In this document: in pieces, positions 1 to 64,000 of the stretch | How the letters are laid out: each line of letters opens with the position of its first letter | How positions within the stretch are numbered: position 1 is the first letter of the stretch | IMG/VR virus record: IMGVR_UViG_3300044982_000128 | Coordinates: 12,839-76,838 of that record | From: a virus | Strand: one strand, 5' to 3' | Length of the DNA: 64,000 nt | Program-made: the position numbers and the translations under genes | The notes under the pieces: generated by a model | The model's input: the letters and a program-made list of their open reading frames with translations, nothing else | What the model was told of the DNA's origin: nothing | Database searches by the model: none

Positions 1-405
1 GACATCACTGACGCCGGCGCGGCGGCGGGCAGCGGGACGAACTGCCTTCAGATTGACACGGTGGGCCACATCACGAACACGGGCGCTACCTGCACACAAG
101 ATATCTGCACTGTCACCCAAGCTCTCAGCACGACCAGCATCGCGCCGGGAGGCTTGAATACCACAACGGCGACTTGTACAGGAGCGACCGTTGGAGATAT
201 TCCCGACTGCAAATACACGGTCAGCGCTGGGGGATCAGGGATCGTGGGCTATGACGTATCAGCCAACTCAGGCAATGTATTGACAACCGATGTGCCAACT
301 GTGCAGAGTTCCAACACCATCACTATCAATCAGACCAGTTCTTTGCTCAACACTCTCACGTTCACTCCGGGTGCCATGTCGATGAAATGCAGGATCACGA
401 GGTAA
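1..405 (+). CDS. 5'-truncated Thr/Gly/Cys-rich late-region (tail fibre-like) protein
   Basis: Frame is open from base 1 (DITDAGAAAGSGTNCLQIDT...) to TAA at 403-405; composition matches the neighbouring fibre-like genes. Confidence 0.5.
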   Translation, partial: DITDAGAAAGSGTNCLQIDTVGHITNTGATCTQDICTVTQALSTTSIAPGGLNTTTATCTGATVGDIPDCKYTVSAGGSGIVGYDVSANSGNVLTTDVPTVQSSNTITINQTSSLLNTLTFTPGAMSMKCRITR

Positions 406-407
406 CG

Positions 408-2552
408 ATGAACGTTCTCAAAACTGCAATCCTCGCAGCTCTTCTGCTGATTCCGTTATCGCTGGCGGCGCAGGTGTCGAACCCGCAGATCATCATCGTC
501 AGCGCCGATCCCTCGGGAACTACACCCTGCAATTTACCGTGGCGCTGGAACGCACTGGGAAGCGGGGATATCTGGTATCCAGGCAGCCCCAGCGGCGGGA
601 GTTGCACGTGGACACAACTTGGCAGCGGCGGTGGAGGGACCGGCAACCTTAGCGGTACACTAACCACCAACTCGCCCTTATACGGGTCCGCAGTTCACAC
701 GGTCTCCAGCCTTCCGACGAATGTGTTCGGCAGCGAGTTCTTTGACGGAGCGGGTGATATTCCAACCATTGTGCCGCCTTTCGCGGTCGATGTGACCCAA
801 GCACCATACAACGCAAAGTGCGACGGACATTCAGATGATTCAGCAGCGATTCAGGCTGCATTGGATAACAATCCGGCAGTGTTTATTCCAACCGGACCGT
901 CGGCCCCCACACAATGCCAGATTCCAGAGGGGATAACACTGTGCAGTAGCAGCAACCATTTTCAATACAACGCCCTGTATGGGAATAACCAGTATCTAGG
1001 GTATACCGGCACAGGGATCGCGGTTTATCTGGGGAACTGCCCGTCAAGCGGTTTCTCAATGGTTAGGGACACAAACATAGATGCCAGCTTGTCTTCAGGG
1101 ACGCCGACTGCCTTTCAAACGGGTTTGTGGGCCAATCTTATCAACGATGCTGACAGCTTGCCGGCCGATAGCACATCCATAACCTCGTCGGACCAGCACG
1201 TTTATGTCCAAAACTATAACGGCACAGGGTCGGTCAGCATGGACGCTGACGGGATCATCCTCAATTCGGTCTTCGTTGGCAATCTTACTTTTGGGGATGA
1301 GAACGACATTGTTGAGACGACTCATTTTGATGGTAAGTTGACGCTGCCCGGAGGGAACGGTTTTGTAACCGTGGATAATGCCATCTTTGACGGGGGCGTA
1401 TCTGTAGAGGTCAATGCGGGTCTAGTAGTGATTGGCGGTCGGTATGCCACGGCGTCAGGTCCGGTGTTTTCGCTGGCTGACGGCTCAAGCGTGACCTTCG
1501 TCAACGCGCAAATCAACGCCGCTGGCGGGGTAGCAATTGCGCTTTCAACCGACAACGGTACGTTGAACGTGAACGGCAATGTGGTGCTCGACACCAACGC
1601 GAGCACCATTACGGGAACAGCTTCAGGTGGGGTATTGAGCGTGAATCCAACTGATGCTGCCAGCTACACACGGACGTTCGGCTATCCCACGACTACTCAG
1701 TCCAATGTCGTCGCCATAGATTCCAACGGGAAACTTTACAACAACTCGGCTCCGTCGATATCGGCTGCAAACATGACGAGCTTTCCAACCTTCAATCAGA
1801 ACACCACCGGGAGCGCGGCAAAGATCACATCGAACGGCACCGCGAACCAAGTCTGGGGCATGAACTCAGGCGGTTCGGCGCAGGGATGGCAGACGGCTGC
1901 GAGCAGTAGTAAGTTCCCTTACAAGATTTTCCAAAGCGACCAGACTCAATTCGCGTCGGGCACGTCGTGGACGTACACGTTTCCCAACGCTTTGCAGTCT
2001 TCCGGTGCCACCGCAATGTTGATCTTCGCCGCAGATGCGAGTGGATCATTTACCGGACCTTCTGGTTGGACATGTTCGATCAATGTCAGCAGCGGAACAA
2101 ATTACCCGCGCCTAGTGGTTTGCATCGTCGCTAGTGCTGGGCAGACCACGGCTAGTTTCTCGGTTGCAAATACAGCATCTCCCTCTCTCCGTTTCTACGA
2201 GCTTGGCGGCACACGCACCTTCGACATAACTTCAGGAACGCAATACACGACCGGCTCGCCAACGACCATAGGATTACCTTCAATCACACCGACCTCAGGT
2301 GCCGCCGTTTGGGCAATATGCACAGCGGTGGGCCCGAACAGCACAGGAATGACGCTCGTGCAACTACCGCTTGGTCGGCCAGATTGGTCACCTGCCGACG
2401 TGCTGAATACGAATGCGACTGGGCGCGTTCTCCTCGGTGGGGTCTACGACTATGCAAGCGACGGCACCGCTATTCAGCCGCCTCAACTTGAACCGTACTT
2501 CTCAGCCTTTTCAGGTAGCGGTCTTTCTTGCGCAACCTTTTCAATCAAATGA
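408..2552 (+). CDS. Signal-peptide beta-helix (pectate lyase 3/tailspike-like) protein
   Basis: MNVLKTAILAALLLIPLSLAA signal peptide; VDVTQAPYNAKCDGHSDDSAAIQAALD is the typical N-cap of pectate_lyase_3-type beta-helices; Gly/Ser/Thr-rich. Confidence 0.7.
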   Translation: MNVLKTAILAALLLIPLSLAAQVSNPQIIIVSADPSGTTPCNLPWRWNALGSGDIWYPGSPSGGSCTWTQLGSGGGGTGNLSGTLTTNSPLYGSAVHTVSSLPTNVFGSEFFDGAGDIPTIVPPFAVDVTQAPYNAKCDGHSDDSAAIQAALDNNPAVFIPTGPSAPTQCQIPEGITLCSSSNHFQYNALYGNNQYLGYTGTGIAVYLGNCPSSGFSMVRDTNIDASLSSGTPTAFQTGLWANLINDADSLPADSTSITSSDQHVYVQNYNGTGSVSMDADGIILNSVFVGNLTFGDENDIVETTHFDGKLTLPGGNGFVTVDNAIFDGGVSVEVNAGLVVIGGRYATASGPVFSLADGSSVTFVNAQINAAGGVAIALSTDNGTLNVNGNVVLDTNASTITGTASGGVLSVNPTDAASYTRTFGYPTTTQSNVVAIDSNGKLYNNSAPSISAANMTSFPTFNQNTTGSAAKITSNGTANQVWGMNSGGSAQGWQTAASSSKFPYKIFQSDQTQFASGTSWTYTFPNALQSSGATAMLIFAADASGSFTGPSGWTCSINVSSGTNYPRLVVCIVASAGQTTASFSVANTASPSLRFYELGGTRTFDITSGTQYTTGSPTTIGLPSITPTSGAAVWAICTAVGPNSTGMTLVQLPLGRPDWSPADVLNTNATGRVLLGGVYDYASDGTAIQPPQLEPYFSAFSGSGLSCATFSIK

Positions 2553-5023
2553 AGCAACTTCTCCTCATCTTCGTAGCCCTGCCCCTGATGGCGCAAAGCC
2601 CGTCAGGCCTGCTGAATACCAATCGCTATCCGGCGCCGGGGTGGACAGCAGCAGGAGCGGGCACCATACCGGCGAGAACGACGATCTGCACATCGCTCAC
2701 GTCCTCGGCAACGCCTTCTGCGGTGGCCTCTGCCATCACGTCCTGTCCGTCCGGTGAAACCGTTTCTCTGGGAGCAGGGACGTACAACTGGTCAACGTCG
2801 CTCATTATTTCGGCGCAAACCCTCAACGTGACTCTTCGAGGCGCGGGACCAAAGAGCACCATCCTGAAGTTCTCAGGCACCAGCACGAATTGCCTTGGCA
2901 TCGGCCCCACGGCCATCTGTCCCTACAATGGCGACTCCAACGCTCTCGGAGGCACTTCGAACTTCTGCGCATGGACGGCGGGTTACTCGGCCGGAACAAC
3001 GGTCCTGACGGCAGGGACTTGCTCGGCGGGATCTCTATCCAATCTTCATGTCGGTTCTCTGCTGATGCTGAGCCAGAACGACGATTCGACCGACACCGGA
3101 AACGCTCTGTTCAACGGAACGACAACCTACTCGCAACAAGGAGATGGAGGAAACGTCATTCCGGGTCAGTCCCAGACTCAGCTTGTGAGCGTAACTAATA
3201 TCTCGGGAACAAGCATTACCATCTCTCCCGCGATCTATGCCCCGCAATGGTCCTCGGGCAAGAGTCCGCAAATGTCCTTCTCCTCTTCCCTGCCCTTGAA
3301 TGGATTTGGGCTGGAGAACCTGACCGTCGATACGTCTTCCGTTCCTTCCTCCAGCCAGAACGCGGCCATGATTCAGTTTGTCTGGGCTACGAATTCCTGG
3401 GTCAAGAACGTCTCGATGATCAACTCGACTTCGGGAGCGTTTCACAAGCATGTCTGGGTTGCCGACTCCTCGCACATCACAGTCAGGGATTCCTACATGT
3501 ATGGGGCCGATCCATCTTCGGAGGGTTATGGAGTGGATTTCTGGGAGTCCGCCGATAACCTCGCCGAGAACAATATCTGCCAGCACATGCCGACCTGCGA
3601 AATCATGGAGGGGGGAGCGGGAAACGTCTTTGGGTACAACTATGCCGTCGATAACTACTACAACAACGGCGATCCCCAGTGGCAGCAGTGCGATCAGTTC
3701 CATCACAACGCGGGAGACTATTACAATCTCTGGGAAGGCAACATCGGCATCTGCCACACCGAAGATTCGATTCACGGCACAGCTTTTGCCAATACGGTCT
3801 TCCGCAACGCTCTGAGCGGCTTCGATCCCTCGACTTCCACCACCAAGACGCAGAACAACCTGACGTTCAACACGATGGGTTACGCGCGGTATGCAAACTA
3901 CGTGGATAACGTCCTCGGATACGGCGGTCATGCCACGAGCTATCAGTACAACATGGCCTCGACAACGGACTGCGGGATCGGCAATTCCGGCATGGTGTTT
4001 CTGTGGGGCGATACAGGGCAGATCGGGTCTGAGTATTCCTCAACCTGCTATGGCGGAACCCTGAGTCCTCCCGGCCCGGTTCCCAACGACATCGTAAGCA
4101 ATGCGGGACCGGCCTTCTCTTCGATGGTCTGCGGCAACTGGGATGCTGTCACGGCCGGGATACATACCTGCGCAACAGCTTCGAGCGCATCGACGTATCC
4201 AGGTCTTTCGAGTCCTTCAACCTCATACGCCAGCTATCCCTCGTTCTATCGCTCCGGCACGCCGGCATGGTGGAACTTCCCTTCCGGCCTGCTTGCGCCC
4301 TATCCGGGCATCGGGTCCGAAGTGACTGGAGGAAATATCTCCGGAACCAGCGGAACGGCTTATCTGAATCCCGCAGCGAACAATTATCTCAATAACCTTG
4401 GGGGCCTGACGAACGGGTCTACGGGCTCCCTGCAATCGAGCTTCGATGGCAGCGTGTATTACTCAGGCGCCGGAACGGTCAATCTCACGGTGGCGACTGC
4501 CGGCAGCGGGACCGGAACCATCACAGGCTCGAACTGCGCCAACGGCAACTATGCCAGCGCTACCTCCGTCACCTGTACAGCGACGGCCACGGGCGGTTCA
4601 ACTTTATCGTCGGTTGCGGGAACCGGCAGCGCCTCTGGCTGCACGTCTTCCCCCTGCACCTTCAGCCTGACCACGCCAAGCACGTATACCGCGACGTTCA
4701 CGGGCGGCACGGCAACCTGCGGCAACCCTTACCAGAATGGTCCGAACTACTCAGGCAGCTACGCAGTCCCGCCGACCATTCTTCCTTTGTCTGTCGGGTT
4801 CACTTCGCCAACCACCGGATGCGCGATGCACGCGACGTTCGATGGATCGGCACCGACCTGCTCCAGTGCTTCCTATTCCGGGTCGAGTTCGCTTTCGAGT
4901 TCGACCGTGATTCGCGTCATTGCCTGCCAGACGGCGTACACCAGTTCTTCGATCATCGGCGGGACATGGACGTTTACCGGCCTGGCACCGCCGCCCATCA
5001 GTATCATCGTGTTAGGAGATTGA
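2549..5023 (+). CDS. Secreted beta-helix protein with C-terminal InlB-B-repeat-like and chitobiase/Fn3-associated-like domains
   Basis: ATGA overlap with the upstream stop; MKQLLLIFVALPLMAQ signal peptide; VTLRGAGPKSTIL and NLAENNI...GNVFGYNY beta-helix rungs; TVATAGSGTGTI repeat and TFDGSAPTCSS...VIRVIA C-terminal domain. Confidence 0.65.
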   Translation: MKQLLLIFVALPLMAQSPSGLLNTNRYPAPGWTAAGAGTIPARTTICTSLTSSATPSAVASAITSCPSGETVSLGAGTYNWSTSLIISAQTLNVTLRGAGPKSTILKFSGTSTNCLGIGPTAICPYNGDSNALGGTSNFCAWTAGYSAGTTVLTAGTCSAGSLSNLHVGSLLMLSQNDDSTDTGNALFNGTTTYSQQGDGGNVIPGQSQTQLVSVTNISGTSITISPAIYAPQWSSGKSPQMSFSSSLPLNGFGLENLTVDTSSVPSSSQNAAMIQFVWATNSWVKNVSMINSTSGAFHKHVWVADSSHITVRDSYMYGADPSSEGYGVDFWESADNLAENNICQHMPTCEIMEGGAGNVFGYNYAVDNYYNNGDPQWQQCDQFHHNAGDYYNLWEGNIGICHTEDSIHGTAFANTVFRNALSGFDPSTSTTKTQNNLTFNTMGYARYANYVDNVLGYGGHATSYQYNMASTTDCGIGNSGMVFLWGDTGQIGSEYSSTCYGGTLSPPGPVPNDIVSNAGPAFSSMVCGNWDAVTAGIHTCATASSASTYPGLSSPSTSYASYPSFYRSGTPAWWNFPSGLLAPYPGIGSEVTGGNISGTSGTAYLNPAANNYLNNLGGLTNGSTGSLQSSFDGSVYYSGAGTVNLTVATAGSGTGTITGSNCANGNYASATSVTCTATATGGSTLSSVAGTGSASGCTSSPCTFSLTTPSTYTATFTGGTATCGNPYQNGPNYSGSYAVPPTILPLSVGFTSPTTGCAMHATFDGSAPTCSSASYSGSSSLSSSTVIRVIACQTAYTSSSIIGGTWTFTGLAPPPISIIVLGD

Positions 5024-5410
5024 ATGCGATTAACTGAACTTGAGCCGCAATTCATGCGCTACGAAACACGCATCCCGGAGCCAGAAACCGGCCGCGCTCC
5101 AACTGACCTTCAGCAATATCTGCATCAGGTTGACACTCTGTCCGAAGCGCAAGGCATTCAGTTTCTTTGCCCTGTTTGCTTCCTCAAAAACAACGGGCCA
5201 ATCGGAACGCATCTGATAGAAGTTTCATTCGCTGGAAGAGGAGTGGCCGACGATCAGGGAAGCCATAATTGACAAGGCCAGCCAAGCCGATGGAATACAT
5301 CTGGTACGGGGTACTCGGACCTTACAACCACGCCCTCAATCCTCATCGATCCCGCCAAGCCCGCTTGCGATGGCTGGCACGGATTCATCACGAACGGAGA
5401 GATTCAATGA
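5024..5410 (+). pseudogene. DUF6527-like Zn-binding protein interrupted by in-frame TGA at 5270-5272 (pseudogene or readthrough)
   Basis: The frame continues after TGA as QGQPSRWNTSGTGYSDLTTTPSILIDPAKPACDGWHGFITNGEIQ*, completing the CPxC...H...TPSI...C..WHGFI motif, and ends in an ATGA overlap with the next gene. Confidence 0.7.
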
Positions 5411-5823
5411 AATTCCTCTTGCTCATCCTCGTTCTGTTCGGCTGCAATCTAGCAGTTGCACAGGCGGCTACCGCCCACACCGCCACCTACTCCATCAACA
5501 ATGCAGGCTGCTCAACCACCGTTGCCTGTACCGCGCAAATCTATGCGATTGTGATTCCTTCCGGGACTTGCCCCGCAATCGGGGATGCGTCCTACGTCGA
5601 AATTCAGTCAACTCTCGCGCCAGACAGCACCACAGCCACCAACGCTCACTGGGATTACGTCGATTCCCGCTCGGTTCTTGTATCGGGGCAAATCTATTGC
5701 GCTTATGCGACTTCCACGCCTACAGGAGGTGGACCTAGCCCTGCTAGTGTTTTGTTTCAAGGAACGATTCCCACATCGACGGTAACTCTTCCAGCGCCGG
5801 GAATCAGCGTGACGTTGAAATGA
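5407..5823 (+). CDS. Secreted Cys-containing Fn3/Ig-like protein
   Basis: MKFLLLILVLFGCNLAVAQA signal peptide; ATGA overlaps at both ends. Confidence 0.55.
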   Translation: MKFLLLILVLFGCNLAVAQAATAHTATYSINNAGCSTTVACTAQIYAIVIPSGTCPAIGDASYVEIQSTLAPDSTTATNAHWDYVDSRSVLVSGQIYCAYATSTPTGGGPSPASVLFQGTIPTSTVTLPAPGISVTLK

Positions 5824-6047
5824 CAGATGCAGTAACCATCGCTCTGATCGCCGCCGCCCCCGGCGCTCTCGGGTCGTTCGTAGCGGCATGGCTGGGCTGG
5901 CTGAACCGGCAGAAGATCGCCCATGTCGAGCATTCCATGAACAGTTTGCTGGATAAGCGCGTAGAGGACGCAGACCAGCTTGGGGAAGCAAGAGGCAGAG
6001 CAGCAGGAGCAGAGACGGAAAGAACGCGCAAAGAGGAGCATTCGTGA
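5820..6047 (+). CDS. Small membrane protein, holin-like candidate
   Basis: N-terminal TM segment, charged C-terminus, located in the lysis region. Confidence 0.4.
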   Translation: MTDAVTIALIAAAPGALGSFVAAWLGWLNRQKIAHVEHSMNSLLDKRVEDADQLGEARGRAAGAETERTRKEEHS

Positions 6048-6100
6048 TGGGCTGTCCTGTACATAGGAGTCGCGTAACAGGCGACAGCGGAGAGTGAGCC

Positions 6101-6481
6101 GTGCCCAACTTAGGACGCAGACGGGGTGATGGAGTGGGCTATCAGCATGGGTCTGGAAGCACTGACATGGAACTTGCGTTGGTGCAGGCCGAGGTAGAGA
6201 GAATCGGCCCCATCGTCCGCGACCACGCAGACCGCATTGATGATCTTGAGGCTTCCCGCGACAGAATCAAGGGAATGTTCATCGTCCTCGTCGTTCTGCA
6301 AAGTCTGGTCTTCATCCTTGTAGGCGCATTGTTCGGATGGGGCTTGAATCACATGACTTTCCACTCAGATTATGAGCCACGAGAGCCGCATTCTAGCGTA
6401 CAATCTCAACCAACAGATTCGCAGATGACTCAAGATGAACCCAAGGAAATACAGGCCCCCATCGTCAATGACAAGAGGTGA
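6101..6481 (+). CDS. Coiled-coil plus single-TM protein (XhlA/holin-like)
   Basis: RIDDLEASRDRIKG followed by a hydrophobic helix; upstream of the lysin. Confidence 0.4.
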   Translation: MPNLGRRRGDGVGYQHGSGSTDMELALVQAEVERIGPIVRDHADRIDDLEASRDRIKGMFIVLVVLQSLVFILVGALFGWGLNHMTFHSDYEPREPHSSVQSQPTDSQMTQDEPKEIQAPIVNDKR

Positions 6482-6662
6482 CTGAAATGGGCACAGCTCC
6501 GAATTGCGGCGGCATTAACCAACCACCCTGCAAGCCAACCAGCGCAGATGAAACCTACACGGGCGAGCAGATGGATGCTTATGGCTGGGCCTGCTACCGG
6601 AAGGGTCTGCGCGACGGGGACAGCGGGAAGGTCCGGCAGTACCAGAAAGAGCAGGGCAAACC

Positions 6663-6830
6663 CTAGTGATGTACCAGAATCGACAGCATGTAGAACATCA
6701 GCCCGGCTGCGATGAATCGGCCCCAACCCCATGGCGACGGCGCTGGCTGGGGATCGCGGTACACGAAAGCGGCGATGCCGAACAGGACCAGGGCGACTAC
6801 GAGACAGATCAGTGAATAGGGAGCTTCCAT
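6663..6830 (-). CDS. 55-aa two-TM membrane protein antisense to the lysis cassette
   Basis: Manual translation MEAPYSLICLVVALVLFGIAAFVYRDPQPAPSPWGWGRFIAAGLMFYMLSILVHH*; fills an otherwise empty gap; AAGGAG upstream. Confidence 0.6.
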   Translation of the reverse strand: MEAPYSLICLVVALVLFGIAAFVYRDPQPAPSPWGWGRFIAAGLMFYMLSILVHH

Positions 6831-6894
6831 GGCGGTATTGTCACACTCCTTGAATGGGTTGGATGAGCAAAACGAGACAGGAAGACGGTAAAGA

Positions 6895-7173
6895 ATGAAA
6901 GATTATCCGAATGCGTTCTGGGCTGGCATGTTCATCTTGTTCGCAGTCTTCCTCTCCATCATCGCCCTCAAGATCCCCACGCAGGCGAATGCAACGATGG
7001 CCGTAATCGCCATTGCATCCAACATCGTCTCCGGGTCATTCGGCTTCATCAGCGGCCAACTGGCTTCGCGGAACGCTGTCCAGGTGCCCATCAACGACTC
7101 GACCCAACCTCCTACGACAACGACAGTCAGTGTGACGCCAAACCCTACCCCGGCGGCACCGAAAGAAGGATAG
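6895..7173 (+). CDS. Two-TM holin candidate
   Basis: Two hydrophobic helices and a polar tail, in the lysis cassette. Confidence 0.45.
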   Translation: MKDYPNAFWAGMFILFAVFLSIIALKIPTQANATMAVIAIASNIVSGSFGFISGQLASRNAVQVPINDSTQPPTTTTVSVTPNPTPAAPKEG

Positions 7174-7569
7174 ATGAAACGCTTCATTCTGACGATGTTC
7201 ACGATCTCGTATCTCTGCTTTTGCGGGGCGGCGATAATCGACCTGACAGCCTGCACCCCGACAACGACCACTCCAGCGCAGCTCGCACCGGGGTACAACA
7301 ACCAAGTCGATCAGACGATGGGCGAAGTCCTGTCGGGAGCGCGAGCCTTTTACGTCTCAGTCCAGCAGCAAGCTCAATCGGGGACGCTGACCATGACGCC
7401 TCAAGTGAAGGCGGCTTTCAATACGTTTGCCGCGACCCTGAACGGGGCAGACGCAGCGTACCTGGTCTACCATCAGAACCCGACCGCGGCGAACCTGGCA
7501 GCGGCTCAGAACGCCGTGAACGCGGTACAGACGCAGCAGGCGGCATTGCCGCTACCGGGGGCCAAATGA
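7174..7569 (+). CDS. Putative lipoprotein (spanin-like candidate)
   Basis: Hydrophobic leader ending in an LTAC lipobox; helical Ala/Gln-rich body. Confidence 0.5.
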   Translation: MKRFILTMFTISYLCFCGAAIIDLTACTPTTTTPAQLAPGYNNQVDQTMGEVLSGARAFYVSVQQQAQSGTLTMTPQVKAAFNTFAATLNGADAAYLVYHQNPTAANLAAAQNAVNAVQTQQAALPLPGAK

Positions 7570-7958
7570 GCACAGCACCCGCAACACCCGCACAGGCATC
7601 CTTCTGGACTACCCTCAAGTCATGGCTTCCCGCCCTTGAAATGGCAGGCAACGTCGCTCTTCTGGCATCAGGTCTAGGCGCACCGTTCGAGCCGCTCATT
7701 GCAGGCTTGGAGAACGCGGTCAATCCTCTGCTCCAATCCATCGGCACCCCGCAATCAACGCCAAACCTGCTGATGACGATCTACGCGACCATCATCGGTG
7801 TGCTGACGACCTTGAAGCAGACTCCGGGACTGCCGGCCGCTACCCTGACGCAGATCGACGCCTACATCACGGCTGCGGAAGCTGGCACGGCGGGTTACTT
7901 CCAGGCGCAGAGCGGTTTTAATCCAGCTAACTACCAACCGGTGACGCCAATCGCATAA
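7566..7958 (+). CDS. Hypothetical amphipathic helical protein
   Basis: ATGA-coupled start (MSTAPATPAQASFW...). Confidence 0.5.
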   Translation: MSTAPATPAQASFWTTLKSWLPALEMAGNVALLASGLGAPFEPLIAGLENAVNPLLQSIGTPQSTPNLLMTIYATIIGVLTTLKQTPGLPAATLTQIDAYITAAEAGTAGYFQAQSGFNPANYQPVTPIA

Positions 7959-8073
7959 TATGGCTGAAGTCTATTCACGTCGCTATGGATGGCACTCGGA
8001 TTATTATCCCTCCGAGGCTGAGACCGACGCAGCGATCAATGAACTAATGCTGAATTTTAAAAGGAGAAACAAC

Positions 8074-8313
8074 ATGGATCGAGTACGTGCAAAGTTCACA
8101 GTCAGCAACATCCTGAAGGATCAATACGGAAATGTTGTGGTCAAGCTCTATGCGGTCTACAAGGGCGATGAGTCAAGCCCAGAGAACGAAAGCTTTTCCA
8201 ATTCGACGCCATCGGGTTCAGCTGAGTTGACCATCACCAACCCAGCAGCCAGCGAGTTTTTCGAGAAGTTGGCCGGTAAGTACGTTTACCTGGATTTCAG
8301 TGCGGCCCAATGA
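8074..8313 (+). CDS. Conserved phage hypothetical protein
   Basis: AAGGAG RBS; VRAKF...EN..F...TPSG...I.NP.A...YLDF motif familiar from phage genomes. Confidence 0.6.
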   Translation: MDRVRAKFTVSNILKDQYGNVVVKLYAVYKGDESSPENESFSNSTPSGSAELTITNPAASEFFEKLAGKYVYLDFSAAQ

Positions 8314-8642
8314 TTGACCCAATCCAACCCCTTACTCCCGCCGAAAGCGCCCAGCAGGAAGCCGAGGCCAACGCAGAATCTCCCCTGCACGAAGACCTGG
8401 TGGTCATCGATCAGGCGCTCGGCAAGATCATCGGTGGCGAGCCCGATATAACAATGTCCTCCGACCTTGCCATCATGGCTACACAGGACACGGGCATACG
8501 CAAGGAAATCGGCATCCTGGGGTCCGAGGCGCTGGACAAGATCGAGCCCAACCACGGAGCCAAAGCTACAGAAGCGGACCTGTTCCGAGCTGAAGCCGCG
8601 GTTGAGGTGCTGAAGAGTCAGATTGAGGCGGAGCAGAAGTGA
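8310..8642 (+). CDS. Hypothetical protein
   Basis: Coupled overlaps with both neighbours. Confidence 0.5.
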   Translation: MIDPIQPLTPAESAQQEAEANAESPLHEDLVVIDQALGKIIGGEPDITMSSDLAIMATQDTGIRKEIGILGSEALDKIEPNHGAKATEADLFRAEAAVEVLKSQIEAEQK

Positions 8643-9067
8643 ACACCAGCGAGAACGGCATTGCCTTCATCAAAGGGAACGAAGGATTTGTCGCGGTTCC
8701 CAAGCCCGACAACGGCAAACTGGCGTGGGGATACGGCCATGACCAGCAGCCCGGAGAAACCCCTCCTGCCAGCCTCACAGAGCCTCAAGGCGATGCCCTG
8801 CTACGCCAAGACCTCACAACCCGCTTCGACCCTCATCTGGCCAGCCTACTGCCCGTAACGGCCACGCAGAACCAGATTGATGCGTGCTCGGACTTCATGT
8901 ACAACGATGGCCCGGTGAATCTGGCGACGATGCTCTCTCATGGGTGGGACCAGGTACCTGTCCAGATCACTCGCTGGTGCTATGAACACATCAACGGGGT
9001 GGTTCAGCAGTCGCCTGGACTGCTCGCTCGCCGGCAGAAGGAACTTGCGCTGTTTCAGACTCCCTGA
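8639..9067 (+). CDS. Endolysin, GH24 (RrrD/P21-type) lysozyme
   Basis: GIAFIKGNEG catalytic Glu, WGYGH and C-terminal GLLARRQKELALF motifs. Confidence 0.9.
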   Translation: MNTSENGIAFIKGNEGFVAVPKPDNGKLAWGYGHDQQPGETPPASLTEPQGDALLRQDLTTRFDPHLASLLPVTATQNQIDACSDFMYNDGPVNLATMLSHGWDQVPVQITRWCYEHINGVVQQSPGLLARRQKELALFQTP

Positions 9068-9217
9068 CCATCCAGATCGTGAGGTTGTAGCCTCTCCATC
9101 CCTGCTGGATGTTCAAGACGCGCCAGCCATCGATCTCTAGTTGCTGGACTTTTTCCTGCCAGTTCTTCGCATAGCTAGTCCAACCCTCGGGAATCTCCTC
9201 AACTTTGAATTCGCGCT

Positions 9218-9910
9218 TCACTTCTCCTCCACAGGCCGCGTGTCGGGTGGGGCGCTCGGCGGTTCTGGAATGCGCTCGATGAATATTTGAAAGTCATCTC
9301 CTTCATGGAATAGCGTCTGCCCACATTCCTCATAGAATCTGAATCCGAGTTGGTTGATGATTGGCATGAGTGCTTCAAATTGGACAGCTAGTTTTTGCTC
9401 TTGCGACAAGCCATCCCAATTCAGCGCTATCGGCACTGTGCGGAGTCGTTCTTTCTCCCCCACTATCCCTTCATGCAGAGCCGTCAGAGCCTTGATCTGC
9501 TCGGCGTGGTCGGCCAGCATGTCATTGATTGTGTCTTTCTGCGAATTGATCTCAGCCCGCAGGCACTTTTGCGTATCATCGATATCCTCAAGGGCCTCAT
9601 CGTAGCCGAACAGGTTAGACCATTCTGGCGACCGTCCTGTGATGAGGAAATAGGCTTGGCTTAACGTCTCCTCTGCCCTGTCGCGCTCATCGATGGTCTG
9701 AAGGTGCTCCTTGCCCTCAATGGAAGCGTAACGGCTGAGTTCCCCTTGGAGCGCCTCGATGCGAGCCTCAGCACGGGCGATGCGTTCGATGAACTTGATG
9801 CAGCGGTCTTTGTAATGCTCCGCTGAATCACGGAGGGCGCAGGTTAGCATCTCGTCATACTCTTCGCGCAAATCTTCCGGCATGGTCTCCGGCTCACTTC
9901 TGGGTGTCAC
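9218..9910 (-). CDS. Hypothetical coiled-coil protein
   Basis: Probable GTG start at 9910 (MTPRSEP...), inside an 18-nt direct repeat. Confidence 0.5.
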   Translation of the reverse strand: MTPRSEPETMPEDLREEYDEMLTCALRDSAEHYKDRCIKFIERIARAEARIEALQGELSRYASIEGKEHLQTIDERDRAEETLSQAYFLITGRSPEWSNLFGYDEALEDIDDTQKCLRAEINSQKDTINDMLADHAEQIKALTALHEGIVGEKERLRTVPIALNWDGLSQEQKLAVQFEALMPIINQLGFRFYEECGQTLFHEGDDFQIFIERIPEPPSAPPDTRPVEEK

Positions 9911-10130
9911 TAGATGCCTCCACAAAATTAGGGCACTTACAACCGTTTGTGACTGGCGCACCACCAACTTCGCAGTCGTAGCCGAGGCAACGCGTCTTCC
10001 ACGTCTCAGGCGGTCCATAGTTGCTTGGGTCCGAATCATCGACTCGGTGCCAATCTGATGGATGCCCACATCTTGCGCACTTTCGTGCACGCAGTTTCGT
10101 GTTCAAGTCTTGCGGCTCACTTCTGGGTGT
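9890..10130. repeat. 18-nt direct repeat CGGCTCACTTCTGGGTGT (9890-9907 and 10113-10130) flanking one small gene
   Basis: Exact match read in sequence; both copies encode TPRSEP at gene starts. Confidence 0.9.
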
Positions 10131-10136
10131 GCTCAT
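9894..10136 (-). CDS. Small Cys/His zinc-binding protein
   Basis: CARCGH...H...C...C..CKC pattern. Confidence 0.55.
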   Translation of the reverse strand: MSTPRSEPQDLNTKLRARKCARCGHPSDWHRVDDSDPSNYGPPETWKTRCLGYDCEVGGAPVTNGCKCPNFVEASSDTQK

Positions 10137-10509
10137 CCCTGACCTCCGCTGAAAGCTGCTCTGCTAGTCCGTTTGCAGCAGCATAGGCGTCGATCCATCC
10201 GTTCGCCGATTCGAGGATGAAGTAAATTTCCATATTGCCGGTCGTCATGCTGCATCGCAAACGCCATGTTTCGGATTCATCTATGACTGTCAAAATAGGC
10301 TTCAAGTCCCCAAGAACTTCGGCTACGAAGTAGATTCGGAATGGTTGGAATCCATGTCCACAACAAGACGAAATGGTTTCAATTCCAGGTAAGAGATTTA
10401 AGGCATCACAAATGGGGATACACTCAGGGTCCATCCTATTCTCGTACACTACAGCCCTCTTGCTTGTGGGGTTCATCTCTCGGTCTCCCTCCTTTTCCTT
10501 AACGTCCAT
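10117..10509 (-). CDS. Conserved phage hypothetical protein
   Basis: ALN..PGIET.SSCCGHG motif. Confidence 0.55.
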   Translation of the reverse strand: MDVKEKEGDREMNPTSKRAVVYENRMDPECIPICDALNLLPGIETISSCCGHGFQPFRIYFVAEVLGDLKPILTVIDESETWRLRCSMTTGNMEIYFILESANGWIDAYAAANGLAEQLSAEVRDEHTQK

Positions 10510-10764
10510 TTTGGCGTCTCCTTCTCACTGCGATCCTTTCAGTGAATCTCGTCCGACCATCCACGTAAGGTCATGTGGCGCTGCACTTTCATCATGCCGC
10601 CACAGTCAGGCTGTGGGCATTGTCCCGAATCGTCGCCGTCGCCGAGGCAGTCGCCAAAACCACACTCAAAGCCACAAAGTGGGCACTTCATTGGGACTTC
10701 AGTGATTGAGCGCACAGGTTCCGTCATCTCTCTCCTTACACTCCCTACGTCAACCTCGGCGATG

Positions 10765-11343
10765 TCACTGCTGAACAGTTACGGGGATCGTGACGGTCTT
10801 GCTTTCGCCCGGTTGAATAGTGCCTAGGTTGAATGTTTGGGCAGGCGAATCGTCCTGTTCCTGTTTGCAGGAGTACACTTTATCTCCAAACTTCACGAAG
10901 CCGTCCTGCGGGCTGCGCTGACATAGGAATTGATCACTGTCTACATCGAATCCTGCTTCCGGCACAAGCGTATTAATTTCATAGCAGGCAAAGAAGCGAT
11001 TGATCTCAACAGGCACATCGCGGTAAGCACCGTGAGTGAAAGAAATTGCTCGCTCAGGTGATCCAACGGGACATTCCTTACATGAGTATGGGTCATCTTT
11101 GCAGTCGAATGCGTGCTTATGCATCTCGTAGTAGTCATGACGCACGGTGGGATGAGCGCCATTTTGGAATATCACTGGCTTGGGTTTTACAGCCGCTATG
11201 ATCTTCTCAGGTACCGTTGTGGGTTGATCTTCTTGTGTGAGCGGTGCGGCTGGATCAGCAGGCTTACTCACATAGGAACATCCTGCCAACAGCAGGACTG
11301 GAACAAACAATGCTATTTTCATGAATTTCTTCTTCTCGTTCAT
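10765..11343 (-). CDS. Putative lipoprotein
   Basis: KIALFVPVLLLAGC lipobox; several Cys. Confidence 0.6.
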   Translation of the reverse strand: MNEKKKFMKIALFVPVLLLAGCSYVSKPADPAAPLTQEDQPTTVPEKIIAAVKPKPVIFQNGAHPTVRHDYYEMHKHAFDCKDDPYSCKECPVGSPERAISFTHGAYRDVPVEINRFFACYEINTLVPEAGFDVDSDQFLCQRSPQDGFVKFGDKVYSCKQEQDDSPAQTFNLGTIQPGESKTVTIPVTVQQ

Positions 11344-11512
11344 CGCAACCTCGGACTCTCTTTGCAGTACGGCATCAGCCGCAGACACGGACTCGGCTTG
11401 GCCTGCGCCGTCAGAAGCTCTTTCTCTTCCTGCTGGCTCAGGGCGGTGATGTGCTGGACGTCCTGCGGGCGGAATGCCTGGCAGAAGCTACAGCGGGGGA
11501 AGGTCTTTGCGA

Positions 11513-11905
11513 TCACTTGTTCCATGGCTTGAAGTTCCTCAGCAAATCTATCGCTGGCCATTGCCCATCAAACAGCAGGCAGCGGTCATCGATTGAAACG
11601 AATGCGGGTGGTTTTTCTTTCGGAAACGACAAGTGCAGCGGCGTGTCCTCTGGCGGCTTGTTCCCCCGAGAGCGCCACAGTTTTCTCTGCTCGATAAACC
11701 ACCAAGTCATTGCCTCAACACCGCCGTCTTGATGACTACGCGAGGAGAAAATCTGCACATCGAAGTGCTCCTTAGCCGCTTCAAGGAACTCGAATAGGCC
11801 GGGGACGTATTCATCAGGAATGACTGCGGCCCCCTTCCATCCGCTCGTGTACTGATGGCACACACCGTCAAAATCTAGACATAGAATCGGCTTACTATCG
11901 GGCAT
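11513..11905 (-). CDS. HAD-superfamily phosphatase (polynucleotide kinase/phosphatase-like)
   Basis: ILCLDFDGV motif I, IFSSR motif II, KPP..VSIDDR motifs III/IV. Confidence 0.8.
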   Translation of the reverse strand: MPDSKPILCLDFDGVCHQYTSGWKGAAVIPDEYVPGLFEFLEAAKEHFDVQIFSSRSHQDGGVEAMTWWFIEQRKLWRSRGNKPPEDTPLHLSFPKEKPPAFVSIDDRCLLFDGQWPAIDLLRNFKPWNK

Positions 11906-12346
11906 GTTGTTTTTCCTCTGCTTGCCCGGCCTGCAAATTGATCTGTCCATAGGGCCGGAGCACGAGCTTCGTCGGGCTGATATCGACCACAGAAAAATCT
12001 GTGTCTTTGATGGTTACCTTCTCGCCGATGGCAAATACCTTCCAGCCTCGCGCGTATGCCCTCAGCAAGTCCTCATCGTTTGCGGCAGGTTCAAATCTGT
12101 TAGTTTCTGGGTTCATCATGTCGATTGTCCTCCGCAGCCACTCCGCTGCCGGTGATCTTCGCGTAAGCGAATCTGGCAATCTCTTCCGCGTGAGGCACGG
12201 ACGCCTGCACAGAGAAAACGGCGTACATCTTCTCCATGTCGTTGATCTGCCACCATTGAACCCCACCTTCGACAGGATGGGCTAATACGAAACGATTTTC
12301 CATGTTGCTCCTTCACTCACTCGCCACCCAGATCGACAGGCGCGGT

Positions 12347-12586
12347 TTACTGTGGGAAGTTTTGTATGCGGGCCTCCAGCACCGTCACGTACTCCGTGAG
12401 CGCAAAGATTGCGGTGTTCATGATGGCGACCTGCCGAAACAGCCGTCCTTGCTCATCCTGCGGAAGTCCCTTGAATACTGATGCGCCAAAGAAGGCTTCC
12501 AGTTTTGTGGCTCTGTCTCGCGTTGTGCTCAGAAATGTTCCTACCTCTGCTTGCTCGTCAATAACTCTCTGTTGATGTGGTTGCAT
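12347..12586 (-). CDS. crAss001_48-like helical hairpin protein
   Basis: MQPHQQRVIDE...KL.AF...EQ.RL.RQ...Y..VL..RI..F pattern. Confidence 0.7.
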   Translation of the reverse strand: MQPHQQRVIDEQAEVGTFLSTTRDRATKLEAFFGASVFKGLPQDEQGRLFRQVAIMNTAIFALTEYVTVLEARIQNFPQ

Positions 12587-12654
12587 GATTCATCTCCGTT
12601 TGCGACAACTCCGTCGCCGGTTTCCCTGCATCCCGTAAAGGATCGCCAGCCCCG

Positions 12655-12858
12655 CTAAAACACCAAACTGTCGTTCTTGGTGAAGCATTTGAGGCAGCAG
12701 GGTTGCTTGTAGTGCTGGACCCAATCGCCTCGGTCTGTTGGCGTAACATCGGTAGCCTCTATCTCGCAAGTAGCCTTGTCGCCACTGCCACAAAGCTCGC
12801 AGTCTGGCAGCTTCTCGCTGTCATCTTCATCCTCCTATGAGTTCCTTCCCCATCTCAA
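12655..12858 (-). pseudogene. CxxC...CxxC zinc-finger ORF with in-frame TAG at 12835-12837
   Basis: TTG start overlaps the upstream TGA; MRWGRNS*EDEDDSEKLPDCELC...CCLKCFTKNDSLVF*. The Zn-finger part has no start codon of its own ahead of the first CxxC. Confidence 0.4.
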
Positions 12859-12977
12859 CTGCGATCCAGAATCAAGTAAAAGATTGCCAGCCCCGACCCT
12901 GCCACGATGAGCGCGGCTATCCACCAGAAACGATGGCGATATATCCAGATCACAGGTTCTCCTGGCTGCTTGTCGAC

Positions 12978-13112
12978 TTATTTTCCATAAGCTCTCGTTG
13001 TCCTCGTCAGAACTTTATTCACTAATTCGGTAAGAGTCATCTGGCGTAGCGCGGCCAACGCTTTCAACCGCGCCATCAAGTCGTCTGTAATTGGAATCTG
13101 CAACTGCGCCAT
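12978..13112 (-). CDS. 44-aa ribbon-helix-helix (Arc/CopG-like) regulator
   Basis: MAQLQIPITDDLMARLKALAALRQMTLTELVNKVLTRTTRAYGK: beta-strand plus two helices; below the ORF-track size cutoff. Confidence 0.75.
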   Translation of the reverse strand: MAQLQIPITDDLMARLKALAALRQMTLTELVNKVLTRTTRAYGK

Positions 13113-13118
13113 GGATTG

Positions 13119-13147
13119 AAAGTACTATTAGTTCTACTAATAGTCAA
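13119..13147 (-). promoter_or_regulatory. Sigma70 promoter with palindromic operator in the spacer
   Basis: TTGACT-N17-TACTTT; inverted repeat ACTATTAG-N5-CTAATAGT (13124-13144); ATG follows 6 nt after the -10. Confidence 0.75.
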
Positions 13148-13161
13148 TCGGCTACAAAGAT

Positions 13162-13365
13162 TTATTTGCAAGCTCTCGGCTTGACGAATTCCATCATGAT
13201 TCTCCTGGCGTCTTCATATCCGGTCACGTCCGATTCACGGTACATCACCCGCCGGTTCAGCTTGACGTAGGGGCAACCCTTCCCCTGGCTGCGCAGATTG
13301 GCCAGATAGCTGCGGGATGTCGACCATCGCTTCGCGAGTTCATCGGCGGTGAGGAGTCGGTTCAT
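13162..13365 (-). CDS. Excisionase/AlpA-like HTH protein
   Basis: LLTADELAKRW..S..YLANLR..GKG.PYVKL..RVMYR..DV. Confidence 0.8.
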   Translation of the reverse strand: MNRLLTADELAKRWSTSRSYLANLRSQGKGCPYVKLNRRVMYRESDVTGYEDARRIMMEFVKPRACK

Positions 13366-14456
13366 GAAAGAACCTCTGCGAGAATACGGTTGTTGGCTAT
13401 GGCGATGTACTCGTTAGCGTAATCCAAATCTATGCCGATAAAGCTGAAACCTTCTCTCAAAGCCGCTACGCCTGTGCTTCCGCTGCCGCAAAACGGATCA
13501 AGGACCACTCCGCCGGGAGGAGTCACAAGTCGGCACAGATACTGCATCAAGGCCAAGGGCTTTACAGTCGGATGGGTGTTGCCGGGACCGCGCTCGGATT
13601 TGCTGGCTTTAGCGCAATAGAAAAATCGAGCTGCGGAGCCTTGATCCAGACGACGCGCGCCCGGCTTCATTTTGAAACCGACCAAACCTTCGTTGTCAGA
13701 ATCTCGAGATGCTTCTTGCGAGCCTCGTTTCATTGCGCCGTAGCAGTTTTGTGTTTTGCGCTGTTCTGCATTGGTCGAAGCGTCGGCTATTTGGCCGGGA
13801 GCAGAAGGGAAAGCGGAAAGAACTTCATCGCTGCCGTCATGAATCAAATTGGCAGGCCAACGGCCATCCTGTGTTTGACCGTTGTACTCAATCCCGCCTT
13901 CTTCTGGACGCCAATTGCCGCCTGTTTTATTCAAAGTAGCTCCGGGTTTTAGCCTCGTCACGGTGTATGCGTAGCCTTTTGCATCGTTAGCATGGACACG
14001 GCACCCATCGATATTGATCGCTCCGGTTCCCCACTTCAGAACGTTCGATGCAACTGTTTCTTCCAGCGGCTTCCTCGCGACAACAATAGGTTCGTGCGCC
14101 GGTTTGAGAGCGGTTCCCCACCCTTCTCGATCCCCATCCAAGTTATGTGATTTCGGAAAACCGCTTCCGTATAGCCACATAATCTGATCGCGAATTTCAA
14201 ACCCCGCGTCCTCAATTGCGCAACAAATTCGATGGTAAGTTCGCGATCCACCAAACGCGAGTAAATAGCCTCCGGGTTTGAGAACACGAAGGCATTCGCT
14301 CCATATTAGGACGGAGTGCGCGCTTCCGTTCTGGTCCCATGCTTTACCCATAAACCCGATTTCATACGGAGGATCGGTGACAATGGAATCAACAGAGTTC
14401 TCATCCCGTTCCTGCAGCCTCACCAGCGCATCGCCTTTTAAGATCATTCCGGCCAT
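13362..14456 (-). CDS. Site-specific DNA methyltransferase (N4/N6, beta class)
   Basis: IVTDPPY catalytic motif, HPTVKP, VLDPFCGSGSTG SAM-binding motif. Confidence 0.92.
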   Translation of the reverse strand: MAGMILKGDALVRLQERDENSVDSIVTDPPYEIGFMGKAWDQNGSAHSVLIWSECLRVLKPGGYLLAFGGSRTYHRICCAIEDAGFEIRDQIMWLYGSGFPKSHNLDGDREGWGTALKPAHEPIVVARKPLEETVASNVLKWGTGAINIDGCRVHANDAKGYAYTVTRLKPGATLNKTGGNWRPEEGGIEYNGQTQDGRWPANLIHDGSDEVLSAFPSAPGQIADASTNAEQRKTQNCYGAMKRGSQEASRDSDNEGLVGFKMKPGARRLDQGSAARFFYCAKASKSERGPGNTHPTVKPLALMQYLCRLVTPPGGVVLDPFCGSGSTGVAALREGFSFIGIDLDYANEYIAIANNRILAEVLS

Positions 14457-16609
14457 GGCGTGGACCCCCCGATGTAAGTATCGAATTCCTGCCGCAAGTC
14501 CTCAAGCGGCGCTTTGAAATACGCATAGCTCGTGTCCCCGTCCGCCAGACGAGTGCCGAGTTTTTTCTTCTCGAAGCCGGGAGCCATTTGACGGAGAATC
14601 TTTCCGAAGTTCACATCATTGGGCAGGCGGCCCTTGATGTTGCGGTTTCCGACCCAGCGCCGTAAGGCATCTCTCAATCGATTGCTTGGGATCGTATCCG
14701 GCCATTCTCCTCCCCAGTCTCCCCCTGCAATCGTGCCGGCCGAGAGGGTGTCGTACCACCATTGCTGGACAGGTTCCAAGGACGAAATCTTCTGCGAAAC
14801 GAGTCCGGCCGTATTCGGAGCCTGATTGACATCCTGCGTAATCTTGTAATCCATGAGGTAGCGAAGCAGATGGGCTGCACCTCCCTGTTCGTCGAGGCCC
14901 ACGCGCATCTCCGTGAAGTACTGCCTGTCCTGCCTGCGGCCTTCTCCCACCTCGAACACAGCCCAGCGGCGCTCGTCTTCGCTGGCGGGAACCAGCCATT
15001 CCTCGTTGCCGATCACGACTACGCGCGTCAGGTTCCGGACGGTATAGGATTCCTTACCCTTGGGCTCGATTACGTGCTTCGCGCCTGTGACCAGATCCTT
15101 GACCACGCCCTCGCACTCTTTGTCCCCGGACCAGAAAGCTTCGTCCAGAATGAACAGCAAAGAGTATTGAAGGTGAGCTGTGAAATTGCTCACGAGGTAC
15201 CGGCGCCGGGCCGTGGTCATGGCGTGGCCGCCGAGCAGTTTGCTGACGCGCTCGACCAGCGCATTCTTGCCTACGCCCTTCCCGCCGCGGAAGACAATCG
15301 CCACCAGGGGCTTCTCGTATGGCTTCTGAATCAGATGCGCGAACCAGCAGGTCAGCCAGTCCGCCAGGTTCTTGTCCTTGTTGCAGATGTTCTCGAACAG
15401 ATGTTCTTTCCAGCGCTCGACCATCGGGTGATCGGGAGAGTCGGCGGGCTGGACAGAGAATCCGTGCCACATGTTGTACCATTTTTTGTCCACAGTGAGC
15501 CCCGGTTCGAACACTACCCCGTCATAGCTTCTGCGTCCTAACCATTCCATCCACAGTTGTGCCACGGCCTTGCTTTTGTCCCCGATCTGCAATTTGTTCG
15601 CAGCGTTCATGTCGAAGAAGGACTGCTTGTTCATCATGTGAAAGACATACGCTCCGTCGGGGCTCGTAGTCTCCCACAAAATGTTTCCGGTTCCTCCGGA
15701 GAAGACAAAAGCAAAACGCTCGTTGAACTTTCCAAATGGATGATCTTTCGGTGGTTCTGGAACAGGTTCAGGGATCGGCGGGAAGATCGCCTCGGGAGCT
15801 GCAACACCGCTAATCTCTCTTCCATACTTGAACGCATTGCGGACCTTAGCTTCAAGTTCTTCTTGAGACCAAGGGGGCAGGCAGCGCTCGTTCCAGGAAG
15901 CGAGCAACGTGAGCGCTTGATCGGCGTCACAACCTAGGTCTTTCAAATGTAGAGCGACTTTGTAGGTCGCGTCATCACCCCCCTGACCTTCGATGGCAAT
16001 CGGTGCGGTAGAGAGCCAACTTGCAGCTCTCTTAACAGCTCGATTAGGGTCAATATTAGGAAGAGCTTTAACTGAAATCTCATTACGACTACAGGCTTGA
16101 CCGAGGCGCTGCACAAGCCACTCTGGAGCCTCCGCAATGTTCTTCGTGCTCGTTATTTCATATTCTTTGCCATCGATTATCGAACTTGGCCCAAGTACGT
16201 AACCGCCCAACGATCTTGTGTCGAGCCCCGAACCGAGGGTGTCTACTCCTTGTCTTAATGCCTTAAGAACATGGTAGAAGACGTGCTTCCCACCACTTGG
16301 TGTTCGCGTTTCAAAAGTTGGTGGGAAAGTAAACCCATCCATCTCCAATTGGAGAAGACTGAGGTCGCCTCTTTTACCACGTTTAACATCCACATCCACG
16401 ACAAGCAAAGCGCCGTCCGCGCCAAAGCGACTTGTACTTATGCCTACGTTTTTAGATTGACCGTTCCACCAGATCTTAATCTGCTCTGGGTCCGTGGTGG
16501 CTTTATTCGGAAAATCTTTAATAGCTGGCAATTTAGTTCCGACTCCGCATGGGAAAACGAAGAAGCCGCTGTTAGCCAAGCGCAACGCGAATTCGGCTTG
16601 TTTCGTCAT
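14444..16609 (-). CDS. Bifunctional primase-polymerase fused to DUF5906/SF3-type helicase
   Basis: VFPC...KLP, VVDVD, TPSGGKH, DTRSLGGYV Prim-Pol motifs; Walker A GGKGVGKN; ILDE Walker B; SEDERRW. Confidence 0.9.
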   Translation of the reverse strand: MTKQAEFALRLANSGFFVFPCGVGTKLPAIKDFPNKATTDPEQIKIWWNGQSKNVGISTSRFGADGALLVVDVDVKRGKRGDLSLLQLEMDGFTFPPTFETRTPSGGKHVFYHVLKALRQGVDTLGSGLDTRSLGGYVLGPSSIIDGKEYEITSTKNIAEAPEWLVQRLGQACSRNEISVKALPNIDPNRAVKRAASWLSTAPIAIEGQGGDDATYKVALHLKDLGCDADQALTLLASWNERCLPPWSQEELEAKVRNAFKYGREISGVAAPEAIFPPIPEPVPEPPKDHPFGKFNERFAFVFSGGTGNILWETTSPDGAYVFHMMNKQSFFDMNAANKLQIGDKSKAVAQLWMEWLGRRSYDGVVFEPGLTVDKKWYNMWHGFSVQPADSPDHPMVERWKEHLFENICNKDKNLADWLTCWFAHLIQKPYEKPLVAIVFRGGKGVGKNALVERVSKLLGGHAMTTARRRYLVSNFTAHLQYSLLFILDEAFWSGDKECEGVVKDLVTGAKHVIEPKGKESYTVRNLTRVVVIGNEEWLVPASEDERRWAVFEVGEGRRQDRQYFTEMRVGLDEQGGAAHLLRYLMDYKITQDVNQAPNTAGLVSQKISSLEPVQQWWYDTLSAGTIAGGDWGGEWPDTIPSNRLRDALRRWVGNRNIKGRLPNDVNFGKILRQMAPGFEKKKLGTRLADGDTSYAYFKAPLEDLRQEFDTYIGGSTPWPE

Positions 16610-17424
16610 GACATCATCCCAAAGTAAAGCGCGACCTTCAGCAATTCTTCAGGAGAGGCGTTTGTTTTTATCCTATTAGCTCTCCAGGAAATGATTTCGA
16701 CATTACCTTTCACATAGCCTAGCTCCGGAATACGCCTATCGAGAGATGCGCTGTTTGGAGCCAATTTTCCGTCTTTAAATTCGTAGTCAAGAACCGTTCC
16801 AAAAACCGGGCATAAAACCGGTAATTGAATATCCTCTAGAGAAAGGTTACAAGGTATGCCTCTTTGCTTTGCCCTGCCGTAAACACGCTTTAGTATTTTC
16901 GTGGCTCGACCTTTCGGTGTTTTAGACCACAAGCGAAGCCAAGCGCGATTTCCATCGTTGGAAATCTGCTTGTGGGTTTGGTAATACTGTCTATCTTTAC
17001 GTGCCAAGCATATCTTGCACTGTGATCTAAAGCCGCCGGCCTGCTGCTTTCTTACACAAAATTCAGTTAGGGATTTCGTCGTCCCGCACTTGGTACACGT
17101 TTTTTCTTGCATACCAGGTAATAACGCCGTTTTGTCACGTCTTTTTTTCCTACAAGATCGGCATTGCGATCCGGCGTCGATTTTACGGCTCTCGTTTGTG
17201 TAAAATTCAAACACTGGTTTTGTTTCTCTACACATAGGGCAGAGTACAGCCCCATGTACCGCTGGAGACTTTCCTAAAGCTTTATTTTCACGACGCCACT
17301 TTGCACACCAATTCATACATTCCTTACAACGAGATTGCACAGCACCGTTGGCAGTTTTATAAAATTCCCCTAAAGGCTTTATTTCTGCGCAGCGCGAGCA
17401 TCGTTTTGCTTGAGTCTCCGTCAT
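16606..17424 (-). CDS. HNH-type homing endonuclease with three Zn-ribbon repeats
   Basis: C..C...K...EF...CK.C repeats; CPVFG...SLDRRIPELGYVKGNV.IIS..AN..K. Confidence 0.85.
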   Translation of the reverse strand: MTETQAKRCSRCAEIKPLGEFYKTANGAVQSRCKECMNWCAKWRRENKALGKSPAVHGAVLCPMCRETKPVFEFYTNESRKIDAGSQCRSCRKKRRDKTALLPGMQEKTCTKCGTTKSLTEFCVRKQQAGGFRSQCKICLARKDRQYYQTHKQISNDGNRAWLRLWSKTPKGRATKILKRVYGRAKQRGIPCNLSLEDIQLPVLCPVFGTVLDYEFKDGKLAPNSASLDRRIPELGYVKGNVEIISWRANRIKTNASPEELLKVALYFGMMS

Positions 17425-17804
17425 CTTTCTTTCCAGGGCTGGCCCGGTGATTCGTGCGCGGCCTGCGCTCTGAAGTGCGCTTTCTCGTGGGATGAAAACA
17501 GGTACTCGATCACTGCGTAATTCGCAGCATCGAGGCAGTTTTCAGTGTTGCCGGACTCTTTGTACATCGCCATGCGCTTCTTCACACCCTCTGCGGCATT
17601 CGCGCTGTCTGGGAACTTGTCGCTCATGTTCCCGTACTTGAAATGGCTCATGGCCATGCGATTCACCATCAGTTGCAAGGCGTCGAGATAGTCCTTGAGT
17701 TCAGACTCTTCGTCGATCACCTGGTCCGGAATGTCGATGGTGAATTTCACGCGAACGGGCCTTTCTTCGGGTCCGGTTTGATCTTCTCCCCGCACTTGCT
17801 GCAC
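17421..17804 (-). CDS. Conserved phage hypothetical protein
   Basis: M.NRMAMSHFKYG...GNTE..LDAANYA.IE; start uncertain. Confidence 0.55.
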   Translation of the reverse strand: MQQVRGEDQTGPEERPVRVKFTIDIPDQVIDEESELKDYLDALQLMVNRMAMSHFKYGNMSDKFPDSANAAEGVKKRMAMYKESGNTENCLDAANYAVIEYLFSSHEKAHFRAQAAHESPGQPWKER

Positions 17805-18161
17805 CGGACTTCGCGCTCTTCGAAGTCAAACAGAATGCGCTCGCCCTCGTCGATGTTACGGGTGCAGGAGACGCATTCGGATTTGTATTTGGCGGTTATC
17901 CAGTTCACGTGGCCCTCTCTTTCTCGATCTTCGCCTTCGTCACCTGATATTGCTCTTTGTTCCAAATGAGCAGACACAAATGAAGCTCGTTGTTCATAAC
18001 CGCGCCGATCACATTGCCTGCAACGCCGATGGTAATGTCAGTATCCTTGCCTTTGTGGACTGCGTTCATGTGGCGCAGGTTTTCTGAAGTTGCAAGACGA
18101 ATATCGAGGTTGTCATCGCACATCCGTTTCAATACATCAAAAGAACTGATCTTGGTTTCAC

Positions 18162-20201
18162 TCATCCTTTTCTGTACCTCTTCGCGTGGAACCCTTCCGC
18201 AGCCAATGGCAGTCCCTTTGCCCACAGCGGCGTCGTTGACATGATTTCTTCCATCCGCTGTAAAGCCCACTCGGCGCGATCCTGCCGGACTTCTGCTACG
18301 GCTTCGTCGTGAACGTGCATGACTATCTCTATTCCCTCGGCTTCAATGAAACGCATCGCGTCGGCCAGCAGATCACGCGCGATCGCTTGCGTCATGTTCT
18401 CAGCCAGCGAGCCGCCGTAGGTTGAGACCCTTTGCCAACGGCCCTTGCTGTTCGGGTCAGGCAGTGTCTTTGCTTTCTTTTTCTGAGTCTGATCCACGAC
18501 CGTCATGAAGGTCAATTGTTCTTTTTCCTCGCCCCACGGAGTCGTAACCATTCTCAGCTCAGGGTAGGGGTAGCACAGGGCACGGCCGCTGGGCAGCAGA
18601 GCCCACAGGAAGGAACCCGACTTGCGGAACTTCACCTGACGACCGCCAGCGCCGGCGTAATGGACGCCGCCAGTCTTCATGGCGCAGGCTGTTGCCTCTT
18701 CTAATTCCCACCAATACCGCACAATTTTTTGATTTGCTGCGCGCCAGGCCAATTTGATGTTTTCGGCTTCTTCGTCGGTAATTTCGACGCTATATGTGCG
18801 GGCCATAGCCTGAAAACCGCCGACGCCGGAGCCAAATCCGAGGGCGAGAACCGCGACCTTCCCGCTCTGTCTCTGGGCTTTGGTGACCTCTTCCAAAGGC
18901 ACATGGTAGATGGTAGACGCAGCGTGCTCGTAGATGAGCCCGTGAGTCCTGAATACTTCCAGCACGCTCTCCTGTCCAGCCAGCCACGGTAGTACACGAG
19001 CCTCGACAGCGGAGAAGTCGCAGGCGACCAATTCATTTCCTTCGCCTGCAATCAGCATCCCGCGAAGACAATCCGAAATCGCCGCCATGGCCGGTCCATA
19101 GAACAGGTCGAGTCTTTCCTTATCGCCCAGCATCGAGAACATGGCCTCGATGTCCTCGAAGGTGATTCCCGGTCTGCCTCTAAAAAAATTCTGGGGTTGG
19201 ACTCCGCGGCCTCCCCATCGGCCTGTGGACGCGGCGTGGTACTGGTGCATGTTCCTTAACCGGCCGTCCGCAGACGCCTTCTCCCGCATGGTGACCAGTT
19301 TCGCCGTACTGCTCTTGGCGGCCTCCTGGCGAAGTTCGAGAGCGCGGCGCACGTTTGGAGGCATCGGAGTCACCCACGGCGGAAGCTCGTCATCCGCAGT
19401 CTCAGCGAGCGCCTCGATCACATCCGCCTTGGCCAGGCCGTCCATCTGAACGCCTTGCGCAGCGATCCACTTGCCGAGTACCTGGACTTCGTTACAAGAC
19501 CCGACCACGCCGCCTGTGACCCGCAGCATCTCTGCGTTCAGCCGCTTTTGCTCGGACTGGATAATCGCGATCGCCTTATCGGCGCTGGCGAGGTCGCACA
19601 TAACACCGCGGTTGTTGATCTTGTAGTCGAGTTCCCACAAGGCGCATTCGGACGGGGACAATTCCATCAGACGCTCAAGGCAGGAAAGCTCCGTCCTCAC
19701 GTCCTGCTGGTTGTACTCGTAGACCCTCATGAACTTGTCGAGGCTCTCGACATCGCGGCGCCACATTGTCCCGTCTTTCTTGGGTTTGCTTAGTTGCAAC
19801 ATGATCCTGTGGCCTTCAGCGTCCTTGCGCTGGTCGACGCCCAGGGCAGGCGCAGCGTCCTCCAGAGCGCCCGGCAGGGCCATGGCGTAGGCGCGCACCA
19901 TGGAGCAGCGGACCTGAGAGATGGGAAGAGGCTTCCAGCCGTATTTGTGCACTGCGCAGAGGTTCCAAAGAGCCAACTCGAAAGCTGCGTTCCAAGCGGT
20001 CAAGATCCCACCGAGAGCGAGGTGCTCTGTTATCTCTTCGGGAAATCGTTCACCCTCTACCCAAGTCTTCACGTGTTCTGGATCGGGGCCGTAAGAAAAG
20101 CAGTGTATACCTGTAGATTTATGCGTCGCGTAGTTATGCAATCCCGCTTTCTTCAGGTCCACTTCGGAATATGTTTCCTTGTCAAAACCCATCGATCGCA
20201 T
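18162..20201 (-). CDS. polA: DNA polymerase family A (phage type)
   Basis: ExoI D.ETYS, AWNAAFE, TGRWGG, motif A DFSAVEAR, motif B RQSGKVAVLALGFG, motif C HVHDE. Confidence 0.95.
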   Translation of the reverse strand: MRSMGFDKETYSEVDLKKAGLHNYATHKSTGIHCFSYGPDPEHVKTWVEGERFPEEITEHLALGGILTAWNAAFELALWNLCAVHKYGWKPLPISQVRCSMVRAYAMALPGALEDAAPALGVDQRKDAEGHRIMLQLSKPKKDGTMWRRDVESLDKFMRVYEYNQQDVRTELSCLERLMELSPSECALWELDYKINNRGVMCDLASADKAIAIIQSEQKRLNAEMLRVTGGVVGSCNEVQVLGKWIAAQGVQMDGLAKADVIEALAETADDELPPWVTPMPPNVRRALELRQEAAKSSTAKLVTMREKASADGRLRNMHQYHAASTGRWGGRGVQPQNFFRGRPGITFEDIEAMFSMLGDKERLDLFYGPAMAAISDCLRGMLIAGEGNELVACDFSAVEARVLPWLAGQESVLEVFRTHGLIYEHAASTIYHVPLEEVTKAQRQSGKVAVLALGFGSGVGGFQAMARTYSVEITDEEAENIKLAWRAANQKIVRYWWELEEATACAMKTGGVHYAGAGGRQVKFRKSGSFLWALLPSGRALCYPYPELRMVTTPWGEEKEQLTFMTVVDQTQKKKAKTLPDPNSKGRWQRVSTYGGSLAENMTQAIARDLLADAMRFIEAEGIEIVMHVHDEAVAEVRQDRAEWALQRMEEIMSTTPLWAKGLPLAAEGFHAKRYRKG

Positions 20202-20217
20202 GGAAATGGCCTTACTC

Positions 20218-20250
20218 AAAACAAAAAAGTGGGGAGGCTCACACCTCCCC
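20218..20250 (-). terminator. Rho-independent terminator between SSB and polymerase
   Basis: GGGGAGG-N6-CCTCCCC hairpin followed by a T-tract on the minus strand. Confidence 0.7.
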
Positions 20251-20266
20251 CTAACCCAACCACAAA

Positions 20267-20842
20267 TTAGCCGAAGATCGAAGTTGCGGTCTTCCCGTTC
20301 GCAGCCCCGGCGGGCACATCGACCGGCTCGAACGCCTTGCTGGCGGGAATGCGGCCGTTGCCGAGGGGATCATCGTCGCGCAGCTTCTGCACGTTCTGCA
20401 GGCCGAAGCTGACGCCCTTGTTGCCGGCGGTGTCGTATGCGAAGGCACGCACCTGGCAGCGGTACCATGCGCCTGAGTAGACGTCCGCGTCGTCGATGAT
20501 GTCCTGCAGCTTGTTGTCGACAATACCGGGACGGCGGTCCTCGTTCGCAGAGAAGGACATGATCACCCAATCATCACCGATGCCGACGATAGGGGCTTCA
20601 AGTTCCTCGTTGATGCGGAACGGAGAGCGCAGGGTTTTGGGGATCTTGTCGCCGAACTTCTCAGTGGCGGCTGCCTGAGCTTCCTTCTTGAGCGCGCTCA
20701 GATCCGCCTTGGGCGGAAATGCAGCGCGGATCGAGAACTTCGGCTTGCTGGTAGAACCATCCGCGTTTTTCATTGCGGTGGCGCGGAAGACACTGATGAA
20801 AGCGGCTCGGAACTCAGGCGTGATCAAATTTTCGCTTGGCAT
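20267..20842 (-). CDS. DUF2815 family single-stranded DNA-binding protein
   Basis: LRSPFR, VYSGAW.R, GNKGVSFGLQNVQKLRD; canonical position next to PolA. Confidence 0.9.
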   Translation of the reverse strand: MPSENLITPEFRAAFISVFRATAMKNADGSTSKPKFSIRAAFPPKADLSALKKEAQAAATEKFGDKIPKTLRSPFRINEELEAPIVGIGDDWVIMSFSANEDRRPGIVDNKLQDIIDDADVYSGAWYRCQVRAFAYDTAGNKGVSFGLQNVQKLRDDDPLGNGRIPASKAFEPVDVPAGAANGKTATSIFG

Positions 20843-21288
20843 GTGTTGCTCCTTTGTGTTTGTCGGTTGAGGGTTGTGGTTGTCGATGGGCTTAGGAGCG
20901 CGATGCTCAGGGCCTTACGAAATTAGTCTTTGAGGTATTGAGTAACCGGAGTGGATTCCAAGACTTCGATAATCTGAACTCGGTCGCAGGAGATCCGAAT
21001 CTCCATATGTGGATGGAACCTCTCTGGGTGAGCATTCAGAAACTCGACCACCAGGTTGGCTTTCTCAAGAAGCATTCTCATTGTTTCGCTTGAAGTCATT
21101 CCAGTATCCTCTTTCTGCGTGGCGCTGATGCCCAACAGCACATATGCTTCTTCCAAAGCCCAAAAAATATGTGCACGCTTACTGCCCATCCGGCTGATTA
21201 CCTCAGTTTTCTTTCTAACAGTGAAGCGATGTAGAGAACGCCCGCGCAAATGAAACCTAGAGCAAAGTAAATCATTCGAGTACCCCTT

Positions 21289-21609
21289 CTACGAATCTGT
21301 CAAACGCAGAGAGACAACTTCAATCTCTATGGTCTTGCGTTCAGGAACGTCTTTGATTTCGGTCCAACGTTCCTCGCCCGTATCCATAGAGTCCCAGGAA
21401 GTTGGGTATGAAACTTTGTTCACATGCACCCCGCGACGCCATTGGATGAGCGCGTTCTGAGCCGATTTCTGCGATGGAAAAAGTCGTACTGGCTTATCCT
21501 GAGTCGGCTCTTCCGGTTCATCCATCGAATAACCGCGCCGCTGATTGGGACGGCGAAGAAAGAACTTTTCAGTTCCTTTCACACGGAGCCCGAAGTACAC
21601 CATGTTCAT
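21289..21609 (-). CDS. Hypothetical protein
   Basis: ATGA-coupled ORF. Confidence 0.5.
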   Translation of the reverse strand: MNMVYFGLRVKGTEKFFLRRPNQRRGYSMDEPEEPTQDKPVRLFPSQKSAQNALIQWRRGVHVNKVSYPTSWDSMDTGEERWTEIKDVPERKTIEIEVVSLRLTDS

Positions 21610-22832
21610 TCGAGTATCCCCGCTAAAGTCGTCTCTGCGAATGCCGCCTTTGCATCGATCCTCACCGGATCGCGCTTGTCTGAAACATGCACCAGGGTGT
21701 GGCCGCTGGATTTCTTCTCCACGAATGGCTCGAGCACAGCGGCGCGTTCTTTGGCGTTCTTACCCGGTGCCATCTTCTCAGCATCGCCAATGCCGATCAG
21801 CGTGGGCTGCTCCCAAATTTCGAACGGACTGCAACCCAAAGCCTTCACCAACTGAGGCGAGATGTCGGCCCTTGAAGTCTCCTCTTTCCACTTGCGGATA
21901 GCCTGTTTGTCCACCAGCTTGTAGTCAGGGATCTCGATGCCCTTCTCTGCTTCGCCGTAAGCGAACTCACGGGTGTTCTTGATCCATGCCTCCAAGATCG
22001 GCATGAAGTCGAGAGCACGAGCGAGAGCGAGCGGGTCGTAGGCTGGCTTGGTCAGAGCTTTGTCAGGAGAGAGGACTGTAGGTTCTGAAAATACCTGCTT
22101 GGCCAAAGCCTGCGCCCTGTTTTTGATCGCAGGACACTTGGGGGATGCGGCGCACCAGCGGCAGCCTTTTTCGGAAGGTTTGAGAAAGTTGTCTTCCCAG
22201 CCTTTCGAACCTTTGGCCGTTTCAGCCAGTTCGGCTCTGCCCACTGCATCCAGCACATCTGCATGCAGGTCCAGAAGATCCGCGACGTCGAAGTCCACGC
22301 TGCGAATGAATCCGTCCGGGTGGTCGTAGCGCGGCTGTACTATCCCAATGTTGATCGTGCGCGCCGGCAGCTTCATCGTGAGCAGCGTCGCCAAGGCATA
22401 GATGCGGAGCTGGACGTTGCGTTCCACGTTGACGACTACGCCGGCGCCGTACTTCAGATCGCGCACGTAGAGAGTATGCGAATCCGGATGCCAGGTGATG
22501 AAGTCAGCAGTGCCGTAGACGTCCGTGTTGACCGCGACCTGTTTTTCAACGTAGACCTTCGGACCTTTGACCCGGATGCATTCTTCCACGTAGGTTTTTA
22601 CGTGCTTGTGAATCTCAGTTTCTTCACCGGGGGAGGGTGTTGGGGTCGCACCATGTTGCGCAAAGTGAAGCAGCAGCCACTTCTGCGCGTAGGCGTGGGC
22701 TCGCGTACCCTCGTCGGCGTACTCGGACTCGGACTCAGGCATGCCTTCGGAGAGCACAACAGAGCCGGGGCAGGTCATCCAGCGGTCCGCTCCCGATGGG
22801 GGTAGCTTGGAATGGAGAGAGGGACTACCCAT
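21606..22832 (-). CDS. DUF2800 PD-(D/E)XK (Cas4-like) nuclease
   Basis: PSGADRW..CPGS, EGT.AH, GTAD, DLKYG.G, QL.IYAL, CRWC...KC. Confidence 0.9.
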   Translation of the reverse strand: MGSPSLHSKLPPSGADRWMTCPGSVVLSEGMPESESEYADEGTRAHAYAQKWLLLHFAQHGATPTPSPGEETEIHKHVKTYVEECIRVKGPKVYVEKQVAVNTDVYGTADFITWHPDSHTLYVRDLKYGAGVVVNVERNVQLRIYALATLLTMKLPARTINIGIVQPRYDHPDGFIRSVDFDVADLLDLHADVLDAVGRAELAETAKGSKGWEDNFLKPSEKGCRWCAASPKCPAIKNRAQALAKQVFSEPTVLSPDKALTKPAYDPLALARALDFMPILEAWIKNTREFAYGEAEKGIEIPDYKLVDKQAIRKWKEETSRADISPQLVKALGCSPFEIWEQPTLIGIGDAEKMAPGKNAKERAAVLEPFVEKKSSGHTLVHVSDKRDPVRIDAKAAFAETTLAGILE

Positions 22833-22966
22833 TGGTAAGCCTCCCTTTAGAAAGAATCCGTGGTCGTGGTCTAAATTCTAAATACCCTACGATCAGACCG
22901 TAGAATGTGCCTACCACGAATCCCCAAAAAGCACGATCAATTCCGCTAAATCCAATCCAATGAAAG

Positions 22967-23500
22967 CTACCCATTGAGCGTAGCTGCAAGCTCATTCAGC
23001 TTGGCGGACTCCAGAGCAAGAGCCTCGGTGACTCGGTTGCATCCAAAAGCGCGCAGCTTCTCGATCGCGTCTTCCATGCTGTGCCGTGCGATGTAGCCGT
23101 TGAGCAGGGCGCGTAGCTGGTCCGCGTCGATCTTAGCTGAGTCGTTGACGGGTTGGGCAACAGCGATTTCGGCCCGCGCAGCGTCAGCGGCAGCCTTGCG
23201 CGCGGCTTCGGCGGCAGCGAGTTGATCTCCGACGGTGGGGGGTGCAGCAGCAGCGGCGGCCTGGTCGGCAGCGATCTGCTCTTTGGTGCGGCGGGTGCGC
23301 TTTGTTGTGGTTTCGGTTGTGGGCTCGACAAGGACGGGGCCACTGGATGTTTGTTCAACGCTGGCCTTGAGTTGTTCGTGGAGAGTGGTGGGGGCTGGGG
23401 TGGGTTGTTGGGAGGGCTGACCGTAGAGAGTGGACAAGAACACAAGGAGGGCTTGCGCTTCACTTGGGTTCATAGAAGCAGTGTCAAATTGGATGTTCAT
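22967..23500 (-). CDS. Ala/Pro-rich hypothetical protein typical of the DUF2800-DUF2815-PolA module
   Basis: Low-complexity linker and helical C-terminal domain; syntenic position. Confidence 0.6.
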   Translation of the reverse strand: MNIQFDTASMNPSEAQALLVFLSTLYGQPSQQPTPAPTTLHEQLKASVEQTSSGPVLVEPTTETTTKRTRRTKEQIAADQAAAAAAPPTVGDQLAAAEAARKAAADAARAEIAVAQPVNDSAKIDADQLRALLNGYIARHSMEDAIEKLRAFGCNRVTEALALESAKLNELAATLNG

Positions 23501-23607
23501 TTTCGGGTGTGCCTTTCAGTAGCTGAGTGTTGCGGGTTGAAATTGTGAAATAACTGTACGTCACTAATCTGGAGTTTGTCGAGAGGAAAAATTGGAAAAA
23601 TTTCAAG

Positions 23608-24972
23608 TCATAATATCTTCGCCAGTTCCCGCATTTTTTTCGTCAGGACATCTTGAACGTGTTCGTCGACACTTCCGTACAAACTGAAGATTCGAGCGCG
23701 AACAGGATTCCGCTGGCCGATGCGACAAAGACGCATGACAGCTTGGGCATTCAAACTTGGAACCCAATCCTGTTCGCAGAATATTGCCTCGTCACAAACG
23801 TTCTGCAAGCCGTCAACACCGGTTCCCATAGCAGCTATGTTACCCAGTATGAGTCTCACAGTTGGATAAGATTGGAAGCGATCAATGTTGGGCTGGCGCT
23901 TCTCCGCAGGAGTATCTCCGGTGATGGTAAGAGGGTTAAATGATTTCAATTTTTCAGTCAGCCACTTGATACCGATTTTGTGAATGCCGAAGACAACGAG
24001 CTTGGATATTTGGTTGGTAGTAAGATCTTCTGTTATGGCGTCGGAGATCGCGGGGAGTTTTGCCATCAGAGTGTAGCGACGGAGAGTAGCCAAACTGCTG
24101 GCCATAGATTCAAGAGTGGCAAGCTGAGAGTTGTCGTCACCACTGAGCGCTTCCCGGAGTTGAGCGTCAGCTTGCGTGATCTGTGGGATCATCGCTAGAA
24201 ACTCAGGCACCATCGCTGCATTGGATCGCGGAACCGTGATAGTCTCGAACATCGGCTCTTTGAGATCAGGCTGGACCTCTGCTTTTGAGCGACGAAGCAT
24301 GAAGGGCTCTAAAATCTTCTGAAGTTCTTCGACGTGCTTATGTTTAGAAAATCTGAAACCGTGCTCGCTATCGAATCCTTCGCAGAAAAAATACAACCAG
24401 TCCTGGTAAGGCATATCGGTGAGCCCAGCCGATCTAACATGGGTCCAGAGTTCTCCCGCATGGTTCAATGCCGGCGTTCCAGTCAGTCTCCAAGTGCGGG
24501 TAGCCTTTGTGATGAGCCCGGCGTACCGCTTGCCGGAGCCGTAAATAGCACGGGTTCTATATCCACTGGTGTTTTTAGAAACCACATACCTGGATTTTAG
24601 TGCGTGAGCTTCGTCGACGATAAGTACGTCCCATTGGACCGACATCAGCAAATCGAGATGCTTGACCACAGCATCATAAAAAATAATTACAACTCCGAAA
24701 GTTCGCGGAGTATCGCCGGGCATGCAAATCTGAAGCGGCCGATCCATCGGGCTGAAACGCTCGAACTCCCTGGCCCACTGGACCCTCGTGCTCGCAGGAC
24801 ACACCACAAGTATGTTGGCGGCAGCCACGAGGTCGACGCCTCGGATAGCAGTCCCCGTCTTGCCCACGCCTGGCACGTCAGCCAGAAGAGCTTGAATGCG
24901 AATCTTCAGCCATTCTGCGCCAGTGGTCTGGTAGTCGAAAGGCTGAATGAGCGGCGCGCGGTAGGGGATCAT
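23608..24972 (-). CDS. SNF2-like SF2 helicase
   Basis: LAD.PGVGKT, DEAH, LTGTP, QA..RL.RIGQ. Confidence 0.92.
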   Translation of the reverse strand: MIPYRAPLIQPFDYQTTGAEWLKIRIQALLADVPGVGKTGTAIRGVDLVAAANILVVCPASTRVQWAREFERFSPMDRPLQICMPGDTPRTFGVVIIFYDAVVKHLDLLMSVQWDVLIVDEAHALKSRYVVSKNTSGYRTRAIYGSGKRYAGLITKATRTWRLTGTPALNHAGELWTHVRSAGLTDMPYQDWLYFFCEGFDSEHGFRFSKHKHVEELQKILEPFMLRRSKAEVQPDLKEPMFETITVPRSNAAMVPEFLAMIPQITQADAQLREALSGDDNSQLATLESMASSLATLRRYTLMAKLPAISDAITEDLTTNQISKLVVFGIHKIGIKWLTEKLKSFNPLTITGDTPAEKRQPNIDRFQSYPTVRLILGNIAAMGTGVDGLQNVCDEAIFCEQDWVPSLNAQAVMRLCRIGQRNPVRARIFSLYGSVDEHVQDVLTKKMRELAKIL

Positions 24973-25465
24973 TTAGGACCTTGCCCACTCCCCGTTTTTG
25001 AAATCCAAAGTCCTCGCATAAATTTCATCCTGCTGCTCCGTCGTGATCTGGACACCAGGGCACTCGGATGCGAGCGATCCTTCAGCGCCGCCACAGACTG
25101 AGCAAATAAACAGATTGCAGACGTTGCAGCCGTAGGGACCGCAATCAAGATCGGGCGGATGTGTGGCTCGTGTGTGAGAAGTCATCGATTCTCCGTACCT
25201 TCCTGATAAAAATCAACACACATCGACGCGCCGTCGAGCCAGCGGACCGTTCCGTTTTGCTGATAGGCACGCTTAACTTTCATGCGCGAGCTATATGGTG
25301 CGTACTCCAGCACTCGGTACAAAACGTCGTATCCCGAAGTGGTGTAGCGAATGAGCGTGCCAACTGGATAAGCAAACCGAACCGCAGCAACAAAATCTTC
25401 TTCGGCTTTCTTCAAGCGTAAGCGAGACCGTTCCAATTTGGTCAGTCTTATTTCAGCTTTGACCA

Positions 25466-25966
25466 TCACAACCATCCTTTCGAATTTGCATAGTGGCGGC
25501 TCAGTAACGCAGCCTCAGCTCGTCCATCATCTTTCACTCTTTTGAACTCAGTCACATTCGCTGGCCACAACTTAGCCGCCAGTTCCCGAGCCCGCGTTTT
25601 GTTCTGGTCCTGACTCTCGCCGACCAACTTTCTCAGGCCGACAGCACTTTTCCAAACATTCGGGCTGATCAGTTCCATCGGAACACCCATGGCGCCCAAC
25701 ACCCCGTGCACCACGCCGGCACTGCGGCCGAAATTGAAAGCGCCGGCCTGCCGGGGCATACTGGAGACGTTCTCCACTACAGCGACGATTGAACCTCTGC
25801 TCATCGACTTCGCCAGATCCACGATCATCGCCACGCCTTCCGGAGATACTTTCCCGTCAATCGTCAGCATGTCCCAGATTTGAATTTTTCGAGTCGCAAT
25901 TTCATACAGGCAGAAAGCGCCGGAGAGCCCTGGGTCACAGGAAAGAATGTAGCGGGGCGGCGTCAC
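25466..25966 (-). CDS. RuvC-like Holliday junction resolvase
   Basis: DPGLSGA, VVENV, FNFG, P..WK, DGRAEAALL. Confidence 0.85.
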   Translation of the reverse strand: MTPPRYILSCDPGLSGAFCLYEIATRKIQIWDMLTIDGKVSPEGVAMIVDLAKSMSRGSIVAVVENVSSMPRQAGAFNFGRSAGVVHGVLGAMGVPMELISPNVWKSAVGLRKLVGESQDQNKTRARELAAKLWPANVTEFKRVKDDGRAEAALLSRHYANSKGWL

Positions 25967-26957
25967 CGCCTTATTCCTAAAGCTTGCTCAACGGCCGTAT
26001 AACTGAGCCCCGAGACCGTAATCTTTCCGGTAGAAATGTACAGATTCACCGTGGTGGCGTCAGCTAGTTTAAGGGTCCAGCCATCCTGTATCGGCTTACA
26101 GACAGTCCAAAACATACCGAATTGCTCTAAGCGTGTTTTGAGTCTCGTCATTACTTCCGGCTCCGGGGAGACGACATCGTCGATCTCAGCCATTAGCTTT
26201 GCCTTTCTTCACCCAAAGAAGCTGGTATCCCAGTCCGGCCGCCACCTTCACACTGATTGTCTGGTTGCCTGAGCGCATGGACCGCAGATGTGCTGAGTCC
26301 ACACCCAACTCCCGCGCGGCGCGCTCGCCGTTGCCATGGCCGGCCATGCGCCGGTCCAGAGCTGCGAGGACTTCATGGTCGTTGACAGGGCGCATTACCG
26401 CGGATTCCCCCAATAGTGCGGAACGTGAGGCAACAGGTGAATGACGTGAATCCCAACAGTAAACAAAATCAGATATGTCATGTGGTCCTTTCTCTTACTG
26501 AACTGTAATCCTTACTTTGCCTTCGGCACACTCGATTTCGACGAATCGTGTACTCTGCCGGTTCAAAATCGGCGCCAGCGGGAGCAGAGATCCAGACTGG
26601 CATTTCTCGCAGCGCTGCCGGTCGGATCCGACCCAGTTGCAATCCTGGCAAAGATTGGCGACGTCGAGATTCATCGAAAGACCAGCCAGATCGCGCCGCA
26701 GGAGATGAGACCGCAAATCCAGCCGATGGCCGTAATGCAGACGGTCTCCAGCAGATTATGGGGTTTGACCGGCAACACCTCGCCTCGAACCAGCAACTCT
26801 TCGTAAGGGTAGGGCTTGCAACTCGCGCATTGGAACGTTTCGAAGTATGCATCTTCACAGGTTGCTGCTGCTCCGTCGTGGAAGACTTCGGCGCCGCAGA
26901 CGCAGTGGTGGACGTGGTAGTACTCGACGTTCTGGTCGATGGGGGTGAGGGTGATCT

Positions 26958-27737
26958 TCATCGGGATTCCTCTTTCAATTGCGAACAGGAACGAGACAAC
27001 CACAATACTGCAGCCGTAAACGGGACGGCCAGAATCAAATCGAACAGGTAGTGTTGTCCGCTGCCAAGTGTCGCGAGCACCGTCAGGATGGCGAATGCTA
27101 CGCCGGCAATGGCGCCTGGGGTCCAGCGCCTCAGAAACCATAAACAGACCAGCGCGGAACTCATGTGCTCGCTTGGTACTCCGTTCGGCGGCGCATGCAG
27201 GATTATAGGGTGCGCGGCGTGCGCGGCCGTGATCGGCGGCAGAATGTGTGGCAGAATGGGGAACGTGGGGAAGGCGTACACCGGGCCGCAGACCGGCAGG
27301 ATGAGGTAAAAGACGACGCCGGCCGAATAGAGCAGCACGAACGTCCTGGCCACGGCGAGTGCTTCTCGTTCTCCCTGGCGGATCAAACAGATTGCAAAAG
27401 CCAGAAACATTGCAATCGGCATCAGACCATAAGCGACGGAGAGCGTGTCTTTGACCCACGAGTGCGCAAACACAACCTGCCCCAAGCGAAAACTCGGCTC
27501 CCCGAAGAAGGAGTCGAACCGATAAATGTAGAGGTCATATTTGAAAGGCCGCAACGGGCTCATAGCGTTCGCAATCAGTTGTGCGGCCATGCCGGCGGGA
27601 ACGACCAGCAGAACAGCGCAAAGCAGCCATTCGGTACGCCTGCGGCCAGTTGATGGGGAGGAGAACCAGCAGAAAGCCAGAGCGGGAACGATTATAGCCA
27701 AAGCGGCAATACTCGGAAACGCAAGGAGGAAGTTCAT
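26958..27737 (-). CDS. PAP2/inositol phosphorylceramide synthase (Aur1)-like membrane phosphotransferase
   Basis: Multiple TM helices; P..GP, NGVPSEH and GQHYLFD catalytic motifs. Confidence 0.8.
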   Translation of the reverse strand: MNFLLAFPSIAALAIIVPALAFCWFSSPSTGRRRTEWLLCAVLLVVPAGMAAQLIANAMSPLRPFKYDLYIYRFDSFFGEPSFRLGQVVFAHSWVKDTLSVAYGLMPIAMFLAFAICLIRQGEREALAVARTFVLLYSAGVVFYLILPVCGPVYAFPTFPILPHILPPITAAHAAHPIILHAPPNGVPSEHMSSALVCLWFLRRWTPGAIAGVAFAILTVLATLGSGQHYLFDLILAVPFTAAVLWLSRSCSQLKEESR

Positions 27738-28051
27738 CGTGTGTTTCCTTTGATCGTGTCGAACATCCGCTGACGATCCTCCGCGGGGAGAACGACGATG
27801 GTGACGAGCGCACCAAAAAGGAGAGCGAAGAAGACAGCGACCACAAAAGCGCGAATGACATGCATGGGTGCGTCTTTCATCGTTGCGGTCTCCCGTTCCC
27901 GTTGAAATTGCTGCGTCGAATACTCGCCAGCACACAAAGAGCGCAAGCAGCGAAACCAGCCAGGAACCCGAAAGCGACGCATTGAATGAGGGTGTTTGTC
28001 ATGTTGAAATAACCTTACAACAGAATGCTGTGTGTTGTCAATAGTAAAGTT

Positions 28052-28405
28052 TCAAGAAAATATGTCGGGAGCTGGATCGCTGGTAGTTGTGTTGTTGGTG
28101 GAAGGATACACCTTGCCGGCGCCTATGTAGGAGTCTTGTTTCTTCGGAGCTGGCAGGGGTTTGGGGGGAAGTTTTCCTGTGACCGTGACCTTGAGCCATG
28201 GGCCTTCCTCGATGGTTTGGACACGGAAGCCGGCTTTCTTTGCCTCAGCGTGGATCGTCTTCGGAGAGAATTTCGCTTTGGGGGTACGGAAGATGCCGCC
28301 GACTCCCATCAATTTGAAATTCGATTTGAAAAACTCGGTGGGCCGGTTGCTGCCCCTGATGGGATCGACGCGATCGTCATCCCAGTCCGTGTTTCGTCTC
28401 GCCAT
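28052..28405 (-). CDS. Small basic protein, paralogue 3 (ends PDIFS)
   Basis: Shared alpha/beta pattern and C-terminal motif with the two upstream genes. Confidence 0.6.
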   Translation of the reverse strand: MARRNTDWDDDRVDPIRGSNRPTEFFKSNFKLMGVGGIFRTPKAKFSPKTIHAEAKKAGFRVQTIEEGPWLKVTVTGKLPPKPLPAPKKQDSYIGAGKVYPSTNNTTTSDPAPDIFS

Positions 28406-28416
28406 GGCGTCCTCCC

Positions 28417-28827
28417 TTAACTGAAGATGTCCGGTGTGTTGTTGGGCTGCGGGTTCCGTCGCTTCTTCGGCGCCGATGGATCCGGCGGGTAGTGCCGAGT
28501 CTTGAAGTACCGGACATGGCCTGGGACGATCTCAGACATCACGCGCTCCCTCTGCGGGCCGAGAGATGTGACCCGGACCGTATCGAGCGCCGGATGCTCC
28601 TCGATCTTTATCCTGACCCTCGCGTTATCGGCCGCACCTTGTATCCTGTTCCGGTCCGCTTTCACTGTCATGCGAACCAGGAGGTCCTGCCCCTTCGCCA
28701 TTCCAATGAACGTCTTCAGCAGGTTCGCCCGGGTGTTCTTGAAGCGCACGACGTGAGTGTACGGCCGGGAGTAGGGAACAACGACCAAAGGCCGGCGGAG
28801 CGCGGTCTTGAATTTGCCTTTGGTCAC
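28417..28827 (-). CDS. Small basic protein, paralogue 2 (ends PDIFS)
   Basis: As above. Confidence 0.6.
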   Translation of the reverse strand: MTKGKFKTALRRPLVVVPYSRPYTHVVRFKNTRANLLKTFIGMAKGQDLLVRMTVKADRNRIQGAADNARVRIKIEEHPALDTVRVTSLGPQRERVMSEIVPGHVRYFKTRHYPPDPSAPKKRRNPQPNNTPDIFS

Positions 28828-29186
28828 TTCAGAGGCTCCCCGAAGATGTCGAGACCGCCGTTGAAAATGGTTTTCGACGTGGCTGGTTTGGACTCTCTGG
28901 CTACCGCGGCTTTTATCGCGGCTACTCGGGGATCGTCCTCGGCAGCAGAACGGCGTGAGCGCTGTGCGACGGGCTCCGGGCCGTCAACCCGCCACACGCG
29001 AAGAGTGCCCTGGTCTGTGGCGCGAATTGTAATTTTCACGTTGGCCAAGCGGGCGGATGCGTATGCGCCGGGTCTTTTATCCTGGGGGATCTCAACGCTT
29101 TCCCCCCTGCGCATGCCGCGCAAAACGTTCGTAAAGCCCCGCAGTCTCGCATCCGGAATAGGAATGTCTCTTTGAACTTCGTACAT
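28824..29186 (-). CDS. Small basic putative DNA-binding protein, paralogue 1
   Basis: IPIP...M..GES..IP...A......R....G.LRVWRV, a recurrent phage family pattern; tail LDIFGEPLK. Confidence 0.65.
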   Translation of the reverse strand: MYEVQRDIPIPDARLRGFTNVLRGMRRGESVEIPQDKRPGAYASARLANVKITIRATDQGTLRVWRVDGPEPVAQRSRRSAAEDDPRVAAIKAAVARESKPATSKTIFNGGLDIFGEPLK

Positions 29187-29189
29187 CTG

Positions 29190-29830
29190 TCACCTCGTGT
29201 GTATAAATAGCATACACGCCTTGCTGTGATTTGAGCGTATTTGTCGGCGAGAAAGTCAAATATTTTTTGTCCGAGTGTTGGCAAACGGCGCAGAAGTATC
29301 GACTGTATGTTGTATTTTTTACGTAACAAAACGGTCTTATGCAGGTCTATTTAATGCTTTAAGGACACTTGCTTGCAGTCTTATCTAAGCTTGGATACCG
29401 TATGCTTACGAACTCGATTACGTATAACATTGGCTTAAACTCGTTCGCTTTTATGTCGCACGTATGTCGTGAAAACCAGCGTCTGCTAAGTCAGACCTAG
29501 AAGCCGGAAGCGCGCATAGGCGAAATAAGGATAATGCAACCAAGCACATTCCAAGTAAATGCGAACCGACGTACCGGGGCCGGATTGTACACGTAAATTT
29601 TCATGGATATTAAAACACACAAACATACAAAACAACAAAAAATCCTCTTATTATTTTAATTGAATTGAATCTTCTCTTAGAATAAGTAAAGAGTATAGTA
29701 AAAGCTTTGTTTTCAATGCTGATTTTTTCTACGTGAAGATTGCACTTTCCACGTAGCAGTCGGAATCGACGATTTGAAAGCCTGCCGTTGGGCCTCAATT
29801 TCGCCTTTGTCTGTTGATTTTAAACGTACT
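29190..29830. other. Long AT-rich non-coding region, candidate replication origin or control region
   Basis: No credible ORF; strongly AT-rich 29605-29730; eight ACGT cores. Confidence 0.4.
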
Positions 29831-30650
29831 TACCCTAAAGCCAGGGCCAGTATCCCCAGGATCAGCGCGAGGAGAGACCAGCCGAGGGCTCGAAGGAGGT
29901 GAGGGAGATGGGTCACAGTTCACCCGTCTTCAGGTAATCGGCGTACCAGCCGCGGACTATGGATGCCCATTCGGATCGATCGCCGTGAGGGCCTTGAAAC
30001 ACTTCTCGACCGCGTTTGAATTCGCGAATCTTCTTGATGGCCATCTTTCGGACTTCGCCTTCCCAGATGAATTGGGACAGGCGGATGACTTCCTGCCACT
30101 CGCAATGGAAGGTGAACTCTTCGAGGGATAGAGGTTGGGCTCCGCTCAGGTTTTCCATCAGTGCACTCCCACAGGCATCTCGTTGCATTCGATCGTCGCC
30201 TTTACGATCCGGTCACCGTCGTGTGTGAAGTTGACTTCGACGTTTGGCCGGCCGTTGGTCACAACGCAGGGTGGAATCTGGATTTCTTCTTTCCATTCGC
30301 CCGCGGCTAGTTGTGGCTCCGTGACGAAAGGCTTCTCTGCCGTGCTTTGGTGCCTTTCTGTGCTCGTTACAGCCGTTGTGACGAATAATCCCACTATTCC
30401 GATGACCAGGCCTGCCTGCAGGGCCACGCCGCTCCATTTCTCTCGTTGGGTCCAGTTCATTTTGCGCCCCCGTGGGAACACTCGAGCACCAAAGGGTAAG
30501 ACTTACAAGGCCACTTCTCGCGCGAGTAGGGCGCTAACACGTCACTGCCAATATTTCAGACAGTCCATTGCATAGTCCTTTCCCAAGTGGCCTTGTAAAT
30601 CTTACTGTTTAAATCTTCTTACAATTCCATTTTCTTGTCAATACTCTATT

Positions 30651-30679
30651 TTGACAAAAGTCCACTTTTCCACTATCTT
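30651..30679 (+). promoter_or_regulatory. Sigma70 promoter, probably leaderless transcript
   Basis: TTGACA-N17-TATCTT; ATG at 30687 with no SD. Confidence 0.7.
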
Positions 30680-30686
30680 TCCCACA

Positions 30687-31082
30687 ATGCCCGCATCCGT
30701 TCATCCGACTCGCAAACCGGCAAGCGCTAAAGCACAAGCGCGTATCGGCGTGTTGCGAGCTAGTAAAAAGGATCCTGTTGAGCTGACTTGGGAGCAACAA
30801 AAGGTTGCTGACCAGTGGTACTGGAAGTTTTGCCAGCGCTGGGGGAATGACTTGCCAGTGTGGCGCTGTGCGATTCTTAAGGGAGTAGCTCGGAGATTGG
30901 CTGTAAAGCCTGTACCGGTCGGGTTTGGTCGGTCCCTGCTTAATCATCGGGGTGCGAACGCTCTCGCTCGCCGATGCCGTGCACAAGGCGTACAGCATCC
31001 CCGTATCGTTGCAATGCGCCGCGGGCAGGAATGGAAACGGGCAGGACGGTCTAAATTACCCACCTGCCAGCTTCCGGTCTAG
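30687..31082 (+). CDS. Basic hypothetical protein, lone plus-strand gene in the minus block
   Basis: ATG placed at the predicted +1 of a consensus promoter. Confidence 0.55.
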   Translation: MPASVHPTRKPASAKAQARIGVLRASKKDPVELTWEQQKVADQWYWKFCQRWGNDLPVWRCAILKGVARRLAVKPVPVGFGRSLLNHRGANALARRCRAQGVQHPRIVAMRRGQEWKRAGRSKLPTCQLPV

Positions 31083-31423
31083 TGCTCTTTACTCGCCACG
31101 GTCTGAACACTTCCCGTCCGTCTACCTTTTCATACTCATCGGATGCATAACCGTTGCGTTTCATCCACGGGTAAAGTTCCGCAAGGCTAGGAAAAGCTGG
31201 CGAAATTGAACGCTCTTTTCCGTTTTCATATTGACTGAGAAACGTTGCGGTATCGCCTGTTTCAGGTACGGTGCACTGGACCTTAATGTAAAATTCGCCA
31301 TTTTGCTTCATTGGGTCATCTCTCTTTCGCTTCGGTTAAACCTGCGTAAACGAGTCCATGTTTTATTCTCATTTCGATAGTTCGATAACCATCGAAATGA
31401 TAATGTGTCTTAAATCTTTCAAA

Positions 31424-32625
31424 CTACGCGACTTGCTCTCGATTCAGTTCCAAGCGCTGCAGTTCGACCGCGTGAAAGTACAGTGTCTGAAACTTGCCAG
31501 TGACCGATTGCGAGTCGAAGGAATGGCCCTCGTACGCGCGTGCGACGTCTGCTAGGTAAAAGCATTTGACCGTCTTGTTGCCATTCGTCCGGCTATCGAA
31601 TGTTTCCATGATGACCGCATCACGCATGCGCGGAGAGAACGCCAGTTGCCAGACCCATGAGTCGCCCTCGTGATAGACGGATCCGACTCGGGTCAACTCT
31701 CCCCACTTGCCGGGCCCGCGTGCGATTGCAGTCAGAATGAAATGGTAGGCGAGCCGCTCACGTTCCGCTTGATTTTTGACGTCGACTACAGCTTGGTGTG
31801 CCGCAGAAAGCTTTCGCATAATATCCTCCGCTCTCCGACTTTCTCATCCTAGGCTTGAGACTAGGCAACGGTGCGTTACGGCCGTACAGCCAATTCAGGG
31901 ATTGAATAGCGGCGAATAGTTCCGCGCGCGTCAATCGGCCGTGTTCCGGCGAGAGACCGTTAGCTACATGGTTCATCGGATTCCGCGCGTTTTCCAGCTC
32001 CGCCCACTTGCGCGCGGTCGCTCGAGACGGGGTAATCTCGGAGCTGGTGTTTATGCCCCATTGCGTTACGCCTTGATAGCTTCCCTTGCGAACTACCTTT
32101 GAGAGTGTCATAGCAGACTCCGAATGAAATTACATGCGTCTTGACCGTATTTGCGTACGATCGCCTCTGCTGTGCTTTCGTTTTCGTTTGGTTTGATGAA
32201 TTCATCAAACTTGATTACGTCGAGTTTTAGCAAGCCTTCCCAGTAGTCTTCAAGTTTTACACCGAATACGCTGCGGAAACGTTCGGCGTCTTCAGTGCGG
32301 GGTGGAGAGGATTTGATCATGCGCTCGGTTAAGAATCGTTGTGCGATTGGTAGACGTTCGGCTGCTGTGCGGGGTAGTTTGTAAGTCATGACATCACCGT
32401 CTCAGCAGCACATTTCACGGCATCGATCAGACTTGGGCGCGGTTTGCTCAGGTCAACGTGAGAGAAGGACCCATCTAATCCGCCCTTCCATTCTGTAGGC
32501 TCACTGATTACCTTGAACCAATTACGTCCTGCTTTCGGGTTCCATACTTTGCGAACTACCGCCTTTGGGTACTTCGCTCTTACGATACTTATAGCTTCGG
32601 AATGAGTCATCGGCTCACCTCGCAT
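31424..32625 (-). other. Run of four small early hypothetical genes (32386-32625, 32108-32389, 31758-32111, 31424-31819)
   Basis: Overlapping/coupled ORFs downstream of the promoter at 32631-32659. Confidence 0.5.
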
Positions 32626-32630
32626 TCATA

Positions 32631-32659
32631 ACCCTATTACAGTTCCTCTCTCTTGTCAA
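32631..32659 (-). promoter_or_regulatory. Leftward sigma70 promoter at the main strand-divergence point
   Basis: TTGACA-N17-TAGGGT. Confidence 0.65.
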
Positions 32660-33012
32660 TAGGCCCTTACAATCTTTTTTGACTCGCCTTGTCTATCTGG
32701 CGTACACCCATAGCGAACGTGAGCCAGATCGGGCAATCGCGTCCAACTAAAGCGGGATTCCTTCACCTTGACACGGATGGGGGAGTTCCTAAGAATCTAG
32801 ATGGACAATCGGACGCGCACCAGCTCGCCGGCGCCAGTGTCGACGTCCGAATACCCCCTATGGAGTCCCCACTCTGGAAAGTCGAGCCCCCTCTCGCCGG
32901 CCGGATACGGGGCTCTCTTCTCCTTCTAAGAGGGCATACAAAATATTCAAAATTTTCTAGGTTGCAAACAAACCAAGTTGTGTTACGGTGGTTCTCGGAA
33001 AGGAAAACAACA

Positions 33013-33573
33013 ATGAGGATCACTATCACTGAAGCCTTGCAGGAAATCAAGACTCTGGTCGCCCGCATCCAGAAAAAGCGGGAGTCGGTCAAACCATATC
33101 TATTGAGAGATAGCCGTATTAAAGATCCTTTCGATAAGGACGGTGGCGTGGAAAAGTTCATTCGTGAGGAGAGGCAGTCTATCGGCGATCTGGAGGCCCG
33201 GATCATTACTATTCGGACTCAGATTCAAACATCAAATCTCGCCTCGGCTTTAGCTATTGGGGAAACGACTCGCTCGGTTGCTGAGTGGCTCACCTGGCGC
33301 CGGGAAATCTCCAAAGGTCAGAAGGAGTTTCTGCAGGTGATCTGGCAGTCTATCCAGGCCACCCGGCAGCAGGTTCAGCAGAAGGGAGGCCGGGTGGTGG
33401 CAAACGTGGCCGTGTCCACATCTGTCGCTTACACCCAGGACACTCCTCCGGAGGTCTTAGTGGGAGTTGACGAACAGGGTTTACTCAAGGAGATCGAGGC
33501 GATGGAAGAGACTCTTGGCGTGCTTGACGGTCGTTTGAGTCTCTTCAACGCAACTACCACAATCGAAATTTAA
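33013..33573 (+). CDS. DIP1984/DUF6847-like coiled-coil protein (186 aa)
   Basis: AAGGA RBS; N-terminal ITEAL.EIK.L..RI, internal SVAEWL and C-terminal LD..LS..NATT.IE match my recollection of this family; not database-verified. Confidence 0.6.
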   Translation: MRITITEALQEIKTLVARIQKKRESVKPYLLRDSRIKDPFDKDGGVEKFIREERQSIGDLEARIITIRTQIQTSNLASALAIGETTRSVAEWLTWRREISKGQKEFLQVIWQSIQATRQQVQQKGGRVVANVAVSTSVAYTQDTPPEVLVGVDEQGLLKEIEAMEETLGVLDGRLSLFNATTTIEI

Positions 33574-33579
33574 TCGGTA

Positions 33580-33878
33580 TTCCGCTTTCGGTAGCGAAAT
33601 GGGATAACAATGAGGATTTGTCAAACTAGCTCAATTGGTAGAGCGGTCGATTTTCAATCGACAGGTAACAGGTTCGATTCCTGTGCTTGACTGTCTCGCT
33701 AGAGACTTTGATGAAGAAGCTGAAAGTTAAATTCTGAAAGCTGCTTTGCTCAAGTCTGAACACTGAAAGAGAACAAGATGCTCAAAACCCTTCGTAAACC
33801 CGGCGGCGCTGGAGACAGAGCCGATGTCCTTCCTCAAAGGGGCATTCTCAGGGTGAAGGCAGCAACTTGGAAGCGGAA
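33580..33878 (+). ncRNA. Putative ~300-nt structured RNA with embedded tRNA and heptamer array
   Basis: Closing helix TTCCGCTTTCGG (33580-91) with TTGGAAGCGGAA (33867-78); internal hairpins including a GAGA tetraloop; no credible ORF. Confidence 0.7.
33620..33692 (+). tRNA. tRNA(-like) cloverleaf, anticodon TTC (Glu) on a Lys-like body, no encoded CCA
   Basis: GTCAAAC/GCTTGAC acceptor (one mismatch), GCTC/GAGC D-stem, GTCGA-TTTTCAA-TCGAC anticodon arm, ACAGG-TTCGATT-CCTGT T-arm. Confidence 0.85.
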
Positions 33879-34450
33879 ATGATTGAATCGGAAGGAAGGC
33901 TGTTCTCGCGTGGAAACCAAAACTAAAAAATGGAAGTTCGCAGGCAGCCTGCCTCCGGTTCTCATCATGAGCACCGGTCACTATCCGCTGGCCGGCGGGG
34001 CCGAACCGGGATTCGACATCTCAAAAATGCAGCTGGACGATCGCATTCTGATGAAGCAGGTTTTCTACACTACGCCAAAGCGGATTCACGGCTTGCTCCA
34101 TTATGAAAGCCCGACCCAACTCTTTTTTGTCGGCTACGATTGTGTCTTGTGCGGCGAGGTTTTCCTGGTGCCGGATTCTGTCAACAACATACGATCTTTA
34201 ACAGATGCGATGGAGCACGGATGCACGGCGTCGCCCGCCGACAGCATTGCCTACTACAAGCACACGGAGCCCAAGCCGTGACCCTCAAGATCTTCCACAA
34301 ACTCGTCTGCCTCATAAAAGGCCACTCGAAGACCCAAGAGCCCATGGTCTTCTTCCGTTCCTGGGATTCCCTTCACGAGATCGGTTCTCTCCACTGCAGG
34401 CGCTGCGGTGCGATGCTTGGTGAGTACCGAAGGAACATATCGGAGCCAAT

Positions 34451-34582
34451 ATGACCCCAGAAACTCTGCACGCCCCACACGGAGCCCAGACTTACACCTG
34501 CCCCAAGTGCCACCAAACTTTCGCCGCGCTTTTTCTTTTCAACCGCCACGCCAGAGAAGTGCACGGAGATCGTAAGATATGA
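34451..34582 (+). CDS. 43-aa C2H2 zinc-finger microprotein
   Basis: YTCPKCHQTFAALFLFNRHAREVH = C-x2-C-x12-H-x4-H; ATGA overlaps at both ends. Confidence 0.7.
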   Translation: MTPETLHAPHGAQTYTCPKCHQTFAALFLFNRHAREVHGDRKI

Positions 34583-34675
34583 CCCGCCTTTTTCATTTCG
34601 TCTGCTGGATCCGCACCGGCCATGAGTGGGTCGGAAACTTCGATCATATGTTCTGTTTCTGGTGTGGCAGACCGA

Positions 34676-35066
34676 GAAAGGCCTCTCGATGAGCAAGATT
34701 GTGATTCCTGGGGGAATGCGGGAAGCAGTCAACAAGGATGTTCAGCAAGCACCTTGGCTGGATGATGGATTCCTTTTGTCGGTGCTCGAAGCTGCGCTGC
34801 GTTGGTTGAGCGAGAATCCTGTTGTGCCAAATCGCATACAGATGCAGGACGTTGAGGCTGCGGCTCATCACGAGCCCTTACACACAACGAAATGGTTGAG
34901 CGATATTTTGGTGGAATGGCAGCGTCGCATGTTCCTCGCTCCTGAGCCGAAGATACCTGAGGGGATCCAGGATTTGCTTTACGATCCCAAGGACGGCCCT
35001 ACAAAAATGGGTCGCAACGATGCTATTCTTGAGGCCTTCTTCCGGGGAAAGGCCTCTCGATGAGCA
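34676..35066. repeat. 20-nt direct repeat GAAAGGCCTCTCGATGAGCA (34676-34695 and 35047-35066) flanking one gene
   Basis: Exact match; each copy contains an ATGA stop/start junction. Confidence 0.9.
34689..35063 (+). CDS. Hypothetical protein
   Basis: Starts and ends in the direct repeats. Confidence 0.55.
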   Translation: MSKIVIPGGMREAVNKDVQQAPWLDDGFLLSVLEAALRWLSENPVVPNRIQMQDVEAAAHHEPLHTTKWLSDILVEWQRRMFLAPEPKIPEGIQDLLYDPKDGPTKMGRNDAILEAFFRGKASR

Positions 35067-35352
35067 CGAAGCGCCGCGGCAACCCCAACTGGGGCCGGTC
35101 TGTCGATCAGATGCCCATCATGCCCGTTTCACCTTCCGGCTGGGACATGCTTCTCTACCGGCTTAACCTGAGTCCGGACAAGGCGCTCAGTAATCCGCAG
35201 GTCAGGGATTATATCCTCAAGCACCATCGCAATCGATTCGTCCCCGAGAAGGTTCTCGAACATTTTTCGCTTGATACCCGCTTCTTCGATTGATCAAATC
35301 AACTCACCCGTCTTTCACGAATTCAGTGTACGATTCTCAGTGGAGTCCAAAC

Positions 35353-35895
35353 ATGGCTCATGATCGTTACCTTCTCGAACTGCTCGACACCTGCCTCAAG
35401 ACGATCGAGCGCCAGACCAGGCGCCTGGACCACGAGGCTCAGGAAGATCGTGAGACCCTCCGCCTGATTCAGCACGAGCTACACACCATCGCAGAAGAGC
35501 TTCAGTCCCCTCCCACTCTGCCTCCCCCGCCGCCCTCAAACCTCGCAACCAGCATCAGTTTCAAGGAGACCTCTATGCTTCCGACCACAGGTGGCAACAC
35601 CCTTGTCTACACCGGCACTCTGGCCCCCGCGGGTTCAGTATTTGCGCCGGACGCAACCTTCACTGTTTCAAGCAACGATCCGGCTGTCCTGCCCACCGTG
35701 GACGCGACCGGCTTGATCGTCACCGTTCCGCTGCCTACCGGCTGGGTGGAGTCGACGACCACTCCTCTGGCCATCGCCTACACATCCGCGAGTATTAGTA
35801 CTGGCCAGACGTTGACTGCGACGATTACACCGAGCGCGCCGCCTCCGCCTCCCCCGGTCTTGGCAACAAGCATCGGTTTCACACAAACGACCTAG
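35353..35895 (+). CDS. Coiled-coil plus Ig-like domain protein with nested internal start at 35575
   Basis: GGAG RBS at 35342; second RBS AAGGAG (35563-68) before in-frame ATG 35575; FTVSSNDPAV Ig-like signature. Confidence 0.65.
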   Translation: MAHDRYLLELLDTCLKTIERQTRRLDHEAQEDRETLRLIQHELHTIAEELQSPPTLPPPPPSNLATSISFKETSMLPTTGGNTLVYTGTLAPAGSVFAPDATFTVSSNDPAVLPTVDATGLIVTVPLPTGWVESTTTPLAIAYTSASISTGQTLTATITPSAPPPPPPVLATSIGFTQTT

Positions 35896-36340
35896 TTCTC
35901 CCTGCAGCGGCGCAAGTCTGACGCATGGACACCGTCGCTGCAAACGGTTCTCGGACCTAAACCGAGTGGTGGAGGGACGGTCACCACGATGCCCCCAAGT
36001 TAAGCATGTCAACGCTGTAGGGAAGTGATTTCGGACGCGGGTTCGATTCCCGCCATGTCCACCAACAAGCCCTTGCTGCGCGGGGCGGCTATTGATACGT
36101 CAATCCGTGATGCAGAGTTCAAGGGCTTGTTTGTGGGCATGCCAAGGTTTCGACGGAATCAGCGAACTCCAGTTTCATGCCGGGATTGATGCTCACCGTA
36201 ACGAGAATCAAACTGCAACTGCGGAACCTTTCGCATTGCCGATGGCTGCCTAAGAAACAACCATCCGAGGTTTGGCCGCGTTCCTTGTCAAAGAATACGC
36301 GGTAAAGGAAAGGGCTCCAGCTTCGGCTGGGGCCTTTTTG
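35896..36340 (+). ncRNA. ssrA: Circularly permuted (two-piece) tmRNA
   Basis: Acceptor piece ends T-arm GCGGG-TTCGATT-CCCGC + CATGTCC-A-CCA (36064); intervening hairpin 36065-36134; coding piece starts GGGCATG (36135), giving G3.U70; tag ATAEPFALPMAA* at 36215-36253; pseudoknots on both pieces. The 5' boundary is approximate. Confidence 0.92.
36311..36340 (+). terminator. Rho-independent terminator ending the tmRNA transcript
   Basis: GGCTCCAGC-TTCG-GCTGGGGCC followed by TTTTT. Confidence 0.85.
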
Positions 36341-36369
36341 TTGACAATACATTCCAATCGTGACATGAT
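36341..36369 (+). promoter_or_regulatory. Sigma70 promoter, probably leaderless transcript
   Basis: TTGACA-N17-CATGAT with TG extension; ATG at 36376. Confidence 0.65.
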
Positions 36370-36375
36370 TAATCC

Positions 36376-36987
36376 ATGACCCGCGATCCCATCCCCCCGC
36401 TTCCACCTCAAATCCTTTCTACACAATCTCTGCTCGCCGCGCGCGATCTGCTTTCTCCGGCTGACTTCCGCCTGCGCCTGCGCAAGACCCTGCTGGCCAA
36501 CCCGAATCTGACTCTGCTCCAGGTGGCGCGGGAACTCAAAGTCACCCGGCAGTGCGTCGGCGCCATCGTCGGCCGCCTGAACCGTTCCACCGGCAAACCC
36601 GCGATCAAGCGAGAGCAAGCCAAGGCCAAGATGGCCGAGCTGCGCGCCATGGTAGCCGCCGGCGAGTCCGCGGAGCATGCAGCGAAGGAACTGGGGATCA
36701 GTCTGGGCCAGGCGATGACGCTGGGCTTTCGATCAAAGGCTGTGCGAGCGGTCCACGGAACGCAGGCGCGATCGGCCGCCGGGTGCGGTTGCTGGCGTTG
36801 TCGACGCGCGGCAGGTATTGCTGTTCCACGTGGAACAAAGATGGATTCGCGAGCGAAGGCTGAGGTTCTCGACCTTTTGGCCTACGTGGACCCGGATTCG
36901 GGAGAAGGTTTGAGCCAGAGACGAATCGGCGAGATGGTCGGTGCAGGGCAGGCTGCGATTTCGAGGATTGCGAGGGCAGCGGAATGA
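36376..36987 (+). CDS. Multi-HTH DNA-binding protein
   Basis: LTLLQVARELKVTRQCV, AAKELGIS and LSQRRIGEMVGAGQAAISRI; HGT...GCGC..CR Zn motif. Confidence 0.7.
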   Translation: MTRDPIPPLPPQILSTQSLLAARDLLSPADFRLRLRKTLLANPNLTLLQVARELKVTRQCVGAIVGRLNRSTGKPAIKREQAKAKMAELRAMVAAGESAEHAAKELGISLGQAMTLGFRSKAVRAVHGTQARSAAGCGCWRCRRAAGIAVPRGTKMDSRAKAEVLDLLAYVDPDSGEGLSQRRIGEMVGAGQAAISRIARAAE

Positions 36988-37901
36988 GAGACGTCTCAAT
37001 CAATGAAGTGTTCACCTGGCGCGATGAATTTGGTCTCAAAGCGAAGGAAGCATTCGGCGGCTGGCGCGTGGACGTGAGCCCGCAGACCTACAGCGAGCTA
37101 AAGCAGCGGTGCGATCGGTGGTTTGATAGTCAGAATACGCTCAGTCTGATGCCAGTGCCGCTGAATGAGATCACGGTTCACATGGTCAAGACAGGTGAGG
37201 TGCCGGACGGTGTGCTGCGCGCCTGCGGGTGTGGTAAAGAGGTCAATCGTGGCTAAGGCACCTATCCTCTGGACTCAGTGGGGAGAGCACGCCCGATCGA
37301 TCCTCGAGCAGTACAACGCTCATCACGCGCATAGCGCCAAGCTGGGTTGTAGGTTCCACGGTCCTCACTTCGTGACCTACGAGTGCGGTGAATTCAAGCT
37401 CATTCCCTTCGGCGCTTACGCCGACGACCGGTACTCGTTCGAGTGCCGCCCGGAGTTCCTGCCCGGCGTGGAAGAGCCTCTGTGGACGTTTGTGGTGATG
37501 TGTTAAAAGCGATTTCCTCAAACTTTCCTCTTGCATGGTTTGCAACTATCACCTACACTGGCTCTCGTAATGCCCGACAAGTCCCCTACCACCGATACGG
37601 AGAAGCGCCTGCTCTGGCTGGTTCGCGATCTTGTAGCGCAGGATTGTGTTGATCGAACGGCTGACGACTTTTCATGCGATGACCCGATTCCTGTTTTCTC
37701 CCAGTTCATCGGCAAGTACGCCGAGGCAATCGCGCTGCTTGCCGAGTACGGCCTGGTGACCGACCTGACCAACAACGGCGACCGGGTCGTCAGCGGGAAG
37801 CTGCTGTCGTTGATGAAGACGGCAGAAGTGCTGCAGACTGGAATCTTTAATCCGCGGAAGGAAGAGGCGTTTCAAATTTCGCCTGAGATCGGAGACCATT
37901 T

Positions 37902-38441
37902 ATGAATTTCGGCAGTGTAGACTCGCCCAGAACGGTCAAAGCTTTGAATAAATTGGCGGAGTTCTTGGAGATGGAGAATTCTGTCCGGTCCATCAAGGCC
38001 GAACTCGCTCACGGCAAAGTTGTAACTCGCGATCGACAGACGGGCAAAACCACAGCTCTACTGGAGTTTGTTCACGAGCACGATCCAGCCAATATGATTA
38101 TTGTCTGCTGCAACCACATCACGAAAGATTTGATTTCGTGTCGTTACCGAGAGATGTTTCCAGAAGACGCGCGACCGTCTGTGATTTCGATACATAATGT
38201 CAACGACAGCGATGTGCGCGGGACCAATCGTAAATGGGTCACCGATGAGGTCTGGCCGGCTGCAGTGGTAAGGAGAGCCCGGAGTTACAGTTGGGCTGAA
38301 TACGCCGGTGGTGTTGGAACTCCGATGTGTATGGACGCCTTTAGCGGTCAGTGGTTGACCGGAGAAGAAACAGAAAAACCGGAGTCTCCGCAGCCTGTGT
38401 TTACGCAGGTCAGTGACGGAAAGAGAAAAAGTAATGGCTGA
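37902..38441 (+). CDS. Short P-loop-like protein (terminase-ATPase-like fragment)
   Basis: RQTGKTT and WVTDE in only 179 aa. Confidence 0.45.
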   Translation: MNFGSVDSPRTVKALNKLAEFLEMENSVRSIKAELAHGKVVTRDRQTGKTTALLEFVHEHDPANMIIVCCNHITKDLISCRYREMFPEDARPSVISIHNVNDSDVRGTNRKWVTDEVWPAAVVRRARSYSWAEYAGGVGTPMCMDAFSGQWLTGEETEKPESPQPVFTQVSDGKRKSNG

Positions 38442-38796
38442 CGTCATCCGTCTCGATCCCTGTCGCAGTAAAGTTTTCTCCTGGATCGAGTTCAACTCTG
38501 ATGCTCCTGAAGTAAGGGATGAAGCTACAAACCGTCTGATTCAACCCCAAGGGCCTGCGATCACGGCCCGGTATCGTACCACAGGTATGGAAATGACTGC
38601 TTGGCCTATCACCGAGGACGAGGCGCGCAGGATCATGCAGCCCGGCGCTGAGTTCGATTACTCTTCCGGTCGTGCCTGGAGCCAGATCGTGATGCCTCAC
38701 AAGTCCAAGAGAATGGTCAAGAGCGGGCAGAGACAGGAAACGGTCAAGCAGCGGGAAGAGACGGAACAGCGTGCGGGGAGAAGGTGGTTGGCGTGA
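38434..38796 (+). CDS. KTSC-like domain protein
   Basis: S.VFSWIEF...ARYR.TG...SSGRAW...I pattern. Confidence 0.4.
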   Translation: MADVIRLDPCRSKVFSWIEFNSDAPEVRDEATNRLIQPQGPAITARYRTTGMEMTAWPITEDEARRIMQPGAEFDYSSGRAWSQIVMPHKSKRMVKSGQRQETVKQREETEQRAGRRWLA

Positions 38797-39174
38797 GTGT
38801 GATTGTCAAGCAGGAAGAAGGTCTGGAAGTTCCGGCAGAGATTTTTGCCAAGGCCATCGTAAAAATCAGCGATGGTTTGGAGGGCTGGCGGCGTGCGGGT
38901 ATGAAGAGACACGCGCTGATCACGTTACTGGTCGCCAGTACGAAAGTCTGTAAGAGAGATGTCGAGTTGGTGCTCCTGGGGATTGACGGGTTGAAGAACA
39001 CTTATTGCTTGCCTCCTGCGCATTCAGAGAAGGTAAAGAAGTGAAGCGCACCCTCACTCCCGCCGAACGTCAGATCGTTCTTCGCCGGCTCAAGTACGGG
39101 CCTGTTCTTTCGCGTGAGGATTTGGCCAGCTACGTAACAAAGATTTGCCAGGAAGTGAAGAAAGGGAACTCAAA

Positions 39175-39495
39175 GTGAAGATCGTTTCAATTGTCATTCT
39201 GGCGTTTGTATTAGGACAAGCGCCTCCGCCCGCAGAAAAACCCCCCACTATTCCCATGATCCTTCTCAAGGATTTCTACGCTGCCGACGCAGGCCAGTAG
39301 CGAGCCCAGCGTCAGGTCGATCAGGCCCAACAGGCTCTCCAGTCTGCCAGTCAGTCCTGGAAGCAGGCAGTGGACGCGATGCAGAAGGTGTGCGGGGAGA
39401 AGTTCCAATTGGCGCAGGATTCCGTGACTTCAGATCCGGTGTGCAAAGCGAAACCGGCGCCTGTGCCTGCAGCTAAGCCAGCGGAGAAGAAGTGA
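39175..39495 (+). pseudogene. Signal-peptide coiled-coil protein with in-frame TAG at 39298-39300
   Basis: GTGA-coupled start; MKIVSIVILAFVLGQAPP...DAGQ*RAQRQVDQAQQALQ...VCGEK...PVCKAK...EKK*; fills the gap exactly. Confidence 0.7.
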
Positions 39496-40190
39496 GAGGA
39501 CAGATATGACAACTAAAAAGAAAAGCATGGCACAACTCGGGATTGAGTTGGCAGATGAGCATATTTCTAGGAATACTCTTGATCATGACGAGACTCTACG
39601 AGGGACTGCTCTATCTCTTGCTTGTCGGTACTATGTCGAGACCATCGTCAAGGACGGTGATCTTTATCGGGAAATGGTGCGTGATAATCGCGTGCTTAAG
39701 CCTGCTACTTATTGTGGGGTTATTGAAGTAGCGTTGGCTTTCGAGGCCTTTATCAAAGGAGAAATAAAATCTACCCACGACGCTATCACAGAAACGGAAT
39801 TGGAAGAAGTGACTGAAAATGATCGAGTGACGCCATCTCCGGAAGTTGAGCTATGAGCCCGCGCCCTCGACTTCTGAAGACGCAGTGGGATCAAGACTCA
39901 ATCAGGGTCGAGGTGAAAGCTGCCGGCGTCGTCGATGAGCCGGAAAATCAGAAAGTCATGGAAGCATGCCTCGGCGAACTCAACGAAGTCAGAATGAGAG
40001 TTATGGTAGGCTCATACGGCCCCGGCACGGAGGACAAGGGGAAGGCCCGCTACTACTGGCTCTTGGGAGAGTCCGCGTCTGTGCACTGTCGCGATCTGGA
40101 AACCGCCGATTGGTTTAGAGAAGAATTGCTAAAGTGGCTGAAGTCTCTTGACGGGATAAAACTGGAACGGGTCGAGGACGAGGCGGCGCA

Positions 40191-40745
40191 ATGATCCGTA
40201 CAATACGCCCCTGGCAAATATTCGAGCGGCTTCAGGAGAACGAGATTCGCCTGCTTATTCCGACGCGCCGAAGTTCCGAGACCCGTTCGGTAATGATGCT
40301 TGAAACCGCTCTCCTTGTTGCAGTCGCGCGCAAGGCGCGCGTTCAGACCATTCTTGAAATCGGAACGTCCCACGGATACACCACGCTTCATCTTGCACGC
40401 AACACCGACGCCCGGATCACCACGGTGGATGTAGTCGAGCCCGGCGTCCGGGTATATAGGGGCGAACCCGAGGAGTCGCGGATCACGGAACTTTGCCAGG
40501 ACTCGAAGACCATTTCGATTCGCAATTACGAGATGGTGTTTATTGACGGGGACCATTCTATCGAAGGTGTGCGCGAAGATACGAAACTCGTTTTCCAATG
40601 TTCCCCCCTGGTAATCGCGTGGCATGATTATGGAAATCCCATCGAGCCTGAAGTTAAGCCGTATCTCGATAAAGTCAGTGAGGCGTATGAGCTTTACCAC
40701 GTCGAGGATTCGTGGCTTTGCTTTTGGTTCAGGGAGGGATTGTGA
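40191..40745 (+). CDS. Class I SAM-dependent methyltransferase (Methyltransf_24-like)
   Basis: ILEIGTSHGYTT, VFIDGDHS, IAWHDY. Confidence 0.88.
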   Translation: MIRTIRPWQIFERLQENEIRLLIPTRRSSETRSVMMLETALLVAVARKARVQTILEIGTSHGYTTLHLARNTDARITTVDVVEPGVRVYRGEPEESRITELCQDSKTISIRNYEMVFIDGDHSIEGVREDTKLVFQCSPLVIAWHDYGNPIEPEVKPYLDKVSEAYELYHVEDSWLCFWFREGL

Positions 40746-41335
40746 CCGCTCCCGTCTGTATCTTCATCGTCTCGGCATTCAATCGGCCGACGGAGTTGAA
40801 ACTCTGTCTGTTGTCTCTCGTACTTCAATCGAGAACTGACTGGCTTGCAATTGTCACGGACAATGCCAACTCGTCGACATACCGGGATCTGAACGAAGAG
40901 GCCGTCAGATGGGTCGGGGACGATCGAATCCAGTATCACTACACTGGCGACCGTGCGAACAATTGCTACTCCTCGGCTGAGATCGGGGCTTCGATGGTCG
41001 CCGGCGGATGGTTGATTTTTCCGAGTGATGACAGCTACTATTGCCCGGAATGCCTCGAAAGAATGCTGGAAGTCGAACAGGATGCCGATTGCATTTTCTG
41101 TGATGTTTTGTATGATCGCAGGCTCGCTGGCCGTCGCGCAGTTCTCTCGACGGAGCCTCGTGAGGGGGCGATAGACAAGACCTGCTTCGCGGTTCGTCGT
41201 GACAAATTCATTGGATTTCCGGATCAGCCTGCGGACGGCCGCTCGTCTCCTGCTGACGGTAAGGCAGTCGAGCGGATGGTTGCGATGGGGTATCGGATGA
41301 GGCACGTTGCGGAGGTTTTGTGCGTGCACAATTGA
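40742..41335 (+). CDS. Glycosyltransferase family 2 (GT-A)
   Basis: IVSAFNRP..L...L.SL..Q, IVTDN, FPSDDSYY. Confidence 0.85.
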   Translation: MTAPVCIFIVSAFNRPTELKLCLLSLVLQSRTDWLAIVTDNANSSTYRDLNEEAVRWVGDDRIQYHYTGDRANNCYSSAEIGASMVAGGWLIFPSDDSYYCPECLERMLEVEQDADCIFCDVLYDRRLAGRRAVLSTEPREGAIDKTCFAVRRDKFIGFPDQPADGRSSPADGKAVERMVAMGYRMRHVAEVLCVHN

Positions 41336-41415
41336 GCTATAATGGGGGAACCGAGAGTGTCACCTCTCGGCTCATGTCTCATCGATCTGGAGGATCGACT
41401 ATGACCACCCCAAAG
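41333..41415 (+). promoter_or_regulatory. TATAAT plus two-hairpin leader, copy 1
   Basis: TGAGCTATAAT; CCGAGAG/CTCTCGG hairpin; TCGATC-TGGAG-GATCGA hairpin over the SD; then ATGACC. Confidence 0.75.
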
Positions 41416-42066
41416 AAAACTCTACCACGAGATTTGACCGGCATGGTGTTTGGTCGGTTGACTGTAATTGAACTAGACCACCACAACGAGCGTGGGGTGA
41501 GCTATTGGAAGTGCCAATGCGAATGTGGCATCACAATCGTGACAAGTAAGTATTCTCTTCTTCGCGGATACACGCAAAGTTGCGGTTGTATTCGCAGTGA
41601 GCAGGCCAGACAACGGCGCTTGAAGCATGGTATGGCCACTATGGGGGCACATGGATGGGTAAGTCGAACCTATCGTATATGGATGGCCATGCGCACTCGT
41701 TGTACAAATTCTAAAGTTCCTCATTACCACAATTACGGTGGTCGGGGGATCAGTATTTGTTCTGAGTGGAACGATTTTGCCGTCTTTTTGCGCGATATGG
41801 GTGAGTGTCCTGTTGGTATGTCCATCGATCGATTTCCAAATAACGATGGAAATTATGAACCAGGGAATTGCCGGTGGGCTACTCGATTAGAACAACGTCT
41901 CAACCAGCGCAAACGTACACATTGTCCGCAGGGGCATCCTTACGTTTCTGGTGACATAGATTATCGAGGCAGGCAGTTTTGTAGGCCTTGCAAAAACGCT
42001 CATGAGCAACGGCAGCGTGCTCGGCGTAAGCAAAAACAGTTGGAGGCCAAAAATGCCTGCATTTAA
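41401..42066 (+). CDS. HNH homing endonuclease
   Basis: DLTG..FGRLTV, WKCQCECG, SCGC, YGGRGI, SIDR...DGNYEPGNCRWAT. Confidence 0.9.
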   Translation: MTTPKKTLPRDLTGMVFGRLTVIELDHHNERGVSYWKCQCECGITIVTSKYSLLRGYTQSCGCIRSEQARQRRLKHGMATMGAHGWVSRTYRIWMAMRTRCTNSKVPHYHNYGGRGISICSEWNDFAVFLRDMGECPVGMSIDRFPNNDGNYEPGNCRWATRLEQRLNQRKRTHCPQGHPYVSGDIDYRGRQFCRPCKNAHEQRQRARRKQKQLEAKNACI

Positions 42067-42904
42067 GCTTGTGATTGCAGTTCTTACTGCGCATCATCCG
42101 TCGCGTTGGCACCGCCGCCAAGTCGCTAAGCAGAATTTCCTTAAGGACTGTCCGATCCCGTACAAATTTGTTTTTGGAGATGCGGTACGCGTGGGGGATT
42201 GGGATTACACCGGTCTACGTGACGAGGAGATTTTGCACGCGCCTGGTTCTGATGCTAAGGATCATTTGCCGTTGAAGAACCAGGCTGCGTTTCGGTGGGC
42301 TTTGGAGCAGGGCGCCGACGCGATTATCCGTGTGATGGACGATACCTGGCTAAATGTGGATCGCATGCTCAAGGCCGGTTTGGAGCAATTCGATTTGGCC
42401 GGAGCGTTTCCGATGAAGTTCAAGTTGGGAGGAACTTTCAGCGTACCATGGCTGCGGATGGGGTATCCGCACGGAGGCTGCGGAATCTGGCTTTCGCGTA
42501 AATCAATGGAGATGTTGGTAGCTGATGTTTGGGATCCAGACTATCTTAAGTCTTGGCCTGAGCGAATGGATGTGGGGTGGGGCATAACTTATCCAACTCC
42601 GAAAATTTTTTGGGACGACCATTGGGTTGGCGAGGTGCTGCAGGGAAATTTAGCTTACGACGATCCTTTACGCAGCCAACCGTGGGCTGCGTATACGGCT
42701 AACGGTATTTCTGTTTTTGAGGATGAATTCTTGTTTTATAACGATGAGATTGAGCGGCCTCTTACTGTCCATGATCCGGGGGTTCACAAAATTCAGTCCA
42801 GAGATATGGATGACGTGATTGAGCAAGCGAGGCAAAGAAATCTTGTGGCGAATGTACTAAGAAATCCTTTGAATGTAATCGATGCGGAGCCTACCAATGC
42901 CTGA
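42053..42904 (+). CDS. GT31/fringe-like glycosyltransferase
   Basis: YKFVFG, LPLK, MDDTW (DxD-like), GGCGIWLSRK, DDHWVG. Confidence 0.75.
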   Translation: MPAFKLVIAVLTAHHPSRWHRRQVAKQNFLKDCPIPYKFVFGDAVRVGDWDYTGLRDEEILHAPGSDAKDHLPLKNQAAFRWALEQGADAIIRVMDDTWLNVDRMLKAGLEQFDLAGAFPMKFKLGGTFSVPWLRMGYPHGGCGIWLSRKSMEMLVADVWDPDYLKSWPERMDVGWGITYPTPKIFWDDHWVGEVLQGNLAYDDPLRSQPWAAYTANGISVFEDEFLFYNDEIERPLTVHDPGVHKIQSRDMDDVIEQARQRNLVANVLRNPLNVIDAEPTNA

Positions 42905-43408
42905 TTTCAATCTTTTTCAAAGAGTCGGCGATTTCTTTGAAATGCGCAAGACCTACAGACAACAAGCTCTCAAGGCCCTCCGCAAACGTGAAGGTCTTCC
43001 GTCCCCTGTCGATCAAGATGGCGTCCCACTCGAAACTCGTTTCGACGATCAGGGCAACGCGCACTATTACAACGCATCCGGCGAGAAGCAGGAGCATGTC
43101 CTCTTCGCTGGTGCAGGCAAGGACGGCAAGCCCGGATCGTTCGCTGTCGGCACACGCAAGCAGGAGCCGCGCGAGCTGGCCGATGCATCCTGGCACTCCG
43201 AGTCTGAGTTCCAAATCCTCGACGTCGCAGAAGACGGACGCAAGCTCTCTGATGAGTTGAAAGACCTCGACCGCGACTCTAGTACGTTTGAACGATCCGA
43301 AAAAGTTTCCCACGGTGATGCAGGCGAGCAGGCACCGGAGTTGCATCTGGCGAATACGAGTGACGAAGAGATCGACGAGACGCTGCAGAAGTTTTTGAAG
43401 CGGGGGTT

Positions 43409-43873
43409 GTGATGGGTTGCTTGGAAGACGATATCGATTACGCGTTGCGCGTTCAACGAGGTGAGATCAAGTTGCCTCCGCCACGGCCAAAGATTGTTTG
43501 CCTCTGTGGGTCCACGCGATTTCGCGATCAGTTCATGCAAGCGAACTATCGTGAGACGTTGAAGGGGAATATTGTTTTGAGTGTAGGCTTTTACGTTCAT
43601 GTTGCAGATGAATGCCCGAACTGCGATGCGTCGCAGAGCTTCGCGAAAGAACAAAACGCTGAAGGTCCGCAGGGAAAATGCTGGTGTTGCGGTGCAGATC
43701 TCGGTTGTACTCCGGAGCAGAAGATTGCTTTGGATGAATTGCACAAGCGCAAGATCGATCTTGCCGACGAAGTGTTTGTGCTGAACGTCGGTGGATATAT
43801 TGGTCAGAGCACGCACAGTGAAATTGAGTACGCTATCGCGCATAGAAAACCCGTGCGGTATTTGGAGTCGTAG
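43409..43873 (+). CDS. Nucleoside deoxyribosyltransferase-like Rossmann protein
   Basis: IVCLCGSTRF, HKRKIDLADEVFVLNVGGYIG.ST.SEIEYA. Confidence 0.65.
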   Translation: MMGCLEDDIDYALRVQRGEIKLPPPRPKIVCLCGSTRFRDQFMQANYRETLKGNIVLSVGFYVHVADECPNCDASQSFAKEQNAEGPQGKCWCCGADLGCTPEQKIALDELHKRKIDLADEVFVLNVGGYIGQSTHSEIEYAIAHRKPVRYLES

Positions 43874-44406
43874 AACGATGGGCCACAGCACTTCCAAGCC
43901 GTACAGTAAGTGGAGTGATTCAGGCCGTGTGCTCTTTTTTCAGCATCGCTGGAGCAATTTGGATCGTTTTTCTTTAGCGCTCGAGCGTATGTGGGAAGAA
44001 CAGGAACGCATCCGTGCAGCGGATATGATGGCGAATCGTTTTGTGACTGAGTATTGGCCTCAGATTGAAGTGGCTGTGTTGCCGCCGATCGATGGGTTCA
44101 GTACTTGGGATGTGATTAGGCACAGATCGAAGCAGCGGGATAAGTGGGTAAGTCTTTTGCAGGAATTCTGGAGGGAGAGAGTCTGATGGCTGACCTTTTC
44201 ATCTGTCCTGATTGCGAACAGGCCACAGCGACTCAGCCTGATTCCCTCTGCGCGACTTGTCAGCAGTGGCGCGATCAGCGTTTGGACGAGATGGATTCCG
44301 AATATGAGGACCGCCTGGCAAGGCAAGCTCGCCGACGCATGAAGCCGAGCGAGAGATTCGCTGAAGATTTGTCGGATATGGTGAAGGCCGTGGAACGGAG
44401 CAGACG

Positions 44407-45057
44407 ATGAATAGGAAGCCAACCGCATACGAATATCTAGTCTCAATCGTCACTAAGGTCAACACGAATGTCTGTATAGTATGGCCGTTCCATATTGATA
44501 AAGGCGGGTATGGGCGTATTATGGCGCCAAAAATCTTTGGTGAAAGACAGCAGTTTCTTGTGCACAGATTAGCGTATAGGGTTGCGTACGGTAAGTGGCC
44601 TACTCCAAACGGGCTTCACAGTTGTGACAATCGTGCGTGTTTCAACCCCCGTCATATTTCCCCTGGAACTCTCAGGGAAAATACTGAGGATATGGTTGCC
44701 AAGGACAGGCAGGCTAAGGGGGAGAGAACTGCTCTTTCCAAATTGACATATGAGTTGGTGGAACAGGCACGAAGGGAATATATTGGCGGCCTGACTTGTG
44801 AGCAATTAGCCACTCGATATGGCGTGAGTGGTCATACCATGAACACGGCAATTTCCGGAAAGACTTGGAAGCATGTTCCCAATCCGGTTAGAATGCGTCC
44901 TCGTCACAGACCTCCCGCCACGCACTGTTCGTACGGTCATCCGCTTACTGAGGGGAATTTTTATACGATACGTCGGCGGCGCGGGGTTACATGCAGGGAA
45001 TGCAAGATTTGCTCCAGTAATAAATATAAAATTCGTAAGTTGAAACGAGGTAAGTAG
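44407..45057 (+). CDS. HNH homing endonuclease
   Basis: CIVWP...GYG, VHRLAY, HSCDN.AC.NP.H..GT..EN..D. Confidence 0.9.
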   Translation: MNRKPTAYEYLVSIVTKVNTNVCIVWPFHIDKGGYGRIMAPKIFGERQQFLVHRLAYRVAYGKWPTPNGLHSCDNRACFNPRHISPGTLRENTEDMVAKDRQAKGERTALSKLTYELVEQARREYIGGLTCEQLATRYGVSGHTMNTAISGKTWKHVPNPVRMRPRHRPPATHCSYGHPLTEGNFYTIRRRRGVTCRECKICSSNKYKIRKLKRGK

Positions 45058-45827
45058 TGTCAGATAGCATTGAATCCGTTAAACCGATTCTTACTGTGAT
45101 TGACGACGAGGGCGACCTGGTTATCTCTTCTACCGGTCCGCGCGGCAAGGAAATGGCCCACGCAGTTCTTGCGTTGGCTAACGGCGCTAGGAAGGCCGTG
45201 GTAATCCAGGACGGTGAGATGAAGGTACTCAAACGAGGGACAGCGGCAGAGAACGGGATAGAAGCAAACGGCAAAGCCCCAGCCCCGCCTCCAGCGCGTC
45301 GGCCCACGTCTCCCGCGCCAGTCGAAACCGGCCCCGACATTCAGGACTCCTACATCTCCGATCTGGAATCCGGCGTCACAGGCGAACAGGCCATGGGAGA
45401 GAAACCATCCCCCACTCCCGGCCCCTCCGATCCAGTCGCTATTCCAGCCAAGAAGCGCAAGCCAGTCATCTACCAGGATGCCGCTGCGCCACCCGCGCCG
45501 GAGCTGGCTGAGGCGGAGATGGACCGGCTTCTTGCAGAAGCGCAGCAGGCGGAAGCGGACGCGGCCAGAGTCGCCGAGGACCAACGGTTTCAGCGTCAGC
45601 AGGCGGTGCAGGTTCAGGTGGAGCCCTCTGACGTTCCTGCCGAGCAGCCGGCAGAGGCGGCAAGGCCGCGTCGCCGGGAGCGCCAGCTTGCGACCACAGG
45701 CAGACCCTGCGGCCGCTGCGGCGGTGGTGGGAAGATCGTCGGAGACGCTGGATTTGAAGGGTCCTGCCCTGTGTGTCACGGTGAGGGCCAGGTGAAGACG
45801 TGGGATCGATCGTTGAAGGTTCGTTGA
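45057..45827 (+). CDS. Pro/Ala-rich protein with C-terminal DnaJ-type Zn finger
   Basis: CGRCGGGG...CPVCHGEG. Confidence 0.6.
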   Translation: MSDSIESVKPILTVIDDEGDLVISSTGPRGKEMAHAVLALANGARKAVVIQDGEMKVLKRGTAAENGIEANGKAPAPPPARRPTSPAPVETGPDIQDSYISDLESGVTGEQAMGEKPSPTPGPSDPVAIPAKKRKPVIYQDAAAPPAPELAEAEMDRLLAEAQQAEADAARVAEDQRFQRQQAVQVQVEPSDVPAEQPAEAARPRRRERQLATTGRPCGRCGGGGKIVGDAGFEGSCPVCHGEGQVKTWDRSLKVR

Positions 45828-46176
45828 TCGCAAGTGGAGTAAAGTGGAGTACAGTAGATTGCAAACCAATCGGAGTACGTCTGATGGTCTGGGTAAAGTC
45901 TCGTACTTTGGAGTTCGATGAAGAAGGATCGACTAGACGGATTACCACGCGTATCCGTGAGGATGGGTATTTGTTTTATCAAGGGCAGTCGGATTACCAT
46001 CATACATTCCCTTTCAAGGATCAGCAGTATCGCTTGGAACAACAGTTTGTGCGGTTCAGTCAAGAAATGCCAGATACAGGCCAATGGACGGTGGCTGATT
46101 TTGATGAAGATTTCGAGGAACGTCTGGTGTCGATGAAGGCGAAGGAAGTGTTTCCAGGGCAGGAGGTTGTTGTCTA

Positions 46177-46779
46177 ATGGCCGCACTGCCCGATTCCGCG
46201 CTTCCTCTCTGTGATAATCCGCAGCACCCTGCCGGTTTGCCGCGGAAGATGATCTATCTTCAGACCAAGGATCACGCGCATGTGTTCGGCTGCCAGGCGT
46301 GCAAGGATGTGAACCGCAAGCTCTCCGTCCGCGTGATGACCGACCAGTTTTTCAAACGGGAAGTTCGTAAGACCCTCGCCGCATTGGGTCAGCTTCTCCG
46401 AGGGCCAATGCAGAAGCGCAAGCGCTCCCCTTTCGAACTCGGCCTCATGCGGGAGATGGCGCTCGATGCTGCGCGCGCCAATGCGCGTTCTCGCACGATC
46501 GACTGGGACCCCGAGCACCGGCGTTCCCGTGACGGCAAGTACGAACTGGTCGAGTACAAGGAACTCGGCGAAGGCGCGTTGCGCATTCAGATGGCCATCG
46601 ATGGCAAGCTCTGTCCACAGATGGACGACCACGTAGCTTCACGAGAAGAGTTCAGGACCGAGGAAGAATATTGGAGTAGAGTAGCGCGCGGGAGCGAGTT
46701 GATTTTGCATTTGTACGGCGATCCGAGGAATCCATTGACGCCGGAAGAGTCGGCTTTGAGAGAACAGGAGACGTTTTGA
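46177..46779 (+). CDS. Hypothetical protein with N-terminal Zn ribbon
   Basis: CDNPQH...CQAC. Confidence 0.5.
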   Translation: MAALPDSALPLCDNPQHPAGLPRKMIYLQTKDHAHVFGCQACKDVNRKLSVRVMTDQFFKREVRKTLAALGQLLRGPMQKRKRSPFELGLMREMALDAARANARSRTIDWDPEHRRSRDGKYELVEYKELGEGALRIQMAIDGKLCPQMDDHVASREEFRTEEEYWSRVARGSELILHLYGDPRNPLTPEESALREQETF

Positions 46780-47650
46780 GATGAGATTCACGATTGAGGT
46801 AGTTGTATTCTTTGTTTCGGTTTGGTCAGCGTATCGTCTTGGCAAGATGGAGACTGCGAGGTTTGTTTGGAACCTGCTGTCCAATCGAAGAACTGAAGGG
46901 ATGGCCGAGGCTGTATGTTTGTACTGCGCGATAATGAACCCCAACATCCTGCGCCGGAACGGATGGAAGTGTGTGGATGACGCGTGTCTTGCACTTCGAA
47001 GTAAAAAGGAATTGGTGGACAACATCTGATGACTTACACATACGCCATTCTCGAAGTCAGCCATGCAGCTTACGTTGAAATCAAATCGAAGTTGGAAGCG
47101 GCAGGATACTCCGATCAATTCCATGATGACCGTGACGGCGACGGGGTTGTCATCGACATGCACGGCATCGCTTTGAAAGACGAAGGAGAATCTGTTGTGT
47201 CTCCTGCTCCAACTTCAGATCGCGCCCGTATTCAGGTTCTCCTTGCTCAGGCAATTACCGCACGTCTCAAGGAAGAAGTTATCGATGAAATTCTTCCGAA
47301 GCCGAGTATCGCTGAACTGGAAAAAATGATAGATGACGCTGAGAAGGAAGGTAAAGAACTCGGCAGATTAATGCCTTCCGGTGAGATCATGCGCAGCCAT
47401 CCGAAACCTGTGTTTGCATCTGATTTGGCTGATGCTGTGCTCTCGGCACTTCAGAGCAGCGGCTTTGAGATTGTGTCCAGTAAGCAGAAACGGCGAACTG
47501 TCTTGGATGCTCGGTCGATGTGCAGACCGGGAGACGAACCTTTAGCGTAACCTCCGGAGCGCGTCCCGCCGTCCTCAGCGGAGCTTAGCATGGATTTAAG
47601 TGCGGTGCAATACTTAATCAGCAATCGTTCTTTGAAAGGACCATACTCAG

Positions 47651-48172
47651 ATGTCGAAACTCGCAGCAGTTCGCACCGGTCAGGCCACCCAGGGCATCGG
47701 CGCTGTTCCTAACGGAACTCCAGTCACCATTGACGATCTCGATCCACCTCCGGTCATCAATCCCCGCTCTGCGCACTCTGCCGCGGCTGCGACGGTGACG
47801 GCTGCATGGTTGTCGCTTGAAGCCAAAGAGATCGAGGTCAGGAACTACTTCCGTTCCATCGCCGTGTCGTCAGGCTTGGAGATGCTGGCGAAGATGAGGA
47901 AGCAATGCGATATGGCTGCTGAGTCGCTTCAGGGCCGCATAGACGAGGACAACACGCAGCGATGCACTGGCTGCGGGAAGACGCTCGAGGAACTGCGGAA
48001 GACGCAATTCCTGATGATGGGCGCCGACACCGATCCTGAAACCGGTGTTCCTGTGCCGTATCGCTTCTGTGGTCCGATGTGCATTCGTGAACGCAACAAG
48101 GAACGGATGCTGCCGAAGGAAGAGAGAAACAAGCTGCGGTTTGACGGTCAGGACATGGGTGACATTCGCTGA
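47651..48172 (+). CDS. Hypothetical protein with TRASH-like Cys motif
   Basis: CTGCGK...FCGPMC. Confidence 0.5.
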   Translation: MSKLAAVRTGQATQGIGAVPNGTPVTIDDLDPPPVINPRSAHSAAAATVTAAWLSLEAKEIEVRNYFRSIAVSSGLEMLAKMRKQCDMAAESLQGRIDEDNTQRCTGCGKTLEELRKTQFLMMGADTDPETGVPVPYRFCGPMCIRERNKERMLPKEERNKLRFDGQDMGDIR

Positions 48173-50210
48173 TGGCTCGAAAAATTCATCACGACATCCA
48201 TGTACCCTATAAGAAGCTGGGTGAGTTGTCCCCTGCCGAGTTGCTTGCTGTCGAAGGTCCGAAGTTCGTTACAAAGGATCACAAGACTTTGGCTGTTTTG
48301 ATTTCGCATGACAAGTGGAAGAAGTTGAACCATGGTCTACCTAACGTTAATCCTCACAAGGTTATGAAATTTCTTGTTGGGGAGCAAAACTACTTAGTTA
48401 TTCCTGTCGAGCGCTACGGTTCTACGCTGTTTCAAGCTAAGCCGGAAACGGGATTGATGATCTTTACTGGTATACCAAAAAAGAAAGCTAAGTCATGAGC
48501 CAAAAGTACGAAGACATCCTCAAAAATTCTGTCGAGAAGCTCTCCCTCGGCCCCAACGATATTCTCATTGTGAAGTCGCAGGAAGCGATGTCTACCTTTT
48601 TGGAGATGACGCAGGCTGGCATCGGCTTTTCTCAGTATGCGAATCCGATTCTGCTCGTCCCCGGCGGTCTGGAGAAGGCAACGCGGGAGGATCTGCTGGA
48701 CGCGATCCGGATTCTGGATGAGCAGGAAGCTCAGATGGGAAAGAACGAAGCAGAGGTTTCACGGATCATTACGGATTTGCATGGGCCGATGATCAGGAAG
48801 GCTCAATGAAAGAGACATTGTGGAGAGCAGCGAAGTGGAATCGGATTACGTGGCTGTGCGATCGCTCAGACTTTTTAGCGTGGCGTCCATGTGAAAATGG
48901 TGGGGGTATAGAAGTGCTGGCCTACAACTACGCATTGCTTCAAATTCCGTCTGGAGACGGTCTTTTCTCTGTTGAGATTGCTCCGTCATTGGAAGCTATC
49001 GGCGGCAAGTCTGATGAAGCGCCAGTCTAAATTCGTCATCACTAATTCGGTTCCTTCGGTAGATGAAATGGGCCGTCGTCTTGGGATGAGCAAGCGGCGT
49101 ATCGAGAGAGTAAAAAAGATCATGGCTGCGAAGCCTTCGCAAAGAAAGGTTCAATAATGTCAATCCATTCTATTCTTCATCCGCGAGTTCCTTGTTGCGC
49201 GCTGATCTTTCTCGACCCCGCCCATCAGTCAAACACCTATTGCCAGCGTGAACTGGGCCACCCGGACGAGGCAGTGAAGGGCTTCCCCGGCGGGCACAAC
49301 ATTGTCGATGCGCCTCCTGTAGGAAAGAAATGACCAAGCCTCTTTCGCCTTTGCATCGTCCGCTGGATATCATCGACGCCAGTGACATAGGAGAGCCCTA
49401 CGTCCCTCCTTCTCCTCCTCCGATCCCCTCGCGCATCGCGCGTCTCGCCCAGCTTGATTCCCATTCGCTCTCCGGGCGCCAGCACTCGCTCGGCCCCGGC
49501 GGGGCGTCAGCGATGTTCACGCAAGCGGTGCAGCGAGCGTTGGTTGAAGAGATGGCTGCGCAGTTGCGTCTTTCGCCAGTCGAGACAGAAGGTTACGACA
49601 GCGAAATTGGTAAATGGGCACAAGCAATCATCGCAGCATTTTGTGAGGAGTAGCCCCATGTGCTCGATATGTGACAGCTTCAAAAAGCGAACTGGGTACG
49701 CAGGACAGAAGTATGCGGTTTACTACACGCGAGATGGTGTTGAGTCCAAGATGGGCTGGCAGAATCAAGCATCCGGTGGATTGGAAGACTCCGCCAAGTT
49801 GATGCCCGGCGTGACGGCGACGCGCATCGCAGAGGTCGAGTGCTGCCAGATCGAATACGGTAAGGAGCACTGCGGTGGTGATTGTACCTGTCATGTGTGC
49901 GCACCCGATTTACACGAGCGGGATGCAGCTTTGGAGAAGGATTGATGGACTCCATCTCTCCGGTCCTGACAGACGCTGAAGTCCTCGCCGAGCAGGTCGT
50001 CGCGCTCGGGCAGGATGAATTCTATCCGATCGTGGTTGCTCGGGTGATCTTCGAGGGCGGGGCTCTGGGGTCGTTAGTCCGGTTTCGGTTCAGTGATGCG
50101 GAGCGGGAGTTGATCGCGGCGGGTGCTGATTTGATATTGGGGCAGCCGCATCACGGTCCGATGATGCCAGTCAGTCTGCAGTTGGCGATGCCGGGAGAGT
50201 ATCCCTCGAA

Positions 50211-50293
50211 TGAGGTATAATTATGGGGTCAGGGAGCTTGAACTCCCGGCCAAGACCTCATCGTTCTGGAGGAACGACTATGACCCCACAAAG
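50211..50293 (+). promoter_or_regulatory. TATAAT plus two-hairpin leader, copy 2
   Basis: TGAGGTATAAT; GGGAG/CTCCC hairpin; TCGTTC-TGGAG-GAACGA hairpin over the SD; then ATGACC. Confidence 0.75.
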
Positions 50294-50774
50294 AGCATAC
50301 CGCATTAAAGAGGCAGTCTGTTATTTTACAGACAAAAACAACAAGCGTGCTGTGATGCGCGATGTTGTATTGGGAGAAGTCATCACTCCGCGGATCGAGC
50401 ATATTTTCTCCAAAGGTCAGTGCCACGCTCTTGCAGTCGCGTTGCATGAGATTCTTGGGTGGGAAGTGATGGGCGTGTATAGTTTTTGGGGCGACGGTCC
50501 TCGTCACACGTATCATTACGTCATTCAGTGCCCGGATCATCGTGGTGATGCGGACATTCATGGAATCCGTTGTCTCGACCACGGTTTGCGAAAGGCGAAT
50601 GTAGGCGTGATCCTCGGTGGAAGGGTTAGAGGATTTTTGCCTCCAGCAATGAACTTCGCCAGACACTACGCCAAGATTATTGCTCCTGAGATTCAGAAGC
50701 AGTGGGATGCTCTGAAAGCGGGGAAGTCCAAGCCTCGGTGGACGTTGTGTTCGGAAGGATATGACGATAAATAA
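50280..50774 (+). CDS. Hypothetical protein directly upstream of terL
   Basis: GGAGG RBS; G.CHALA.AL...H....D.HG motif (Cys-His-Asp). Confidence 0.55.
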   Translation: MTPQRAYRIKEAVCYFTDKNNKRAVMRDVVLGEVITPRIEHIFSKGQCHALAVALHEILGWEVMGVYSFWGDGPRHTYHYVIQCPDHRGDADIHGIRCLDHGLRKANVGVILGGRVRGFLPPAMNFARHYAKIIAPEIQKQWDALKAGKSKPRWTLCSEGYDDK

Positions 50775-53668
50775 TGCCCCTCGATCTTCAACACGTAGAA
50801 AAATTCTTTACTCGTCTGCACATAAGAGATAGAGATGAGGGAACGTTTGTCCCTTTCACACTTCGTCCTCAGCAGCAAGAGATATTTCACTTAGCTAAAG
50901 AGCATCTGGCGCGGCGTCGTAGATTATTTATTATCTTCCTCAAAGCTCGTCGTCTCGGAATTTCTACGATTGCGACAGGACTTGGGCAAGCACATTGCAT
51001 TGCACATCCTGGGTCGATGGCTCGCTGCATTGCACAGAATGCGAAAGTAGCCTCCGCTAACTTCGAAATGGCCAGCAGTTTTTTCAAGGATTGTCGTGAC
51101 CTATATCCCGGTGCAGCTAAGCCCACCAAGTCTCTACTTGTATGGCCGCATTCTGACGGACCTGACTCTACTTTTGAGCATCATACCGCAGCTACGGTTC
51201 ACGGTCAGCGCGGGTTAACTTCATCTTTCATTCATTTAACCGAAGCAGCGTTTTATCCCTACGAAGGGGTGTTCACGAGTTTGCTCAATACGCTAAGCAT
51301 GGATAAAAACAACGCCTGCTTGGTCGAAACCACTGCTAACGGCCAAGAAGGCCCTGGCGAAGCGTACTACCAGTATTGGGAAGCGGCGATGTCGGGAGAG
51401 AATGAGTTTCTTCCCATCTTCCTGCCGTGGTGGGACGATCCGGCGTATGTGTTGCCTGAAGAACTTGCTCAAGACGCTCCTCGTGATGAGTATGAGAAGC
51501 GTTTAATGAATGATATCAGACACTGGAAGACAGGAAAGAAAGTTAAGTTAGGTAAAGATCGCATTGCGTGGTTTCGCGAAACACTCTCCACACGCTGCGA
51601 AGGCATCCTAGAAAAATTTCGAGCTGAATATCCGTCAGACCCGCAGGAAGCCTTCATCGCTACAGGCAACCCCGCGTTCACCATCGAAGAGATACAGTTC
51701 GCGGAGAATGCAGTCGTCAAGATTCCTCCGTTCCGTGGTCGATGCGTGCTCTCTTCTGATCTCAAGCATGGTGAATTACAGAAGGGAACGGACGGGCCGC
51801 TTGTAGTGTACGAGACCCCGCAAAAAGGCCATCACTATTTTGCTGGCGTAGATTCAGCCCGTGGTGAAGAAAACACGATGGCTCCTGGTGACTATGCGGC
51901 TATCGTGGTGTGGAACGCGGAGACTGGAGATCTAGCGGCACGGTACATGTCTCGCGTATCACCTGAAGAGTTGGCACCTGTCGCCGCAGCCCTTGGTTAC
52001 TATTTCAACGGTGCCATGCTCAATGTCGAGTTGAACAACATCGGTTATGTGACGATGCGTGAACTTCGTGATCGTCTCTACTACCCGAATCAGTATATCT
52101 GGAAGGGCCGTGACGACCGCGTGGATCGCTCGAAGCAAGGTGTGGCCTACGGATTTGAGACTTCCGATCGCTATCGGAAGATGATGTTCTCTATGTTTCG
52201 TAATTCTCTTTATCGCAAAGAGGTCGTGCCGAAGGATCGTGTATTCGTGGATCAGATGAAGAAAGCGAAGATGGAAATGGCTTGGCGCTGGAATGTTGCA
52301 GTTGGCCACGATGATGTTCTTATGTGTCTCAATCCAAAAGAGTTAGTAGAAACTCAAGATGGATTAAAACACATTTGTGATATTCGGCCAAGTGAATTCG
52401 TGCGGACCCACACAGGTGAACTCCATCAAGTTCAAGGTGTCATGTCGCGTGAAGTCAATGAGGAAATGATTCACGTTGGTGTGATGGGAAATCCCGAGCC
52501 CACAAGTACGACAAGTAACCACCCTTACTATGTGTGTCGGTACGAATGGAACAAACGCAACGGGGAACTAACTAGAACCAAAAAACAGGTCGAGATGCCG
52601 TCATGGAAGGCGGCGTCTGATGTACGCCTTGGGGATTCAGTGTTGTTTCCAAAGAGAAAGAATCTTCCTCTTGCCAGTCTTCCTCTCGACCAGTTATGGA
52701 TTTTGGGTTGGTACTTAGCTGAGGGTTCACGTTGCCGCAGGATTAAAAAAAGTCAAATGGCATTTTCGATTTCATTTGGATTGAACTCTTCGGAACGTAG
52801 TGTGGCGGAGCGGATATGCGAAATTTTGATTAAGTACGATCCTCCTTCCAAATCTAATCAGAAGTCTCCGCGCATAGAAGACGTAAAAGGAAAAAATGCA
52901 ATTCGTGTGAATTATAGTTCACGGTATTGGCATGCTTTTTTTACTAAATTGGCTGGCGGTTTGCAACAAGTTCGTAAAATCGATTCCTCAGTCTACAACT
53001 GTTCTGGGCTTTTGCCTCTCGTAGCTGCTTTCATGTCCGGTGATGGGTCTCAGCCAAAAGGACAGCGTCATGCAGTTCACGGGAGTAGTACATCGCGTGT
53101 ACTCATTCACCAGATCAGACAGATCATGATAGATGAAGGTATTTGGTCTACAATCCACAAACCGAAAAATCAGGAAATTTGGGTATTGTGCGCGAGCGCT
53201 GAGTTTATTGAACGCTTTGTAGGTATTTCGAAATTTCATTCTATCGAGCACGAGAGAAAATTTCACAAGCGCCATGTCGTAGAAACTGACGAAGGATTCT
53301 GGGCTCCGATCAAATCTCTCGAACTCGTTCCCTACTCGGGTCTGGTGTTCAATCTGGATGTTGAAGGTGACCACACATATCAGGCGCAGGGTGTGGCGGT
53401 CCACAACTCCGGCTTCCTTGGATGGATCGCAAAAGAGCAGAACCATCAGTTTGCGTGCCAGCACAGATCAAGCAAAAACACCATGATGTCCAAAGAAGAA
53501 TTAGAAACCGCGGGGTTTCAACCTGCACGAGGTCAGATGCCTGAATGGCTCAAAGATCCAAGCGTCACCGGAGCCGGGATGCTGTTGACGAGCGGCAACG
53601 ATCATCTTAAGAAATTGGAGATCTACGCGAAGAAAAAACAGCGGATGAATCGGTTGGAGTGGGTATGA
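50774..53668 (+). CDS. terL: Terminase large subunit (intein-containing)
   Basis: LKARRLGIST Walker A, HLTEAAF Walker B, ETTANG, EYP....EAF, GVD, HDD nuclease motifs. Confidence 0.93.
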   Translation: MPLDLQHVEKFFTRLHIRDRDEGTFVPFTLRPQQQEIFHLAKEHLARRRRLFIIFLKARRLGISTIATGLGQAHCIAHPGSMARCIAQNAKVASANFEMASSFFKDCRDLYPGAAKPTKSLLVWPHSDGPDSTFEHHTAATVHGQRGLTSSFIHLTEAAFYPYEGVFTSLLNTLSMDKNNACLVETTANGQEGPGEAYYQYWEAAMSGENEFLPIFLPWWDDPAYVLPEELAQDAPRDEYEKRLMNDIRHWKTGKKVKLGKDRIAWFRETLSTRCEGILEKFRAEYPSDPQEAFIATGNPAFTIEEIQFAENAVVKIPPFRGRCVLSSDLKHGELQKGTDGPLVVYETPQKGHHYFAGVDSARGEENTMAPGDYAAIVVWNAETGDLAARYMSRVSPEELAPVAAALGYYFNGAMLNVELNNIGYVTMRELRDRLYYPNQYIWKGRDDRVDRSKQGVAYGFETSDRYRKMMFSMFRNSLYRKEVVPKDRVFVDQMKKAKMEMAWRWNVAVGHDDVLMCLNPKELVETQDGLKHICDIRPSEFVRTHTGELHQVQGVMSREVNEEMIHVGVMGNPEPTSTTSNHPYYVCRYEWNKRNGELTRTKKQVEMPSWKAASDVRLGDSVLFPKRKNLPLASLPLDQLWILGWYLAEGSRCRRIKKSQMAFSISFGLNSSERSVAERICEILIKYDPPSKSNQKSPRIEDVKGKNAIRVNYSSRYWHAFFTKLAGGLQQVRKIDSSVYNCSGLLPLVAAFMSGDGSQPKGQRHAVHGSSTSRVLIHQIRQIMIDEGIWSTIHKPKNQEIWVLCASAEFIERFVGISKFHSIEHERKFHKRHVVETDEGFWAPIKSLELVPYSGLVFNLDVEGDHTYQAQGVAVHNSGFLGWIAKEQNHQFACQHRSSKNTMMSKEELETAGFQPARGQMPEWLKDPSVTGAGMLLTSGNDHLKKLEIYAKKKQRMNRLEWV
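52325..53407 (+). mobile_element. Intein (361 aa) with LAGLIDADG endonuclease
   Basis: Starts CLNPKELVET, has T.NHPY block B, LGWYLAEG and FMSGDG blocks, ends VFNLDVEGDHTY...VHN followed by Ser. Confidence 0.93.
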
Positions 53669-54072
53669 AAACTAAAACAAAGCCGATCGTTCTTCTAACG
53701 AATGTAGCTTTGCGGAGGTTTTGCAACTCGGCTAACAAGCGTTATTTTGGTGGCAGATTACCGATAGCCAAAATATCGTTCTCTTCCAGACTGAGGGCAG
53801 ATTGGCATGGAAGAACTTTCATATGCGTGTATGACGTAAAACAGGCGGACGGGCGTCGGACGGAATTCGAGATGAGTCACATTGAAATAAGTTATAAACT
53901 TAAACGGGCGCGGGATTTGTGCATGATGACTGTGTATCACGAGATGGTCCATGCGGAACTGAATATGTTGGGTTTTCGCGGTAAGGATCTTAAATGCAGA
54001 AAGAGTTCAGTTCTGTTTAATCGACGCATGACAGAGTTGGCGCAAGCTGGTGCTTTCAATGGACTGTGGTGA
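53665..54072 (+). CDS. SprT-like zinc metalloprotease
   Basis: N..YFGG.LP and HEMVH (HExxH). Confidence 0.8.
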   Translation: MKTKTKPIVLLTNVALRRFCNSANKRYFGGRLPIAKISFSSRLRADWHGRTFICVYDVKQADGRRTEFEMSHIEISYKLKRARDLCMMTVYHEMVHAELNMLGFRGKDLKCRKSSVLFNRRMTELAQAGAFNGLW

Positions 54073-54083
54073 GTGAGAGAGCA

Positions 54084-55244
54084 ATGACCAATGATCGAAC
54101 AAAACAACAACCAACTGATCCTGACCTTTCCGACGGAAGCCTCAGCGACGACCTTCGCAGCTTTCTTGGCAACGCTCCTTCAGAATCCAAGTCAACAACC
54201 CCCCGCACCCGCCAGCTCCGATCCACCTTCCGACCAACAGCGTTCTCGACACACAGTCCTGACGGACGACCGATTGGAACAACTCTCGAATCAGCGAGCA
54301 CAGGGCCTGACGGCGCACCAGCGCCTGCTGTGCGCGCAAAGCACTTTAAGGGATGGCGTACTGCCGTTCTCGAAGCCAGGCCAGCAGGCTCCGCAACCGA
54401 CAAACCAGCCCAGTCCACGGATGCGAGCCCAGCAGGAGGGCGGGTTCGCGGACGGGGGCGCGGTCGCAGTGCGACCAACAGCGCCGCAGTTGCCGGCCGG
54501 CGAGGTCGTCCAAAGAAAGACCAGACTCAGACCCGCGGCGTCGAAGCTGCCGCCAGGCCAATAGAGCATGCTATCCCGCTTGGAGTCCGTGTGACGATCA
54601 CCGACCCGTCACACCCATGGCACACGTTCGCGGGAGAGATCATCAGTGACCCGGAGATGTTCGGCCTTGGGTGGCTCGGGCAGCGGATCGTACTGGACGG
54701 CAACCATGGAGAGGCTTACGTAAGGCCGGAGCAGACGGATTGGAAGAGGAAACCTGGTCGGCCTGTTGCGGTTAAAGCCCCAGCCCTCCCCAAAGCCATC
54801 CAAAAGTTAGTTCCCAAATCTGAGGCATCCGCGCCTCGCGTTATCGTCCCTACCGAGACCGAGCGCTCCGATGCCCGGCGCCTGTTCCGCGAGATCGGCG
54901 AGACGTTCAACAAGAACCGGAAGAAGTCGAAGACAGCGGCCTACGCCGCCTTCCGTCACGACCTGATGGCGAACCTCGACACCCTGATCATGGGCGGCGC
55001 GATCGATCTGAAGGAAGCGACGACGATCATCACCAATCTCGAGCAGTACACCAAAGAGACCGAGGCGGAATCGACGGAGACGCCGGCGACGATCCTTGGC
55101 CGCTGGCTGCGGATGGACGCAGCGGAGATTGCCGGGTTGGAGGCGGGTGAGCTTGGCGAGTTAGTTGCGAACGAACCAGACGAGGACGACGAAGAGGAAG
55201 AATTGACCGAAGTGGATCTGGGCGGCGAATCCGTTTTCTCTTAG
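54084..55244 (+). CDS. Hypothetical protein with AT-hook-like motifs, SH3/KOW-like domain and acidic tail
   Basis: GRRGRPKK, KPGRP, GVRVTITDPSHPW; true start uncertain because of the overlap with 54091-54564. Confidence 0.5.
   Translation: MTNDRTKQQPTDPDLSDGSLSDDLRSFLGNAPSESKSTTPRTRQLRSTFRPTAFSTHSPDGRPIGTTLESASTGPDGAPAPAVRAKHFKGWRTAVLEARPAGSATDKPAQSTDASPAGGRVRGRGRGRSATNSAAVAGRRGRPKKDQTQTRGVEAAARPIEHAIPLGVRVTITDPSHPWHTFAGEIISDPEMFGLGWLGQRIVLDGNHGEAYVRPEQTDWKRKPGRPVAVKAPALPKAIQKLVPKSEASAPRVIVPTETERSDARRLFREIGETFNKNRKKSKTAAYAAFRHDLMANLDTLIMGGAIDLKEATTIITNLEQYTKETEAESTETPATILGRWLRMDAAEIAGLEAGELGELVANEPDEDDEEEELTEVDLGGESVFS
54091..54564 (+). CDS. Gln/Pro-rich protein overlapping the previous ORF in another frame
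   Basis: Protein-like N-terminus MIEQNNNQLILTFPTEASATTFAAFL. Confidence 0.45.
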   Translation: MIEQNNNQLILTFPTEASATTFAAFLATLLQNPSQQPPAPASSDPPSDQQRSRHTVLTDDRLEQLSNQRAQGLTAHQRLLCAQSTLRDGVLPFSKPGQQAPQPTNQPSPRMRAQQEGGFADGGAVAVRPTAPQLPAGEVVQRKTRLRPAASKLPPGQ

Positions 55245-55289
55245 TGTTATGGCGTAAAACCCCGCATTTCCTCCACACACATTATCCTT
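55238..55289 (+). promoter_or_regulatory. Putative late promoter, copy 1
   Basis: CTCTTAGTGTTATGG-N30-TATCCTT, repeated at 59318. Confidence 0.65.
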
Positions 55290-55320
55290 TCAGCCAGTAC
55301 CGTTTACCGGAGGAATCGCC

Positions 55321-56882
55321 TTGTCTGAAATGACTCGCACTAAATATTCGACCACGGCGCCCGCCGGGTTCTCCTCCGACCTCCCCCAGAATCCGCGCAA
55401 GGAATACAATTCCGCCGAGGCACGGCCCTCCGGACGCTCCGGTGGCGGGCCTGCCGTTTCGACTCCTCATCGCGTGTCCAGCTCTCGTCGGGGGAAGAGA
55501 AGGAGCGAGCGCGCATGATGGACGATCCGGAAGTCACGATCGAGCCTGCCGACAACGGCTACATTGTCAAGCACTACCAGCGTTCGACCAAGAAAGACGA
55601 GAGCGGCCGCACCATCCGCCGCGTCGCTTCGACCGCTGAAGAGGCGCTGGGTCACGCAGGCAAGGTGCTCAGTACCAAAACCAGCAAGAAGAAATCCTCT
55701 CGGGATGGGCAGGCAGATGAAGCGGGGGAGTCGTCTTCAGCCCCCGCTGCCCATTCCTTCGGCAAGCATTCCCGTGGCTCGGCCCGGCGTCGCCGTCCTC
55801 GTGCCGGCAGGCGGGCATGAAATTGGCTCAGGCAGGAGGATGTGTGGATCCGATCACACCTGTTGTGAATACAAACAAGGCGAGTAGCCTCAGCGCGATT
55901 CAGTTCAAGGGAGAAGTTGAGAAAGATGGAACTTTCGCAGGTTTCCCTACGCGCGAGGATCCTTCTCGCCATCCGATTGAGATTGCTGTGCTTGTTCCTA
56001 CGGCAAATGGCGGAACTCCGGCTTTCCCTGGAGATTGGATTGTGAGTACCGATGGAAATTTGTCGGTCGTTTCCGGCTCGATTTTTGCATCGCATTACAG
56101 GTTATCGGCGTCGTCCAAGCCTGATCCATCGTTGCCATCGGCTCCGCCTGTTCGACCTGCCTGGCGGCTCACACCACAGCAAATCGCCGGGCAAAAGGCC
56201 GCTGCGGCTGCGCGGCAGGCTGAAATAATGAAGTAGTTCGTCGTCGTTTGCAAGCGGGAGGCGGTAGATGAAGAAGGAAAGTCGGGGTTGCGGCATGCCG
56301 GAAAAAGACGAGAGCCCGGAGTACGAGGCGAAAAATCACTCCACTGCTTTTCTGCGTAAAGCCGTCCGCGCGTCGGAGAAGAAATCTTCGAAGCGTTCCA
56401 GAAAGCGAGCTTGATCATGCCCCAGGACTCTTCCGGTCCCGCCAGCACTCTGCTTACGATTCCTCGCATATTGGGTCGCTTAGGTAATCGTTTCGATCCG
56501 CCCGCTCCCGCGCGGATAGATCCTTCCTGGCACAACGATATGGTGCAGCAGGCCAATCGATCGTTTCAGGCGCGGCAGGATGCGGAACGGGCTGCTGCCG
56601 CAGCGGCAGCTACAGCGCCGGCGCCAAACACCGTGAAGCGCGTTCCGAAGCGCACTCCAGCGCGGCCGGCGGCAAAGCGGAGGTAGTTCGATGCCATGGA
56701 CTTCGCGCGACGTTTCGAAACACAATAAGTCAGTAAAATCGCCAAAGCGTAGGCGCCAGTGGAGTGAAGTCGCAAACTCCATTCTTGAACGAACCGGTGA
56801 CGATGCCCGCGCGATTCGCGGTGCCAATTCAGCAGTGAAGAAGTCCAAGTCTCGTCGCACCAGAAAGAGTGTCCGTCCATGA
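55321..56882 (+). other. Cluster of small proteins, mostly with Arg/Lys-rich C-termini (55321-55518, 55515-55820, 55817-56236, 56268-56414, 56417-56686, 56691-56882)
   Basis: Coupled ORFs with RBSs; tails such as RRGKRRSERA, RRRRPRAGRRA, KKSSKRSRKRA, KKSKSRRTRK. Confidence 0.65.
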
Positions 56883-57250
56883 TTTCTCGTTTCCTCAAAA
56901 TCGTTGTCCTCTCCGTTGTAGTTTTATCCTGCGCTCTGAGCGCCTGGGCGACGACTCCACGTCTGATTCAGGTCACGCTCGGAACAGGTGCGACGCAGGT
57001 ATCCGTCACTCCCGCCTACTTTAACCAGATGACAATTCAGAACAACTCCGCGCACAACTGTCGGTACGGAGATTCAACAACCAGCGTAACGACTCCTGCC
57101 GCAGTGAATGGTGGCACGGCAGGTAAGGGGATTCTTCTCACTCCGGGTGGGGCGGGTTCGACTGGCACAGTTTCCGGTCAGCAGGGGGACGCGAGTCAGT
57201 TCTATATCGCTGGGACTCAAGGCGATGTCATTGATGTTTTGGTGTGGTAG
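56879..57250 (+). CDS. Signal-peptide beta-rich protein in the head module
   Basis: MISRFLKIVVLSVVVLSCALSAWA leader. Confidence 0.6.
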   Translation: MISRFLKIVVLSVVVLSCALSAWATTPRLIQVTLGTGATQVSVTPAYFNQMTIQNNSAHNCRYGDSTTSVTTPAAVNGGTAGKGILLTPGGAGSTGTVSGQQGDASQFYIAGTQGDVIDVLVW

Positions 57251-57294
57251 CAGGCTGAAGCAGTGTTACGCTTGGGAGGAAAGAGGGTAAGGCC

Positions 57295-59067
57295 ATCGCG
57301 AACATTACGTTCATCGGCGTCGCGCGAAAGTCCGCGAAACAGGAACATATAGATCCGAGGGCGCGCCATCTTCAGGATTGGATATCCGCGTCAGACTCCG
57401 CCCGCAATAAAGCGTTGGGTGAAAACTTTTTTAAGTCGGCTGAAGACTTGTATAACCTTCAAGACGCTATGACGCCAGGGCCTGTGTATCGGCCTAGTCT
57501 CTCAATACCGATGCTGCAGCGAATTATGCTGGAGGAAGCAAATCAAGTGAGTAACTTGAGCCCACGCATGTACGTTTTTCCTTCCGCCGGTTCTTCTGAT
57601 CCTTCATATCAAGGAGCGCAGCAAGCTGATTCTTCTCTTCCGTCGTCTTCTGCTCGGGATCTTTCCCGCGAGGTCTCGCTTCAAGCCCAGTGGCAAATCT
57701 CCAAAATGAATCTGCATCTGTTGATGTCCGGGCTGACTGCGCGGTACTGCGGAGCTGGATGGATCGTCGCTGGATTTGACCCTGATCTTTCCAGAGCTCG
57801 CGGCGGTATGTGGGCTCGGTCGACCGATCCTCGCTTGGTTTTCTTTGACCCTGGTACCGATTACACTTGGAACCCGTCGTACGCAGGATGGGGGACCTGG
57901 ATGAACCTCGAGGATGTCCGGTTGAAGTGGCCGGAAACAAGTCGAGCGATCCAGCCAAAGCACACGTCGGGCGGGTTTCAACCATTTTCCGGAGACTCTG
58001 GTTATGGGATCTCGCAGCCGCCGGGGCCGATGTCCTCGATGCCTGGCGCTCCCGGAAGTAACTCAAAAACGGGCAGCAGCGAGTGGCGTGTTCTCGTCCA
58101 TCACTGCTTTTGTCGTGATTACACTCGCGAAGAAGTTCCCAAGCCGGACGTGCCTACGACATCATTGATCGATCCGGAAGTCCGGTTGAAATACCCCAAC
58201 GGGCGTTGGTTTATTGAGTGTGAGGGCATTATTCTTCAGGACGGCGATAATCCCTATCCGCCGCGTCGCGACATCTCTGCCCCCCGGTTTCCGATTTTTC
58301 CTCACTACACATTGCCACCTCTCTTCGGCCCCTGGGGAATTCCCGTTACGCGCATGACCGAAAATATGCAGCGTCTGGCGCAGCGGTTTTATTCTCAAAT
58401 TTTTGAAAATGGCTTGCGCATGAACAACGCGTTATGGGTCGTGGACGAAAATACCGGGATAGATATCGACGGCTTCGGGGGCCTGCCAGGCGAGGTGGTG
58501 ACGATCAAGCCGGGCTCGCGGCCACCGCAGCCGATTACGCCGCAGGCGATCGGTTCAGGAGCCATGCAGGGAGCCGAGAAACTTCTCGCGCTGCAGAACG
58601 ATGTGCTCGGATTCTCAGCGTCTCGGCAGGGCGATCCAGGCGCCGGCAACGTGTCGACTGATCTGTTCGATTCGGCAGTGTTGCAGTCGTCGGGTTTGTT
58701 GCAACTGGCTGGACGGTTTTTGGCGGAAACGACACAGATGGCCGGAGAATTTTTCTTCGACACGATGTGTAAGTATCAAGATAAGAGCACTTTACCGTAT
58801 CGCGGACCCGAGGGAATCACCCTTGCTTCGTGGGCCGGCATGGTCGATCCTTCAACTTACGATGTGGCGCTGGATGAAGCTTCGGTACGGCCGCTCAGCG
58901 AAGCGATCGTTCGCAAAATTACGCCGGATCTGATGAAATCCGGAGTTGTGGGGCCGGAGCGCGGGCTACGGACACTGGGTTACCCGGATCCCGAGGGAAT
59001 TGCCTCTGAGCAGCAGACGCAGCAGGCCCTGGCCGCGTTGGCTAAAGTTCGGAGTGGGAGAAAGTAA
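57295..59067 (+). CDS. Portal protein, probable non-canonical ATC start
   Basis: Size and position between terL and scaffold/capsid; DP..VFFDP and Q...G.....QG motifs. The frame is open from 57259 with no ATG/GTG/TTG before TTG 57415. Confidence 0.7.
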   Translation: MANITFIGVARKSAKQEHIDPRARHLQDWISASDSARNKALGENFFKSAEDLYNLQDAMTPGPVYRPSLSIPMLQRIMLEEANQVSNLSPRMYVFPSAGSSDPSYQGAQQADSSLPSSSARDLSREVSLQAQWQISKMNLHLLMSGLTARYCGAGWIVAGFDPDLSRARGGMWARSTDPRLVFFDPGTDYTWNPSYAGWGTWMNLEDVRLKWPETSRAIQPKHTSGGFQPFSGDSGYGISQPPGPMSSMPGAPGSNSKTGSSEWRVLVHHCFCRDYTREEVPKPDVPTTSLIDPEVRLKYPNGRWFIECEGIILQDGDNPYPPRRDISAPRFPIFPHYTLPPLFGPWGIPVTRMTENMQRLAQRFYSQIFENGLRMNNALWVVDENTGIDIDGFGGLPGEVVTIKPGSRPPQPITPQAIGSGAMQGAEKLLALQNDVLGFSASRQGDPGAGNVSTDLFDSAVLQSSGLLQLAGRFLAETTQMAGEFFFDTMCKYQDKSTLPYRGPEGITLASWAGMVDPSTYDVALDEASVRPLSEAIVRKITPDLMKSGVVGPERGLRTLGYPDPEGIASEQQTQQALAALAKVRSGRK

Positions 59068-59312
59068 TGGAGCCAACGATTGCAAACAAGCAATCCGATC
59101 CAGTTTCCGAGTTATCTCGTCTCGTTCCCTCTCACAATTGGCGCGCGCATTGGTTGACTGTTCAGGAATTTGCGCGCGTGATGGGCCGCGATCCTCAGAC
59201 TGTTTACTGGTGGATTGGGAACGGAACTTTAGCCGAATTCGGAGTTCCGGTTTGCCAATTCCGCGGCAGCAGGCTGCACTCGGGCAGGACGTTTATCTTA
59301 AATATCTACTGA
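59067..59312 (+). CDS. Small HTH (MerR/excisionase-like) regulator
   Basis: WLTVQEFARVMGRDPQTVYWWIGNG. Confidence 0.75.
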   Translation: MEPTIANKQSDPVSELSRLVPSHNWRAHWLTVQEFARVMGRDPQTVYWWIGNGTLAEFGVPVCQFRGSRLHSGRTFILNIY

Positions 59313-59317
59313 TTTAG

Positions 59318-59370
59318 CTCTTAGTGTTATGGAGGCATGGTTTACGCCGTCTCCTTCCCGCTCTATCCTT
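59318..59370 (+). promoter_or_regulatory. Putative late promoter, copy 2
   Basis: CTCTTAGTGTTATGG-N31-TATCCTT; TTTACG-N17-TATCCT. Confidence 0.7.
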
Positions 59371-59424
59371 CCCTTAATCGCACCCACATCGGCTTAGGCC
59401 TCGTTCGTGCGGAAGGAGAACATC

Positions 59425-60069
59425 ATGGCTCGTCGTCACCGCAAGGAAAAGAAACGGAATTAATCCGGCGGCGGAGAGAAATCTTCGCCTGACCTGATCT
59501 ACCTCCCTGTCGTCCGTCGTCGTATCCACTTCCGAAAGGAGCCTCAGTCCAGATGGCCGGAAATCCCTCGAAATCAGATCCCCGCGTCGTCAAAGACTTT
59601 GGTCAGCCACGGAAGTTTCTGCGCGACATGCGTGCCAGGGCCGCTAAGAATTCCCGTAAGGGATCGAAACGGACCTAGCTCATCCCGGAGACGGCGCTGC
59701 TGGCCTTCGCGCCCCGTCTTCTTAACAGCCGAGCATTGGATTTCGGTCCAGCATGCCTCGGCGACCGGAGCGAAGGAGGTACGCAGATGGCAGCTCGTGG
59801 TGGTAGGCGATCCAAGCGTCGGCGCACCGCCGCTCGCAAGTGAGAGGGATTTAGGTTCCTCTTTTTGGCGGCGAGGCGAAAACTGGTGGGGGACTAGAAT
59901 TTGCCCCGCTCGCTGAAAGCGTTCGATGCGCAAGACAGGAGGACGGGTCGGAGCAATCCGGCCCCAACTCCCCAATTCGGTCGAGGAGACTCACATGAAG
60001 AAGATGGGCTGCAAGATCATGAACATGACCCGGAACGTGGATCGCAGGGTCGGCAGGAAGCGGAAGTAA
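59425..60069 (+). other. Four protamine-like micro-ORFs (59425-59463, 59553-59678, 59787-59843, 59995-60069)
   Basis: Each has a strong SD: MARRHRKEKKRN; MAGNPSK...RKGSKRT; MAARGGRRSKRRRTAARK; MKKMGCK...RRVGRKRK. Confidence 0.7.
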
Positions 60070-60081
60070 TTCAAGAGGATT

Positions 60082-60630
60082 TTGATGGCAGGCGTGAAGA
60101 AAGAAAACCGGCGAATGCTCAAAAGTGACATTAAAGATGTCGATTGGGCTCGGCTTGCTGCTTACATCGATGGCGAAGGCTGCATTATCATCCACACCAA
60201 TCGTGCGCAGGAAGCCCTCGGGAAATCACGAATGCATTCTCTGGCGATTACCGTAACCAATACTGACCCACGCTTGACGGTTTGGGTGTTCGAGACATTC
60301 GGTGTCGGGCAGTTTTATCAAAAGCAAAAGTGCCCAAGTATTACCGCGAACATGGGCGAGGGAAAGAAATGGCGGCAGTGCCATGTTTGGACAGTCACGG
60401 CGGATCTTGCCGCTCAGTTATTGGTAGGATGTTTGCCTTTTTTCGTCATTAAGCGTGAGCAGGCTGAAATTGCCATTGCGTTTCAGAAGACCAAAACTTA
60501 CCACAACGGTGGCGGTAAGCGGGGGACTCGTGTCCCTACAAATGTGATTCATATGCGTGAGCAAATGGCTCATGATGTTCGTGAACTTAAGCACGTAAAC
60601 TACGAAGTGAAGGAGGCCGTAAATGGCTAA
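60082..60630 (+). CDS. Free-standing LAGLIDADG homing endonuclease
   Basis: DWARLAAYIDGEGCI, V.NTD, PF.VIK.EQA; start uncertain. Confidence 0.85.
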   Translation: MMAGVKKENRRMLKSDIKDVDWARLAAYIDGEGCIIIHTNRAQEALGKSRMHSLAITVTNTDPRLTVWVFETFGVGQFYQKQKCPSITANMGEGKKWRQCHVWTVTADLAAQLLVGCLPFFVIKREQAEIAIAFQKTKTYHNGGGKRGTRVPTNVIHMREQMAHDVRELKHVNYEVKEAVNG

Positions 60631-60799
60631 AATCAAAGAGGCTATGGGAAATACCTTCGATGATCGCGTCTTAAAATCCCCTCTCACGGTCGGAAGAACC
60701 GGCAACGAGCCCGGTCCCGACGTGAACAATAATCCGATCGCTCAGCCCAAAGATCCGCTGGGCCTGATTCCCGAGGGCGGACAGAAGCCGGGTTGGTAA
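60623..60799 (+). CDS. 58-aa hypothetical protein
   Basis: AAGGAGG RBS; MAKIKEAMGNTFDD...KPGW*. Confidence 0.6.
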   Translation: MAKIKEAMGNTFDDRVLKSPLTVGRTGNEPGPDVNNNPIAQPKDPLGLIPEGGQKPGW

Positions 60800-60831
60800 G
60801 CAGTAAAGCATCGAACGAGGATTTGATCTAA

Positions 60832-61338
60832 ATGGCAGCAGGGAATCCAGCCTTGGCGCAGATGATGGCGCGGCAACTGATCGGCAAGCTTGCAGGAGGC
60901 GCGCCTGGTGCAGGCGGTCCTCCCGCAGGTCCCGGTAGTCCGATGCCTCCTCCGCCGGGGATGACGGGTCAGGGTGGGCCTCCCGGTCCGGGTGGGCCAG
61001 CAGGACCAGGCGGCCCCGGCTCCCCGCCCACGACTCCTGCCGGTCTTCAACTCTCTCAGCAACTGGCCGAGCTTCAGGGCGCCGATCCTGACGCCATGAT
61101 CAAGTCTCTGACTTCAATGAAGTCGATGGCGGTTCAGCAGTACACGCGCGCTGCGTTCACCATGCCCGGCGTCACGCGTAATCTCGCCCAGGTTGTCAAG
61201 TATCTCGATAATTGCATCCAGGAAGCGGAAAAGGCAGCAGCTACCACGGCTGCGGCTGGCCCGATCGCCAACAACGCAGCCATTCCCAATCCCGCTGGTC
61301 AGAACGCACCGGTCAATGGAATGGGATCACAACAATAG
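60832..61338 (+). CDS. Pro/Gly-rich head-module protein
   Basis: Low-complexity N-half, helical C-half. Confidence 0.55.
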   Translation: MAAGNPALAQMMARQLIGKLAGGAPGAGGPPAGPGSPMPPPPGMTGQGGPPGPGGPAGPGGPGSPPTTPAGLQLSQQLAELQGADPDAMIKSLTSMKSMAVQQYTRAAFTMPGVTRNLAQVVKYLDNCIQEAEKAAATTAAAGPIANNAAIPNPAGQNAPVNGMGSQQ

Positions 61339-61350
61339 AAGGAGTCCCCC

Positions 61351-62334
61351 ATGGCGTTGAAAGACATTCTTTTGAACGCGAAGTACCCGGATGACATGGT
61401 GCTGAACCTGCCCGACGGGTCCACGGTCAACGTTGGCGAAATTCGCTCTCTTCCGGCTGCCGAGCGTCAGGCTCTGACCTCGCAGATCGAGCAGCGTCAG
61501 AACACTCTTGGCCAGGCCGAGCTTGCATTCGCAGCCAAATTTCAAGATGCGGTCAAGGCCGGTTGGATCGCGCAGGATGGAAAGATTGTGGCTCCGGTGC
61601 AGCAGCAACAGCAACAGCAACAGGCCAAGCAGCCCACGGCCGCTGAGCTTCGCGCCGCTGCTCAGGCTGAATACGGTCTTTCCGATGACGACCCACTGCT
61701 TGGACCGGTTGTGAAGCAGATGAAGGCTGAGCTAGCGCAGCGTGACGCGCGTCTCGCTGAATTGACCACTAAGCTTGACGCCCTGCCCGGACAGTTCGAT
61801 TCTCTCAAGTCCACCCTCACCGATTCGCTTGGCAAGGTAACCGGCGTGGTCAACACCTCAGTTGGTCGCTATTTGAACGACACGTACCAGCAGCAGTATG
61901 CGCAGGCGATCAAGGATTTGCCCAAGGACGTCAAGGTTGATTATGAAGCCGCTTACAAATACGCTTCTGACCACGGCCTCAAGGACAAGGACGGATTCCT
62001 TCAGATTCCCGATGCGGTGGACCGGCTGACCTGGAACGATCGCAAAAAGGCTGAACTCGAAGCGGCCAAGGCTGATCTGATTGCCAAGACTACGAAGGAT
62101 CTTGAAGAGAAGAATCGCATTTCCACCCTGACGCCTCCGTCGCGCAATCCGCTCACACAGACGGCCAAGGTCAAGGACGGTGAGTTCAACCCTTACAACG
62201 AGCGTACCGATTCCAAGGGAAACAAGGTCCGCGCCGTCAAGTCTTTCGAGGAAGCGATGTCGGAAGCGATGTCGGATGAAGATGTTCTGAAATCGGCGCT
62301 CTCGACGGCCAGTTTCGGTGGCGGAGTTCAGTAA
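61351..62334 (+). CDS. Putative capsid scaffold protein
   Basis: Helical/coiled-coil, directly upstream of the major capsid gene. Confidence 0.6.
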   Translation: MALKDILLNAKYPDDMVLNLPDGSTVNVGEIRSLPAAERQALTSQIEQRQNTLGQAELAFAAKFQDAVKAGWIAQDGKIVAPVQQQQQQQQAKQPTAAELRAAAQAEYGLSDDDPLLGPVVKQMKAELAQRDARLAELTTKLDALPGQFDSLKSTLTDSLGKVTGVVNTSVGRYLNDTYQQQYAQAIKDLPKDVKVDYEAAYKYASDHGLKDKDGFLQIPDAVDRLTWNDRKKAELEAAKADLIAKTTKDLEEKNRISTLTPPSRNPLTQTAKVKDGEFNPYNERTDSKGNKVRAVKSFEEAMSEAMSDEDVLKSALSTASFGGGVQ

Positions 62335-62431
62335 GCAAGTTTTGGTGGGACTGAGAATCGTCTCAGTCCTCTAATTTCAACTTTCAACCCGTCGGCATCC
62401 TCCCCCGCTTGCCCGACCCGGAGACCTTCCA

Positions 62432-63418
62432 ATGGCCAATAGTGTGGTTGGACTGGGACTTGCATCGCCGCCGGTACAGCTCTCGAACACCGTCAACGCG
62501 ATTTCCCAGAAATTTATCGTCCCTGTCCTCGGCGACAACGTGTTCAAGCCATCCCCTGTTTTCTGGGCTCTCACCCGAGAGGGCAAACGGTTTGGCGCCG
62601 GCGAATTGATCTTCCCGGAAATCTACCAGGAAGAGCTTCCCGGCGGCGCGTACTACGGCGACCAATTGCTTGACACCTCGGTCGTCGATTCCGTGCAGCC
62701 GGCGAACCAACAGTGGAAGCCGTACCGCCAGCCTGTCGTGATTCCGATCACCGACATCATTCTGAACCGCGGCGGCTCGAACAACCTGGATATCATCCGG
62801 GCGAAGTTCCAGACCGCATCCGGCAGCTTCCTGCAGAAGCTCTCGCGCGCCCTGTGGCACACCTCGCCGCAGAACACGTCGCTCGATGTGGACGATCTCA
62901 ATTCGTGGGTCGTGTCGACCACGAACACGATCGCAGGCATCAACCGCGCGTCTTCGGCGAATGCCTGGTGGCTGGCCGCAACTGCTGTTGCCGGCGGTTC
63001 CGCTGCGCTGTCTTCGGCTACTGCCGAGCCCGGATATCAGTCCGTCACCTGGGGTTATGACGAGCCCGATCTGTTTGTGATGAACCGGACATCTTACGCG
63101 GCGTTCAAGAATCAGTTTGTCTCGAACATCCGCTTTGGCCAGGGAATGCAGGACGATGAAGCTCTGCAGGTCGGCTTCCGCAATCACTTCCTGTTCAACA
63201 ACGCGGTGACGGTAGCCGATTACTTTGCGACCGCCAATCAGGCTCTGCTGCTGAACTCGAAGTACATCTTCCCGGTCTTTCACGAGGCGGATTACTTCAA
63301 CGTGGATCCGTTCCTGAAGCCGTCGAACCAGCGTGTTCTGGTGTCGTGCATGTATCTGACCTGGAATCTGAGCTGCATTTCGCCCAGGATGAACGTGCCG
63401 TTCACATCGATCACCTAA
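62432..63418 (+). CDS. Major capsid protein
   Basis: 328 aa; DNVF..SP, Y.G...L, QWK, N.G....D....K and PD..V patterns of an HK97-fold capsid family; position. Confidence 0.85.
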   Translation: MANSVVGLGLASPPVQLSNTVNAISQKFIVPVLGDNVFKPSPVFWALTREGKRFGAGELIFPEIYQEELPGGAYYGDQLLDTSVVDSVQPANQQWKPYRQPVVIPITDIILNRGGSNNLDIIRAKFQTASGSFLQKLSRALWHTSPQNTSLDVDDLNSWVVSTTNTIAGINRASSANAWWLAATAVAGGSAALSSATAEPGYQSVTWGYDEPDLFVMNRTSYAAFKNQFVSNIRFGQGMQDDEALQVGFRNHFLFNNAVTVADYFATANQALLLNSKYIFPVFHEADYFNVDPFLKPSNQRVLVSCMYLTWNLSCISPRMNVPFTSIT

Positions 63419-63494
63419 CGAGCCAGGGGCGGAAAAGGCAGACTAGGCACGGCCTGGATTCAACCTTCTCCGCTCAACCCCAAGGAGAATTCCC

Positions 63495-63926
63495 ATGGCG
63501 CTACCTTTTCAAAATCCAGTTTCTCAGTGCATGCCGGGGTTCGGCTCGCCTTCATTCTACGGGGCTGCGACTCAGACTCCCACCACCACGGCCGCAGTCA
63601 CGCTTACGATCGGCGCGACGGCCACCACGCCTTCAACCGGCGGCACCGCGTTCAACCTCAACGGCGGTCCGGCTCCGACCTCGGGCAAGTGGCATCTGCG
63701 CATGGCCGGCGCGGTAGGGACACCGACTCTCGCGCTTCAGGTCACCGTCTCCGATGGCACGAACACCTGGACTGTTGCAACGATTCCGGCATCCGTGGCC
63801 ACCAATTATCTCGACTACACGGGCGAGTTCAAGACTGATGTCTCGATCACCTCCGTGGCGTTCGTAGCCACTCCTGGTGGTGGCGGAACTTCGATCCCGC
63901 TGGATGCGGAAGTCTCGCTCGTTTAG
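63495..63926 (+). CDS. Putative capsid decoration/cement protein
   Basis: Thr/Gly/Ala-rich beta protein right after the capsid gene; AAGGAG RBS. Confidence 0.5.
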   Translation: MALPFQNPVSQCMPGFGSPSFYGAATQTPTTTAAVTLTIGATATTPSTGGTAFNLNGGPAPTSGKWHLRMAGAVGTPTLALQVTVSDGTNTWTVATIPASVATNYLDYTGEFKTDVSITSVAFVATPGGGGTSIPLDAEVSLV

Positions 63927-63964
63927 GCTGGTTAGCCTGTCATCGTTCACCGCGGCTCCAATGT

Positions 63965-63999
63965 CGGCGGTAGCTCTACCTGACCGGGAGCTACCGCCG
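63965..63999 (+). terminator. GC-rich hairpin, probable terminator
   Basis: CGGCGGTAGCTC...GAGCTACCGCCG 12-bp stem; any U-tract lies beyond the window. Confidence 0.55.
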
Positions 64000-64000
64000 C

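What the first reader, a model, noticed from the sequence alone, without database searches (positions are those of the whole stretch)
33013..33878. Candidate new ribonucleoprotein system: DIP1984-like protein plus a ~300-nt RNA carrying a tRNA and a heptamer array
Seen: the first gene of the rightward operon is followed 6 nt after its stop by a region closed by a 12-bp helix (33580-91 with 33867-78, three G.U pairs). Inside are a full tRNA cloverleaf (33620-92), a GTCTC/GAGAC hairpin, a 7-nt-phased tract (CTGAAAG TTAAATT CTGAAAG CTGCTTT G CTCAAGT CTGAACA CTGAAAG, 33720-33769) and a multi-hairpin 3' domain with a GNRA loop. Knowledge: short phased repeats in unstructured RNA are how oligomeric rings such as TRAP bind RNA, and large phage RNAs such as GOLLD are tRNA-associated. 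This RNA matches no class I recognise. Inference: the coiled-coil protein oligomerises on the heptamer tract and carries or protects a tRNA module, possibly as a decoy or sensor for tRNA-targeting defences, or as a protein-RNA toxin-antitoxin-like pair.
Basis: partly seen in the sequence, partly recalled or inferred. Interest (0 to 1): 0.92.

Follow-up and report, generated by a model that had tools for sequence, protein, structure and literature searches.

The report
Phage protein-linked knotted RNA carrying tRNA
Right after a small helical-protein gene this phage makes a tightly folded RNA of about 285-300 bases, not found in the RNA catalogue, with a tRNA inside it and a track of evenly spaced 7-base units; the same gene-plus-RNA pair recurs in well over a hundred uncultured phages and, in a distant form, probably in phage T5, so it is probably an undescribed RNA-protein particle.

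Summary

**The RNA is real.** A conserved RNA of about 250-365 nt lies next to homologues of the 186-aa protein in about 170 of 185 loci fetched through the protein. Every RNA copy found by an RNA-only pattern (7 of 7) has the protein gene beside it. Seven helices show strong covariation, including two pseudoknotted pairings. Rfam 15 has no match except the inner tRNA.

**It is expressed.** Four soil and wetland metatranscriptomes each hold one contig of 212-286 nt that covers only this RNA, with the tRNA still inside it. None of the flanking genes is covered.

**The repeat track is a family feature.** The A-rich tract is 72-78 nt in most members, and AAG recurs every 7-8 nt.

**The tRNA is optional.** 42 of 120 unique elements carry an intact tRNA with varied anticodons. 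Others hold decayed, permuted or hairpin remnants, and some hold none.

**The protein.**
- It is a divergent member of phrog_1491, which also holds T5.085 (mislabelled "tail fiber").
- Its fold resembles PDB 3kdq.
- It is predicted to form a homodimer.

**Function** is unknown. My best reading is a ribonucleoprotein tied to tRNA or translation biology. Protein-RNA binding has not been shown.

Earlier notes of this scan report the same kind of module on other DNA, T5-like phages included. I found no paper describing it.

The parts
32768..32796 (+). sigma-70-like promoter candidate for the rightward operon (TTGACA-17-AAGAAT)
   Evidence: Consensus scan only. It lies in the roughly 390-nt divergent intergenic region upstream of the gene. 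Weak evidence.
33013..33573 (+). gene of the 186-aa helical partner protein (P0001), first gene of the rightward operon
   Evidence: ORF and translation. phrog_1491 at 3.6e-16; no Pfam or NCBIfam hit. More than 170 homologues and 1227 clusters at 50% identity. AlphaFold model pLDDT 87. Fold match 3kdq Z 11.1. Predicted homodimer.
33580..33878 (+). whole conserved non-coding RNA element (precursor form, from the 5' strand to the 3' strand of P1)
   Evidence: Alignments A2 and A3. nhmmer and CM hits in 100 of 105 and 72 of 80 protein-bearing loci. Metatranscriptome contigs cover 33594-33877.
33580..33593 (+). P1 5' strand (33580-33591) plus 2 nt; the RNA contigs begin just after it, at 33594
   Evidence: Pairs with 33867-33878. 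P1 covariation: 94.7% paired, 96 compensatory cells against 24. Contig starts; caveat on strain branch points.
33594..33600 (+). near-invariant junction GCGAA(R)
   Evidence: Invariant G, C, G and nearly invariant A, A in A2.
33601..33604 (+). P2 5' strand (GGGA), pairs with 33846-33849; crosses P3/P4 (pseudoknot)
   Evidence: Three-pair core. The middle pair is G-C in 32, A-U in 29, G.U in 8 and A.C in 4 sequences.
33609..33616 (+). pseudoknot 5' strand (AAUGAGGA), pairs with the P6 loop at 33831-33836
   Evidence: G-test with APC. 77.8% paired against 51% shuffled; 156 compensatory cells against 60.
33620..33692 (+). embedded tRNA-Glu(UUC), no encoded CCA, A.C mismatch in the acceptor stem
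   Evidence: ARAGORN; Rfam RF00005 at 64 bits. It occupies the variable insert site, which holds a tRNA in 42 of 120 unique elements.
33693..33706 (+). GUCUC-GCUA-GAGAC hairpin, part of the variable insert (specific to this lineage)
   Evidence: Sequence. Not conserved in A2.
33715..33787 (+). A-rich tract of about 73 nt built of about 10 units of 7-8 nt (YUNAAAG), with a U-rich unit in the middle
   Evidence: Tract length is 72-78 nt in most of 74 elements. AAG autocorrelation peaks at lags of 7, 14 and 21 nt.
33771..33878 (+). 108-nt 3' core domain: P3 (33789-93 with 33855-59), P4 (33798-801 with 33851-54), P5, P6, and the 3' strands of P2 and P1
   Evidence: A3 and the count of structure pairs. 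CM R1 scores it 102 bits, E 1e-21.
33803..33824 (+). P5 hairpin with GAGA (GNRA) tetraloop at 33812-33815
   Evidence: All 9 pairs show changes on both sides. The G and A of the loop are invariant.
33825..33844 (+). P6 hairpin; its loop (33830-33839) holds the pseudoknot 3' strand UCCUCA
   Evidence: All 5 pairs show changes on both sides. Loop pairing.
33846..33849 (+). P2 3' strand (UCUC)
33858..33866 (+). conserved junction GGCWGC plus 3 nt
   Evidence: Invariant G, C, G and nearly invariant C in A3.
33867..33878 (+). P1 3' strand (UUGGAAGCGGAA; GGAGG in most relatives); the RNA contigs end at 33875-33877
   Evidence: In about a third of relatives an ATG follows within 4-13 nt.

Best explanation
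The gene at 33013-33573 and the RNA at about 33580-33878 form one inherited module, which I read as a phage ribonucleoprotein.

**Shown**
- The RNA is a conserved, doubly pseudoknotted fold (helices P1-P6, with P2 and a loop-binding helix as the pseudoknotted pairings).
- It starts 3-30 nt after the protein's stop codon in most phages.
- It is present in metatranscriptomes as a discrete species of about 285 nt that still holds the tRNA, with no cover of the neighbouring genes.
- The protein gene and the RNA occur together in both directions of search, across phage contigs of 5-241 kb.

**Inferred**
- The RNA is cut out of the 3' untranslated part of the protein's own mRNA.
- A dimer, or a higher assembly of dimers, of the helical protein binds it. 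The most likely binding site is the 72-78-nt loop of about ten 7-8-nt AAG units. Its fixed length and phase recall the way TRAP and HutP read spaced triplets.
- The tRNA sits in a peripheral loop that tolerates any insert. It is an exchangeable, dispensable arm or cargo, not the core of the function.
- The particle acts early in the rightward operon, in tRNA- or translation-related takeover of the host. This would be comparable in niche to the GOLLD and ROOL RNAs of phage tRNA islands. Its biochemical activity is unknown.
For: **RNA structure**
- P3-P6: 90% of cells paired against 53% shuffled and 34-43% slid; 624 double-change cells against 201; 0 of 500 shuffles reach it.
- P1 and the pseudoknot; all-against-all G-test.

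**Linkage from protein to RNA**
- 100 of 105 loci by nhmmer.
- 72 of 80 further loci by the covariance model, plus 5 weak hits at the expected place.

**Linkage from RNA to protein**
- All 7 pattern hits confirmed by the model have the gene beside them, 4 of them on contigs not in the first protein-based scan.
- The order is reversed in three lineages, yet the pair stays together.
- Downstream genes are not conserved: 150 ORFs fall into 141 clusters.

**Expression**
- One contig of 272, 282, 286 or 212 nt in each of four RNA runs from four studies. They cover 33594 or 33605 up to 33804-33877 and nothing else.

**Tract**
- Constant length and a period of 7-8 nt.

**Protein**
- Large conserved family.
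- Confident model.
- Predicted homodimer: ipSAE 0.75 against a best control of 0.00. That mark was reached by 20 of 30 known homodimers and 1 of 23 monomers. The runs agree in at least 93% of contacts, and pLDDT is 88.

**tRNA is facultative but enriched**
- 42 of 120 elements hold a tRNA inside, and 4 more have one 2-10 nt after the RNA. The background is 0.049 tRNA per kb.

**Distant forms**
- T5.085 and the Lactococcus phage AM4 homologue are full members of phrog_1491. Each is followed by a region of 320-380 nt closed by a helix, with the same junction motifs and AAAG units.
Against: - No experiment or co-fold shows that the protein touches the RNA. Adjacency alone is weak evidence of binding.
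- The predicted dimer has two-fold symmetry. That does not by itself explain about ten repeats.
- The conserved W/R-rich motif (residues 92-98) lies in the predicted dimer interface, not on a free surface.
- Contigs cannot prove RNA ends. Close relatives differ from the window at 33593 and diverge after 33878, so the shared contig ends may be branch points of the assembly graph.
- The RNA model R1 does not detect the T5 and Lactococcus RNAs, and the profile match to T5.085 is weak (E 0.0014 and 0.0019). The link to those phages therefore rests on phrog_1491 membership and on architecture seen by eye.
- GOLLD and ROOL work without a known protein, so an RNA-only function remains possible.
Confidence: 0.5

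Rival explanations
1. RNA-only machine. The RNA works by itself, as proposed for GOLLD and ROOL (for instance as a multimeric assembly or a sponge for a host factor that reads the AAG units). The protein gene is linked only because the RNA is made from its transcript.
For: GOLLD and ROOL are phage RNAs near tRNA islands with no known protein partner, and tRNAs sometimes lie in the GOLLD linker (bioRxiv 10.1101/2024.12.08.627333). The RNA is far more abundant than the gene's mRNA in four RNA runs.
Against: Linkage holds in about 170 of 185 loci and in 7 of 7 RNA-first hits. It survives a change of gene order and transfer between very different phages. That is hard to explain without a shared function.
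Confidence: 0.15
2. tRNA expression and processing cassette. The scaffold exists to express, fold or mature phage tRNAs placed inside it or just after it, and RNase P and RNase Z release the tRNA.
For: tRNAs of at least 15 anticodon types occupy one fixed site. In four loci a tRNA starts 2-10 nt after the RNA. The enrichment over background is about 75-fold.
Against: Only about 35% of elements hold an intact tRNA. Many tRNAs have odd anticodon loops, or are decayed, permuted or replaced by a 38-nt hairpin region, while the core, the tract and the protein stay conserved. The RNA contigs run through the tRNA unprocessed.
Confidence: 0.12
3. tRNA or anticodon-arm decoy, or a sensor, against host anticodon nucleases.
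For: Among the 49 inserts without a tRNA call, 23 keep 5-bp/7-nt hairpins that look like anticodon arms or T arms (30 hairpins against 0.75 in shuffles). Anticodon loops are often unusual.
Against: About a fifth to a third of elements show no tRNA-like piece. The remnants fit plain decay after repeated acquisition. No defence or counter-defence gene is linked.
Confidence: 0.08
4. Cis-acting element of the operon. Either a 3' stabiliser or terminator of the protein's mRNA, or a leader that hides the ribosome-binding site of whatever gene follows (the P1 3' strand is GGAGG).
For: An ATG follows GGAGG within 4-13 nt in about a third of loci, and a run of U follows P1 in about 40%. In Lactococcus phage AM4 a terminator follows the closed region.
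Against: Downstream genes are unrelated, and many have their own ribosome-binding site. The RNA lies upstream of the protein gene in three lineages. A 300-nt double pseudoknot with a phased tract is far more than such a role needs. The RNA accumulates on its own.
Confidence: 0.07
5. Self-cleaving or protein-assisted ribozyme that cuts itself out at UA|GCGAA.
For: Three RNA contigs start exactly at the first base of the invariant GCGAA junction. The junctions are conserved and the fold is a nested double pseudoknot.
Against: A strain difference at 33593 can explain the shared contig start. No known ribozyme family matches.
Confidence: 0.05
6. Type III toxin-antitoxin-like pair.
For: A protein gene lies next to a repeat-bearing RNA.
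Against: The repeats are 7-8-nt units inside one folded RNA, not tandem units of about 36 nt upstream of an endoribonuclease. The protein is an all-helical bundle with no nuclease family hit.
Confidence: 0.02

Closest known systems
GOLLD and ROOL RNAs (large ornate phage and prophage RNAs)
   Same: They are phage-encoded, highly structured and pseudoknotted, abundant, of unknown function and found at tRNA islands. GOLLD sometimes carries tRNAs in a variable linker.
   Different: No sequence or model match. This RNA is smaller (about 300 nt against 600-800). It has a phased single-stranded tract and an obligate neighbouring protein gene, whereas GOLLD and ROOL have no known protein partner.
Ro60 (Rsr) with bacterial Y RNAs (YrlA)
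   Same: The non-coding RNA is encoded next to its protein. The 5' and 3' ends form a closing stem, and an internal module mimics a tRNA (PMC4201824, listed).
   Different: No Ro60-like gene and no Rfam Y RNA match. The protein here is a 186-aa helical bundle. The tRNA is a real, exchangeable tRNA gene, not a fixed mimic.
TRAP-trp leader and HutP-hut RNA recognition
   Same: Short purine triplets are repeated at a fixed spacing in unstructured RNA. From my own knowledge, the spacing is 5-6 nt for TRAP and 7 nt for HutP. Here it is 7-8 nt, with about 10 units.
   Different: These are unrelated proteins. Only a dimer is predicted here. Binding is untested. The tract is a closed loop of a large folded RNA, not an mRNA leader.
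Stable RNAs of the T4 and T5 tRNA gene regions (T4 species 1 and 2; T5 rnaX and others)
   Same: Small stable phage RNAs of unknown function lying among tRNA genes. rnaX is annotated 1.5 kb from T5.085.
   Different: The roughly 370-nt closed region after T5.085 is not annotated as an RNA in NC_005859. I found no paper on it.
DIP1984-like protein of Corynebacterium diphtheriae (PDB 3kdq)
   Same: Same overall fold across the whole chain: Z 11.1, 153 of 153 residues aligned, the next hit at 7.7. Foldseek probability 0.99.
   Different: 13% identity. No NCBIfam or Pfam hit. For helical bundles a Z below about 13 can be generic. The function of 3kdq is unknown.

Membership tests
tRNA (Rfam RF00005), for 33620-33692 | Cloverleaf scoring above the curated cut-off, 7-nt anticodon loop | tested here: met
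   64 bits against a gathering score of 29. ARAGORN calls tRNA-Glu, anticodon UUC.
tRNA (Rfam RF00005), for 33620-33692 | Processed, CCA-tailed, aminoacylated and used in decoding | not testable with these tools
   No encoded CCA, and an A.C mismatch in the acceptor stem. The RNA contigs span it unprocessed. That does not exclude processing.
phrog_1491 (annotated 'tail fiber protein'; includes T5.085) | Significant match to the family profile | tested here: met
   P0001 at 3.6e-16, residues 2-143 on profile positions 4-147 of 211. T5.085 at 3.3e-82 and the AM4 homologue at 1.8e-68. The C-terminal quarter of P0001 is not covered.
phrog_1491 (annotated 'tail fiber protein'; includes T5.085) | Being a tail fibre | tested here: inconclusive
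   The gene lies at the head of an early-looking operon of small genes, 17 kb from the terminase. The fold is a helical bundle. I found no evidence behind the label.
DIP1984 family (NCBIfam) / DUF6847-like | Match to the family HMM | tested here: not met
   No NCBIfam hit at E up to 1. No such Pfam hit at E up to 10. No PDB sequence hit, even with the profile.
DIP1984 family (NCBIfam) / DUF6847-like | Same three-dimensional fold as the solved member (3kdq) | tested here: met
   VIA-align Z 11.1, rmsd 6.3, 153 of 153 residues. Foldseek probability 0.99, E 0.064. That 3kdq is DIP1984 itself is from my memory.
GOLLD / ROOL / RAGATH-27 / Y RNA / any Rfam 15 family | Covariance-model match | tested here: not met
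   Only tRNA, and tmRNA elsewhere, in the window at gathering scores. Nothing relevant in the element at E up to 10, in the T5 and AM4 loci, or in 20 diverse loci.
TRAP/HutP-type phased-triplet RNA recognition (works like, not member) | Regularly spaced short motifs in unpaired RNA | tested here: met
   AAG spacing of 7 nt (94 cases) and 8 nt (43 cases), with harmonics at 14 and 21, against about 5 in shuffles. Tract length 72-78 nt.
TRAP/HutP-type phased-triplet RNA recognition (works like, not member) | Ring-shaped oligomer with one site per repeat, and binding demonstrated | not testable with these tools
   Only a two-copy job was run, and it supports a two-fold dimer. RNA-protein co-folding is not on offer.
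Type III toxin-antitoxin (ToxIN-like) | Tandem repeats of about 36 nt upstream of an endoribonuclease toxin | tested here: not met
   The units are 7-8 nt inside one folded RNA. The RNA is downstream of the gene in most loci. No nuclease family hit.

The most novel reading that the evidence does not exclude
A new class of ribonucleoprotein machine. A helical protein assembly measures out a loop of ten heptads on a knotted scaffold RNA, and the scaffold presents a swappable tRNA or anticodon arm. This would amount to a programmable tRNA-display particle that phages use to sense, decoy or repair attacks on tRNAs or ribosomes. Alternatively, it is a new protein-assisted ribozyme that cuts itself out of its partner's mRNA.
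Probability: 0.15. Interest if true: 0.95.

Novelty: categorically new. Interest (0 to 1): 0.85.

Why it matters
New large structured RNAs with strong covariation are rare. Ones with an obligate, uncharacterised protein partner are rarer still. Such pairs have repeatedly led to new biology, for example OLE, Y RNA with Ro, and the omega RNAs.

This module is widespread. The protein family has 1227 clusters at 50% identity, and the phages range from about 30 kb to jumbo size. The RNA is expressed in soils and wetlands. It sits among tRNA and tmRNA genes, so it bears on the open question of why big phage RNAs such as GOLLD and ROOL keep company with tRNAs.

It probably has a distant form in the model coliphage T5, next to T5.085, which is mislabelled a tail fibre. 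It probably has another in dairy Lactococcus phages. That makes its function directly testable at the bench.

Tried and rejected
It is not a family feature: the mean longest shared word is 5.5 nt against 5.4 in mismatched controls. In the RNA it is simply the 5' strand of the pseudoknot.
- **Leader of a conserved downstream gene.** Rejected, because the downstream genes are unrelated.
- **Single-sequence folding energy.** Not informative (z = -1.5).
- **Rfam.** No family other than tRNA and tmRNA. This includes RAGATH-27 and Polynucleobacter-1, which earlier scan notes named for other branches.
- **Model R1 on Lactococcus phage AM4.** It does not detect the RNA, so homology there and in T5 rests on architecture only.
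- **Near-identity and protein searches of cultured phages.** Only 30%-identity hits in Lactococcus phages.
- **Genome collection scan.** One MAG contig only.
- **Supplementary tables of the 10,006 viral candidate RNAs (PMC10690425).** Not held, so I could not check whether a piece of this RNA is listed there.
- **The look-up of encoding contigs.** I used a second viral scan instead.
- **A possible short helix P7** (NGCN after P2 with UGCN before CAAAA). Seen by eye in many members but not in the window's lineage, and not counted formally.
- **Seryl-tRNA synthetase tRNA-binding-arm matches** (Z about 7 over residues 1-78). These are generic helical hairpins and are no evidence.
Full report
**Setting.** The window is bases 12,839-76,838 of a complete 76,838-bp IMG/VR virus record with direct terminal repeats. 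A leftward replication module (primase, DNA polymerase, exonuclease, helicase, methylase) ends near 32,600. A rightward operon starts at 33,013 and reaches the terminase at 50,774. The finding is the first gene of that rightward operon and what follows it.

**Check of the observation.** Every stated feature is present at the stated place.
- The ORF runs from ATG 33013 to TAA 33571-33573 and encodes 186 aa.
- Six bases later, 33580-33591 pairs with 33867-33878 over 12 bp with three G.U pairs.
- ARAGORN and Rfam both call tRNA-Glu(UUC) at 33620-33692, at 64 bits against a cut-off of 29.
- GTCTC/GAGAC forms a hairpin at 33693-33706.
- The heptamer tract at 33720-33769 reads as written.
- A hairpin with a GAGA tetraloop lies at 33803-33824.
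- Folding energy of the single sequence is not significant (z = -1.5), so the case rests on comparison with relatives.

**The protein family.**
- P0001 has no Pfam or NCBIfam hit and no PDB sequence hit.
- It matches phrog_1491 ("tail fiber protein") at 3.6e-16.
- It has more than 170 close metagenomic homologues. A profile search of 1.84 billion representatives finds 1227 clusters at E up to 1e-3, and 390 at E up to 1e-30.
- The AlphaFold model (pLDDT 87) is four long helices with a small sheet formed by the termini and connecting loops.
- The only full-length solved match is 3kdq, an unknown-function protein of Corynebacterium diphtheriae. Foldseek gives probability 0.99. VIA-align gives Z 11.1 with 153 of 153 residues aligned, and the next hit scores 7.7.
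- The "DIP1984-like" label is therefore right for the fold, but is not shown by sequence.
- Two copies are predicted to form a symmetric dimer along helices 2 and 3. The ipSAE is 0.75 against a best control of 0.00. That mark was reached by 20 of 30 known homodimers and 1 of 23 monomers. The runs agree in at least 93% of contacts, and pLDDT is 88. This is a model's confidence, not a measurement.

**A conserved RNA next to the gene.**
- I fetched 23 viral, 80 metagenomic and 1 MAG locus through the protein.
- The DNA downstream of the homologues aligns into a clear element of 250-365 nt.
- HMMs of its 5' and 3' blocks find the 3' domain in 100 of 105 loci. This gives 78 unique full elements.
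- A second viral scan, seeded with more distant family members, gave 80 loci on contigs of 5-241 kb. A covariance model of the 108-nt 3' domain (R1) finds the RNA on the protein's strand in 72 of them at E up to 0.01. Five more have weak hits at the expected place, two loci are cut off, and one has none.
- In most loci the RNA begins 3-30 nt after the stop codon. In three lineages it lies upstream of the gene instead.
- In the other direction, an RNA-only sequence pattern scanned over IMG/VR gave 10 loci. R1 confirmed 7 of them, and all 7 have a homologue of the protein beside the RNA. Four of these are on contigs that the first protein-based scan had not returned.
- The genome itself holds one copy.
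- Downstream genes are not conserved: 150 ORFs fall into 141 clusters. The RNA is therefore tied to the protein gene, not to what follows.

**Anatomy and covariation.**
- The order along the RNA is as follows:
  - P1 5' strand
  - near-invariant junction GCGAA(R)
  - P2 5' strand (GRGA)
  - pseudoknot 5' strand
  - variable insert
  - A-rich tract
  - CAAAAYCC
  - P3 and P4 5' strands
  - P5 hairpin with a GNRA loop
  - P6 hairpin, whose loop takes the pseudoknot strand
  - P2 3' strand (UCYC)
  - P4 and P3 3' strands
  - junction GGCWGC
  - P1 3' strand
- P2 crosses P3 and P4, so the core is doubly pseudoknotted.
- P3-P6, on 72 distinct sequences:
  - 90.0% of cells paired, against 53.1% in shuffles and 34-43% when the partners are slid
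  - 624 cells changed on both sides, against 201 ± 14
  - covariation score 0.94 against 0.23, exceeded by 0 of 500 shuffles
- P1: 94.7% paired, 96 compensatory cells against 24 ± 5.
- Pseudoknot: 77.8% paired against 51%, and 156 compensatory cells against 60 ± 8.
- P2 has only three solid pairs. The middle one switches between G-C (32 sequences) and A-U (29).
- Rfam 15 matches nothing but the tRNA. This holds for the window, for 20 diverse loci, and for the T5 and Lactococcus loci.

**The heptamer tract.**
- Between the insert and CAAAAYCC lies a tract of 72-78 nt in most elements. It is 40% A and shows no covarying pairs.
- Successive AAG triplets are spaced by 7 nt (94 cases) or 8 nt (43 cases), with harmonics at 14 and 21. 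Each lag gives about 5 in shuffled tracts.
- The consensus is about four YUNAAAG units, one U-rich unit, then four or five more.
- Fixed length and phase point to a partner of defined geometry. The co-inherited protein is the obvious candidate. This is inference.

**The tRNA.**
- The insert site holds an ARAGORN tRNA in 29 of 78 unique elements, and in 13 of 42 further ones. At least 15 anticodon types occur, some with odd loops, and one has a UUA "stop" anticodon.
- Four more loci have a tRNA 2-10 nt after the RNA. The background in the loci is 0.049 tRNA per kb.
- Among the 49 inserts without a tRNA call, 23 keep hairpins that look like anticodon arms or T arms (30 against 0.75 in shuffles), and 15 keep a T-loop motif.
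- Two inserts look like circularly permuted tRNAs. Some are only about 38 nt of plain hairpins.
- The site therefore acquires tRNAs repeatedly and lets them decay, while the core, the tract and the protein persist.

**Expression.**
- 14 of the 24 public runs that hold part of the stretch are metatranscriptomes.
- I laid four RNA runs from four studies on 33013-34300. Each gave a single contig of 272, 282, 286 or 212 nt:
  - three cover from 33594 or 33605 to 33875-33877
  - one covers 33594-33804
  - none covers the flanking genes
- The contigs run through the tRNA.
- This fits a discrete, abundant RNA of about 285 nt. It refutes the idea that only a processed tRNA accumulates.
- Contigs cannot fix ends. 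Close relatives differ from the window at 33593 and diverge after 33878, so the shared ends may be branch points of the assembly graph. If the 5' end at 33594 is real, the mature RNA lacks the P1 5' strand and starts at the invariant GCGAA.

**Distant forms in cultured phages.**
- Earlier notes of this scan describe the same kind of protein-plus-heptad-RNA module on other DNA, T5-like phages included. I tested that lead.
- T5.085 (annotated as a tail fibre) and the Lactococcus phage AM4 homologue are full-length members of phrog_1491, at 3.3e-82 and 1.8e-68.
- My family profile hits T5.085 only weakly, though over its whole length (E 0.0014; hhalign E 0.0019).
- Downstream of T5.085 a 27-nt, 74% inverted repeat closes 317 nt. 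The region holds a CGGTAGaCGAAAG junction, AAAG units, and CAAACCCTAG paired with CTAGGCTGT.
- Downstream of the AM4 gene a perfect 11-bp repeat closes 354 nt and is followed by a terminator.
- R1 does not detect the Lactococcus RNA, so homology of these RNAs is likely but not proven.
- I found no paper on T5.085, on DIP1984 function, or on such an RNA.

**Interpretation.**
- What is shown is a new, expressed, doubly pseudoknotted RNA class inherited together with one protein family.
- The step from linkage to a ribonucleoprotein, and the assignment of the tract as the binding track, are inferences. I put about 0.5 on that reading as stated.
- The tRNA is best seen as an exchangeable arm or cargo.
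- Rivals, each with its test listed in the report sections:
  - an RNA-only role like GOLLD or ROOL
  - a tRNA expression cassette
  - an anticodon-arm decoy
  - a cis-acting operon element
  - a ribozyme
  - a toxin-antitoxin pair

**Verdict.** The RNA and the pair are not in the catalogues or papers I could search. Interest is high.

Noticed in passing
window 36004-36253 (ARAGORN 35972-36344): A circularly permuted (two-piece) tmRNA gene in the phage, 2.1 kb downstream of the RNA. Rfam RF04321 gives 94 bits against a cut-off of 47. The ARAGORN tag peptide is ATAEPFALPMAA.
   Followed up: partly
L026 392-741 (Lactococcus phage AM4, NC_049856 about 31786-32135): A tmRNA match of 109.6 bits lies between the annotated tRNA-Arg and tRNA-Pro. 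The record's feature table for this stretch lists no tmRNA. L024 also has a tmRNA 2.2 kb upstream of the module.
   Followed up: no
L049 about 3276-3390 and L055 about 1107-1245: The inserts look like circularly permuted tRNAs: a T arm, then an acceptor-like stem closed by a loop, then a D arm. The element would join the scaffold through what would be the anticodon stem.
   Followed up: no
L061 1218-1291; L006 insert: An embedded tRNA with anticodon UUA, which ARAGORN calls 'Stop'. An anticodon-arm-like hairpin with a CUA loop. These may be suppressor-type arms.
   Followed up: no
L201 1634-2004 (phage T5, NC_005859 about 43133-43503, minus strand): The unannotated gap after T5.085 is closed by a 27-nt imperfect inverted repeat. 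It holds AAAG heptads and the family's junction motifs. T5.085 is probably mislabelled as a tail fibre.
   Followed up: partly
window 33009-33020 and 33605-33616: An exact 12-nt copy of the gene's start region (AACAATGAGGAT) lies inside the RNA. It is confined to this lineage and is not a family feature.
   Followed up: yes
window 33879-33926 and 33910-34281: A 15-codon ORF starts 1 nt after P1. The next gene encodes a small protein with paired cysteine motifs. Several relatives also have small Cys-rich proteins after the RNA, but these are unrelated in sequence.
   Followed up: no
L005, L009, L021, L048, L050 (downstream of the RNA): tRNA genes or arrays start 2-50 nt after the RNA's 3' strand. 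L021 has six tRNAs in a row. The RNA often heads a tRNA island.
   Followed up: partly

Follow-up and report, generated by a model that had tools for sequence, protein, structure and literature searches.

Within the 64-kb stretch of phage DNA analysed here (henceforth the window) lies a circularly permuted tmRNA gene. Very probably it is an intact two-piece gene of the kind originally reported from Betaproteobacteria, and the phage that carries it is complete, 77 kb long and has terminal repeats; the RNA of the gene would tag stalled proteins with the help of host factors, and the gene would have arrived in the phage lineage as a 396-bp cassette.

The source record is a 76,838-bp IMG/VR phage with direct terminal repeats, rated 100% complete, and encodes a primase, a family-A DNA polymerase, an exonuclease, a helicase, a methyltransferase and a large terminase. 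The best matches of its DNA polymerase are to Ralstonia phages (55% identity), which may be taken as a weak hint at the identity of the host. As already stated in a preliminary description of this DNA, no smpB gene or SmpB protein is found in the window, and this extends to the whole 76.8-kb record, so the RNA would depend on host SmpB. The whole record also contains no tyrosine integrase, which argues against the gene being the remnant of an integration site.

Identification and structure of the permuted gene

ARAGORN called a permuted tmRNA at positions 35972-36344, with the same tag, ATAEPFALPMAA, that had been read from the sequence before, and the Rfam model tmRNA_permuted (RF04321) could be aligned in full (positions 1-213 of 213) with the region 36004-36253 and scored 94 bits, where its cut-off is 47 (whole-window E=6.5e-17). 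The region is a real permuted tmRNA gene, a chance match being excluded, and the proposal of a complete circularly permuted two-piece tmRNA stands on both of these results. Its features and those of its immediate surroundings are as follows, with the evidence in brackets.

35903..35943, + strand: 10-bp hairpin across the left insertion junction (MFE and centroid folds)
35909..36304, + strand: tmRNA cassette, 396 bp (alignment with contigs L122 and L123; tblastx synteny with L124 and L125)
36004..36064, + strand: core of the acceptor piece (RF04321 alignment, ARAGORN, sequence)
36004-36008 and 36026-36033, + strand: P2 3' strands in the acceptor piece, GCAUG and UGAUUUCG
36037-36053, + strand: T-arm
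36054-36060, + strand: acceptor 3' strand CAUGUCC, followed by the discriminator A (36061) and the encoded CCA (36062-36064)
36065..36134, + strand: intervening segment, 70 nt (fold score, phage copies, bridging soil contigs)
36135..36180, + strand: 5' half of the tRNA-like domain, with GGGCAUG, GGUUUCGAC and the P2 5' strands CGGAAUCA and CAUGC (36176-36180) (Rfam alignments)
36181..36211, + strand: candidate PK1 (RF04321 hairpin; stem 2 by eye and by analogy with other phage copies)
36215..36253, + strand: tag reading frame (ARAGORN; collinear family codons)
36266..36302, + strand: PK2 (family alignment, pair counts, covariance model built without the window)
36313..36340, + strand: intrinsic terminator with a 9-bp stem, UUCG loop and T-run, hairpin at 36313-36334 (terminator scan, L122 alignment)
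36341..36369, + strand: sigma-70-type promoter, TTGACA, 17 nt, CATGAT, with a TG extension (promoter scan, conserved in L122)

The order of the gene is that of a permuted tmRNA, the 3' half of the tRNA-like domain lying upstream, followed by the intervening segment and then by the 5' half. Direct reading of the sequence placed the individual elements where they had been reported: the acceptor 3' strand CATGTCC occupies 36054-36060 and is followed by ACCA, the last base of which is 36064, while GGGCATG occupies 36135-36141 and supplies G1 (36135). Together the two halves form a seven-pair acceptor stem in which G3 (G36137) stands opposite U70 (U36058), and the alanine identity elements, i.e. 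this G3.U70 pair and the A73 discriminator (A36061) ahead of the encoded CCA, bear out the alanine-type acceptor described earlier. T-arm, encoded CCA and P2 pairs are all intact, both by inspection and in the RF04321 alignment.

The tag frame begins with a GCA resume codon and reads, over the 12 codons for ATAEPFALPMAA and the stop, GCA ACU GCG GAA CCU UUC GCA UUG CCG AUG GCU GCC UAA. With the exception of a 6-nt Pro-Met insertion, these codons are collinear one for one with the GCA AAC GAU GAA nnn UUC GCU UUA GCU GCC UAA of the phage two-piece family. At the protein level, the frame keeps E, F, A, L and the final AA of the family tag ANDExFALAA in register, has T and A where the family has N and D, and adds the Pro-Met pair. 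The tag ends with a hydrophobic ...AA followed by the stop, as is required of a permuted tmRNA, and endings like ...PMAA and ...LMAA are found in other phage and bacterial tags. Its N-terminus is ambiguous: ARAGORN resumes at GCA 36215 (tag frame 36215-36253, 12 residues), in agreement with the preliminary description, whereas the RF04321 alignment prefers the in-frame GCG at 36221 as resume codon, which would give the 10-residue tag AEPFALPMAA. Since the frame is collinear with the tag codons of the family, the comparison supports the resume codon at 36215.

A recurrent group of phage two-piece tmRNAs in IMG/VR (L014, L023, L033, L070, L098, L104, L114 and others) has tags of 28-31 residues that have a pattern in common (e.g. 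...TGEVTVSGKN.KFSAR...LAV) and greatly exceed the usual tag length of 10 residues. Several of these long-tag tmRNAs are located in large tRNA clusters.

Pseudoknots of the coding piece

Beyond the tag, the sequence CGAGG (36266-70) pairs with the loop sequence CCUUG (36283-87) in 5/5 positions, and this loop belongs to a 5-bp hairpin of CCGCG (36276-80) with CGCGG (36298-302); together they make up PK2. In other phage copies an RGG located after the stop codon and upstream of the hairpin likewise pairs with the CCU that opens the hairpin loop UCCUYGUAACAGAAU. When 63 phage loci were aligned with the window and compared with 500 shuffles, 84.5% of the cells in the two PK2 helices were paired, a value that none of the 500 shuffles matched, and the pseudoknot stem was seen to swap G-C for A-U (49 G-C vs 7 A-U at one pair). 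A covariance model of PK2 built from the 63 phage loci, with the window left out, had a sole significant match in the 64-kb window, at 36263-36305 (21.2 bits, E=5e-4). The PK2 loop of the window agrees with the family consensus at 14/17 positions and its pseudoknot partner is identical. Judging from these comparisons, at least 63 other phage two-piece tmRNAs possess a pseudoknot homologous to the one that follows the tag here. Of the version of this pseudoknot that had been drawn before, the hairpin CCGCG/CGCGG is retained, but the partner of the loop is the upstream CGAGG and not the downstream AAGGAA. We rejected TTCCTT/AAGGAA as a conserved pairing because AAGGAA (36306-11) lies outside the inserted cassette, in the phage backbone, and because covariation in the family favours the upstream partner.

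For PK1 only a candidate can be offered. Its stem 1 (CGG 36181-83 with CCG 36196-98) is a hairpin within the RF04321 alignment, and its stem 2 (CUC 36192-94 with GAG 36203-05) was drawn by eye; the putative topology is the same as that of the covarying PK1 in other phage copies. Stem 2 could be extended to nine positions with one mismatch (UUGAUGCUC, 36186-94, with GAGAAUCAA, 36203-11), in which case only 3 nt would separate it from the resume codon, an unusually short distance.

PK2 and the candidate PK1 are both on the coding piece, which is the usual arrangement in two-piece tmRNAs (PMC3985003). The earlier suggestion that pseudoknots are kept on both pieces found no support: the 108 nt upstream of P2 (35896-36003) fold no better than shuffled sequences (z=-0.83), and the corresponding stretch of the beta_tmRNA model (RF01850), its first 50 positions, is unpaired and reads as a TTGA...TATAAT promoter with no RNA structure. 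All that could be drawn by eye as an acceptor-piece pseudoknot was a 3-bp GGG:CCC contact, and we discarded it. The other phage copies likewise lack structure ahead of their acceptor piece; about one third have a clear promoter there, and the rest follow tRNAs or genes.

The intervening segment and the integrity of the assembly

The 70-nt intervening segment is closed by the inverted repeat that had been noticed at first reading, an 11-bp stem between ACAAGCCCTTG (36065-75) and CAAGGGCTTGT (36120-30), and a 4-nt leader (UUGU) separates this stem from G1. The segment folds better than shuffled sequence (z=-2.68), and both the stem-closed design and the U-rich leader recur in other phage copies. 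A gene concealed inside the spacer was ruled out, since 70 nt leave no room for an ORF.

None of the public sequencing runs contained more than 11% of the sampled sequence words, and none the whole stretch. We compared the stretch with contigs from four public runs, which are short and of low depth and are independent of the IMG/VR assembly. Contigs of three soil-metagenome studies cover 35893-36105, 35918-36054 and 35949-36146 at ~93-96% identity, their indels being confined to the upstream hairpin. The junction between CCA and spacer (36064/36065) is crossed by two of them (35893-36105 and 35949-36146), that between spacer and G1 (36134/36135) by the contig covering 35949-36146, and the left insertion junction by the contig covering 35893-36105. 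Because independent contigs run through these junctions a mis-join is unlikely, and the bridging of the spacer argues against a mis-assembly there.

The only RNA-library contig matching the stretch comes from a different organism. This metatranscriptome contig of 166 nt matches 35993-36064 and 36145-36183, only 13 other letters replacing the intervening 80 nt (spacer plus the initial 10 nt of the coding piece), and it seems to represent a permuted tmRNA from another organism in which the spacer is very short.

Relationship to known two-piece tmRNAs

Two-piece tmRNAs encoded by permuted genes are known from Alphaproteobacteria, some Betaproteobacteria and some cyanobacteria (PMC3985003, PMC3968760), the betaproteobacterial ones through the work of Sharkady and Williams (2004), as cited in PMC3985003 and PMC11915505. 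Among phages, a survey of 18,146 genomes yielded 53 distinct two-piece tmRNA structures (PMC9004378), the tmRNA of Stenotrophomonas phage Marzo has been described as 'Betaproteobacter-class' (PMC8928761) and the 2025 tmRNA database includes 79 phage sequences (PMC11915505).

In a permissive Rfam search, RF01850 aligned with positions 35960-36337 from end to end (model 1-331 of 331) with 63.3 bits, the top score of clan CL00001 on the stretch in an output from which clan competition removes the alpha and cyano scores, though below its own cut-off of 84. To place this score we scanned IMG/VR for the same layout, i.e. T-arm, CCA, a spacer of 45-75 nt and then GGGnnUG....GGUUUCGAC, and this one pattern scan recovered it in at least 119 contigs. 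ARAGORN called a permuted tmRNA in 116/120 of the other extracted copies among the matches listed, and most tags among the listed phage copies are of the ANDExFALAA type. When 13 other phage loci were scored, 8 passed the cut-off of the beta model (84-129 bits) and the other 5 passed only RF04321, like the window. As the beta scores of other phages run from 129 bits to below the cut-off, the window copy is on a continuum of such scores among phage copies. Several phage copies could be aligned with it over ~280 of 299 core bases, with ~68% of the core identical. By these measures the gene is best read as a divergent member of a large, mostly phage-borne population of beta-type tmRNAs.

Like the RF01850 type, the window gene has the order acceptor piece, spacer, coding piece, and the same break point, the coding piece ending past PK2 and the acceptor piece beginning at the P2 3' strand; the tag between PK1 and PK2, the common PK2 loop sequence and the terminal hairpin are also shared. 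Unlike that type, it has no TTGA...TATAAT promoter in front, its spacer is longer (70 nt), its acceptor stem differs, its tag is ATAEPFALPMAA instead of ANDExFALAA and its terminal hairpin is a terminator that belongs to the phage.

In blastn against the phage collection, the top match was a Stenotrophomonas phage tmRNA, with 74% identity between the T-arm and the 5' half, spacer included. The tmRNAs of the T4-like Stenotrophomonas phages Mendera, Marzo and Bhz51 (PMC8928761) are, like ours, phage-borne and permuted with a stem-closed spacer, whereas they differ in belonging to 160-kb myophages, in lying within a tRNA cluster, in carrying the tag VAANDDSYTVRIAA and in passing the beta cut-off. 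For Bhz51 (GenBank OR797040, in which ssrA is annotated) ARAGORN reported tmRNA*, and the scores of 118 bits for RF04321 and 92 bits for RF01850 confirm a permuted, beta-type gene. The OM43 phage Melnitz and related marine myophages (PMC9004378) similarly combine a permuted phage ssrA with the lack of a phage smpB, but the Melnitz RNA is of alphaproteobacterial type and has a glutamine riboswitch, whereas the window RNA is of beta type and its region had no riboswitch match in Rfam. Given that phage-borne two-piece tmRNAs are in print (PMC9004378, PMC8928761), the novelty originally claimed for this gene does not hold, and the comparisons returned a strong match to a two-piece family that is already known and is broken at the same point.

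The acceptor stem CAUGUCC/GGGCAUG is unusual, its one other occurrence in these searches being on an unrelated metagenome contig. An exact-pattern scan found it on no other permuted tmRNA in IMG/VR, and the strict pattern gave none in the representative genomes of 185,579 bacterial and archaeal species, among which a relaxed pattern recovered only tRNAs and the one-piece tmRNAs of unrelated phyla. Two contigs in the JGI metagenomes share the T-arm and the acceptor strand and are otherwise unrelated, one of them with a different permuted tmRNA. From these IMG/VR, 185,579-species and JGI stem searches, no donor or host for the cassette was identifiable. The permuted tmRNA on a metagenome contig (L179:679-1142) has the T-arm and the acceptor 3' strand in common with the window gene and is otherwise unrelated to it; this tmRNA has a 31-residue tag and lies directly after a tRNA-Met.

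A cassette between a gene and its terminator

The 396-bp cassette sits between the stop codon region of the gene at 35290-35895 and the terminator of that gene. On two IMG/VR contigs, both flanking genes (35290-35895 and 36376-36987) have counterparts whose proteins are 75-77% identical, and in the closest phage kin the same two genes are ~96 bp apart with no tmRNA by either ARAGORN or RF04321. At the left junction the stop codon and TTCTCCCTGCAGC are common to window and kin; at the right junction AAGGAAAGG, the terminator hairpin with its T-run and the TTGACA promoter of the next gene are. Direct repeats flanking the cassette were not found. Aligned with these tmRNA-less kin, the flanks are collinear and the boundaries of the insertion can be mapped to the base, which we read as a recent and precisely bounded event. 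The hairpin predicted across the left junction (35903..35943) may be a processing site.

The terminator reported after the tmRNA is indeed present (hairpin 36313-34 and T-run), and belongs to the phage backbone, as it is also found in the tmRNA-less kin; it aligns to the terminal hairpin of the beta_tmRNA model. The promoter at 36341-36369, which serves the gene 36376-36987, is likewise part of the backbone and lies outside the tmRNA. Upstream of the acceptor piece the promoter scan found no promoter. About two thirds of the phage copies also lack an upstream promoter of their own, which is hence not a defining feature of phage copies. Having neither a recognisable promoter nor a terminator of its own, the cassette would use the upstream operon and the backbone terminator. 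One might go further and see in the tmRNA a minimal mobile cassette (396 bp, with promoter, terminator, repeats and nuclease of its own all absent) whose divergent acceptor stem and Pro-Met tag reflect phage-specific use, e.g. altered recognition by host proteases or adaptors, and not drift; we regard this as rather unlikely.

Other segments of the window also differ from the kin. The segment 33006-34232 comprises the 3' part of ORF 32689-33573, a tRNA-Glu(UUC) at 33620-33692 and a structured region behind it; its equivalent in L125 is only ~214 bp long. None of the kin loci has a tRNA, so this tRNA region looks like lineage-specific cargo, as the tmRNA does. An ORF of 179 aa at 37902-38441, with no Pfam match, has no counterpart in L124 and L125, where its flanks abut, and is a third small insertion relative to these kin. 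The gene downstream of the tmRNA (36376-36987), 75-77% identical in the tmRNA-less kin, has weak matches to helix-turn-helix and sigma-70 region 4 domains, and its product is possibly a phage transcription factor.

Alternative explanations

It had been suggested that the gene is an independent, phage-borne permutation, which would have arisen from a one-piece ancestor and converged on the known two-piece layout. We consider this very improbable. Convergence of the known two-piece lineages on a coding piece with PK1 and PK2 has been described (PMC3985003), so the layout of the break alone is no proof of common descent. The agreement with the phage set, however, goes beyond the break layout to the spacer, which shares its stem-closed form and U-rich leader, to the tag codons, which are collinear, and to PK2, with a loop at 14/17 of the consensus and the same pseudoknot partner. 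The RF01850 score under the cut-off would suit an independent origin, but the alignment covers the model completely and its score leads the clan, and other phage copies fill the range of scores up to typical beta members. Similarly, the acceptor stem stands alone among the permuted tmRNAs of IMG/VR and of the 185,579 species, and the searches brought up no close relative among bacteria or viruses, yet several phage copies agree with the window RNA in ~68% of its 299-nt core.

Also very improbable, in our judgement, is that the cassette is a recent and possibly decaying passenger, or a decoy that ties up host SmpB and so blocks host trans-translation. Sister phages live without the cassette, it has no promoter of its own and its tag is atypical, and a precedent exists in mycobacteriophage DS6A, for which an RNA consisting only of the tRNA-like domain is reported to inhibit host tmRNA (PMC4131195, PMC11915505). 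Here, in contrast, every conserved element is intact, including an in-frame tag ending in AA-stop and both pseudoknots, and the related soil contigs preserve acceptor piece, spacer and the start of the coding piece at ~93-96% with indels only in the unconstrained upstream hairpin. Finally, the permuted order could in principle be created by a mis-join, and phages that integrate into ssrA do carry tmRNA fragments (PMC4383910), so that the gene might be an assembly artefact or a fragment of a host tmRNA left from an integration site (an attP-type remnant). This reading is largely refuted and retains almost no probability: contigs of three other studies cover the left junction, acceptor piece and spacer as well as the beginning of the coding piece, the gene is complete and not a 3' fragment, there is no integrase, and the flanks are collinear with the kin to the base.

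Proposed function and origin

Starting from the gene structure, the family relationship and the insertion established above, we infer for the beta-type two-piece tmRNA the following course of transcription, processing, charging and tagging. Transcription would probably reach the gene by read-through from the rightward operon whose last gene is 35290-35895, and would stop at the terminator of that gene. Host tRNA-processing enzymes would then excise the stem-closed 70-nt spacer, RNase P acting at G36135 and 3' trimming stopping at the encoded CCA, and the products would be an acceptor piece and a coding piece. These would be held together by the acceptor stem and helix P2, a pairing evident from both the sequence and the model, and would form a tRNA-like domain expected to accept alanine. 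Assisted by AlaRS, EF-Tu and SmpB of the host, the RNA would then enter stalled ribosomes, where it would append ATAEPFALPMAA to the unfinished protein, the hydrophobic ...AA end of which would mark it for host proteases. A mechanism of this kind has its parallel in Caulobacter, where a permuted gene gives rise to two RNAs that work jointly in trans-translation (Keiler et al. 2000, as cited in PMC3985003). By analogy we propose the same mechanism for the window RNA; the Caulobacter RNA differs in being alphaproteobacterial and chromosomal and in having a demonstrated function.

For the tmRNA of Melnitz, a role in ribosome rescue and recycling during infection has been proposed (PMC9004378). 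Following that argument, the likely benefit to our phage would be that ribosomes are kept free while mRNA is broken down during infection. As to its origin, the gene would have entered the phage lineage by insertion of the 396-bp cassette between a gene and its terminator.

The finding does not change current knowledge of how permuted tmRNAs arise. What is distinctive and mildly interesting here is the clean insertion of the cassette, with tmRNA-less sisters at hand, together with the atypical acceptor stem and tag. Its value lies in the correct annotation of a divergent phage tmRNA, one that escapes the lineage-specific Rfam model and is detected only by the merged one. The sister phages with and without the cassette also provide a natural before-and-after pair, which could show what a phage gains from a ribosome-rescue RNA of its own.
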